DNA from: Geobacter sulfurreducens PCA
GTDB taxonomy: Bacteria > Desulfobacterota > Desulfuromonadia > Geobacterales > Geobacteraceae
DNA length: 32,000 nucleotides
Assembly: GCF_000007985.2 (NCBI RefSeq)
Contig: NC_002939.5
Location: 210,001 to 242,000 of the forward strand
Reading direction: 5' to 3'
Below are positions 1 to 32,000 of this stretch, in pieces; the first letter of the stretch is position 1, and every line of letters starts with the position of its first letter. The translations under genes were made by a program, and so were the position numbers. The notes under the pieces are model-generated. The model was given only the letters and a program-made list of their open reading frames with translations. It ran no database searches and was not told where the DNA came from.

Positions 1-12
1 TGGTCACGGAAG

Positions 13-41
13 GCTTCGGAGGAATCCGGGGCATTTTTTTT
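13..41 (+). terminator. possible intrinsic terminator for a gene upstream of the window
   Basis: Hairpin GCTTCGG / CCGGGGC (7 bp including 2 G-U pairs, 6-nt loop) at 13-32. It is followed by A and a run of 8 T (34-41). Confidence 0.4.
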
Positions 42-104
42 GTCCACCAGCGGAGGATAGGCTGAGCTCTCCAGCGGAGTTTTTTGCCTTATTTTAACTG
101 TTTG

Positions 105-132
105 TTGCGGCACCCCTGCTGAGCGTTATACT
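105..132 (+). promoter_or_regulatory. candidate sigma70-type promoter for the Mo-hydroxylase operon
   Basis: TTGCGG (105-110), 16-nt spacer, TATACT (127-132). A small hairpin TCTCCG/CGGAGA (135-154) lies just before the AAAGGAGG RBS. Confidence 0.3.
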
Positions 133-176
133 TTTCTCCGGATCTCTGCGGAGACTCGGGGAAAAGGAGGCGCGTC

Positions 177-647
177 ATGATTGTTTTTCTGGTGAACGGA
201 AAAGAGCAGCGAGTGGACGTGAGCCCGGACACACCTCTCTTGTGGGTGCTGCGCGATAAGCTGGGGCTTACGGGAACCAAGTACGGATGCGGCGAGGGGC
301 TCTGCGGAGCCTGCACAGTCCACATCGACGGTCGCCCCGAGCGCTCCTGCATCACCCCGGTCGGTGACGTGCAGGGGAAAAAGGTAGTCACCATCGAAGG
401 CATCCCGGAGAACCATCCGGTCAAGAAGTCCTGGCTGGCCCAGGATGTGTCCCAGTGCGGCTATTGCCAGCCGGGCCAGATCATGTCCGCCGTGGCCCTG
501 TTGGCCAGCAAGCCCAGCCCCACCGACGCCGACATCGACAGCGCCATGAGCGGCAATCTCTGCCGCTGCGGAACCTACGGCCGCATCCGCCGTGCAATTC
601 ATGCCGCCGGCGGCAGAAGGGCCCGGAAGGGAGGGAGCCGGTCATGA
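177..647 (+). CDS. (2Fe-2S)-binding small subunit of a molybdenum hydroxylase (aldehyde oxidoreductase / isoquinoline oxidoreductase alpha-like)
   Basis: 156 aa. Plant-type ferredoxin motif [11 protein letters not shown] and second cluster motif CGYCQPG ... CRCGTY. AAAGGAGG RBS about 8 nt upstream. Stop overlaps the next start (ATGA). Confidence 0.93.
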
Positions 648-2815
648 GCAATGACAATGGAGTGAGTCGCCGACAGTTCATGAAGACCAGTGCCCTGGCT
701 GCCGGCGGGCTGCTGCTGGCCTGCCATCTCCCCCTGGGGCGACGAGATGCCGCTGCTGCAACGGCGGAGGCATTCACGCCCAACGCCTTTCTGCATATCG
801 GCACTGACGAACGCGTAACCGTCATTGTCAACAAGTCTGAAATGGGGCAGGGTGTCTACACTTCGCTCCCCATGCTGGTGGCCGAGGAACTTTGCTGCGA
901 CTGGAAGCGGGTGACCTTCAGGCCCTCGCCGGTGGCGCCGGAATACAACCACACCCAGTTCGGGCCGATCATGGTCACCGGCGGCAGCACCAGCGTCCGC
1001 TCCGAGTGGTCCCGGCTTTCTCTTGCCGGCGCGGCGGCGCGCGAGATGCTGATCGCGGCGGCGGCGCAGGAATGGCGAGTGGAGCCGGCTGCCTGCCGGG
1101 CCGAGAAGGGGTTCGTGCTCGGTCCCGGGGGCCGGAAGCTCAGCTTCGGCACCCTGGCCCCCAAGGCAGCCTCCCTGCCCGTACCCAAGGAGCCGAAACT
1201 GAAACCGGGCGCCAAGACCCTTCTCGGGAAGCCGCTCAAACGTCTGGACAGTCCGGCCAAGATCAAGGGTACGGCCGTATTCGGCATCGATGTCCGGGCT
1301 CCCGGCATGCTGACCGCCCTCATAGCCCGGCCGCCGGTCTTTGGCGGCACGGTGAAAGGCTTCGATGCTGCCAAGGCTAAGGCGGTGCCGGGCGTTCTGG
1401 ACGTGGTGGCGGTGGATGCGGGGGTCGCGGTGGTGGCCGACGGCTTCTGGCCGGCACTGAAGGGACGGGAGGCTCTGGCGATTTCCTGGGACGAAGGGGA
1501 CGGGGCGCGGGTCTCGACGGACGCCATGAGAGAGGAGTATGCCCGCCTGGCAGCCACCCCGGGCGCCGTGGCCCGGAAGGACGGCGACGCCCCGGCCGAG
1601 TTGGCGAAAGCCGCCCGGCGGTTCGAGGCTGAGTACGAGGTTCCCTACCTGGCCCATGCCACCATGGAGCCCCTGAACTGTTTCGTGGATTTACAGAGCG
1701 ACAGCTGCCTCATCCGTACCGGCAGCCAGTTTCAGACCGGCGACCGCAATGCCGCGGCCCGGGTGGCCGGACTCAAGCCCGAGCAGGTCACTCTGGAGAC
1801 CACTTTTCTGGGGGGCGGCTTTGGCCGCCGGGCCTGCCCGGCATCTGATTTCGTGATCGAGGCGGTACAGGTGGCCAAGACCGTCGGCAAACCGGTCATG
1901 GTGATCCGCACCCGGGAGGACGACATGCGGGCCGGCTTCTACCGCCCCCTGTGGCGCGACCGCGTGGCAGCCTGTCTGGACGGGAGGGGGTATCCGCTGG
2001 CCTGGCATCACTGCATCGTAGGGCAGTCGATCATGATCGGGACCCCCTTCGAGGCGATGATCAGGAACGGCATTGACGATACGTCTGTGGAGGGGGCCGC
2101 CGACACCCCCTACGCCATCCCCAATCTCCAGGTGGAGCTGCATAGCCCCAGGAATCCCGTGCCGGTGCTCTGGTGGCGGTCGGTGGGACATTCTCACACC
2201 GCCTTTGTGGTAGAGAGCTTCCTGGACGAACTTGCCCACGCGGCCGGCAAGGATCCTTACCAGTACCGCCGTGCCCTGCTGGCGAAGCATCCGCGTCACC
2301 TGAAGGTCCTGGAAACCGCCGCCCGGAAGGCCGGCTGGGGAAAGCCACTGCCCAAAGGCCGTGGGCGGGGCATTGCCGTGCACGAGTCCTTCGGCAGCTT
2401 CATTGCCCAGGTGGCCGAAGTCTCACTGTCCGGCGACGGACGGATCAGGGTCCACCGGGTAGTCTGCGCAGTGGATTGCGGTCGCATCGTCAATCCTGAC
2501 ACCATCGAGGCCCAGATGGAGTCGGGGATCACCTTCGGCCTTTCCGCTGCCCTGCACGGGGCCATAACCCTCAGGAACGGCAGGGTCGAGCAGGGGAACT
2601 TCGACGACTATCCCCTGGTTCGCATGGCGGAGATGCCCACGGTAGAGGTGCACATCGTCCTGAGCGGGGAGGACCCGGGCGGCATCGGGGAACCGGGGGT
2701 GCCGCCGATCGCGCCGGCGGTGGCCAATGCCCTGTTCGCGGCCAGCGGCATCCGGGTAAGATCGCTGCCGCTGACACCGGAAACCGTCAAGCGGGCCGGC
2801 GGCCGGGCCGCCTGA
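644..2815 (+). CDS. molybdopterin-binding large subunit of xanthine dehydrogenase family (IorB-like), Tat-exported
   Basis: The ORF track starts at 455, but the in-frame ATG at 644 gives an N-terminus [26 protein letters not shown], a twin-arginine signal. It overlaps the small-subunit stop. About 723 aa, with typical aldehyde oxidase/xanthine dehydrogenase a/b-hammerhead and MoCo-binding regions. Confidence 0.9.
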
Positions 2816-2850
2816 GGGGCTGAACTCATCGAATCGAAAAGGACATATCA

Positions 2851-3618
2851 GTGACCGATCTGGAACTGTACGAGGAAATGGCGCGGCTCGCCCGGCTGGG
2901 CGAGCCTTTTGCGCTGGCAACGGTGGTGGCGAGCTCGGGCTCGTCACCCCGCAAGGCAGGCGCCAAGATGCTCATTCGGGGTGACGGCAGCGCCCTGGGC
3001 ACCGTCGGCGGCGGGCATGTCGAGCAGGACACCCTGGCGGCGGCCCGAGCGTCCCTGGCGGAGGGGGCACCCCGCACCCTGGAGTTCGTTCTGACCGAAG
3101 AGCACGGCTACGCCTGCGGCGGCAGCATGTCGGTCTTTATAGAGCCCCAAGGGCGTCGGCCGCTGCTGGTCATGTTCGGTGCCGGTCACGTGGGGCGGGC
3201 TGTTACGGCCCTTGCCCACGGCTGCGGCTTTCGGGTGATCGTGGTTGACGAGCGCCCCGAATACGCCGTTCCGGCACTACTGCCGGGGGCCGATGAGATC
3301 GTCTGCGTCCCGGTCGGTGCGGCGTTCGCGCGGCTGACGCTGGATCGGGAGAGTTTCGCGGTCATTGCCACGCCGGGACATGTTCATGACTTCGATGCCG
3401 TGCGGGGGTGTCTTGCCACGGAAGTCGGATTCATCGGACTGCTCGGCAGTCGCCGCAAACGGGAGGCACTCATGAAAACCCTGACGGAGGAGGGGTACGA
3501 GGCGGGACGCCAGGCCCGGGTGGTGACGCCGGTGGGCCTCGACATCGGTGCCCAGACCCCGGAGGAGATCGCGGTCAGTATCGTGGGACAGCTGGTGAAG
3601 CTCAGGAGGCAGGCATGA
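2851..3618 (+). CDS. xdhC: XdhC family molybdenum-enzyme maturation factor
   Basis: 255 aa, GTG start. N-terminal XdhC/CoxI motif (GEPFALATVV...GSSPRKAGAKM) and C-terminal Rossmann-like part (VMFGAGHVGRAV). An alternative ATG start at 2878 is possible. Confidence 0.88.
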   Translation: MTDLELYEEMARLARLGEPFALATVVASSGSSPRKAGAKMLIRGDGSALGTVGGGHVEQDTLAAARASLAEGAPRTLEFVLTEEHGYACGGSMSVFIEPQGRRPLLVMFGAGHVGRAVTALAHGCGFRVIVVDERPEYAVPALLPGADEIVCVPVGAAFARLTLDRESFAVIATPGHVHDFDAVRGCLATEVGFIGLLGSRRKREALMKTLTEEGYEAGRQARVVTPVGLDIGAQTPEEIAVSIVGQLVKLRRQA

Positions 3619-4226
3619 GGGGCTCCGTAGCGGCACTGCTGCTTGCTGCCGGCCGCTCCATCCGCATGGGGCGGTGCAAGCAGCTCCTGCCCCTGGGGAA
3701 CACCACGGTGCTGGGGCGCTGCCTCGACACCCTGAGAAGGGGCGGTGTCGGAGAGATTGCGGTGGTCGTCTCGGCTGATGGGGAGCAGGTGGCCCGGGCC
3801 GCAGCCGGCCATGGCGTGCGAGTAGTGGTCAACCCGGACCGCGAAGGGGACATGGCATCGTCGGTCCGGGCGGGACGTGACGCCTTCGGGAGTGCCGTGG
3901 GCGGAGTTATCGTCTCCCTCTGCGACCAGCCCCTGGTGGCGGCGGGGACCGTTGCCCGCCTTCGGGATCGCCACGCAACGGAGCCCGGCCGGATCATCAT
4001 TCCTACCCACGGCGGCCGACGGGGGCATCCGCTTCTCTTCCCCCTGCCTGTGCTGGCCGAACTGGAGGACGGACTGACCCTCCGGGACCTGGTGGTGTGC
4101 GATCCGGCCCGGGTATGCTGCGTGGCGGTGGCTGATCCGGGAATCCTGATCGACATGGACACGCCGGAGGATTACCGCCACGTCTGTCGTCTGATGGCGC
4201 CCCAGGAGGGCCTGTCGCTCCGGTAA
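3615..4226 (+). CDS. mocA: MobA-like NTP transferase, probable molybdenum cofactor cytidylyltransferase
   Basis: The in-frame ATG at 3615 overlaps the xdhC stop (ATGA). N-terminus LLLAAGRSIRMG...KQLLPL is the MobA/MocA nucleotide-binding signature. About 203 aa. Confidence 0.85.
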   Translation: MRGSVAALLLAAGRSIRMGRCKQLLPLGNTTVLGRCLDTLRRGGVGEIAVVVSADGEQVARAAAGHGVRVVVNPDREGDMASSVRAGRDAFGSAVGGVIVSLCDQPLVAAGTVARLRDRHATEPGRIIIPTHGGRRGHPLLFPLPVLAELEDGLTLRDLVVCDPARVCCVAVADPGILIDMDTPEDYRHVCRLMAPQEGLSLR

Positions 4227-4233
4227 AAAAAGC

Positions 4234-4282
4234 TTGCCAATAATAGAGCAATTGCACTAAATAGAGTAAATACTCTAGGAGG
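4234..4282 (+). promoter_or_regulatory. candidate promoter with two tandem 16-bp dyad operators and RBS in front of the radical SAM/TetR/ZupT unit
   Basis: AT-rich 64-nt gap. TTGCCA (4234-4239) followed 18 nt later by TAAATA (4258-4263). Dyad O1 TAGAGCAATTGCACTA (4244-4259, 14/16 palindromic). Dyad O2 TAGAGTAAATACTCTA (4262-4277, 7-bp perfect arms). AGGAGG RBS 4277-4282. Confidence 0.5.
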
Positions 4283-4290
4283 TGCAGGCC

Positions 4291-5649
4291 ATGAAGATTC
4301 TCCTCATCCAGCCCCCAAGTCACTATCCCCTGATGGATCAGGTCTACCTGTTCGAGCCTCTTGCCCTGGAATACCTTGGAGCCGGGGCCAGGCTCGAAGG
4401 CCACGAGGTGTACCTCCTCGACGCGCGGCTGGAGTCGGACATTTCCCGGGTACTCGGCGAGTTCCGCCCCGATGTGGTGGGAGTGACGGCCTTCACGAGC
4501 CAGGTCACCATTGCGCACCGGATTGCGAAGGAGGTCCGCGAACTGCTGCCGGACTCCTTTCTCGTGGTGGGCGGGCACCATGCCACGGTGCGGCCGGCGG
4601 ACTTCAACGAAAGCGCCTTTGATGCCGTAGTGATCGGCGAGGGGGTGGCCGCCCTGCGCGAACTCCTCGCCGCCCGGGAGAGGGGCGCTCCCCTGAAGGA
4701 CATTGCCGGGCTCGGCGTCCCGTCACCGGCAGGGATGCTGTTCACGCCGCCCCGTCCCTACACCCCCCTTGACGAACTTCCCCTTCCGGCACGGGATCTG
4801 ACGGCCCGCTACCGCGCCGGCTATTTCAGTGAGTGGTTCACCCCCCTTGCCTCAATCAGGACTTCTCTCGGATGTACGGCCCGCTGCACCTTTTGCGCCC
4901 TCTGGTCCATCACCGGCGGCGCCTACCTGCGGCGGGACCCGGACCGCGTAGTGGAGGAGCTGAAGGGGATCGCCGAGCCGAATGTCTTTTTCTGCGACGA
5001 CGAGTCCATGTGCGACACGAAGCGGATGGCGCTTCTGGCCGACAGGATCAGGGCCGCCGGCATCAGGAAGAACTACTTTCTCTATGCCCGCGTCGATACC
5101 ATTGTGCGGCATCCGGAACTCTTCCGCGCCTGGGCCGACATCGGACTGAAGCAGGTGTTCGTAGGCATGGAGGATTTCTCGGACGCGCGGCTGGCGGCCA
5201 TGAAGAAAGGTGTCACCACCGATCAGCAGGCGAGGGCGGCAACGATTCTCAGGGATCTCGGGGTGATGATGTACGCCTCGTTCATGGTTGACCCGGACTA
5301 CTCCCGCGACGACTTCCGCGCCCTGGTCGCCTATGTCAGGAAGCTCCGGCTCACCTACGCCACCTTCACGGTCATGACGCCACTGCCGGGAACCGAGCTC
5401 CATGCCGCGCGGGAGGCCGAACTCCTCTCCACCAAACCGGAGTTGTATGACATGCTCCACGCCCTGCTGCCGACCCGGCTGCCGCTCCCCGAGTTTTACG
5501 AGGAAATGGCGGGCCTCTACGGGAAGGCCGTGCCGATTCACCGCTCGCTGCCGACGCTCCTGAAGTTCGGGCTCCACGGCCTGTTGCTGCGCATGCGCCT
5601 GTTCGGAACATTTCTCGCCCGGCTGCGTGCCGCCCATCTTGATTACTGA
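4291..5649 (+). CDS. B12-binding-domain radical SAM protein (class B-like)
   Basis: N-terminus MKILLIQPP, typical of cobalamin-binding-domain rSAM proteins. Canonical CX3CX2C (CTARCTFC, nt 4873-4896). ATG at 4291 preferred over the GTG at 4282 because AGGAGG sits 8 nt upstream. Confidence 0.88.
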
Positions 5650-5673
5650 GCGGAACCGACGTATGCTCCTTCC

Positions 5674-6300
5674 ATGACTACCAGGGAACGGATCATCGAG
5701 ACTGCCATCACCCTGTTCAACGAGAAGGGGACCAAGGCGGTCACCACCAATCACATCGCAGCGGCCATGGAGATCAGCCCCGGCAATCTCTATTACCATT
5801 TCCGCAACAAGGAGGAGATCATCCGGGCGATCTTCGATCAGATGGACGCGGTGGGCTTCGAGGATTACGAGCAGATTATCGCCGAGCATCCGGCCGGCTC
5901 CCTGGCGGCCATGGAAGAGACCTTCCTGATGATCCAGCGCTTCAACTGGCGCTACCGCTTCTTCAAGCGGGAACTGACCTCTCTCATCCTCAGCGACCCG
6001 CTTCTGCGCGAAAAGCATCTCAGGGTCCATCAAGCCATGCTCCGGCTCGTCCGTCACTCTATCAAAAGCAGCATCGCCCAGGGAGTGCTCAGGCCCATGG
6101 AGGAGGACGAACTGGGGCTCTTCGCGGAAGAGATCTGGCTGCTGACCCTGTTCTGGCTGAATTACCTCGAGGTCGGCGGAGAAGACGTTACCGAGTCGAC
6201 CCTGCGCCGCGGCAACGAACTGGTGCGACGCACGGTCTGCTGCCGCCTGACGGAAGAGGGGGCGCGCATGCTTGGCCGCTCCGGCCCGGCCGCTCCATGA
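5674..6300 (+). CDS. TetR/AcrR family transcriptional regulator
   Basis: 208 aa. N-terminal [47 protein letters not shown]. Confidence 0.92.
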
Positions 6301-7199
6301 ACCCCGCTCTGGTTGCATTGGGCCTGACCCTGTTTGCCGGTATGGCCACCGGCATCGGCAGTGCCATTGCCTTTTTCGCCAGGCGGACGAACTTCCGGTT
6401 TCTTTCGGTGGCTACCGGCTTTTCGGCCGGCGTCATGGTGTATGTCTCCTTCGTGGAAATTCTGCCCAAGGGGCTCGACTCCCTGGTGCGGTCCTGCGGC
6501 GAGTCCTGGGGGCACTGGCTGAACGCCGCTTCGTTCTTCGGGGGTATGCTCTGCATCGGCCTCATCGATGCCGTGATTCCCGCAGCGAAAAACCCCCACG
6601 AGATCCACGCCGACCATGAGATAGCCCCCCTCCACGACCGCTCCGCCCCCTTGCCCGACTTCGGCTCCCTTGCCGCCGATCCCCGCTGCGCACCGACCGG
6701 CACCCACGATCACCGGCCGCCGCAGCGACACCTGCTGCGGATGGGCCTGTTCACCGCCCTTGCCATTACGATCCACAACTTCCCCGAAGGGATGGCCACA
6801 TTCCTGGCTGCCCTGGAGAGTCCGCGTGTCGGGGCCGCCATTGCCGTGGCCATTGCGCTCCACAACATCCCCGAGGGGGTCAGCGTCTCCGTGCCGATTT
6901 TCTACGCGACCGGCAATCGCCGAAAGGCATTTGCCCTTTCTTTGCTGAGCGGCATGGCCGAGCCCGTCGGTGCCGCCATCGGCTACCTGGCTCTCCTGCT
7001 GTTTTCGGGAGGGGCGTCCGGCGCCATTCCCGACCAAGTGACGGGAGCGCTCTTCGGCGGGGTCGCGGGCATCATGGTCTACATCAGCCTGGATGAACTG
7101 CTGCCGGCCAGTCGGGCTTACGGCAAGGGACACGACAGCCTGCTGGGGCTCGTGGGGGGTATGGCGGTCATGGCGCTGAGCCTGCTGCTGATGAAGTAA
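6297..7199 (+). CDS. zupT: ZIP family zinc transporter ZupT
   Basis: 300 aa polytopic membrane protein. ZupT-like N-terminus and conserved HNFPEG / HNIPEG motifs. His-rich cytoplasmic loop. Start overlaps the TetR stop (ATGA). Confidence 0.9.
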
Positions 7200-7306
7200 G
7201 GGGGCGGCACAACGGCCAAAGACGCTTCACTGATGCCTCAGCGCACACGTTGTTCCGCCGGTTCCGGCGCGACCGAAAAAAAATTGTGATGTTCCGGGTT
7301 TTTTTC

Positions 7307-7336
7307 TTGTTTTCCTGAAACTGAACCTGCTATTGT
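7307..7336 (+). promoter_or_regulatory. candidate sigma70-type promoter of the cold-shock gene
   Basis: TTGTTT (7307-7312), 18-nt spacer, TATTGT (7331-7336). Preceded by A8/T7 tracts (UP-element-like). Confidence 0.3.
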
Positions 7337-7394
7337 TTGTATGTCCGCGCGATGCGGAACACATCAAAAAAGTAAGTATGGAGAAAGCAAGTAC

Positions 7395-7595
7395 ATGGTA
7401 AACGGAACAGTGAAGTGGTTCAATGACAGCAAGGGCTTTGGTTTTCTTGAGCAGGAGAATGGCGAGGACGTATTCGTGCATTTCTCCGCCATCAACGGCA
7501 ACGGCTTCAAGTCCCTTGCTGAAGGCGATAGGGTAACCTTCGAAGTGACCAAGGGCCCCAAGGGGCTTCAGGCCGCTAACGTGACGCGGATATAG
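7395..7595 (+). CDS. cspA: CspA-family cold-shock protein
   Basis: 66 aa from the internal ATG at 7395 (GGAGA RBS upstream). RNP1/RNP2 motifs KGFGFL and DVFVHFS. Confidence 0.95.
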
Positions 7596-7615
7596 ATTGA
7601 CCGCACTGCAGTGAG

Positions 7616-7647
7616 AAAGGCCCCGGAGATATCCGGGGCCTTTTTTT
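7616..7647 (+). terminator. rho-independent terminator after the csp gene
   Basis: GGCCCCGGA-gata-TCCGGGGCC (9-bp GC-rich stem, 4-nt loop) followed by T7. Confidence 0.9.
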
Positions 7648-7697
7648 GTGTCCGATGCGAACGGGCTGATTCCTCCCCATGGTTTACGAAAAAGCGC

Positions 7698-7727
7698 TTG
7701 CCCCCCGCACGAGGCAAATGATATAAA
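7698..7727 (+). promoter_or_regulatory. candidate sigma70-type promoter
   Basis: TTGCCC (7698-7703), 18-nt spacer, TATAAA (7722-7727), about 40 nt before the ATG at 7767. Confidence 0.35.
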
Positions 7728-7766
7728 AAGGACCTTAAATATCCTGTTTGATGGAGGGGGTCATTC

Positions 7767-8567
7767 ATGTCTCGCCTGCCCGGAAAAAGAATCGTTGCGT
7801 TGTTTCTCGTGCTTGGTGCGTTGTTGTGTGCCGGGATACCGGCCTGGGGGGCCGCGCCGCTGGTGATGGTGGATCAGGGCCACGGCCAGTGTTTCGTCAT
7901 TGAGCAGGAAGGGGAGCTGCAGTTGTCCCGCTTCGGCGCCATTTTGGGCGAGGAGGGGCTCCGGGTTGCAGCCAGCCGGGAACGGCTGACCGACGAGTCG
8001 CTCCGGCAGGCGACAGGCCTCGTGATTTCCGGCCCCTTTGCCCCTCTGGCCCCGGCCGAGGTGGATGCGGTGATCCGCTTCATTGAGCGCGGGGGAAGGG
8101 TCGCGCTGATGCTGCACATCGGCCCTCCGGTGGGCGCTCTCATGCAGAGGGTGGGAATTGCCTTTTCCAATGGCGTCCTTCATGAGCAGATCAACCTGGT
8201 GGGAACTGACGATATCAGCTTCCAGGTGCGCGATCTGACGGCACACCCCCTCTTTGCCGGTATTGATCACTTCAGCCTCTACGGCGGCTGGGCCCTCAAC
8301 GGCCAGGCTCCGCTCGCCCGGACGAGCGCCGAAACCTGGGTGGATCTGAATGGCGACCAACAGCTTACCGAGCGCGACGCCATGGATCGCTTCACGGTTG
8401 TGGCGGAGGGGAATGTCGGGGCCGGGCGCATTCTGGTCTTCGGTGATGATGCCATTTTCCAGAACCGGTACCTGGATGAGGCGAACTCGCGTCTTGCGAG
8501 AAATCTCGCCCAATGGCTGGGGGGCGGTAAACTCTCCGGCGGGAAGGTTCGAGGCCGGGACATGTGA
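7767..8567 (+). CDS. secreted hypothetical protein, DUF4350-like (ThuA/GldG-N-like fold suspected)
   Basis: 266 aa. Signal peptide LFLVLGALLCAGIPAWGAAP. GGAGGGGG RBS. The family assignment is from memory of similar proteins and is weak. Confidence 0.7.
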   Translation: MSRLPGKRIVALFLVLGALLCAGIPAWGAAPLVMVDQGHGQCFVIEQEGELQLSRFGAILGEEGLRVAASRERLTDESLRQATGLVISGPFAPLAPAEVDAVIRFIERGGRVALMLHIGPPVGALMQRVGIAFSNGVLHEQINLVGTDDISFQVRDLTAHPLFAGIDHFSLYGGWALNGQAPLARTSAETWVDLNGDQQLTERDAMDRFTVVAEGNVGAGRILVFGDDAIFQNRYLDEANSRLARNLAQWLGGGKLSGGKVRGRDM

Positions 8568-8675
8568 TCTGTACATCTCCCATTCCCTGAGCCCTTCCGG
8601 GTCGGTTGCCTTCATCTGGGGCGTCGGCGCGAAAAAGGACGGCATCTGTCGTGGCTCGACGAGGTTGCGGCCGCC

Positions 8676-8686
8676 GGGGGGGGGGG
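8676..8686. repeat. G11 homopolymer in noncoding DNA
   Basis: Eleven consecutive G read directly in the sequence, flanked by direct GCGGCC repeats. Confidence 0.95.
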
Positions 8687-8776
8687 TTCCGCGGCCAAGC
8701 AGGGTGGACGGAGCCGGGTCACGGCCATGACTCTGGTCTGCCTGACCACGAAGCGGAAAAATGCAAGGCGTACGAG

Positions 8777-8810
8777 CAAGGCGGCCACTGTGCCGCCTTG
8801 TTTCGTTTTT
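8777..8810 (+). terminator. rho-independent terminator about 210 nt downstream of the nearest upstream stop codon
   Basis: CAAGGCGGC-cactgt-GCCGCCTTG (9-bp stem, 6-nt loop) followed by TTTCGTTTTT. Confidence 0.85.
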
Positions 8811-8950
8811 GGAGCGGTGTCGGGCCTGCTGCTCGAGTGCTGGTTAGACCTTTTGACCGCATATGTGTCGATGTTGCAGATCATGACGCTTGCGTGTCTT
8901 ACCATCTACAAAATTCCATGACTCTGCCGGGGTTACAGCAGAGTATCACG

Positions 8951-8980
8951 TTGACGCCGGCCAGCCAGCGGTGCTATTGT
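8951..8980 (+). promoter_or_regulatory. candidate sigma70-type promoter of the ABC transporter operon
   Basis: TTGACG (8951-8956), 18-nt spacer, TATTGT (8975-8980). Confidence 0.4.
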
Positions 8981-9044
8981 GTGCAGATTCTGTCTTAGCC
9001 CTTGATCGGCCGATGGAAATCAACCAGAGCTCAGGAGGTGTCCG

Positions 9045-10037
9045 GTGAGAAAATTCGGTTTCTTGGCTGTGTTCATGTCCCTTACCCTTGCGCTGCTTTC
9101 GACGGCCATGGCGGCACCTGCCGGCGGCAAGGTCCTTATCGGAGTGTCGAAAATCGTTTCGCATCCGGCCCTGGATGCCGTTGAAAAGGGGCTTCAGGAC
9201 GAGCTGGCCGCCCTGAAGATCAATGCCCAGTACGATCTGCAGAACGCCAACGGCGACGCCAACACCGCCGCCTCCATCGCCAATAAATTCCAGTCCGAGA
9301 AAGTGACCCTGGCCGTGGGTATCGCCACTCCCACCGCCCAATCCCTGGTCAATACCCTGAAAACGACGCCGGTGGTCTTTTCCGCAGTGACCGACCCGGT
9401 CAAGGCCGGTCTGGTGAAATCCCTGACCAAGGGTGAGAAGTACGTCACCGGCGTTTCCGACATGACCCCCGTGAAGCAGCAGATCGAGCTCCTGCTCCAG
9501 ATCAAGAAGGTGAAGCGGCTCGGCCACATTTACACCAGCTCCGAAGAGAATGCCGTGGTGCTGGCCGGCGTGGTGAAGAAGGCATGCCAGGATCTGGGCA
9601 TCCAGTACGTGGAGACCACCGTGTCCAAGTCCGCCGAGGTTAAGCAGGCCACCCAGTCAATCATCCGCAGGGTCGACGCCCTCTACGTGAGCACCGACAA
9701 CACGGTGGTGTCGGCCATGAGCGCCCTGACCGACGTTGCCATGAAGAACAAGGTGCCGGTCATGTCGGCGGACCCGAGCTCTGCCGAGAGCCATCCCGTC
9801 CTGGCGGCCTGGGGCTTCGACTATTACAAGATGGGGCGCGCCACGGGCAAGATGGTGGCCGAGATTCTGAAGGGCAAGAAGCCGGAGCAGCTTCCGACCC
9901 GTTTCATGACCAAGGCTTCCGACGTGGACCTGCTGGTGAACCTGGACGTGGCGAAGAAGCTGGGCCTCACCGTGCCGGCCGCCATCGTGAAGAGCGCCAA
10001 CAAGGTTGTCGAGAACGGCAAGCTGACCAAGAAGTAA
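9045..10037 (+). CDS. ABC transporter substrate-binding protein (ABC_sub_bind / PF04392-like)
   Basis: 330 aa, GTG start with AGGAGG 6 nt upstream. Signal peptide, then KVLIGVSKIVSHPALDAV, typical of this periplasmic binding family. Confidence 0.88.
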   Translation: MRKFGFLAVFMSLTLALLSTAMAAPAGGKVLIGVSKIVSHPALDAVEKGLQDELAALKINAQYDLQNANGDANTAASIANKFQSEKVTLAVGIATPTAQSLVNTLKTTPVVFSAVTDPVKAGLVKSLTKGEKYVTGVSDMTPVKQQIELLLQIKKVKRLGHIYTSSEENAVVLAGVVKKACQDLGIQYVETTVSKSAEVKQATQSIIRRVDALYVSTDNTVVSAMSALTDVAMKNKVPVMSADPSSAESHPVLAAWGFDYYKMGRATGKMVAEILKGKKPEQLPTRFMTKASDVDLLVNLDVAKKLGLTVPAAIVKSANKVVENGKLTKK

Positions 10038-10053
10038 CAGCAAGAAGGTTTCC

Positions 10054-10965
10054 ATGATCGAAGGTATTTTTGTTGAAGGACTCATTTACGGGATCATGGT
10101 CCTGGGGGTATTCATCTCCTTCCGGATACTCGATTTTCCCGACCTGACGGTGGACGGGTCGTTTCCCCTGGGAGCGGCCCTCATGGCCCAGTGCATCATG
10201 ATGGGGGTAACCCTCTGGCTGGCGCTTCTCATCGCCTTCGTGGGGGGGGTGATCGCCGGCGTGGTCACCTCCCTCATCCATAACCACTTGAAGGTGCCGA
10301 ACCTCCTGGCCGGCATCCTGACCATGACCATGCTCTACTCCGTCAACATCCGGGTGCTGGGGAACCGGGCGAACGTCCCGCTCCTGAACCAGGAAACGAT
10401 CCTCTCCCTGGTGACCGAGCGGCTTACGGGGATCATCCCGGACGAGTATATCCTCCTGGTCTTCTTCGCGGTGGTGACCCTCGTGATCAAGCTCCTGCTC
10501 GACCTCTTTTTCCGCACCGACCTGGGGCTCACCATCGGGGCCATGGGGAACAACGAGCAGATGGTCATTTCCCAGGGGGTGAACCCCAAGACTCTCAAGT
10601 CCATCGGCCTGGGCCTTTCCAACGGGCTGGTGGCCCTTTCCGGCGCCTTTGCGGCCCAGTACCTGGGCTTCGCCGATGTGGGGCTCGGCCAGGGGATCAT
10701 CATTTCGGGCCTGGCGTCGGTCATGATCGGCGAGTTCCTGGTCATGAAGAGCAACCGGATCGGGGTGCTCACCCTCTGCGCCGTTCTGGGTTCAATCTGT
10801 TTTTACGCGGTCATGTACGTGGGGCGCTACTACGGCTACGTCATCAACATGACCCCCAACGACCTGAACCTCATCAAGGGGATCCTGATTATCGTGCTGC
10901 TGGTCCTTACCCAGAGCAGGAAGCTGAAGAAATTCGCCGTTAAAGCCGTGGTGAAAAATGATTGA
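10054..10965 (+). CDS. ABC transporter permease
   Basis: 303 aa, multiple TM segments. Located between the binding protein and the ATPase. Confidence 0.9.
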   Translation: MIEGIFVEGLIYGIMVLGVFISFRILDFPDLTVDGSFPLGAALMAQCIMMGVTLWLALLIAFVGGVIAGVVTSLIHNHLKVPNLLAGILTMTMLYSVNIRVLGNRANVPLLNQETILSLVTERLTGIIPDEYILLVFFAVVTLVIKLLLDLFFRTDLGLTIGAMGNNEQMVISQGVNPKTLKSIGLGLSNGLVALSGAFAAQYLGFADVGLGQGIIISGLASVMIGEFLVMKSNRIGVLTLCAVLGSICFYAVMYVGRYYGYVINMTPNDLNLIKGILIIVLLVLTQSRKLKKFAVKAVVKND

Positions 10966-11755
10966 GCTCAAAAATGTGTCAATGATCTTCAACCCGGGGA
11001 CGGTGAACGAGAACCAGGCCATCTCGAACATCAGCCTGAAGGTCCGGGAGGGGGACTTCATCACCGTCATCGGCAGCAACGGCGCCGGCAAGTCGACCCT
11101 CTTCAACCTCATTGCCGGGACCATCACCCCCTCTTCCGGCTCCATTTTCCTGAATGACCGGAACATCACCCGCGAACCCGAGTACAAGCGGGCGAGGTAC
11201 ATCGGCCGGATCTTCCAGAATCCGCTCCTGGGAACCGCTTCAACCATGAGCCTGGAAGACAACATGATGATCACCTATAAAAAGGGGTTCAAGTGGCTCA
11301 AGAGGAGCCTGAACCACAAGATGCGGGAGTACTTCCGGACGGAACTGGTCCAGCTGAAGATGGGGCTGGAGGACCGGATGAAGGAGAACCTTGCCCTCTT
11401 CTCCGGGGGGCAGCGCCAGGCCCTGACGCTCCTGATGATGGTCCTCTCACGGCCGGATCTGATCCTTCTCGACGAGCATACGGCGGCCCTGGACCCCAAG
11501 AACGCCCAGATCGTCCTGGAGCTCACCGACAAGTTCATCCGGGAATACAATCTCACCGCCATGATGATCACCCACAACATGAGCCATGCCATCGAGTACG
11601 GCAACCGGCTCCTGATGATGGACAAAGGGGAGATCATCTTCGAGGCCGAGGGGGAGGAGAAGCGGGCGCTGACCGTGGAGAAGCTCATCGACAAATTCCA
11701 CCAGATCCGCCACACCTCCTTCGAAAACGACCGCACCCTTCTATCCGACGACTAG
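10958..11755 (+). CDS. ABC transporter ATP-binding protein
   Basis: 265 aa. Walker A GSNGAGKST, signature FSGGQRQAL, Walker B LILLDEHTAALD. 8-nt overlap with the permease. Confidence 0.95.
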   Translation: MIELKNVSMIFNPGTVNENQAISNISLKVREGDFITVIGSNGAGKSTLFNLIAGTITPSSGSIFLNDRNITREPEYKRARYIGRIFQNPLLGTASTMSLEDNMMITYKKGFKWLKRSLNHKMREYFRTELVQLKMGLEDRMKENLALFSGGQRQALTLLMMVLSRPDLILLDEHTAALDPKNAQIVLELTDKFIREYNLTAMMITHNMSHAIEYGNRLLMMDKGEIIFEAEGEEKRALTVEKLIDKFHQIRHTSFENDRTLLSDD

Positions 11756-11796
11756 GCGCGGGCCGTTACCGGTCCCGCGCCGTCCCGACCTCAGCC

Positions 11797-13305
11797 ATGC
11801 TCCTCATCCATCCCCCCGTAGCCAAGCCGGGCGAACCGCCCGCAGGCATCGCCCGCCTTGCGGGTGAGCTCCGGGCCCACGGCCTTCCCTGCCGGGTGCT
11901 GGATGCCAGCCTGGAGGGGCTCCTCTGGCTGCTGGAGCAGCCGTCTGCGGCTACCGACACCTGGACCCGCCGGGCATCCCGCAGCCGTGCAGATCACGTG
12001 GCCACACTGCGGGGAATGGACGCCTGCCGCTCCCCCGACCGGTACCGCCGTGCGGTCAGCGACCTGAACCGGCTCCTGGCCGCGGCGGGGCGCGACTCCG
12101 GCGCAGTGCCGGGGCTTGCAGATTACCGGCAGGACGGCTTTTCCCCCGTATCGAGCGCCGATCTGCTCAGGGCCGCGGAAGAGCCTGAGCGCAATCCCTT
12201 CCATCCCTGGTTCAGTCAACGCCTGCCTAAACTGCTGGATGGTGTCCGCGTGGCGGGCCTGTCCCTCAACTACCTGAGCCAAGCGGTTTCTGCCTTTGCC
12301 ATGATCGGCTTTCTCCGCACGCGGTTCCCCGGACTGACCCTGGTGCTGGGCGGCGGACTGGTCACTTCGTGGCTGCGGCGCCCCGGGTGGCGCAATCCGT
12401 TCGGCGGCCTCGTGGATCACCTGGTGGACGGGCCCGGGGAGTTGCCCCTTCTGCGGCTTCTGGGGGCCGAAGAGCCGCTCTGCCATCAGGTGCCGCCCGC
12501 CTACGACCCGCTGCCCCTGCACGACTACCTTTCCCCCGGACTGGTTCTGCCCTACAGCGCCGCCGGCGGCTGCTACTGGAACCACTGTTCCTTCTGTCCC
12601 GAGCGGGCCGAGGGGAACGCCTACCACCCCCGCGCCGTTCAGCGAGTACTGGCCGATCTGGAGACCCTGGTCAGCCGGCACCAACCCGCGCTGCTGCACC
12701 TCCTTGACAATGCCGTCAGTCCGTCGCTCCTGCAGGGGATGGCAGCTGCCCCGCCGGGCGTCCCCTGGTATGGCTTCGCCAGGGTTGACGAGCAACTGGC
12801 CGATCCCGACTTCTGCCGGGCCCTCAGGCGCTCGGGATGCGTGATGCTGAAGCTTGGGCTCGAGTCGGGGGATCAGGGGGTTCTGGACCGGCTGCACAAG
12901 GGGATCGATCTGGCAACGGCGGCTCGGGCCCTCCGGAGCCTGAGCGCGGCGGGCATTGCCGTGTACGCCTACCTCCTGTTCGGCACCCCCGCGGAAACGG
13001 AAGAGGCTGCCCGGCGGACGCTGGCATTCGTGGCTGAGCACCGGGAGGAGATCGGATTCCTCAACCTAGCGGTGTTCAACATGCCGATCAGCGGAGATGA
13101 GGCCGATGCTTACGGCACCGCGCCGTTTTACGAGGGAGATCTCTCGCTCTACACCGCCTTCCGGCATCCCCGGGGCTGGGACCGGAAGCAGGTGCGGCGC
13201 TTCCTGGACCGGGAGTTCACGCGCCATCCCGCCGTGGCGCCGATCCTGCGCCGGGATCCGCCGGTCTTCACATCCAACCATGCCCCCTTTTTCGCCGGGG
13301 CCTGA
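11797..13305 (+). CDS. B12-binding-domain-like radical SAM protein with atypical CX4CX2C motif
   Basis: The ORF track starts at 11293 inside the ABC ATPase gene. The ATG at 11797 gives MLLIHPPVAKPGEPP, an N-terminus like class B rSAM enzymes. Cluster motif CYWNHCSFC (nt 12571-12597). About 502 aa. Confidence 0.82.
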   Translation: MLLIHPPVAKPGEPPAGIARLAGELRAHGLPCRVLDASLEGLLWLLEQPSAATDTWTRRASRSRADHVATLRGMDACRSPDRYRRAVSDLNRLLAAAGRDSGAVPGLADYRQDGFSPVSSADLLRAAEEPERNPFHPWFSQRLPKLLDGVRVAGLSLNYLSQAVSAFAMIGFLRTRFPGLTLVLGGGLVTSWLRRPGWRNPFGGLVDHLVDGPGELPLLRLLGAEEPLCHQVPPAYDPLPLHDYLSPGLVLPYSAAGGCYWNHCSFCPERAEGNAYHPRAVQRVLADLETLVSRHQPALLHLLDNAVSPSLLQGMAAAPPGVPWYGFARVDEQLADPDFCRALRRSGCVMLKLGLESGDQGVLDRLHKGIDLATAARALRSLSAAGIAVYAYLLFGTPAETEEAARRTLAFVAEHREEIGFLNLAVFNMPISGDEADAYGTAPFYEGDLSLYTAFRHPRGWDRKQVRRFLDREFTRHPAVAPILRRDPPVFTSNHAPFFAGA

Positions 13306-13355
13306 TCAGGCTGCGTCATCCATTCCGCGCCTCCTGTATCCCGGGCAGAATTGCT

Positions 13356-13385
13356 TTGACAGGGTCAATGGCCGTGGCGTATACA
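13356..13385 (+). promoter_or_regulatory. candidate sigma70-type promoter inside the 365-nt intergenic gap
   Basis: Perfect -35 TTGACA (13356-13361), 18-nt spacer, TATACA (13380-13385). Predicted TSS near 13392, about 280 nt upstream of the next ATG. Confidence 0.45.
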
Positions 13386-13466
13386 GGATCAATCGGCTTT
13401 TCAGTCCAAATTACGGGCAGTTAATTCTACTTTGTCATTGCTGGTTTCTGGTGGTGTAAAGGGGCC

Positions 13467-13597
13467 GGGGATTCTCCCTCGGATAAGACTCCACGCGTCG
13501 CCCGGGTCCCCCGATTCGCCTCAACAGCCATAGAGCCGATTTCCTGGCGCACCGGCACCCTGCTTTGAGCTGGACTTTCTTCTCCGGGAGAATCCCC
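13467..13597. repeat. long-range inverted repeat (candidate structured RNA leader, ncRNA or MITE-like element)
   Basis: GGGGATTCTCCC (13467-13478) and GGGAGAATCCCC (13586-13597) are perfect 12-nt complements 107 nt apart. Pairing extends imperfectly inward for about 10 more bp (GGATAAGA / TCTTCTCC). Confidence 0.8.
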
Positions 13598-13670
13598 GAC
13601 TCCCTTGGGGGACCGTCGGTGGAGCTGTGACAGGCTAGTCTTTCCAAATGCCCGGCAAGAAAGATGCGTT

Positions 13671-14558
13671 ATGTTCAACCTGAAACCTGAACTCGTGGCC
13701 CGTCTTGAACGGGTGCTCACCTCCGTGGAAATGCTCCTGCCGCGCCCCACGGCACCGGTGGACTGGTCCGTGTGTCATGCCGCCAGCTGGCGCCGCCATT
13801 CTTTTTCCGGCTATCTCGAACCGGTGCGCCAGACCGATACCGTCACCCTGCCCGAGTTGCTCGGCATCGAGAAGCAGAAAGAGGTGATGACAAACAACAC
13901 GCTCCAGTTCCTCCGGGGGCTTCCGGCCAACAACGCCCTGCTCTGGGGATCGCGGGGGACGGGGAAGTCGTCTCTCGTCAAGGCGCTGCTGAATGAATAT
14001 GCCGCTCAGGGCCTCCGGATTGTCCAGGTGGAGAAAGAGGACCTGATCTATCTGTCCGAGATCTTCGCTGCCGTAGAGAACGAGCCTTACCGCTTCATCC
14101 TTCTCTGTGACGACCTGAGTTTCGAGGTGGGAGAGTTGAGCTACAAGATGCTCAAGAGCGCCTTGGACGGCTCGGTCTACTCGGCCCCGGAAAACGTGCT
14201 CATCTACGTGACTTCAAACCGTCGGCACCTGATCCCCGAGTACGAGTCGGACAACGTGGGGTGGAAATACGTCAACGGCGAGCTCCAGCAGAGCGAGGCC
14301 ATGGAGGAAAAGATTTCCCTCTCTGACCGTTTCGGGCTGTGGGTTGCCTTCCACGTCTTCTCCCAGGACCGTTATCTGGAGGCGGTTCGCCTCTGCATCG
14401 AGCGGGAGGCCCGCCAGCGCAGGGTGGAGATTCCCTGGGCCAAGGAGATCGAGCGGGAGGCTATCCAGTGGTCCCACGACAAGAGCAAGCGATGCGGGCG
14501 GACGGCGTTTCAGTTTTCACGGCACTGGGTTGGGCGCTACCTGCTCGGCGGGCGGTAA
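13671..14558 (+). CDS. AAA-type ATPase, DUF815 family
   Basis: The in-frame ATG at 13671 gives 295 aa. Walker A GSRGTGKSS, Walker B-like FILLCDDLSF. Confidence 0.85.
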   Translation: MFNLKPELVARLERVLTSVEMLLPRPTAPVDWSVCHAASWRRHSFSGYLEPVRQTDTVTLPELLGIEKQKEVMTNNTLQFLRGLPANNALLWGSRGTGKSSLVKALLNEYAAQGLRIVQVEKEDLIYLSEIFAAVENEPYRFILLCDDLSFEVGELSYKMLKSALDGSVYSAPENVLIYVTSNRRHLIPEYESDNVGWKYVNGELQQSEAMEEKISLSDRFGLWVAFHVFSQDRYLEAVRLCIEREARQRRVEIPWAKEIEREAIQWSHDKSKRCGRTAFQFSRHWVGRYLLGGR

Positions 14559-14722
14559 CATGATCTCCCGACAGCTCCGCCAGGGGTGATGTTGTGGCCG
14601 GTCATTTTTTGTGATACAACGGGAGCCTGTTGGTGAAGTTATCGATTTGTATACGAAAAATGGTTTGTCGTTTCCCGTTGAGGGGGTAAGCCCGGATTGA
14701 CGGAGAGAGGAAGCGTGTCGAG

Positions 14723-15595
14723 ATGAATCTGCTGGACGGAAAGAAGTGTGCCGAGAGCCTGGTGGCCGAGATTGCCAGGAAAGTGGCGGGTTACACGGAG
14801 TCGGGGCTGCGCACGCCCCACATGACCATCATTCTGGTAGGCGAGCACGCGCCGAGTGAATCGTATGTGAAATCCAAGATCGCCACCAGCGGCCTCGCCG
14901 GTTTCGAGAGCACATTGCTGAGGTTCCCCGAGACAATCAGGGAGTCGGAGTTGCTGGCAAAGATCAAGGAGGTTAACGAAGACCCCACCACCGACGGGCT
15001 CATCGTCCAGCTGCCCCTGCCGAAACACATCAACCAGCAGCATGTCATCAACGCCATTGCGCCGGAAAAGGACATCGACGGATTCCATCCGGCAAACTTC
15101 GGCCGCATGACCCTGGGGCAGAAGGCGTTCCGTCCGGCCACCGCCTACGGCATCTGCAAGCTGCTGCAGTTCTACGAGGTGCCGGTAAAGGCAAAGCACT
15201 GCGTCGTGATCGGCCGGTCCAACATCGTGGGCAAGCCGATCTCCATCATGCTCTCCAACGACTTCGATATCGGCAACGCCACGGTGACGCTCACCCATAT
15301 CGAAACTCCGCGCGAGCTCCTGCTGGATGAAACACGCCGGGCGGACATCGTGATCGTTGCCGTGGGCATCCCGGGGTTTGTTACGGCCGATATGGTCAAG
15401 GATGGGGTCGTGCTGATAGACGTGGGGATCAATCGTCTGGAGAGCGGCAAGATTGTGGGGGATGTGGATTTCGAAAATGTGGCGCAGAAATGTTCCTGGA
15501 TCACGCCGGTCCCCGGTGGTGTGGGGAGGATGACCGTTGCCGCCCTGATGATCAATACGCTCATGGCCTACCAGAATAATTTCAATCTGGCCTGA
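14723..15595 (+). CDS. folD: bifunctional methylenetetrahydrofolate dehydrogenase / methenyltetrahydrofolate cyclohydrolase
   Basis: 290 aa. Conserved [35 protein letters not shown] and [11 protein letters not shown] motifs. Confidence 0.96.
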
Positions 15596-15629
15596 CCGGA
15601 GTCCATGAGCCGTCTGCTACGCTTCCACG

Positions 15630-15661
15630 GGGGCGGGGCGCCGTGAGAGGTGTCCCGCCCC
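15630..15661. terminator. GC-rich hairpin between convergent genes (possible bidirectional terminator without U tract)
   Basis: GGGGCGGGGC ... GTCCCGCCCC, about 10-bp stem. No T run on either side. Confidence 0.35.
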
Positions 15662-15678
15662 TCGTGCGTTCAGTGTCG

Positions 15679-15894
15679 TTAGGCCGCGAAGCTGTAGTCG
15701 TGCGCTTCAACGCACTCGGTTACGGCTTCGAGGAACGAGTTCTCCTGGGGATCAGTGATGATTTCCATCGCGCCGTGGTTAACCGCCCACACTGTTCCGC
15801 AGATATCGCAGGTCACGATGTCTTCGGAAAAACCTTCCGAGTGGAGATCGATGGCTACCTGCTGGCCGTGGGCTTTGCATACGGGGCACTTCAT
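15679..15894 (-). CDS. small zinc-ribbon protein (two CxxC pairs), function unknown
   Basis: 71 aa. MKCPVCKAHG ... VTCDICGTVW. AGGAG RBS 7 nt upstream and a good promoter just upstream. Confidence 0.75.
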   Translation of the reverse strand: MKCPVCKAHGQQVAIDLHSEGFSEDIVTCDICGTVWAVNHGAMEIITDPQENSFLEAVTECVEAHDYSFAA

Positions 15895-15930
15895 GGTGTT
15901 ACTCCTTTCATTCTTGACTAGTTTACTGAA

Positions 15931-15959
15931 ACTATAAACGGGTCTCCTGAGGAATGCAA
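15931..15959 (-). promoter_or_regulatory. sigma70-type promoter for the zinc-ribbon gene
   Basis: On the minus strand: TTGCAT (15959-15954), 17-nt spacer, TATAGT (15936-15931). Confidence 0.6.
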
Positions 15960-15976
15960 GGGGTAATGTGAAAAAA

Positions 15977-16001
15977 GTTACAACAAAACAACATGTTACA
16001 A
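15977..16001 (+). repeat. direct GTTACAA repeats (candidate regulator binding sites)
   Basis: GTTACAA at 15977-15983 and 15995-16001 (18-nt period). A third copy at 16151-16157 overlaps the -10 of the + strand promoter. A 6/7 inverted copy lies at 16065-16070. TATACTG is also repeated at 16045 and 16060. Confidence 0.6.
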
Positions 16002-16129
16002 GTGTGTTGTGTCGCTATATAGACTGCTATTTGGTTTTAATGTGTATACTGATTTTATTTATACTGTAACATGCCGTAGTTGCATGACTTTTTTGTGGGA
16101 AACGAAATTTTATTTTGATAACGGGCACT

Positions 16130-16158
16130 TTGAGTTCATGGGGGCCTTTTGTTACAAT
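16130..16158 (+). promoter_or_regulatory. extended -10 sigma70-type promoter directed toward nitroreductase/SCO/cox genes
   Basis: TTGAGT (16130-16135), 17-nt spacer ending in TGt, TACAAT (16153-16158). Implies a leader of about 255 nt before the ATG at 16422. Confidence 0.55.
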
Positions 16159-16421
16159 CGGGTATCTTCGGCCCATTGCCGCGACTGACTGCCGCATGCA
16201 GAACATGAGTTGCAATTGTCGCGATTTCAGTTGGAAAATGCCTTCCTGATTTGCGTCGGAGGCTGGCTACCGGTAAACTTAGTTCTACTTTGCCTCAGGG
16301 TGGAGCCGACAGTTCTGAGCGGTTCTTTGTTTTGAGCGGGCGTTTTCTCTCGGGGAGAGCCCGGTCCGTCGATCCCCTGGGGCGAGCAAAAACCGGTATG
16401 AACCAACAAGGAGGCATGCAA

Positions 16422-16988
16422 ATGGATACTCTTGAGGCAATCAGGACGCGACGGAGCGTGCGGGCATTTTCAGACCGGCCGGTGGAGCCGGAAAAGCTTC
16501 AGATGGTGCTGGAGGCGGCACGTCAGGCGCCCTCCTGGGCAAACATGCAGTGCAGCCGCTTCGTGGTGGTGCAGGATGCCGAAGTCAAGGCAAAGATCAG
16601 CGAGCTGTCGTTCGTGGAGGCATTTTTCGCGCCGCTCGGCTACAGGACCAACCCGGCCCAGAAGGCGCTCGCCGAAGCGCCGGTGGTGATCGTTGCCTGC
16701 GGCGTGCCCGGCGAGTCGGGCGATCTGCGCGGGCAGCAGTACTACATGACGGACGTGGGGATCGCCACGGAAAACCTCATGCTCGCCGCCCATGCCGTGG
16801 GACTCGGCTCGGTGTTTGTCGGCGTCTTCGGCGAGGAACAGCTCGGCGACCTCCTGGACATCCCGCCGGAGATCAGGATCGTTGGGCTTTTCCCCCTGGG
16901 CTATCCCCGGGAGGAGACGCAGGCGAAGTCGGGCCCGGCGCGCAAGCCCCTGGATGAGATCGTGTTCCAGGGCAAGTGGAAGTCCTAG
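16422..16988 (+). CDS. nitroreductase family protein
   Basis: The third in-frame ATG is preferred (AAGGAGG at 16408-16414, 7-nt spacing). N-terminus [16 protein letters not shown] and ...PSWANMQ... are typical nitroreductase-fold motifs. 188 aa. Confidence 0.88.
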
Positions 16989-17068
16989 CCGGCCGTTGGA
17001 AAGAACGCCGGTGCGGGACCGGCAGAACAGACCGCCCCCGCACCGGCCCTCGACAGGTTCCGGCGTCC

Positions 17069-17920
17069 ATGACGGAGGGAAGGGTGCTGCGATATCTCGT
17101 TATCCTCTGCCTGGCCCTGGTGCTGCCCCTGCACGGTGGCGCGGCCACCGACGGATCCACGCCGGTTGAAGAGCACCATCACCATGCTGCGCCGGCTGCG
17201 GCGGAGGCAGCCGGCGTGGGAGTCGACGAGCGGTTGGGGGAGAAGATTCCCCTCGACCTGACGTTCAACGACGAAGCCGGCCGGCCGGTTCGCTTGGCGG
17301 ATCTGGTTACGGGACCGACGATTATCCTTCCCGTTTACTACCGCTGCACCAATGTCTGCAATTTCCTCCAGAACGGCATGGCAGCGGTGATCCCCGAGAT
17401 ACGGCGGAAACCGGGGGAGGAGTACCGGGTGATTTCCGTCAGCTTCGACGAGACGGAGCCGCCCGATCTGGCTGCCCGTTACCGGCGGATCTATCAGGGT
17501 GCCATCACCACGCCGTTCCCTGGGGACGGCTGGCGGTTCCTGACCGGTGACGCGGCGAATATCCGGCAACTGACCGACGCGATCGGATATCGCTTCCAGC
17601 GGAAGGGGCGCGACTTCGTGCATCCGGTGGCAAGCGTGGTGATCGCCGGGGACGGCACCATCATCCGCTATCTCTACGGGACCGCCTTCCTGCCCAAGGA
17701 TGTGACCCTGGCCTTGCTGGAGGCGCGGGAGGGGAAAGTCGGCAAGACCATCCGGACGGTGGTGGGATACTGCTTTTCCTTTGATCCGAAGCAGAAAACC
17801 TATGTCTTCAACCTGCTGCGCGTGAGCGCCACGGTAGTCATCCTGACAGCCGGGGCATTTCTCGCCTTTCTGCTGACAACGGGCAGAACGGGCTCACGGC
17901 AGCGCAAGGGAGGATCATGA
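17069..17920 (+). CDS. SCO1/SenC family copper chaperone (thioredoxin fold) with C-terminal TM helix
   Basis: Signal/anchor LVILCLALVLPLHG, His run EEHHHH, CxxxC motif YYRCTNVCNF, conserved downstream His (DFVHPV). The start could also be the GTG at 17084 (GGAGGG 5 nt upstream). Confidence 0.85.
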   Translation: MTEGRVLRYLVILCLALVLPLHGGAATDGSTPVEEHHHHAAPAAAEAAGVGVDERLGEKIPLDLTFNDEAGRPVRLADLVTGPTIILPVYYRCTNVCNFLQNGMAAVIPEIRRKPGEEYRVISVSFDETEPPDLAARYRRIYQGAITTPFPGDGWRFLTGDAANIRQLTDAIGYRFQRKGRDFVHPVASVVIAGDGTIIRYLYGTAFLPKDVTLALLEAREGKVGKTIRTVVGYCFSFDPKQKTYVFNLLRVSATVVILTAGAFLAFLLTTGRTGSRQRKGGS

Positions 17921-19542
17921 ACCGGTCTGAACGGACAGGCTCCGCTGCCGGCTTCTGGAGCGATACGGAAAAGGGCGGTATCGGCGCCTGGCTTCTCTCC
18001 ACCGACCACAAACGGATCGGGCTGCTCTACTTCTGGTCGGTATTCGGCTTTTTCCTGGTGGGGGTCGTGTTGGGGCTCATCCTCCGGCTGGAGCTGATGG
18101 CGCCGGGGCGCACCATCATGGGGCCCGATGCCTACAATGCCTTTTTCACCGTACACGGCGTGGTGATGATCTTTCTCTTCATCATCCCCGGCATTCCCGG
18201 CGCCTTCGGCAACATGCTGATGCCGATCCAGATCGGGGCCCGGGACGTGGCCTTTCCCCGGTTGAATCTCCTCTCCTGGTGGCTCTATGCCACCGGCGCC
18301 GGCGTGATCCTCCTCTCCCTCGTCACAGGCGGCGGCCCGCCGGACACCGGCTGGACCTTCTACCTCCCCTTCAGCGGCCGCACGGCCACCAACGTTTCCC
18401 TTGCGGTTTTCGGGGTCTTCATTGTCGGATTCTCTTCCATCCTGACCGGGATCAATTTCGTAACCACCATCCACCGGCTCCGGGCCGAGGGGATGATCTG
18501 GGGGCGGCTTCCCCTCTTTGTCTGGTCCCTCTACGCCACGGCCTGGGTCCAGATCCTGGCCACGCCGATCCTCGGCATCACCCTGGTACTGATCATTGCC
18601 GAGCGGATCCTGGGGGTCGGCCTCTTCGATCCGAGCCGGGGGGGGGATCCCCTCATGTACCAGCATCTCTTCTGGATTTACTCCCACCCGGCGGTTTACA
18701 TCATGGTCCTGCCTGCCATGGGAGTGGTGTCGGAGATCATCCCGGTCTTTGCCCGAAAGCCCATCTTCGGCTACAAGATGATTGCCTTCTCCAGTCTTGC
18801 CATCGCAGCGGCCGGGTCGCTCGTCTGGGGACACCACATGTTCACCAGCGGCATGAGCGATACGGCGGTGCTGGTCTTCTCCTTCCTCTCCTTCATCGTG
18901 GCCATACCCTCGGCCATCAAGGTCTTCAACTGGATCTCCACCCTTTATCGGGGCTCCATCTCCCTGGATCCGCCCATGCTCTTCGCCCTCTCCTTCATCC
19001 TTCTCTTCTCCATCGGCGGGTTGACCGGCCTGATTCTCGGTGCGGCCGCCACCGACGTCCATGTGCACGACACCCACTTCGTGGTGGGGCACTTCCACTA
19101 CGTCATGTTCGGCGGCGCCGGCTTCGCCTTCTTCGCGGCCATGCACTACTGGCTGCCCAAGTTCTACGGGCGGATGTACGCCCGCCGGCCGGCGGTCATC
19201 GCCTGGGGGCTCATGTTCGTGGGGTTCAACATTCTCTATTTCACCATGAAGGTCCTCGGGATGAAGGGGATGCCGCGGCGCTACTACGATTACCTTCCCG
19301 AGTTCGCGACGCTCAACCTGGTGTCTACCATCGGCAGCTGGATCCTGGCTCTGGGGCTCGCTGTGATGCTGGTGAACCTGTTCCGGGGGCTGTGGAAGGG
19401 GGAGCCCGTGACCGAGGCGAATCCCTGGGGAGGCGCGACCCTGGAATGGACCATCCCGACCCCGCCCCCCACGGAGAACTTTGCCGAGGAGCCGGTGGTG
19501 ACCCACGGACCCTATGACTTCCGGGGAGCGGGGATACCATGA
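17917..19542 (+). CDS. coxA: cytochrome c oxidase subunit I
   Basis: 541 aa. Heme-copper oxidase motifs (WFFGHPEVY-like LFWIYSHPAVYIMVLP, HHMF, VVGHFHYV). Start overlaps the SCO stop (ATGA). Confidence 0.97.
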   Translation: MNRSERTGSAAGFWSDTEKGGIGAWLLSTDHKRIGLLYFWSVFGFFLVGVVLGLILRLELMAPGRTIMGPDAYNAFFTVHGVVMIFLFIIPGIPGAFGNMLMPIQIGARDVAFPRLNLLSWWLYATGAGVILLSLVTGGGPPDTGWTFYLPFSGRTATNVSLAVFGVFIVGFSSILTGINFVTTIHRLRAEGMIWGRLPLFVWSLYATAWVQILATPILGITLVLIIAERILGVGLFDPSRGGDPLMYQHLFWIYSHPAVYIMVLPAMGVVSEIIPVFARKPIFGYKMIAFSSLAIAAAGSLVWGHHMFTSGMSDTAVLVFSFLSFIVAIPSAIKVFNWISTLYRGSISLDPPMLFALSFILLFSIGGLTGLILGAAATDVHVHDTHFVVGHFHYVMFGGAGFAFFAAMHYWLPKFYGRMYARRPAVIAWGLMFVGFNILYFTMKVLGMKGMPRRYYDYLPEFATLNLVSTIGSWILALGLAVMLVNLFRGLWKGEPVTEANPWGGATLEWTIPTPPPTENFAEEPVVTHGPYDFRGAGIP

Positions 19543-20141
19543 GCCATGCGACCCATCGGGACTACGCCGGCGCCAAGCTCGGCATGTGGCTCTTTCTCTT
19601 CACGGAGATGCTTCTTTTCGGGGGACTCTTCATCCTCTATGCGGTCTATCTCCACCGCTACCCCGCGGAGTTCGCCGCGGCGGGGCACCGGCTCGACCTG
19701 GTTCTGGGCACGGCCAATACGGTGATCCTTCTCACCAGCAGTCTTCTGGCGGCACTGGCGGTAACGGCGGTCCAGCGGGACGAGGGGCGCGTGGCGTTCC
19801 GGGCGCTTGGGGGAACTATCCTTTGCGCCGGACTCTTCCTGGGTATCAAGTACGCTGAGTGGAGCGCCAAGATCAGTCACGGCATCTATCCCGGCTCACC
19901 GGACCTGGCGGCCGGACCGCCGGGGGAGTCGGTCTTTTTCGGTCTCTACTACCTCACCACCGGGCTCCACGGGCTCCACGTCCTGATCGGCGGGGTCCTG
20001 CTGACCGTGGTGGCGCGGCGGGTCAAGGGGGGCCGGGTTCATGCCGGCGATTATATTTGGCTCGAGAACGGGGCACTTTACTGGCACCTGGTGGACCTGG
20101 TCTGGATTTTCATCTTTCCGCTCTACTACCTCATGCTGTGA
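19539..20141 (+). CDS. coxC: cytochrome c oxidase subunit III
   Basis: 200 aa, 5 TM segments. LGMWLFLFTEMLLFGGLF and YWHLVDLVWIF motifs. ATGA overlap with subunit I. Confidence 0.93.
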   Translation: MSHATHRDYAGAKLGMWLFLFTEMLLFGGLFILYAVYLHRYPAEFAAAGHRLDLVLGTANTVILLTSSLLAALAVTAVQRDEGRVAFRALGGTILCAGLFLGIKYAEWSAKISHGIYPGSPDLAAGPPGESVFFGLYYLTTGLHGLHVLIGGVLLTVVARRVKGGRVHAGDYIWLENGALYWHLVDLVWIFIFPLYYLML

Positions 20142-20157
20142 CAGGAAGGAAAGGCGC

Positions 20158-20448
20158 ATGACGTCCGATTCCACAACCCACCGCCCCGTCGGCTACGGCA
20201 CCCTGGCCTCGGTCTGGGCAGCGCTTCTCATCCTTACCGCGGCCACGGTTTTTGTGACGAGGCTCGATCTGGGGGGATACAAGGTCGCGGCGGCCCTGAC
20301 CATAGCCTCCGTCAAGGGGGGGCTCGTGATCGCCGTGTTCATGCACATGAAATACGAGGGATGGCTCCTGCGGTGGCTCCTCTTCCTGGCCCTGGTGACC
20401 CTGGCCCTGTTCATCGGAATCACCTTCTTCGACGTGCTCTACCGCTGA
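20158..20448 (+). CDS. coxD: cytochrome c oxidase subunit IV (prokaryotic CoxD-like small membrane subunit)
   Basis: The in-frame ATG at 20158 follows GGAAGGAAAGG. 96 aa, 3 TM segments, KGGLVIAVFMHMKYE motif. Confidence 0.85.
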   Translation: MTSDSTTHRPVGYGTLASVWAALLILTAATVFVTRLDLGGYKVAAALTIASVKGGLVIAVFMHMKYEGWLLRWLLFLALVTLALFIGITFFDVLYR

Positions 20449-20457
20449 GGGACTGAC

Positions 20458-21372
20458 GTGCGCGATTTCCCTACCACCACAACCGAAGCCGTTGACCCGG
20501 TCTTCATGTTCATCCTGGGGGCCTGCATCCTCCTCCTGACCGGCATCACGGTGGTCATGGTGGCCTTTGTCATCCGCTACCACCGCTCCCGCTCCCCCGA
20601 GCCCACGTCGCAGGCGGCGACGAATCTCTGGCTGGAGATCGTCTGGACGGCCCTTCCCACGGTGCTGGTTCTGGCCATGTTCTACTACGGCTGGTCCAGC
20701 TACCTGTCGCTTCGTCATGTGCCGCCGGGGGCCATGGAAGTTACGGCCGTTGGCCGCATGTGGTCCTGGAGCTTCGAGTATCCGGGCGGCAGGACGAGCC
20801 CTCGTCTCTACGTGCCGGTGGGCAAGCCGGTGCGGGTCGATCTGGTGTCCAAAGACGTTCTGCACGGGTTCTATATTCCCGCATTCCGGGTGAAGCGGGA
20901 CGTGGTGCCGGGGATGAAGAACCATGTCTGGTTCGTGGCTCCCAAGGCAGGTTCCTATGACATCTTCTGCTCGGTTTACTGCGGTACCGGTCACTCGGCC
21001 ATGATCACTACAGTGGAGGCGATTCCCGACGCGGAGTTCCAGGCGTGGCTCAGCCATGGGGAGGAAGGGGAAAAGGAGAAAGAAGGACACGGCAGAGAAC
21101 TGCTGGAGAAGCACGGCTGCCTCGGCTGCCATTCCCTGGATGGGTCTCCCCGGCTGGGCCCCACGTTTAAGGGTATCTGGGGCCACCAGGTGACCGTGAC
21201 GGAGGATGGCGTCGAGCGGACCCTGACCGTGGACGAGGCATACCTCGTGCGTTCCATCCGTCAGCCGGCGGCCCAGGTTGTCAAGGGATTCCCGCCGGTC
21301 ATGCCGCCCTATCCGGGACTTAGCGATGAAGAGGTGGAGGAGATGGTGGAATTCATCAGGGAGCTCAAGTGA
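20458..21372 (+). CDS. coxB: cytochrome c oxidase subunit II with fused C-terminal cytochrome c domain (caa3-type)
   Basis: 304 aa, GTG start after GAGGGA. Two N-terminal TM segments. CuA motif HGFYIP ... [12 protein letters not shown]. Heme c site CLGCH. Confidence 0.93.
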
Positions 21373-22181
21373 CCCGGCAGGACCTTGTTCTCTTCAGGCC
21401 CCGGCTGGCGCTGCTGAATGGCATCGCGGCGGTGGCGGGGCATGCCCTTGTCCCCGATGCCGCACATGCGACTCTCTGGGTGGCGCTGGCGGGCGTCGCG
21501 ATCCTGGCCGCGGGGGGCTCGGCCCTTAACCAGGTGCTGGAGCGGGACCTGGACCGCCTCATGGAGCGGACCAGGCAACGGCCCCTGCCCCGGGGCGATC
21601 TCTCTCCCGCCATGGCCACTGCCCTTGGCTGTGCCTGCATCGGGACGGGCCTTTTGGTGCTTGCCGCTGGCGGCCCCGTCCCCCCGCTGCTCGGTGCCGT
21701 GGCGCTCGCCTGGTACCTGGCGGTCTATACGCCGCTCAAGCGCCGCACCTCCCTGGCCCTGGCCATCGGGGCCGTGAGCGGCGCACTTCCGCCGGTGATC
21801 GGCTGGACCCTTGCCGGGGGCGCGCCCGGAGATTATCGGATCATCCTCCTGGCGGGCATCTTCTTTCTCTGGCAGGTTCCCCACTTCTGGCTGTTCCAGC
21901 GCCGTCACGCCGACGACTACCGGCGGGCGGGCATCCCGCTGTTCACCCCGGGGGCGGGGAGACTCGGGCCTTCCTTCCATGTGCGGCTCTGGCTGGGCGC
22001 GCTCGCGGCGAGTGTTCTGCTCCTCCCCGCCTTCGGCCTCATGGCTCCGCGCATGGCCCCGTGGATCGCCGCGGTGCCGCTCCTGCTCCTCCCGGTCTGC
22101 CGTCCTCGCTCCGAAGCAACGCTTTTTTCCTGCCTCAATGCATTTCCGCCCCTGATGGCCCTGGCGCTGCTCCTCCGATAA
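21369..22181 (+). CDS. ctaB: protoheme IX farnesyltransferase (heme O synthase), UbiA family
   Basis: 270 aa polytopic membrane protein, GTG start overlapping the coxB stop. [21 protein letters not shown] (UbiA Asp-rich motif) and a second motif region [10 protein letters not shown]. Confidence 0.88.
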
Positions 22182-22201
22182 GGGAGCAGCGCCGGTACCC
22201 G

Positions 22202-22534
22202 TCAGGCCCTGATCATCACCAGCAGCATCTTGAACCGTTCCACGGCCCTCAGAGCGTGGGGGCGATCCGCGGGCATGATGATCATCTGCCCGGCGGCGAC
22301 CCGGTGGACCTGGCCGTCGATGGTAATGTCGGCGACGCCGTCCACGATCTGGACAAAGGCATCATAGGGGGCCGTGTGCTCGCTGAGTCCCTGGCCTTCG
22401 TCAAAGGCGAACAGGGTGATGGTGCCGATCTTCTTGTCGATGAGGGTGCGGCTCACGACCGAGCCGGGTTGGTACTGGGCCAGCTCGGACATGCCGATGG
22501 CGCGTCCCGCGAGAGTTTCGTTTCCTGTGCTCAT
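22202..22534 (-). CDS. cupin domain protein
   Basis: The internal ATG at 22534 follows GGGAGGA. 110 aa. Cupin motifs GLSEHTAPYDAF ... and GQMIIMPADRPHAL. Confidence 0.85.
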   Translation of the reverse strand: MSTGNETLAGRAIGMSELAQYQPGSVVSRTLIDKKIGTITLFAFDEGQGLSEHTAPYDAFVQIVDGVADITIDGQVHRVAAGQMIIMPADRPHALRAVERFKMLLVMIRA

Positions 22535-22606
22535 GATATCCTCCCGTGCTTTGTTGTGGTATGGGTACAGTATGCCGTATCCGGGGCGAATCGCCATTGA
22601 CGGGAG

Positions 22607-22747
22607 TCAAGGAAGGCGATTGCGGTTCTTTGCCGCGACAGCGGCTCCGTGCCGGCGCCGCCGCCAGATGCCGCGCAGGGCAAAGAACCCCCCGACGGCA
22701 GTCAGGGCCCAGATGGTTGCGGTGACGATCAGTTCACTTGTGGTCAT
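22607..22747 (-). CDS. small (46 aa) single-TM membrane protein, Arg-rich C-terminus
   Basis: ATG at 22747 with AGGAGG 6 nt upstream. MTTSELIVTATIWALTAVGGFFALRGIWRRRRHG. Lies 72 nt upstream of the cupin start codon on the same strand. Confidence 0.55.
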   Translation of the reverse strand: MTTSELIVTATIWALTAVGGFFALRGIWRRRRHGAAVAAKNRNRLP

Positions 22748-22927
22748 GGCATTCCTCCTGCGGTGATGGTGCTGCCATGTCTGGTACGATAGCATCGCCG
22801 GCCCGCGATGGCCTTGATGCAGGTCAAGGGTGGGCGGTCTTCCGTGGGGGTTGCCTCGCCGGCGGTGCCGGGTGTATGCTGTGCGACGGTCTGTCGATGC
22901 ACCGCCCCCGACTCCTGAGGGGCCGGT

Positions 22928-24556
22928 ATGTTACTGGAGGTTATTCCCTTGACCCTGCCGTTGCTGCTGACCCTGCTCCCCATCGTAGTCATCCTCGTCA
23001 TGCTTCTGGTGTTCCGCAAGGCCGCCGATGTGAGCGGCATCATCGGCTGGCTCGCCATCTCGGTGGTGGCCTGGCTCGGATTCCAGACCGCGCCGGAAGT
23101 CATTCTCCGCTCTACCGCCGCCGGCTTTATCCGCTCCTTTTCCGTGTCACTCATCGTGGCCACGTCGCTTCTGCAGATGGCGCTCATGGAGAAGACCGGC
23201 GCGCTCCGGCGGATCACCATCTTCATCAGGACCATTGCCAGCGACAACCGGGCCGTGCAGATCATGATGATCAACATCGGCTTCGGGACCCTCATGGTGG
23301 CGGTGGGGGCCACGCCGGTCTCGATCCTGCCGCCGATCCTGCTGGCCATGGGCTACTCCACCTACGTGGCCATCGCCCTGCCGGCAATCGGCTACGACTC
23401 GCTCTGCACCTATGCGCTCCTGGGCGCGCCCATCGTGGTCTTCGTGGATATCGCCAACAGTTTTCTCGGCAAGGGGAACGAGATCGCCCTTCACCAGGCC
23501 GGCATGGTCTTTTACATGTTCCTTCCGGTGGTTTCCACCATGATCGGGTTCTGCATGCTCTGGATCGTGGGGAAGTGGCAGGCGATCCGGGACGGGTGGC
23601 TCCCCTGCCTCCTCACCGGCGCGGTCATCGGCGTGGTGGCCCGCTTCACCAATCAGTACGACAACCTGGTGGTGCTGACGGGCGTCCTCTGCGGCATCGC
23701 CGTCATTGCCGCCATGGCGGCCTACCTGGTTGTCACCGGCGGCAAAGTGATCGACCGCTCCCTCCTCTCCGCCGAGGAGCGGGAATTCGCCGCAGCCATG
23801 CCCCTCTGGCGGGCTTTCATGCCGTGGACCCTCCTCGTTATCCTTATTCTCGTCCTGAACGTTCCCCAGGACCTTTTCTCTTGGCTCTACCGGACCATGA
23901 AACTGCCCATCGCGGGCCTTACGGCCGACGGCAAGCCCCTGGACACGCGGGCCCTGTGGCAGGCCTACACCTGGATCCTGGTCAGCACCATCCTGGCCGT
24001 GCCGTTCCTGAAGCCCACGGGGGAGCAGCTCCGGGAAACAGTCCGGACCTGGGTCCGGCGGGCACCCCGGCCGGTGTTCGCGGCAGCCGTTTTCTTTGCC
24101 ATCGGCGAGATAATGAACATGGCGGGCTACGATATGGCGGCGGGCCGGTTCGTTGTGCCGAGCATGGTCACGGTGCTGGCCGATTCCTCGGCGCTGGCCT
24201 TCCAGGGGATGTACGGGGAGGTGGTGGCGTTCATCGGGCTTTTCGGCGGGTTCATCACCGGCAGCGAGGCATCGACCATCGCCATGTTCGCCAAGTACAC
24301 CATGACCACGGCCAAGAACCTGGACATGCCGCTGTCGGGGCTGATCATCGTCACGGCGGGGCTCGCCTTCGGCGGTGGGCTTGCCAGCGTCATCTCGCCC
24401 GCCAAGCTCCAGAACGCTGCTGCAGCCATCGACAGGATCGGCGAGGAGGGGAAGGTGATCCGCATCGCCTTTGTCTTCGCACTCCTGCTGACCCTGGTCA
24501 CCTCCCTGTTCGTGGTGGTTCTGCTCACGGTCAACGGCATGGGGAGAGTTTCGTGA
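22928..24556 (+). CDS. L-lactate/glycolate permease (LctP) family transporter
   Basis: 542 aa, many TM segments. The N-terminal third resembles LctP family proteins (LLQMALMEKTGAL..., GFGTLMVAVGATP). Confidence 0.85.
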   Translation: MLLEVIPLTLPLLLTLLPIVVILVMLLVFRKAADVSGIIGWLAISVVAWLGFQTAPEVILRSTAAGFIRSFSVSLIVATSLLQMALMEKTGALRRITIFIRTIASDNRAVQIMMINIGFGTLMVAVGATPVSILPPILLAMGYSTYVAIALPAIGYDSLCTYALLGAPIVVFVDIANSFLGKGNEIALHQAGMVFYMFLPVVSTMIGFCMLWIVGKWQAIRDGWLPCLLTGAVIGVVARFTNQYDNLVVLTGVLCGIAVIAAMAAYLVVTGGKVIDRSLLSAEEREFAAAMPLWRAFMPWTLLVILILVLNVPQDLFSWLYRTMKLPIAGLTADGKPLDTRALWQAYTWILVSTILAVPFLKPTGEQLRETVRTWVRRAPRPVFAAAVFFAIGEIMNMAGYDMAAGRFVVPSMVTVLADSSALAFQGMYGEVVAFIGLFGGFITGSEASTIAMFAKYTMTTAKNLDMPLSGLIIVTAGLAFGGGLASVISPAKLQNAAAAIDRIGEEGKVIRIAFVFALLLTLVTSLFVVVLLTVNGMGRVS

Positions 24557-24572
24557 GCCCGGAGGGGCGGGG

Positions 24573-25490
24573 ATGAGGGCGGTCGAGCTCTTCTGCGGCA
24601 TCGGCGGTTTCGCCGCCGCGGTGGAGGGGACGGGCGTCCGCGTGGTGGCGGCTATGGACCAGGACGAGGCGGCCCTTGCCACTTACCGGCTCAACTTCCC
24701 CGGCCACGGCGCGCGGAAGGTGGATCTGGAGCGGGTGAGCGCCTGGGAGCTGACCGCAGGAGGGGTAGACCTCTGGTGGCTGTCGCCTCCGTGCCAGCCT
24801 TACTGCGAACGGGGCGTCCGCCGGGATCTGGCTGATCCCCGGGCCCGGAGCCTCGTGCATATCCTCAATCTGGCCGCCAGGATGTCCGATGAGGCTCTGC
24901 CGCGCCATCTGGCCCTGGAGAACGTGGCCGGCTTTGTCGGCTCCGAAGCCCACGGCCGGCTCACGGAGGTGCTGTCGTCGCGGGGGTACCGGCTGCAGGA
25001 GCGGCTGCTCTGCCCCACGGAGCTGGGCATTCCCTCCCGTCGCCCCCGCTACTATCTGGCCGCCTCCCGGGAGTCCCTGGCACCGGCGGAGGTTCTCTCG
25101 CCACTGCCCCGGCAGCCTTTGGCCGAGTACCTTGATCTCCTGCCGGCAAACGGCCAGCCGGCCGAGCTCCTGCTCTCCCCCGCCATCGTGGAACGGTTCG
25201 GCGCGGGCTTCCGCATTCTCGACCCTGCCGATCCCGATGCCTACACCACCTGCTTCACTTCGGGCTACGGCAGGTCCCTCACGGCATCGGGGGCCTACCT
25301 GCGCTGCAGCGACGGTGTCAGGCGTTTTTCCCCCGAGGAGATCGCCCGCCTGCTGCACTTTCCACCGTCGTTCCGCTTTCCGGAAGAGGTGCCGCTGCGC
25401 AAGCGCTGGCAACTGGTGGGGAACAGTCTGTCCGTGGCCGCGGTGCGGGAGGTGCTTCGGGCGTTGCCGTTACCGGCTGAGGAGGGGTGA
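24573..25490 (+). CDS. Dnmt2-family C5-cytosine methyltransferase (probable tRNA m5C38 methyltransferase)
   Basis: 305 aa. Motif I ELFCGIGG, IV SPPCQPY, VI ENVAGF, VIII RRPRYYL, Dnmt2-specific CFT motif TCFTSGYG, IX RRFSPEEIARLLHFP, X LVGNSLSV. Very short target-recognition region. Confidence 0.85.
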   Translation: MRAVELFCGIGGFAAAVEGTGVRVVAAMDQDEAALATYRLNFPGHGARKVDLERVSAWELTAGGVDLWWLSPPCQPYCERGVRRDLADPRARSLVHILNLAARMSDEALPRHLALENVAGFVGSEAHGRLTEVLSSRGYRLQERLLCPTELGIPSRRPRYYLAASRESLAPAEVLSPLPRQPLAEYLDLLPANGQPAELLLSPAIVERFGAGFRILDPADPDAYTTCFTSGYGRSLTASGAYLRCSDGVRRFSPEEIARLLHFPPSFRFPEEVPLRKRWQLVGNSLSVAAVREVLRALPLPAEEG

Positions 25491-25505
25491 TCGGGGAGGG
25501 AAATG

Positions 25506-25534
25506 AAAAAAGGCGGCTCAAGGCCGCCTTTTTT
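25506..25534. terminator. bidirectional rho-independent terminator
   Basis: AAAAAAGGCGGC-tcaag-GCCGCCTTTTTT between convergent genes. A tract on one side and T tract on the other. Confidence 0.9.
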
Positions 25535-25553
25535 GTGGAGGAGAAGGGAGGAG

Positions 25554-26057
25554 CTAGAGGATTTCCACCAGTTGGAACTCGTAGGTGAGGTCCTCTCCCG
25601 CCAGGGGATGGTTGGCGTCGAAGGTGACGCTTTCGTCGGTCACTTCAACCACGGTTACGCCGAAGTCCTCGTCGTTCTCGTTGGAGATGACCAGTTCCTG
25701 ACCCACTTCGGGGATCAGGTCGGGGGGGAGATCGGAACGCTCGACGGTGAAGACCTTTTCCTCGTCGTACTCGCCGAAGCCTTCCGCCGCCGGGATGACC
25801 ACGGTCTTCTTCTCACCCGGGGCCATGCCGATCAGCGCCTCCTCAATCTTCTCGAAAAACTCGCCCCCCCCGATGGTCAGGGTCATGGGGCCGCTCTCCT
25901 CGCAACCGCAGCCGCAGCTGCCGTCGCCGCAGTCATCGGATTCGCAGTCGTCCGTGTCGCATCCAGCCCCTTCGAGGGTGCTGTCGAAAACCGTTCCGTC
26001 TTCCAGGGTGCCGGTGAAATCGATCGTTACCCGGTCACCTTTTTGTGCTTGTGCCAT
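25554..26057 (-). CDS. slyD: FKBP-type peptidyl-prolyl isomerase, SlyD-like, with internal Cys/Asp-rich insertion
   Basis: 167 aa. FKBP core (GDRVTIDFTGTLEDGTVFDS ... IGGGEFFEKIEEALIGM) and an IF-domain-like segment. The 24-aa insert CDTDDCESDDCGDGSCGCGCEESG is encoded at 25890-25961. Confidence 0.88.
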   Translation of the reverse strand: MAQAQKGDRVTIDFTGTLEDGTVFDSTLEGAGCDTDDCESDDCGDGSCGCGCEESGPMTLTIGGGEFFEKIEEALIGMAPGEKKTVVIPAAEGFGEYDEEKVFTVERSDLPPDLIPEVGQELVISNENDEDFGVTVVEVTDESVTFDANHPLAGEDLTYEFQLVEIL

Positions 26058-26225
26058 TGTTGTTCCCTTTTTGTTTAATGATGTTTCTGCCTCTCTAGAG
26101 TACAGGTGCGAGGGGTAAACAGTCCACCAAAAAATCGTGCCGGCCGGCGGTTAACCCGGTGCCTTGACGGTGAAAATCGTGTAAGATGAGCGGCCACGCC
26201 ATTCCCGGACCAAAGGAGTTCCGCC

Positions 26226-27878
26226 ATGACCGATACCCTGATACCCCGCACCCCCTCAGCCTACGACTATCCCCTGCTCATCAAGAGCCTGCTCCGCAAT
26301 CCCGTGGTCGACAACCCCGACCAGGAAATCGTCTACCGGGGCGTGATCCGCCACACCTACCGCGATCTGCGCGAGCGGGTCCGGCGCCTGGCCAATGTTC
26401 TCACGGGCCTGGGGGTCAAGGCGGGCGATACCGTGGCGGTCATGGATTGGGACAGCCACCGCTACCTGGAGCTTTTCTTCGCGGTGCCCATGATCGGCGC
26501 AGTGCTCCATACCATCAACGTCCGCCTCTCCCCGGAGCAGATCCTCTATACCATCGACCATGCCGAGGACGATCTGCTGCTGGTGAACAGCGAATTCCTC
26601 CCCATTCTGGAGCAGATCCGGGGCAGGATCGACACGGTGCGGGGGTATGTGCTCCTCACCGACGAGGAAAAGATGCCCGAGAGCCACATCCCCTTTGTGG
26701 GTGAGTACGAGGCGCTCCTGGCCGCGGCCTCAGGCGAGTACGATTTTCCCGATTTCGATGAGAACACCCGGGCAACCACCTTCTACACCACCGGGACCAC
26801 CGGCCTCCCCAAGGGGGTCTACTTCAGCCACCGCCAACTGGTGCTCCACACCATGGGAGTTATGGCGTCCCTGGGGACGGTCTTCGCCCATGGCCGCCTC
26901 CACCAGGGGGATGTCTACATGCCGATCACCCCCATGTTCCATGTCCACGCCTGGGGCGTGCCCTATCTGGCCACCATGCTCGGCATCAAACAGGTCTATC
27001 CGGGGCGCTACTCGCCCGATCTGCTCCTGGACCTCATCGAAAAGGAACGGGTCACCTTTACCCACTGTGTCCCCACCATCCTTCATATGCTCCTCAAGCA
27101 TCCCCATGCCAAGCGGGTCGACCTGGCGGGATTGAAGATGATCATCGGCGGGGCCGCCATGTCCCGGGCCCTCTGCTGCGAGGCGCTGGAGCGCGGTATC
27201 GACGTTTTCACCGGCTACGGCATGTCCGAGACCTGCCCCATTCTGACCTTCTCACGTCTCACGCCTGAAATGCTGGCGGGAAGCCCGGCCGAGCAGGCCG
27301 AGGTCCGCTGCCTCACGGGGCTGTCGCTGCCGTTCGTGGACCTGCGGGTGGTGGATCCGGAAACCGGGGCAGAGCAGCCTCGGGACGGCCGGAGCGCCGG
27401 CGAGATCGTGGTGCGCGCCCCCTGGCTGACCCAGGGGTACCTGAAGGACCACCGTACCTCGGAAAAGCTCTGGGAGGGAGGCTTTCTCCATACCGGTGAC
27501 GTGGCGGTGCGGGACGAACGGGGATACGTACGGATTACCGACCGGACCAAAGACGTGATCAAGGTGGCGGGAGAATGGGTCTCTTCACTGGAGTTGGAGG
27601 ATATCCTGGCTCATCATCCCGCCGTGGCCGAAGTGGCGGTCATCGGCCAGCCCGACGAGAAATGGGGGGAGCGCCCCCTGGCCCTGGTGGTGCTGAAGCC
27701 CGAGGAGGCCGGCCGGGTGGGGGAAAAGGACCTGGCGCATTTTGTCCGGGAATACGCCGACAAGGGGATGGTCAGCAAGCAGGTGGTCCTGCTGAAAGTG
27801 CGGCTCGTGGATGCCATCGACAAGACGAGCGTGGGCAAGATCAGCAAAGTGACCCTGCGGGAGAAGTACCTGGCATAG
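26226..27878 (+). CDS. AMP-dependent acyl-CoA synthetase / fatty-acid--CoA ligase
   Basis: 550 aa. AMP-binding motif YTTGTTGLPKGV, TGYGMSE, GDV...DRTKDVIK. AAAGGAG RBS. Confidence 0.92.
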   Translation: MTDTLIPRTPSAYDYPLLIKSLLRNPVVDNPDQEIVYRGVIRHTYRDLRERVRRLANVLTGLGVKAGDTVAVMDWDSHRYLELFFAVPMIGAVLHTINVRLSPEQILYTIDHAEDDLLLVNSEFLPILEQIRGRIDTVRGYVLLTDEEKMPESHIPFVGEYEALLAAASGEYDFPDFDENTRATTFYTTGTTGLPKGVYFSHRQLVLHTMGVMASLGTVFAHGRLHQGDVYMPITPMFHVHAWGVPYLATMLGIKQVYPGRYSPDLLLDLIEKERVTFTHCVPTILHMLLKHPHAKRVDLAGLKMIIGGAAMSRALCCEALERGIDVFTGYGMSETCPILTFSRLTPEMLAGSPAEQAEVRCLTGLSLPFVDLRVVDPETGAEQPRDGRSAGEIVVRAPWLTQGYLKDHRTSEKLWEGGFLHTGDVAVRDERGYVRITDRTKDVIKVAGEWVSSLELEDILAHHPAVAEVAVIGQPDEKWGERPLALVVLKPEEAGRVGEKDLAHFVREYADKGMVSKQVVLLKVRLVDAIDKTSVGKISKVTLREKYLA

Positions 27879-27883
27879 GACGG

Positions 27884-28954
27884 CTACTCGGTGAAGGCCA
27901 GCTTCCGCTCAAGGTCCATGGAGCGGGTGATCTGCTTGGCCTGGTCGAAGGTAATGACGTCCTTCTCGCACAGTTCCAGCAGGTGCTGGTCAAGGGTCTG
28001 CATCTGGTAGAGGGAGCGGCCGTTTTCGATGTGCTTCTCGATCTCGTCCAGGCGTCCCTCGCGAATGCAGGCCTGGATGGTGGTTGTGGCTCGCATCACC
28101 TCCACCACCGGCAGGATGTTCTCCCCGGATTTGTCCTTGATGAGCCGTAACGACACGGTGGCCACCAGGATGTCGGCCAGGCGCTGGCGCAGGACCTCCT
28201 GGGCATCGGGGGGGAAGTGGCCGATGAGCCGGTTGATAGTGGATACGGCGCTCTGGGTGTGGAGGGTGGAAAAGACCAGGTGGCCCGTCTCCGCCGCCTT
28301 GATGCAGGCGTCGATGGTTTCCAGGTCGCGCATCTCGCCCACCATGATCACGTCGGGGTCCATCCGCAGGGACGAGCGGAGCGCCGCGCTGAAGTCGACC
28401 GTGTCGATTCCCACCTCCCGCTGGATGATGCAGCTCTTGTCCGAGGTGAAGAGGAACTCGATGGGGTCCTCGATGGTGATGATGTTGAAGGTGCAGGTCT
28501 CGTTCAGGTGGCGAATCATGGAGGCAAGGGTGGTCGACTTACCGTTGCCCGTGGGGCCGGTGACCAGCACGAGGCCGTTGGGGGCTTTGGCGATCTCTCC
28601 CAGGACCGGCGGCAGGTTGAGTTCCTCGAAGGTCCCCACGTGGGGAGGAATCACCCTCATGACGATGCCGATGCTCCCGCGCTGACGGAAGATGCTCACC
28701 CGGAAGCGCCCGCCATTGGGGAGCGAGTAGGAGGCGTCCAGCTCCCGCAGCTCGTCGGGGAGGGTCCGGTGGTTCTGCTCCATAACGGCCCGGGCGATGA
28801 ATTCGGTGTCCTGGGGGGAGAGCTTCGGCAACTTTGAGCGGAGCAACTGCCCCTTGGCACGGAAGAAGGGGGGATTGTCCACCTCGAAGTGGAGGTCGGA
28901 AACCCGCTTTTCAAAGGCAATGCCCAGAATCTGGGACAGAAGGTTCATATCCAT
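27884..28954 (-). CDS. pilT: type IV pilus retraction ATPase PilT family
   Basis: 356 aa. Walker A GPTGNGKST, Asp box, Walker B MVGEMRD, His box TLHT. PilT-like length, with no PilB N-terminal extension. Confidence 0.93.
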   Translation of the reverse strand: MDMNLLSQILGIAFEKRVSDLHFEVDNPPFFRAKGQLLRSKLPKLSPQDTEFIARAVMEQNHRTLPDELRELDASYSLPNGGRFRVSIFRQRGSIGIVMRVIPPHVGTFEELNLPPVLGEIAKAPNGLVLVTGPTGNGKSTTLASMIRHLNETCTFNIITIEDPIEFLFTSDKSCIIQREVGIDTVDFSAALRSSLRMDPDVIMVGEMRDLETIDACIKAAETGHLVFSTLHTQSAVSTINRLIGHFPPDAQEVLRQRLADILVATVSLRLIKDKSGENILPVVEVMRATTTIQACIREGRLDEIEKHIENGRSLYQMQTLDQHLLELCEKDVITFDQAKQITRSMDLERKLAFTE

Positions 28955-28999
28955 GGCGGTACCTCACTGCTATCTAAAAAATGCGGCCGGAAAGACCGT

Positions 29000-30775
29000 T
29001 CAGCGGTCACAGGCCGTCCCCTCGGGAGCCTTCCGCTCCCGTTTCCTGCGATAGAGCGCCGTTTCCAGAACCAACCCCGCCTCGCCCGTCACGAGCTCAA
29101 GCAGCTCGGTGCGCACGGGCGCTGCCCCCTTGTGGCCGAAATCCCCGTAGATGAGAGCGATGACCTTGCCGCCGCAGACCAGCGGGAGCAGGATGACCGT
29201 GGGGTGGAGCGGAGCGCCGATGATGGGAAAAAGATGCCCCTTCAGTATCTCATCGTCAGTTTCGCCATAAAATGCAGCTCTTTTTTCAATCGCGTCCCGG
29301 AGCACCGACGGGCGGTCCAGGGGGATCCTCGTCCCGAAAGAGGGTGAGACGCAGGCGCCACGGGGGCTCCGAATGCCGATACTCCGCTCGGCGATAAGTT
29401 CCTCTTCGCGCACGATGAGAGTGAGTGCCCGCTCGAAGGTGCCTGCCACCGTACTCAGGAGGGTCAGGGCGATTTCCGGAGGCTCGCGAAGTGCCCGCAA
29501 CTCCATTAACGTTTTGCCGAGTTGGGCCATGGCCGCTTCGCCGCCGTCTGAGCCCCGCCGCCTCAGATAGAGGGGCAGGGCGTCCAGAAGCCGGAGGGTG
29601 TCCTCCAGGAAGGTGTCGCCGCTCACCTCGCGCACGGGGCGGGGGAAGACGGCCACGGCTCCGTCTTTCAGGGCCTGGAGGGCAAAGGCCGGCTCAAGGG
29701 GCGAAGCGAGCTGGATGAGGGCGAGGGAGGGGTGGTGCTCCCTGACTCGTCGCAGGAGCCGCGCCGCATCTTCTGCGGGCAGGGTAAAGCCGGGCGATGC
29801 CGGCGAGTCAAGGATCAGGGTCGTCTGCCCGCCACGGGAGGCGAACTGTTGCGCCAGAGGGGCCAGGTCCTGCTCGTCGTTGGTGGTGAAAACGGAAATC
29901 CCCGCCTGACGGCAGACGGTGGTTACGCAGTAGGAAAAAAGGTCGTCCGGGCTGAAGAGGATGGCGGAAAGAGTGGGCGCACCGGCGGCTGGTGCGGTGT
30001 TCCCGAGCCGGCCCAGAAAGGCGAAGAGCTCCTCCTGTTCTTTGTCGGAAAGGTCTGCGCCCAGCTCTTGAATCTTACGCTGAAGGGAGGGGCTGCGATC
30101 CTCCAGCCCCAGAAAGACCTGGGGAATTTTCCGTTCGATCTGATCCAGGTCCCCGAGTCCCAGATCGTCGGCCGAGATGTTGAAATCGGCGGCTTCATCG
30201 CCGGAGAGGTCCGGGATAGGGGCCTCGATCGCAAACTCCTCCTCCACCAGCAGACCATCGCGCTTTTTCTCGTCGTAGATGCGGAGGGCGTCCATGAGGA
30301 CATTTTCCGTGTGGAGCGTGATTTCCTCATGGAGCTTTTCCGGGAAATAGCGGTACTCGTCGGAGACGCTGACCCGGTTCACGTCCAGATCAAAGGTGCC
30401 CCGCCTCCAGGTGAGAATTTCCACCACCGTCAGCTCGATGAGGGCCTCAAGCCCCCGGTAGGCGTCCTCCTTGCGGACGCTGCCCCGTTCGAGAAGTGTT
30501 GCCACCAGGGGTTTCCGTCCCGCTCCCGCCTCCTCCTGCTCCTGCAGGGCCTGCTCCAGGACCTCCTTGCTGATGACGCCGGCCTCTACGAGGATGTTGC
30601 CGATCCGGACGCTGTTGTCGAAGTGATTGGCGCTGATGATGTAGCCGTCGTTGAAGACGAGCTGGGACTCTCCCTTGCGTCCCCGCACGGTGAGGGTGCC
30701 TGACTTGCGGGTGGCGTGCAGCAGTTGGATGACGTCGACGATCGACAGGTGTTCCAGGTCACCGGTGAAAGACAT
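29000..30775 (-). CDS. PATAN (DUF4388) domain protein with degenerate receiver-like middle domain and C-terminal GAF-like domain
   Basis: The internal ATG at 30775 follows AAGGAGA. N-terminus FTGDLEHLSIVDVIQLLHATRKSGTLTV is the DUF4388/PATAN signature. The middle region ILFSPDD ... TTLILDSP ... LIQLAS ... FPRP resembles CheY-like REC with Lys replaced by Arg. The C-terminal about 150 aa is GAF-like. Lies 45 nt upstream of pilT. Confidence 0.8.
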   Translation of the reverse strand: MSFTGDLEHLSIVDVIQLLHATRKSGTLTVRGRKGESQLVFNDGYIISANHFDNSVRIGNILVEAGVISKEVLEQALQEQEEAGAGRKPLVATLLERGSVRKEDAYRGLEALIELTVVEILTWRRGTFDLDVNRVSVSDEYRYFPEKLHEEITLHTENVLMDALRIYDEKKRDGLLVEEEFAIEAPIPDLSGDEAADFNISADDLGLGDLDQIERKIPQVFLGLEDRSPSLQRKIQELGADLSDKEQEELFAFLGRLGNTAPAAGAPTLSAILFSPDDLFSYCVTTVCRQAGISVFTTNDEQDLAPLAQQFASRGGQTTLILDSPASPGFTLPAEDAARLLRRVREHHPSLALIQLASPLEPAFALQALKDGAVAVFPRPVREVSGDTFLEDTLRLLDALPLYLRRRGSDGGEAAMAQLGKTLMELRALREPPEIALTLLSTVAGTFERALTLIVREEELIAERSIGIRSPRGACVSPSFGTRIPLDRPSVLRDAIEKRAAFYGETDDEILKGHLFPIIGAPLHPTVILLPLVCGGKVIALIYGDFGHKGAAPVRTELLELVTGEAGLVLETALYRRKRERKAPEGTACDR

Positions 30776-30865
30776 GAGGCGGTTCTCCTTGCAGGGGGCG
30801 TCAGGATGCGCCCGGTCCAGCCCTGGACCGTCAGGGGGGCGACTTTCCCCGCTGGACCCAGGTTC

Positions 30866-30894
30866 AATTAAACTCGATAACGAGCGCCCCTTCA
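30866..30894 (-). promoter_or_regulatory. candidate sigma70-type promoter of the PATAN-pilT operon
   Basis: On the minus strand: TTGAAG (30894-30889), 17-nt spacer, TTTAAT (30871-30866). Confidence 0.45.
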
Positions 30895-31030
30895 AGTACA
30901 CCTATCGGAAAGAAACGGAATTGCTTGAGGAAACCTTTCCGCAGTCCGTCCGCTGAAGCTGAAAAGCGCATGCGTTCGGCGCCGAATCCGGGTATACTGC
31001 GAGGCCAACCCCAACGACAAAGGAGACCCT

Positions 31031-31690
31031 ATGGAGATACTTCTGAACGACGTGGAGGTGCGGGTTCTCGGCTGCCTGATCGAAAAGGAGCTGGCGACCC
31101 CCGAGTACTATCCCCTCACCCTCAACAGCCTCACCACGGCCTGCAACCAGAAGTCGAACCGGGATCCGGTCATGGCCCTGGAGGAGTCCGAGGTGGTGCG
31201 GGCTCTGGACGGCCTGAAGATGAAGCATGTGGCGATCCAGGCGGCCGATTCGGGGCGGGTTCCCCGCTATCGCCATATCCTGTCGGAGCGGCTGCGGTTC
31301 TCCCCGGCCGAACTGGCGATCCTGGCAGAGTTGCTCCTGCGGGGGCCCCAGACCCTGGGGGAGCTGCGTACCCGCGCGGAGCGGATGCATCCCTTTGCCG
31401 ATCTGGCTGCCGTGGAGCAGGTGCTGGGCGAACTGGCGGAGCGCACCCCGCCTCTCGTGATGCGGCTTCCCCGTCAGCCCGGCCGCAAGGAATCCCGTTT
31501 CGCCCATCTGCTGGCCGGAGAGCCGGACCTGTCGGCCGAGGAGCGGACGGCCCCGCCGGAGGGGGCACGGCTTCAGGTCATGGCGGAGAATGAGCGGATT
31601 GCCGCGCTGGAGTTGGAGGTGGCGACGCTCAGGGCGGAAGTGGGCGAGTTGCGACAGGTGATGGAAGAGTTCAGGTCCCAGTTCGAGTGA
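31031..31690 (+). CDS. yceH: YceH family protein (DUF480/UPF0502)
   Basis: 219 aa. N-terminus LNDVEVRVLGCLIEKELATPEYYPLTLNSLTTACNQKSNR is highly characteristic of YceH. C-terminal coiled coil. AAAGGAG RBS. Confidence 0.9.
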   Translation: MEILLNDVEVRVLGCLIEKELATPEYYPLTLNSLTTACNQKSNRDPVMALEESEVVRALDGLKMKHVAIQAADSGRVPRYRHILSERLRFSPAELAILAELLLRGPQTLGELRTRAERMHPFADLAAVEQVLGELAERTPPLVMRLPRQPGRKESRFAHLLAGEPDLSAEERTAPPEGARLQVMAENERIAALELEVATLRAEVGELRQVMEEFRSQFE

Positions 31691-31704
31691 GAGGGGAGAG
31701 CGTC

Positions 31705-32000
31705 ATGACGGACAAGCGTTTCCTGACCCCGGCCGAGGCACTGAACGCAACGGTTGAGAACGGCCGGCGTGTTCTGACCCAGTCCCTCGCCCGCACGGTG
31801 CTCCTGAGCCTGCTGGCCGGGTTCTACATCGCCTTCGGCGCCCAGCTGGCAACGGTGGTGACCCAAGACGCAGCGCTCCATGTGGGGCAGGGGGTCGCCC
31901 GGCTCCTGGGGGGCAGTGTCTTTTCGGTGGGTCTCATGCTGGTGGTGATTTGCGGGGCGGAGCTCTTCACCGGCAACAGCCTTCTGACCGTGGCGCTTCT
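31705..32000 (+). CDS. formate/nitrite transporter (FNT) family protein, 5' partial (runs off window)
   Basis: Not in the ORF track because no stop lies within the window. My translation from the ATG at 31705 gives MTDKRFLTPAEALNATVENG...LAGFYIAFGAQL...VVICGAELFTGNSLL, which includes the FNT signature GAELFTGN. GAGGGGAGAG RBS. Confidence 0.8.
   Translation, partial: MTDKRFLTPAEALNATVENGRRVLTQSLARTVLLSLLAGFYIAFGAQLATVVTQDAALHVGQGVARLLGGSVFSVGLMLVVICGAELFTGNSLLTVAL

What the first reader, a model, noticed from the sequence alone, without database searches (positions are those of the whole stretch)
24573..25490. Eukaryote-type Dnmt2 (tRNA m5C) methyltransferase homolog in a bacterial chromosome
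The 305-aa product has all the m5C-MTase motifs. It also has the CFT motif (TCFTSGYG) and a very short target-recognition region, which distinguish Dnmt2/TRDMT1 enzymes from bacterial restriction-modification Dcm-type enzymes.

There is no neighbouring restriction endonuclease, Vsr or mobile gene. The gene starts 16 nt after a lactate-permease-family gene and ends at a strong bidirectional terminator, so it looks co-transcribed with a transporter.

Dnmt2 homologs are rare in bacteria. From memory (verify), the Geobacter sulfurreducens homolog was reported to methylate tRNA-Glu rather than tRNA-Asp. It is therefore known in outline, but its physiological role and its operon link to a carboxylate permease are unexplained.
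Basis: partly seen in the sequence, partly recalled or inferred. Interest (0 to 1): 0.7.

Follow-up and report, generated by a model that had tools for sequence, protein, structure and literature searches.

The report
Known Geobacter tRNA-Glu methylase GsDnmt2
This gene is GSU0227 of Geobacter sulfurreducens, the bacterial Dnmt2 enzyme shown in 2014 to methylate cytosine 38 of tRNA-Glu, so the reading is correct but the gene is already known, and its link to a neighbouring permease gene is a recent, lineage-specific juxtaposition.

Summary
ORF 24573-25490 (+) encodes a 305-aa cytosine-5 methyltransferase with all the catalytic motifs, including the TCFTSGYG motif. It starts 16 nt after an LctP-family permease gene and ends at a bidirectional hairpin terminator. 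No restriction endonuclease, Vsr or mobile gene lies within about 8 kb.

All five solved Dnmt2 structures outrank every DNA methyltransferase by sequence, by profile and by predicted fold.

The gene is not new. The published cloning primers for GsDnmt2 (GSU0227, Shanmugam et al. 2014) match the ORF's first 23 and last 22 bases with no mismatch. The neighbouring permease is 100% identical to a G. sulfurreducens protein. [quoted passage not shown]

The permease link is not conserved. It is absent from all 80 related loci and occurs only in the G. sulfurreducens/anodireducens group. Co-transcription is likely but untested.

By-product: Dnmt2-like genes occur in at least 141 bacterial species genomes labelled as at least five phyla. 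In a crude tree, eukaryotic Dnmt2 nests inside them. That questions the published "few bacteria, acquired from eukaryotes" view.

Interest is low: the gene is already known.

The parts
24573..25490 (+). GSU0227 / GsDnmt2, a 305-aa tRNA (cytosine38-C5)-methyltransferase of the Dnmt2 family. Catalytic Cys74 is at nt 24792-24794 and the CFT motif TCFTSGYG at nt 25248-25271.
   Evidence: ORF. Pfam PF00145. Dnmt2 structures are the top hits by sequence, profile and fold. The published GSU0227 cloning primers match 24573-24595 (+) and 25469-25490 (-) with 0 mismatches.
24561..24565 (+). GGAGG Shine-Dalgarno sequence, 7 nt upstream of the Dnmt2 ATG, inside the 16-nt gap after the permease stop codon.
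   Evidence: Read directly from the sequence. Inference only.
25506..25534 (.). Bidirectional intrinsic terminator: a GC-rich hairpin flanked by A6 and T6, shared by the convergent Dnmt2 and FKBP/SlyD genes.
   Evidence: Folds at -19.3 kcal/mol (+) and -17.8 kcal/mol (-), z = -2.4 and -4.4. The only sub-threshold Rfam hit here is the terminator end of an sRNA model.
22928..24556 (+). GSU0226, an LctP-family permease (542 aa), probably the first gene of a two-gene transcript with Dnmt2. The pairing is lineage-specific.
   Evidence: Full-length Pfam Lactate_perm match at 125 bits. Below the NCBIfam lctP cut-off, 113.7 against 341. 100% identical to 'L-lactate permease [Geobacter sulfurreducens]'. 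Adjacent to Dnmt2 only in the G. sulfurreducens/anodireducens group and in 0 of 80 other loci.
22748..22927 (.). Divergent intergenic region upstream of the permease. It is partly homologous to the region directly upstream of Dnmt2 in relatives that lack the permease. It contains the conserved palindrome TTGATGCAGGTCAA (22814-22827).
   Evidence: Alignment with G. metallireducens, G. hydrogenophilus, L068 and the P0003 lineage. Coordinates. Its role as a promoter or operator is inferred, not shown.

Best explanation
The ORF is GSU0227 of Geobacter sulfurreducens (GsDnmt2). It is a stand-alone Dnmt2-family enzyme that uses the DNA-methyltransferase-type mechanism. Cys74 of the PPCQ motif attacks C6 of the target cytosine, Glu116 of ENV assists, and S-adenosylmethionine bound by motif I donates the methyl group. 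[quoted passage not shown]

Shown by published experiments on this same gene: activity on tRNA-Glu C38 in vitro and in cells, loss of activity in the C74A mutant, and a GG dinucleotide in the tRNA variable loop acting as an anti-determinant.

Shown here: the identity of the gene, its family membership by sequence, profile and fold, the lack of any restriction-modification or mobile context, and a codon composition like that of its neighbours.

Inferred: the gene is transcribed together with the upstream LctP-family permease gene, given the 16-nt gap, the gene's own Shine-Dalgarno, the absence of an intervening terminator and the shared terminator after Dnmt2. Relatives without the permease have Dnmt2 directly after the same divergent region, so either an insertion in this lineage or a loss in the others would explain the layout, and the data do not decide. 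The pairing is best read as a genomic accident, not a functional coupling.
For: - Identity: the GSU0227 primers from PMC4041430 Methods match 24573-24595 and 25469-25490 with 0 mismatches. The C74A mutagenesis primer matches the Cys74 region except for the four designed base changes (my comparison). The catalytic Cys has the same number, 74. The neighbouring permease is 100% identical to a G. sulfurreducens protein.
- Family: Dnmt2 structures score 87-154 bits against 62 for M.HhaI. The profile gives 172-225 bits against 89. Foldseek gives TM 0.81-0.86 for Dnmt2 and 0.76 for HhaI, with the top nine hits all Dnmt2. The CFT motif and all catalytic motifs are present.
- No Dnmt2-like gene on 72,556 plasmids: the best hit is a 27.5%-identical Dcm type.
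- Function: in vitro and in vivo tRNA-Glu C38 methylation is published (PMC4041430).
- Operon: 16-nt gap and Shine-Dalgarno. No terminator between the genes. A 4-nt overlap of the two genes in G. anodireducens. The same order in 97%-identical loci.
- No conserved partner: permease next to Dnmt2 in 0 of 80 loci. No neighbour family is shared by more than 7 of 80 loci.
Against: - I compared the window with the published primers and with cluster representatives, not with the full GSU0227 record. Internal differences from strain PCA cannot be excluded, and the gene is known to vary between strains (PMC3495685).
- Reported cellular methylation was partial: 22-36% of bisulfite clones.
- No knockout exists (the attempt was reported as unsuccessful), so dependence of cellular m5C38 on this gene is inferred from the match between in vitro and in vivo specificity.
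- Co-transcription with the permease is untested. A weak promoter-like site (9/12 match) lies inside the permease gene at 24321-24348 and could give Dnmt2 its own transcript.
Confidence: 0.93

Rival explanations
1. It is an orphan DNA cytosine-5 methyltransferase (Dcm-like) acting on a genomic sequence motif, as its database names ('DNA cytosine methyltransferase') suggest and as one 2024 methylome paper assumes.
For: It has the Pfam PF00145 DNA_methylase domain. Motif I has Phe as in bacterial DNA methyltransferases, not the Tyr typical of Dnmt2 (PMC10653749). Sources name its homologs DNA methyltransferases. PMC11388800 lists GSU0227 as one of two DNA methyltransferase genes.
Against: Every Dnmt2 structure outranks every DNA methyltransferase by at least 25 bits for the single sequence and at least 83 bits for the profile. 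The NCBIfam dcm model scores below its cut-off. No endonuclease or Vsr partner is present. The purified enzyme methylates tRNA C38 (PMC4041430). The 2024 paper gives no evidence of DNA activity for this gene.
Confidence: 0.03
2. The permease-Dnmt2 pair is a functional unit: uptake of a carboxylate such as lactate or glycolate is deliberately co-regulated with tRNA-Glu methylation, linking nutrient state to translation.
For: The two genes are tightly packed and co-oriented: a 16-nt gap here, a 19-nt gap in 97%-identical loci, and a 4-nt overlap in G. anodireducens. In another Geobacter lineage a different transporter (MFS_1) overlaps the 3' end of Dnmt2.
Against: The permease is absent next to Dnmt2 in 80 of 80 related loci from other species. 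G. metallireducens, G. hydrogenophilus and others have Dnmt2 directly after the same divergent region. Homologs of the permease that are 78-80% identical sit alone in unrelated contexts. No neighbour family recurs across the family.
Confidence: 0.08
3. The gene is a eukaryote-to-Geobacter horizontal transfer, as proposed in the literature (PMC3227630, PMC4041430).
For: The published phylogeny and the enzyme's residual activity on eukaryotic tRNA-Asp were read this way. Eukaryotic Dnmt2 are its closest characterised relatives.
Against: Homologs with the CFT pattern occur in 141 species-representative bacterial genomes, labelled Geobacteraceae, Desulfuromonadales, Syntrophales, Acidobacteriota, Planctomycetota, Riflebacteria, Myxococcales and Actinobacteria. 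At least 150 clusters at 50% identity score above human DNMT2. Acidobacterial and planctomycete members are closer to human DNMT2 than the Geobacter one is. In NJ bootstraps eukaryotes are monophyletic (97/100) and never sister to all bacteria (0/100). The gene sits in a syntenic chromosomal slot in Geobacter with host-like GC3. Caveat: the tree is crude and uses only three eukaryotes.
Confidence: 0.15

Closest known systems
GsDnmt2 (GSU0227) of Geobacter sulfurreducens, Shanmugam et al. 2014, Nucleic Acids Res 42:6487 (PMC4041430)
   Same: It is the same gene. Both cloning primers match the ORF ends exactly, the catalytic Cys is at position 74, the neighbouring gene is 100% identical to a G. 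sulfurreducens protein, and the cox-operon context matches the GSU0218-GSU0223 numbering.
   Different: Nothing detectable with these tools. The internal sequence was not compared base by base with the deposited record.
Eukaryotic Dnmt2/TRDMT1 (human DNMT2 1G55/9HGM, S. pombe Pmt1 6FDF, Spodoptera 4H0N, Entamoeba Ehmeth 3QV2)
   Same: All ten methyltransferase motifs, the CFT motif, a GNSLSV-type motif X and the overall fold (TM 0.81-0.86). About 23-32% identity.
   Different: Shorter variable region, with no TRED-like insertion. Phe instead of Tyr in motif I and Ser instead of Asn in motif VIII. It prefers tRNA-Glu over its own tRNA-Asp (literature).
Bacterial type II / orphan DNA cytosine-5 methyltransferases (M.HhaI, M.HaeIII, Dcm)
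   Same: Shared catalytic domain and chemistry, and the same Pfam family PF00145.
   Different: Much lower similarity (62-89 bits against 154-225). No CFT motif in those enzymes. No endonuclease or Vsr neighbour here, whereas the Thauera plasmid dcm used as outgroup has an adjacent vsr. Below the NCBIfam dcm cut-off.

Membership tests
Dnmt2 / TRDMT1 tRNA (cytosine38-C5)-methyltransferases | Complete set of cytosine-5 methyltransferase catalytic motifs: I FxGxG, IV PCQ with catalytic Cys, VI ENV, VIII RxR, IX, X GN. | tested here: met
   FCGIG 7-11, PPCQ 72-75, ENV 116-118, SRRPR 155-159, RRFSPEE 250-256, GNS 283-285. These are invariant across 48 homologs.
Dnmt2 / TRDMT1 tRNA (cytosine38-C5)-methyltransferases | CFT motif in the target-recognition region. 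The literature uses it to separate Dnmt2 from other m5C methyltransferases (PMC4041430, PMC10653749). | tested here: met
   TCFTSGYG at residues 226-233. C227, F228, Y232 and G233 are invariant in the 48-sequence alignment.
Dnmt2 / TRDMT1 tRNA (cytosine38-C5)-methyltransferases | Closer in sequence and fold to characterised Dnmt2 enzymes than to any DNA methyltransferase. | tested here: met
   Single sequence: 154-87 bits against 62. Profile: 225-172 bits against 89. The Foldseek top nine hits are all Dnmt2. It groups with eukaryotic Dnmt2 apart from three Dcm outgroups in the NJ tree.
Dnmt2 / TRDMT1 tRNA (cytosine38-C5)-methyltransferases | Methylates C38 of a tRNA (Asp, or Glu in Geobacter) rather than DNA. 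| not testable with these tools
   Published for GSU0227 in vitro and by tRNA bisulfite sequencing (PMC4041430). The window ORF is that gene by primer match.
Dnmt2 / TRDMT1 tRNA (cytosine38-C5)-methyltransferases | Typical but not defining residues: Tyr in motif I (ELYSG) and Asn before the RxR of motif VIII. | tested here: not met
   Phe7 and Ser155 are found instead. PMC10653749 already lists Ser for G. sulfurreducens as a known exception. These are clade signatures of eukaryotic Dnmt2, not membership criteria.
Restriction-modification or Vsr-linked Dcm-type DNA methyltransferases | Adjacent restriction endonuclease, Vsr or mobile-element gene, or location on a mobile replicon. | tested here: not met
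   No such domain was found among the genes called within about 8 kb on either side. No close relative was found on 72,556 plasmids. The chromosomal position is syntenic with G. metallireducens.
Restriction-modification or Vsr-linked Dcm-type DNA methyltransferases | Passes the curated NCBIfam dcm model (TIGR00675). | tested here: not met
   94.6 bits against a cut-off of 100.65.
   Permease adjacent in 0 of 80 loci. It is present only in loci of the G. sulfurreducens/anodireducens group. Permease homologs elsewhere stand alone.

The most novel reading that the evidence does not exclude
Dnmt2 is not a eukaryotic enzyme that strayed into a few bacteria. It is a large, old bacterial family of stand-alone tRNA-type methyltransferases, found in genomes labelled Desulfuromonadales/Geobacteraceae, Syntrophales, Acidobacteriota, Planctomycetota, Riflebacteria, Myxococcales and Actinobacteria, from which the eukaryotic enzyme descends. 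On this reading the Geobacter gene is vertically inherited. Its tRNA-Glu preference may be one of several bacterial specificities rather than a post-transfer 'swap'.
Probability: 0.45. Interest if true: 0.5.

Novelty: already known. Interest (0 to 1): 0.15.

Why it matters
For this window it matters little. The gene is the published GsDnmt2, so the scan rediscovered a characterised enzyme. It is still widely mislabelled 'DNA cytosine methyltransferase', and at least one methylome paper has followed that label.

Two things remain open and testable. The first is the physiological role of tRNA-Glu m5C38 in Geobacter; the reported knockout attempt failed. The second is the origin of the family. 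The wide bacterial distribution found here would, if confirmed by a proper phylogeny, reverse the accepted direction of transfer. It would also offer many bacterial Dnmt2 enzymes for studying how tRNA specificity evolves.

Tried and rejected
- The consensus promoter/terminator scan missed the obvious terminator. It gave only one weak promoter-like site, inside the permease gene, so it was not used as evidence for or against an operon.
- No tRNA genes are in the window. The organism's tRNA-Glu and tRNA-Asp C38 and variable loops could not be inspected.
- Rfam found nothing at gathering threshold in the window. The one sub-threshold hit is the terminator, so no riboswitch or leader explains the permease-Dnmt2 pair.
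- I looked for a conserved neighbour across 80 loci by tblastn and by clustering crude ORF calls. None was found. The crude gene calling picks up antisense ORFs in high-GC DNA, so only the negative conclusion was used.
- I tested whether the conserved 46-aa ORF upstream is a universal Dnmt2 partner. It is confined to the closest Geobacter clade.
- I considered the conserved TTGATGCAGGTCAA element as the Dnmt2 promoter. Its spacing is constant relative to the small ORF on the other strand and variable relative to Dnmt2 or the permease, so it more likely serves the small ORF.
- The supplement of PMC4041430 is not held. G. pickeringii P0017 is not on record for contig look-up.
- A literature search for transcription-unit data on GSU0226/0227 found nothing usable.
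- The statement 'bacterial DNMT2 acts as a DNA methyltransferase' in PMC5456315 refers loosely to M.HhaI-type enzymes, not to GSU0227. It was rejected as counter-evidence.

Full report
**Observation**

The ORF at 24573..25490 (+) exists and encodes 305 residues. It matches Pfam PF00145 (C-5 cytosine methylase) at E = 6e-34.

All catalytic motifs are present: FCGIG 7-11, PPCQ 72-75 (Cys74), ENV 116-118, SRRPR 155-159, RRFSPEE 250-256 and GNS 283-285. The Dnmt2-diagnostic TCFTSGYG sits at residues 226-233. Motifs VIII and IX are only 91 residues apart. Alignments with eukaryotic Dnmt2 need insertions on the eukaryotic side.

The upstream gene 22928..24556 (+) is a full-length Lactate_perm match. 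Its stop codon is followed by 16 nt that contain a GGAGG 7 nt before the ATG.

Fifteen nt after the Dnmt2 stop codon lies a hairpin, 25506-25534, flanked by an A-run and a T-run. It folds well on both strands (-19.3 and -17.8 kcal/mol, z = -2.4 and -4.4). It separates Dnmt2 from a convergent FKBP/SlyD gene.

The genes I scanned within about 8 kb are nitroreductase, SCO1, COX1, COX3, COX2, UbiA, cupin, the permease, FKBP, an acyl-CoA synthetase, PilT and a DUF4388 protein. A cox subunit IV gene and a 46-aa ORF are also called in the near-identical locus L081. None is a restriction endonuclease, Vsr or mobile-element gene. Every factual element of the finding is confirmed.

**What it is**

- phmmer against all PDB sequences ranks the five solved Dnmt2 enzymes first: human 154 bits, S. 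pombe 118, Spodoptera 109 and Entamoeba 87. M.HhaI follows at 62 bits.
- A profile of 48 homologs widens the gap to 172-225 bits against 89.
- The NCBIfam dcm model scores below its own cut-off (94.6 against 100.65).
- An AlphaFold2 model (mean pLDDT 90.4) finds only Dnmt2 structures in its top nine Foldseek hits (TM 0.81-0.86). M.HhaI comes next at 0.76.
- Among 72,556 plasmids the best match is an ordinary Dcm type at 27.5% identity.

The protein therefore clusters with Dnmt2 and not with type II DNA methyltransferases.

**It is the published gene**

The Methods of Shanmugam et al. 2014 (PMC4041430) give the primers used to clone GsDnmt2 = GSU0227.
- The gene-specific part of the forward primer matches 24573-24595 (+) with 0 mismatches.
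- The reverse primer matches 25469-25490 (-) with 0 mismatches. These are exactly the first and last bases of the ORF.
- The C74A mutagenesis primer matches the Cys74 region except for four designed base changes (plus my comparison).
- The paper's catalytic Cys is also residue 74.
- The neighbouring permease is 100% identical to 'L-lactate permease [Geobacter sulfurreducens]'.

The window is therefore G. sulfurreducens, and the ORF is the characterised enzyme.

**What is published about this gene**

That paper reports the following.
- The purified enzyme methylates C38 of fly and mouse tRNA-Asp.
- It is about ten-fold more active on Geobacter tRNA-Glu than on Geobacter tRNA-Asp.
- The C74A enzyme and C38U tRNAs are inactive.
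- Cellular tRNA-Glu isodecoders carry m5C38 in 22-36% of bisulfite clones, while tRNA-Asp does not.
- A knockout attempt was unsuccessful.

**The permease link**

Co-transcription is plausible from the sequence. The gap is 16 nt, the gene has its own Shine-Dalgarno, no terminator lies between the genes, and one terminator follows the pair. The only promoter-like match is a weak one inside the permease gene at 24321-24348.

The pairing is not conserved.
- In 80 loci from other species that carry a Dnmt2 homolog, a relative of this permease lies next to it in none.
- No neighbouring gene family recurs in more than 7 of those 80 loci.
- The pair is seen only in 97%-identical loci and in G. anodireducens, where the two genes overlap by 4 nt.

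Other Geobacter genomes show a different layout.
- G. metallireducens has the same chromosomal slot: cox operon, UbiA, then Dnmt2, acyl-CoA synthetase, FKBP, PilT and a DUF4388-type protein (Pfam PatA_N). It has no permease.
- G. hydrogenophilus, L002 and L068 are similar.
- In another lineage an MFS transporter overlaps the 3' end of Dnmt2 instead.
- Homologs of the permease at 78-80% identity stand alone in unrelated contexts.

The divergent region upstream of the permease is partly homologous to the region directly upstream of Dnmt2 in the relatives. Either the permease was inserted between that region and Dnmt2 in the G. sulfurreducens lineage, or it was lost from the others. The data do not decide. 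I read the link as a young juxtaposition that probably gives a shared transcript. I do not read it as evidence of a functional coupling.

**Distribution and origin (by-product)**

The literature I could read up to 2016 speaks of 'very few' or 'a handful' of bacterial Dnmt2 homologs, acquired from eukaryotes (PMC3227630, PMC4041430, PMC5699548). My results point the other way.
- A pattern scan of one genome per GTDB species found 141 genomes with a confirmed relative. The 80 loci kept carry labels of Geobacteraceae, Desulfuromonadales, Syntrophales, Acidobacteriota, Planctomycetota, Riflebacteria, Myxococcales and Actinobacteria, most from metagenome bins.
- An exhaustive HMMER search of 1.8 billion cluster representatives found 468 hits at E ≤ 1e-30. 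The best 150 all score above the level of human DNMT2. Of these, 103 have CFT, 19 CFG and 12 CFA.
- Ten were looked up. The four that carry a source name with an organism are bacterial.
- An acidobacterial and a planctomycete member score 160 and 181 bits to human DNMT2, against 79 and 69 to M.HhaI. That is closer to the human enzyme than the Geobacter protein is.
- I built a neighbour-joining tree rooted on three plasmid Dcm enzymes. The three eukaryotic sequences are monophyletic in 97 of 100 bootstraps. They are never sister to all bacterial sequences (0 of 100). The Geobacter clade is recovered in 97 of 100.
- The gene's GC3 (0.83) is like that of its neighbours (0.79-0.89).

This argues against a eukaryote-to-Geobacter transfer. 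The tree is crude, uses three partial eukaryotic sequences, and many taxon labels come from metagenome bins. I did not find this wide distribution described in the papers I searched, but I cannot claim it is unpublished.

**Verdict**

The finding is real and correctly interpreted. It is also already known: the window carries the experimentally characterised GsDnmt2. The 'unexplained operon link' is best explained as a lineage-specific juxtaposition. Interest for the scan is low. The only lead with some novelty is the family-wide distribution and what it implies for the origin of Dnmt2.

Noticed in passing
window 22607-22747 (-), 22786-22794 (-) and 22814-22827: A 46-aa single-helix ORF (MTTSELIVTATIWALTAVGGFFALRG...) is conserved, divergently oriented, just upstream of Dnmt2 in G. 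metallireducens, G. hydrogenophilus, L002, L068 and the P0003 lineage. In this window it lies upstream of the permease. About 67 nt from its start, at constant spacing, is a conserved FNR/CRP-like palindrome, TTGATGCAGGTCAA. By my count the palindrome is centred at -41.5 from an extended -10-like TGCTATCGT on the minus strand. This looks like a class II activator-dependent promoter for the small gene.
   Followed up: partly
L086 8001-8075 (G. metallireducens), L068 and L083, compared with window 22808-22918: The N-terminal extensions of annotated Geobacter Dnmt2 homologs (330-346 aa against 305 aa here) are not conserved as protein. They read the conserved upstream DNA element in different frames, so their start codons are probably called too far upstream.
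   Followed up: partly
L001-L080; P0121-P0270: Dnmt2-like genes with a CF[TGA]xxYG motif are widespread in bacteria: 141 species-representative genomes labelled as at least five phyla, and more than 150 clusters at 50% identity. Their genomic neighbourhoods vary widely. Eukaryotic Dnmt2 nests inside them in a crude NJ tree.
   Followed up: partly
P0122 / P0271 (Syntrophales, 471 aa): A Dnmt2-like domain (51% identical to the window protein over residues 1-299) is fused to a C-terminal extension. The source names the protein 'putative molybdenum carrier protein'. This is a domain fusion not seen in eukaryotic Dnmt2.
   Followed up: no
window 22928-24556; P0278-P0397: The LctP-family permease scores far below the NCBIfam lctP cut-off (113.7 against 341). 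Yet it has 74-82% identical homologs in bins labelled Spirochaetota, Leptospirales, Bacillota, Edwardsbacteria and Geomonas. It appears to be an unusually conserved, probably horizontally spread subfamily whose substrate is not established.
   Followed up: partly
window about 16976-25490 (GSU0218-GSU0227): PMC3495685 lists GSU0227 (19.6 non-synonymous SNPs per kb) and the neighbouring cox genes among the 3.6% most diverged orthologs between strains PCA and KN400. The 88% and 97% identical metagenomic alleles (P0002, P0001) are consistent with this. The region may be a recombination hot spot.
   Followed up: no
L086 12523-13518 (G. metallireducens): In G. metallireducens a tRNA-dihydrouridine synthase (Dus) gene lies about 3.5 kb downstream of Dnmt2, between the MFS and FKBP genes. 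No Dus gene was seen among the genes annotated in the corresponding stretch of the window.
   Followed up: no
window 25506-25534: The consensus terminator scanner did not report this clear hairpin with a T-run, although folding does. This is a caution for relying on that scan alone.
   Followed up: yes
literature (PMC11388800): A 2024 G. sulfurreducens methylome paper treats GSU0227 as one of two DNA methyltransferase genes. The database name 'DNA cytosine methyltransferase' is still misleading users ten years after the tRNA activity was shown.
   Followed up: yes

Follow-up and report, generated by a model that had tools for sequence, protein, structure and literature searches.

Many bacteria carry several PilT paralogues, most of them without a known function, and pilus dynamics matter for metal reduction and electroactive biofilms in Geobacter. 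The locus considered here, part of a 32,000-nt stretch of Geobacter sulfurreducens DNA (the window, to which all positions refer), raises the question of whether one of these paralogues works together with a regulator of its own, encoded directly ahead of it. ORF analysis reproduced the 591-aa ORF and the pilT-family ORF of the original prediction, both on the minus strand and separated by exactly 45 nt:

29000..30775, minus strand: GSU0231 coding sequence, a 591-aa PATAN / REC-like / GAF protein (ORF, start codon, primer match, domain calls)
27884..28954, minus strand: pilT2 (GSU0230), a 356-aa hexameric ATPase of the PilT/PilU family (TIGR01420, catalytic motifs, primer match)

The GSU0231 and pilT2 primers of Speers et al. 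2016 match exactly within the window, and the pair is therefore G. sulfurreducens GSU0231 and pilT2/GSU0230. AAGGAG lies upstream of the ATG start of GSU0231; an alternative, longer GTG start is available at 30901, yet MSFTGDLE is the N-terminus of all orthologues. Among the papers searched, GSU0231 appears in one, as "hypothetical" (Speers et al. 2016), which bears out the prediction that a PATAN, REC-like and GAF architecture is uncharacterised.

The sensor gene is almost always found directly before pilT2, and GSU0231 and PilT2 therefore very probably function as a pair. Counted from the sensor side, a PilT2 orthologue (73-93% identity) lies directly downstream on the same strand in 75 of 80 species-level loci, and three of the five exceptions stop at a contig edge, leaving 75 of 77 informative genome loci. 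Counted from the PilT2 side, the sensor precedes pilT2 in 72/72 metagenome loci in which enough upstream sequence is available. Whichever gene is taken as the starting point, the pairing in Geobacter and its relatives is near-obligate, a stronger link to one specific PilT paralogue than was first claimed. All 73 ORF-called sensor-pilT2 pairs are on the same strand, with a median gap of about 36 nt; over the several sets of loci the median is about 36-40 nt and the smallest gaps are 3-15 nt, and identity across loci is 66-94% for PilT2 versus 26-63% for the sensor. Clustering of the flanking ORFs of the 80 loci revealed no further broadly conserved neighbours and no conserved nearby kinase gene; just these two genes are common to the loci, and a wider conserved gene cluster was rejected on that basis. 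In 22 of the 80 loci, though not in the window, pilT2 is followed by an NtrC-type regulator.

On the evidence of its sequence, we propose that PilT2 is an ATPase of the PilT family that is competent for catalysis and probably under strong purifying selection. It scores 418.3 bits against TIGR01420, above the curated cutoff of 319.1; it has all the catalytic motifs in conserved form (Walker A GPTGNGKST, Walker B, Asp box and His box), its closest PDB matches are PilT proteins, and it shares just 43-47% identity with its three paralogues in G. sulfurreducens. AIRNLIRE is the motif of retraction-competent PilT, and at its position PilT2 has TIQACIRE (aa 292-299), a partial match that is conserved among orthologues. 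The original prediction called PilT2 a "retraction ATPase", which overstates the case: PilT2 did not rescue the hyperpiliation or the twitching defect of a P. aeruginosa delta-pilT mutant, and among the G. sulfurreducens paralogues only the inactivation of PilT4 led to hyperpiliation-type phenotypes (Speers et al. 2016).

Co-transcription of the two genes in the G. sulfurreducens strain is contested. The shared strand, the 45-nt gap and the conserved gene order speak for the operon that had been predicted, whereas the gap holds a hairpin with T6 and published RT-PCR reports separate transcription. Two features on the minus strand are relevant here:

28976..29016, minus strand: interrupted hairpin across the GSU0231 stop codon followed by T6 at 28976-28981, terminator- or attenuator-like, in the 45-nt gap (terminator scan, fold)
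30867..30895, minus strand: weak sigma-70-like candidate, TTGAAG-17-TTTAAT, found by eye only and without the key A of the -10 hexamer

The hairpin was rejected as a conserved terminator, its energy being no better than that of shuffled sequences (z 0.87) and the T-run occurring in only 18 of 75 orthologous gaps, so that hairpin and T-run are not conserved. A sigma70-like promoter upstream of the pair, also predicted, was not reproduced: the consensus scan returned 0 sigma-70-type sites in 27600-31200, including none for pilT2. The sigma-54 -24/-12 pattern is likewise absent from the upstream intergenic region 30776-31030. Speers et al. 2016, who named pilT2, described it as an orphan and reported from RT-PCR that it is transcribed separately from GSU0231. 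However, the junction primers 5 and 8 that they list diverge and could give no product, which makes the published junction-negative uninformative as described; the published case against co-transcription requires repeating.

Five regions of GSU0231 are distinguished in what follows:

30257..30775, minus strand: PATAN (DUF4388) domain, aa 1-173, with its core at aa 1-54 and 122-173 (PF14332)
30413..30613, minus strand: alpha-clip insert, aa 55-121, an MshEN-like four-helix bundle (NF053729, profile matches, superposition)
30113..30178, minus strand: linear motif in a disordered linker, aa 200-221, a candidate PilT2-docking peptide (conservation, PilT2 correlation)
29633..29989, minus strand: REC-like (pseudo-receiver) domain, aa 263-381 (beta-alpha order in the model, Foldseek, column counts)
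29030..29437, minus strand: GAF domain, aa 447-582, behind long connector helices, aa 382-446 (Foldseek, Pfam GAF_2)

The PATAN/DUF4388 call was upheld by PF14332, which matches aa 4-171 over profile positions 1-122 of 122 with 103.3 bits against a cutoff of 25, and which also matches 50/50 orthologues. PATAN is the best-conserved region of the protein (conservation 0.84 for aa 1-54 and 0.74 for aa 122-173), and its domain-only model reached a pLDDT of 91, the N-terminal domain having been modelled from the window fragment and from full-length database proteins. Comparison of the PATAN core with PDB structures gave no significant structural match; sugar-kinase and actin-fold matches were not trusted, at a probability of 0.2 or less.

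An MshEN-like insert inside PATAN had been overlooked. This alpha-clip insertion comprises ~65 residues (aa 55-121) between PF14332 profile positions and forms four helices in both models. It has profile matches to the N-termini of PilB, PilF and MshE, with the closest resemblance to the N-terminus of Geobacter PilB, and it superposes on 5htl (MshE with c-di-GMP) at 1.5 Å rmsd over 55-57 residues, with 34-35% identity and a probability of 0.99-1.0. The NCBIfam c-di-GMP motif NF053729 gives 36.2 bits, below its curated cutoff of 38. MshEN motif 1 is intact: RIGNILVEAGVISKEVLEQALQEQ (aa 57-80; R57 I58 G59 ... L77 ... Q80) fits RLGxxLLxxGLLxxxxLxxxLxxQ exactly, with R57 in 186 of 191 sequences and G59, L62, L77 and Q80 in 191/191, position 10 being variable (Asn in 78 and Gly in 52 of the 191). 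In distant PilT2-linked homologues this motif no longer has its Arg, Gly and Gln. Motif 2, PLVATLLERGSVRKEDAYRGLEAL (P89 L90 V/I91 ... L112), is degenerate, with Val/Ile for Gly3 (MshE Gly40) and Leu for Gln24 (MshE Gln61), and the spacer between the half-motifs has 8 residues versus 5 in MshEN. The MshE G40I variant shows poor if any c-di-GMP binding, and small motif deviations abolish c-di-GMP binding by PilF GSPII-A. Membership in the class of canonical c-di-GMP receptors was rejected because motif 2 fails at the key positions defined by mutagenesis; the insert is a natural case of an MshEN bundle in which one half-site is canonical and the other broken.

The CheY-like segment of the original prediction, with its LILDSP and FPRP motifs, is borne out as a REC-like fold but not as a Pfam family. 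The model has (beta-alpha)5 order with D323 immediately after strand 317-322, and Foldseek matched the region to 2qxy (TMt 0.75) and 6oap (E 3e-9). Neither the window protein nor a single one of 50 orthologues matches Pfam Response_reg, and receiver matches at the sequence level are weak and to NtrC only (E 0.016 in NCBIfam, E 0.0085 in a PDB profile search). In an hhalign register that is weak (probability 0.5%) and consistent with the strand ends of the model, D277/D278 correspond to CheY D12/D13, D323 to D57, A357/S358 to T87 and R379-P380 to K109-P110. The acceptor D323 is kept in 189 and D277 in 171 of 191 homologues. At the CheY T87 position, Ala357 in GSU0231, most of the same 191 homologues have Ala (106), Val (46), Thr (18) or Ser (13). 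The position of CheY K109 is taken by Arg379, followed by Pro380; Arg is found there in 154/191 (81%) and Lys in 19, confirming that the conserved Lys has been replaced.

For the C-terminal GAF domain, too, the fold is recognised by Foldseek (DevS GAF-B, Lcd1 cAMP-GAF and PDE10A GAF-B, with E 6e-6 to 4e-5 and TMt 0.63-0.71) and Pfam GAF_2 matches 20 of 50 orthologues (best E 5.6e-6), but the window protein is below threshold and has no Pfam GAF match itself. The conserved residues recorded in this region are mostly Gly, Pro and hydrophobic, together with a YGDFG motif. Because no ligand can be inferred for this domain, we keep the small-ligand-gated switch on retraction that had been suggested as a hypothesis.

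A conserved linker peptide had also escaped notice. Its consensus is (I/L)(S/T)ADDLGLxDLDxLE(R/K)KIPxVF, and each of L205, G206 and L207 is found in 190 of the 191 sequences, at a place where the pLDDT of the model is ~50 or lower. Whether PilT2 is adjacent is correctly predicted by the motif in 12/12 distant homologues, which were picked by hand: a PilT2-like gene comes next in six of six that bear the motif and in none of six motif-less homologues of similar identity. One locus (L064) has neither the motif nor PilT2, and one MAG locus (L065) has the motif with no PilT within 6 kb. Motif-less paralogues without PilT2 retain PATAN and its insert, and some motif-less paralogues are located in chemosensory clusters. 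Of all the sequence features, the linker peptide correlates best with the link to PilT2.

The closest precedents are the PatA-type regulators of cyanobacteria (PixG, PixE, LsiR and PilG; PATAN-REC), which act on type IV pilus motors with PATAN as the output domain and which, like GSU0231, have an N-terminal PATAN with a helical insert followed by a receiver fold. In Synechocystis, PATAN alone binds PilB1 and the N-domain of PilC and suffices to switch phototactic orientation, and in yeast two-hybrid assays the PatA-type regulators bound PilB1 and PilC and did not bind PilT1/PilT2. Unlike these proteins, GSU0231 has a degenerate receiver (no Pfam match, Thr lost, Lys replaced by Arg), adds a C-terminal GAF domain and a conserved linker peptide, and has as its genetic partner a PilT-type ATPase and not a chemosensory kinase. 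We rate GSU0231-PilT2 as a variant of the PATAN-type pilus-motor regulators.

With reservations, we lean slightly towards the view that GSU0231 and PilT2 constitute a dedicated two-gene sensor-motor module, co-inherited across Geobacter and related Desulfuromonadia. Its basis is the folds, residue patterns, synteny and correlation of the motif with PilT2 described above, from which we infer physical contact, a direction of control, a ligand and a target machine. GSU0231 would be the fast-evolving partner of a strongly constrained PilT2. Its output side, PATAN with the PilB-N-terminus-like four-helix insert and the linker peptide aa 200-221, may hold or regulate PilT2 and/or position it at the type IV pilus or a related secretion platform. 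Its input side would be the C-terminal GAF domain, probably small-ligand-binding and joined via long helices to a degenerate receiver that is more likely to be a structural or dimerisation relay than a normal phospho-switch. The module is supported by the synteny, the asymmetry of evolutionary rates, the linker motif, the Synechocystis PATAN precedent and the likeness to the REC-GAF of 6oap; against it stand the failure of the Synechocystis PatA-type regulators to bind PilT1/PilT2, the reported separate transcription, the lack of rescue in P. aeruginosa, the gap hairpin with T6, the L065 exception and a motif test limited to 12 hand-picked homologues. A more specific version, which we advance tentatively and think probably does not hold in full, is that the linker peptide and PATAN dock onto the PilT2 hexamer, which would make GSU0231 the first regulator of the PATAN kind to be devoted to a motor of the PilT type.

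Other readings of the same locus have to be weighed. GSU0231 might act in the manner of PatA, its PATAN domain binding and blocking PilB and/or PilC while co-expressed PilT2 takes the vacated platform and is never contacted. The only PATAN activity shown by experiment, in which the N-terminal region of PilB1 and the N-domain of PilC are bound but PilT1/PilT2 are not, is in line with this, and the insert, being most like the Geobacter PilB N-terminus, could therefore compete for the same docking site; yet the close tracking of PilT2 adjacency by the linker peptide, and the loss of the peptide by PilT2-less paralogues that keep PATAN and the insert, would go unexplained, and we regard this reading as unlikely. 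We doubt rather strongly that GSU0231 truly accepts phosphate as the response regulator of a histidine kinase encoded elsewhere, with D323 phosphorylation as the main switch: the retention of D323 and D277, the REC-like fold and the chemosensory clusters that host some motif-less paralogues speak for it, but the Thr/Ser position is unconserved, Lys has given way to Arg in most homologues, Response_reg matches none of the 50 orthologues and no conserved kinase gene lies nearby.

Nor, in our judgement, is there much prospect that the insert rather than GAF gates PilT2 by binding c-di-GMP or another cyclic dinucleotide (e.g. 3'3'-cGAMP), possibly across a dimer. The exact motif 1 with its four invariant residues, the superposition on c-di-GMP-bound MshE and the NF053729 score all point that way, although that score is below cutoff, motif 2 carries Ile/Val and Leu at the positions of Gly40 and Gln61 (the first of them the site of the poorly binding MshE G40I), the spacer is 8 and not 5 residues, PilF GSPII-A loses binding through small deviations, and motif 1 is missing its Arg, Gly and Gln in distant PilT2-linked members. 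Finally, the genes could be neighbours without shared function, pilT2 being the independently transcribed orphan of the published RT-PCR, with the terminator-like gap hairpin in its favour; near-obligate two-way adjacency over ~150 loci, gaps that in many relatives leave no space for a promoter, the scan that detected no promoter-like site for pilT2 and a junction test with diverging primers make this highly improbable.

If GSU0231 and PilT2 do form a sensor-motor module, PilT2, formerly passed over as a non-conserved orphan, belongs to a strongly conserved unit with its own sensor, and the pair adds a PilT-type ATPase to the extension motors and platform proteins that PATAN domains are known to reach. 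New for PilT2 are a specific putative partner, a candidate docking peptide and defined sites for point mutation. Should docking also hold, the pair would be a ligand-gated auxiliary motor governing the dynamics of the pilus, or pilus-like secretion apparatus, on which Geobacter depends for extracellular electron transfer, and in the Geobacter branch the half-intact MshEN insert may supply a second input that depends on a nucleotide.

Likenesses to other systems are partial. The MshEN/GSPII domain of MshE, PilB and PilF shares the four-helix fold, register and motif 1 of the GSU0231 insert; unlike it, GSU0231 lacks the ligand-contacting Gly and Gln of motif 2 and has a longer spacer, and its bundle sits inside PATAN, whereas that of MshEN proteins heads an ATPase. 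FimX-PilZ-PilB of Xanthomonas citri likewise involves a cytoplasmic signalling protein for a type IV pilus ATPase, the role proposed here for GSU0231, and the PilB N-domain of that complex (7lkm) structurally matches the insert; unlike GSU0231, the system has EAL/GGDEF and PilZ domains, an extension-motor target and established c-di-GMP binding. Structurally, the C-terminal half of GSU0231, receiver then GAF, is matched best by the REC-GAF of a dual-sensor histidine kinase (6oap/6oaq), but that protein is a bilin-binding, phosphorylatable kinase, whereas GSU0231 is without a kinase domain and its domain orientation differs (rmsd ~15 Å). PilT2 itself is of the same ATPase family as P. aeruginosa PilU, Neisseria PilT2, the Myxococcus PilT-like proteins and Geobacter PilT1/3/4, and has the full set of catalytic motifs; unlike the other extra PilT paralogues, it forms its own slowly evolving orthologue group and is nearly always paired with a PATAN sensor.

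The two minus-strand reading frames of the original prediction were recovered, with a spacing of exactly 45 nt between them, and the locus is arranged as follows (window positions).

29000-30775, minus strand: GSU0231, open reading frame of 591 aa, ATG start with AAGGAG ahead of it
28976-29016, minus strand: interrupted hairpin followed by six T in the 45-nt gap, with the GSU0231 stop codon in the inner loop
27884-28954, minus strand: pilT2 (GSU0230), open reading frame of 356 aa
26226-27878, convergent with pilT2: alkK (GSU0229)

The genes can be named, and the source recognised as G. sulfurreducens PCA or a strain nearly identical to it, because published primers match the window exactly: four RT-PCR primers of Speers et al. 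2016 (PMC5065972) are identical to its sequence, and the pilT2 deletion primers tabulated in the same paper were also found by eye. A longer GSU0231 frame from a GTG at 30901 was ruled out, the ATG being the real start since every homologue opens with MSFTGDLE. In the literature searched, GSU0231 is named only in Speers et al. 2016 (PMC5065972), merely as “hypothetical”, in keeping with the original prediction, which was aware of no characterisation of this architecture. Within the window, no further pilus genes were found besides pilT2. Upstream of GSU0231, the DUF480 gene divergent from it (31031-31690, plus strand) recurs at 11 loci, all within L001-L015, the closest relatives, and falls outside the conserved module.

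Using one genome per species and examining the best 80 of 243 relatives of the sensor, we found that at 75 of the 80 loci the next gene downstream, in the same orientation, is a PilT2 orthologue (73-93% identity); at three of the five exceptions the contig end was reached. The gaps are short (median ∼36-40 nt), and no other broadly conserved neighbour was found at the sensor loci. Of 80 metagenome loci with PilT2 at 75-94% identity, 72 extend far enough upstream to hold the sensor gene, and every one of these has it; the proposed link to one specific PilT paralogue is borne out. Distant sensors at 26-36% identity still have PilT2 downstream, at 66-74% identity. Judged by these identities, the motor stays nearly constant and its partner diverges, the pattern expected when a conserved engine is served by a sensor that can adapt. 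This runs counter to the published account (PMC5065972), which treats pilT2 as an orphan of poor conservation in a setting found only in G. sulfurreducens, although that remark may in part concern alkK. At 22 of the 80 genome loci (for example L032:8897-10282) the gene directly 3′ of pilT2 encodes a sigma-54-dependent NtrC-type response regulator; the window has no such gene after pilT2, and alkK converges there instead.

The sigma70-like promoter predicted upstream of the pair was not reproduced, a scan of both strands over 27600-31200 returning no site, and no -24/-12 pattern was found upstream of GSU0231; by eye, a weak TTGAAG-17-TTTAAT is present at 30895-30867. The predicted operon would fit the shared strand and the 45-nt gap, but the gap holds the hairpin and six T, and published RT-PCR reports separate transcripts. 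The hairpin and T run could terminate or attenuate transcription; the hairpin is of unremarkable energy and is absent as a conserved element in relatives. More speculatively, a ribosome ending GSU0231 would melt it, which could make read-through into pilT2 dependent on GSU0231 translation. Speers et al. 2016 (PMC5065972) reported the two genes as transcribed independently, and the legend gives primers 5 and 8 as the junction pair. Primer 5 maps to the minus strand at 28682-28700 and primer 8 to the plus strand at 29251-29270, so the two extend apart, and a negative junction RT-PCR, as the legend is written, says nothing on co-transcription; the legend may be wrong, and primers 7 and 6 do form a convergent pair (28615-29354, 740-bp product). 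Read-through is favoured because the gap has no room for a separate pilT2 promoter and gaps in relatives go down to 3-15 nt. The simplest reading of the sequence is that transcripts of GSU0231, or ones begun inside it, would run on into pilT2.

PilT2 is a bona fide PilT/PilU-family ATPase, scoring 418 bits against TIGR01420 (cutoff 319) and having intact Walker A and B motifs, Asp box and His box; its best solved relatives are PilT proteins and not PilU. The family assignment in “PilT retraction ATPase” thus stands, but retraction is a family label and not a demonstrated function, since a P. aeruginosa pilT mutant given PilT2 kept both its hyperpiliation and its twitching defect, and among the G. 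sulfurreducens paralogues only PilT4 inactivation gave hyperpiliation-type phenotypes (Speers et al. 2016, PMC5065972). The other three Geobacter paralogues share no more than 43-47% identity with PilT2 (PMC5065972).

An AlphaFold model of GSU0231 from 50 homologues (mean pLDDT 78) predicts the following parts.

aa 1-54 and 122-173: PATAN core, interrupted by four helices at aa 55-121
aa 174-228: disordered acidic linker
aa 263-381: (beta-alpha)5 domain
between this and the C-terminal domain: long connector helices
aa 447-582: alpha/beta domain

The three domain calls proved right, PATAN by HMM and the REC-like and GAF domains by fold. PATAN/DUF4388 is the sole Pfam match in GSU0231 (103 bits, aa 4-171), and since all 122 profile positions are covered, the four helices are an insert within the domain. 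Pfam GAF_2 matches 20 of 50 orthologues and Response_reg none of the 50; GSU0231 itself has neither a REC nor a GAF match. In Foldseek, the C-terminal half has as its top PDB match 6oap, the REC-GAF module of a dual-sensor kinase (E 3e-9), followed by the isolated GAF domains DevS GAF-B, Lcd1 and PDE10A GAF-B (TMt 0.63-0.71) and then by receiver 2qxy (TMt 0.75). The REC-like and GAF assignments therefore rest on the predicted fold, the latter also on the orthologue HMM matches. The PATAN core (domain at 30257-30775, minus strand) is confidently folded in a domain-only model (pLDDT 91) and had no significant match among PDB structures, which seem to include no solved PATAN domain.

Several lines agree in pointing to the insert as a bundle of the MshEN type, the four-helix c-di-GMP-binding domain of MshE. 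Residues 57-110 score 36.2 bits against the NCBIfam MshE-related c-di-GMP motif, just below the cutoff of 38; a GSU0231-family profile matches the N-termini of Geobacter PilB (E 2e-5), Thermus PilF and Vibrio MshE; and the insert in the domain-only model (pLDDT 91) superposes on c-di-GMP-bound MshE at 1.5 Å over 55-57 residues. Motif 1 is canonical (RIGNILVEAGVISKEVLEQALQEQ), with G59, L62, L77 and Q80 in all 191 aligned homologues and its Arg and Gln conserved and exposed.

Within the variable, low-confidence linker, aa 200-221 carry the motif (I/L)(S/T)ADDLGLxDLDxLE(R/K)KIPxVF, in which L205, G206 and L207 each occur in 190 of 191 sequences. Twelve distant full-length family members were hand-picked from an exhaustive representative search: the six that keep the motif (P0181, P0208, P0212, P0215, P0240, P0243) all have a PilT2-like gene next, and the six that have lost it (P0142, P0193, P0211, P0213, P0225, P0229) all lack one. 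Distant PilT2-linked members have lost three residues of MshEN motif 1 (Arg, Gly and Gln), so what accompanies PilT2 is the linker peptide and not the nucleotide-type half-site. On this correlation, in a small, hand-picked sample, the peptide is the best candidate docking element. The genome locus L064, without PilT, also lacks the motif; the single exception is a MAG locus (L065:6001-7791) that keeps it with no PilT within 6 kb, which may reflect a rearrangement or an assembly problem. In L063, a close relative of L065, PilT follows after an unusually long gap of ∼175-195 nt.

Motif-less P0193, P0225 and P0229 (loci L081, L083 and L168) are preceded either by a small receiver and a stand-alone GAF protein or by CheW and a GAF protein. 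Downstream of P0225 (L168) there are in addition CheW, CheR and MCP genes, and P0211 (L169) has a PilZ gene next downstream. These members look like a separate, chemosensory-linked branch with the same architecture. L170 and L173 are further motif-less loci with no PilT adjacent. L064 and L008 belong to one MAG (DATJLB01), which has a PilT2-linked copy and also a motif-less paralogue with a Kelch-repeat protein encoded after it; duplication and divergence of the family thus occur inside a single lineage.

We lean towards GSU0231 acting on PilT2 through PATAN and the linker peptide under GAF-ligand control. It would be a regulator of the PatA kind in which normal receiver chemistry has been lost and a GAF input added; at a pilus-type platform, PATAN and the peptide would hold PilT2, place it or gate it, under the control of the GAF ligand. 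In cyanobacteria, PATAN by itself binds the N-terminal region of PilB and the N-domain of PilC, and suffices to switch phototactic orientation; the authors of that study saw the likeness of the insert to the start of extension ATPases, and pointed to hints from PATAN proteins elsewhere of a connection with type IV pili. The same precedent would suit action on PilB and PilC only, which the close tracking of PilT2 by the linker peptide makes unlikely. That GSU0231 and pilT2 are unrelated neighbours would fit the reported separate transcripts, and is highly improbable given the conserved order of the genes.

A true phospho-switch is somewhat less likely than action on PilB and PilC only. In its favour, D323 at the end of strand 3 is kept in 189 of 191 sequences and D277 in 171; against it, the CheY T87-equivalent position is mostly Ala or Val, and the K109-equivalent is Arg in 154 and Lys in 19, with a conserved Pro next, confirming that the Asp is kept and the Lys replaced. 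Action as a dinucleotide receptor is more doubtful again: motif 1 suits it, but in motif 2, after a spacer of 8 residues, the Gly position is Val/Ile and the Gln position Leu. The equivalent Gly change in MshE, G40I, leaves poor if any binding, and small deviations also silence PilF GSPII-A; because of these precedents we withheld the label of c-di-GMP receptor. The original prediction was thus largely correct as an observation and is partly supported as an interpretation. The GSU0231-PilT2 pair is uncharacterised, strongly conserved and now open to direct test, and on the reading we favour it would be a variant of the PATAN-type regulators of pilus motors.

Elsewhere in the window, a haem-copper oxidase subunit I gene (17917-19542, plus strand; PF00115, E 2e-151) bears no relation to the GSU0231/pilT2 finding; G. 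sulfurreducens is usually cultivated as an anaerobe. A short C5-cytosine methyltransferase (24573-25490, plus strand; PF00145, 305 aa) presumably resembles the Dnmt2-type tRNA methyltransferase reported in G. sulfurreducens. Its gene adjoins that of an FKBP-type isomerase (25554-26057, minus strand) with an insert rich in Cys and Asp.
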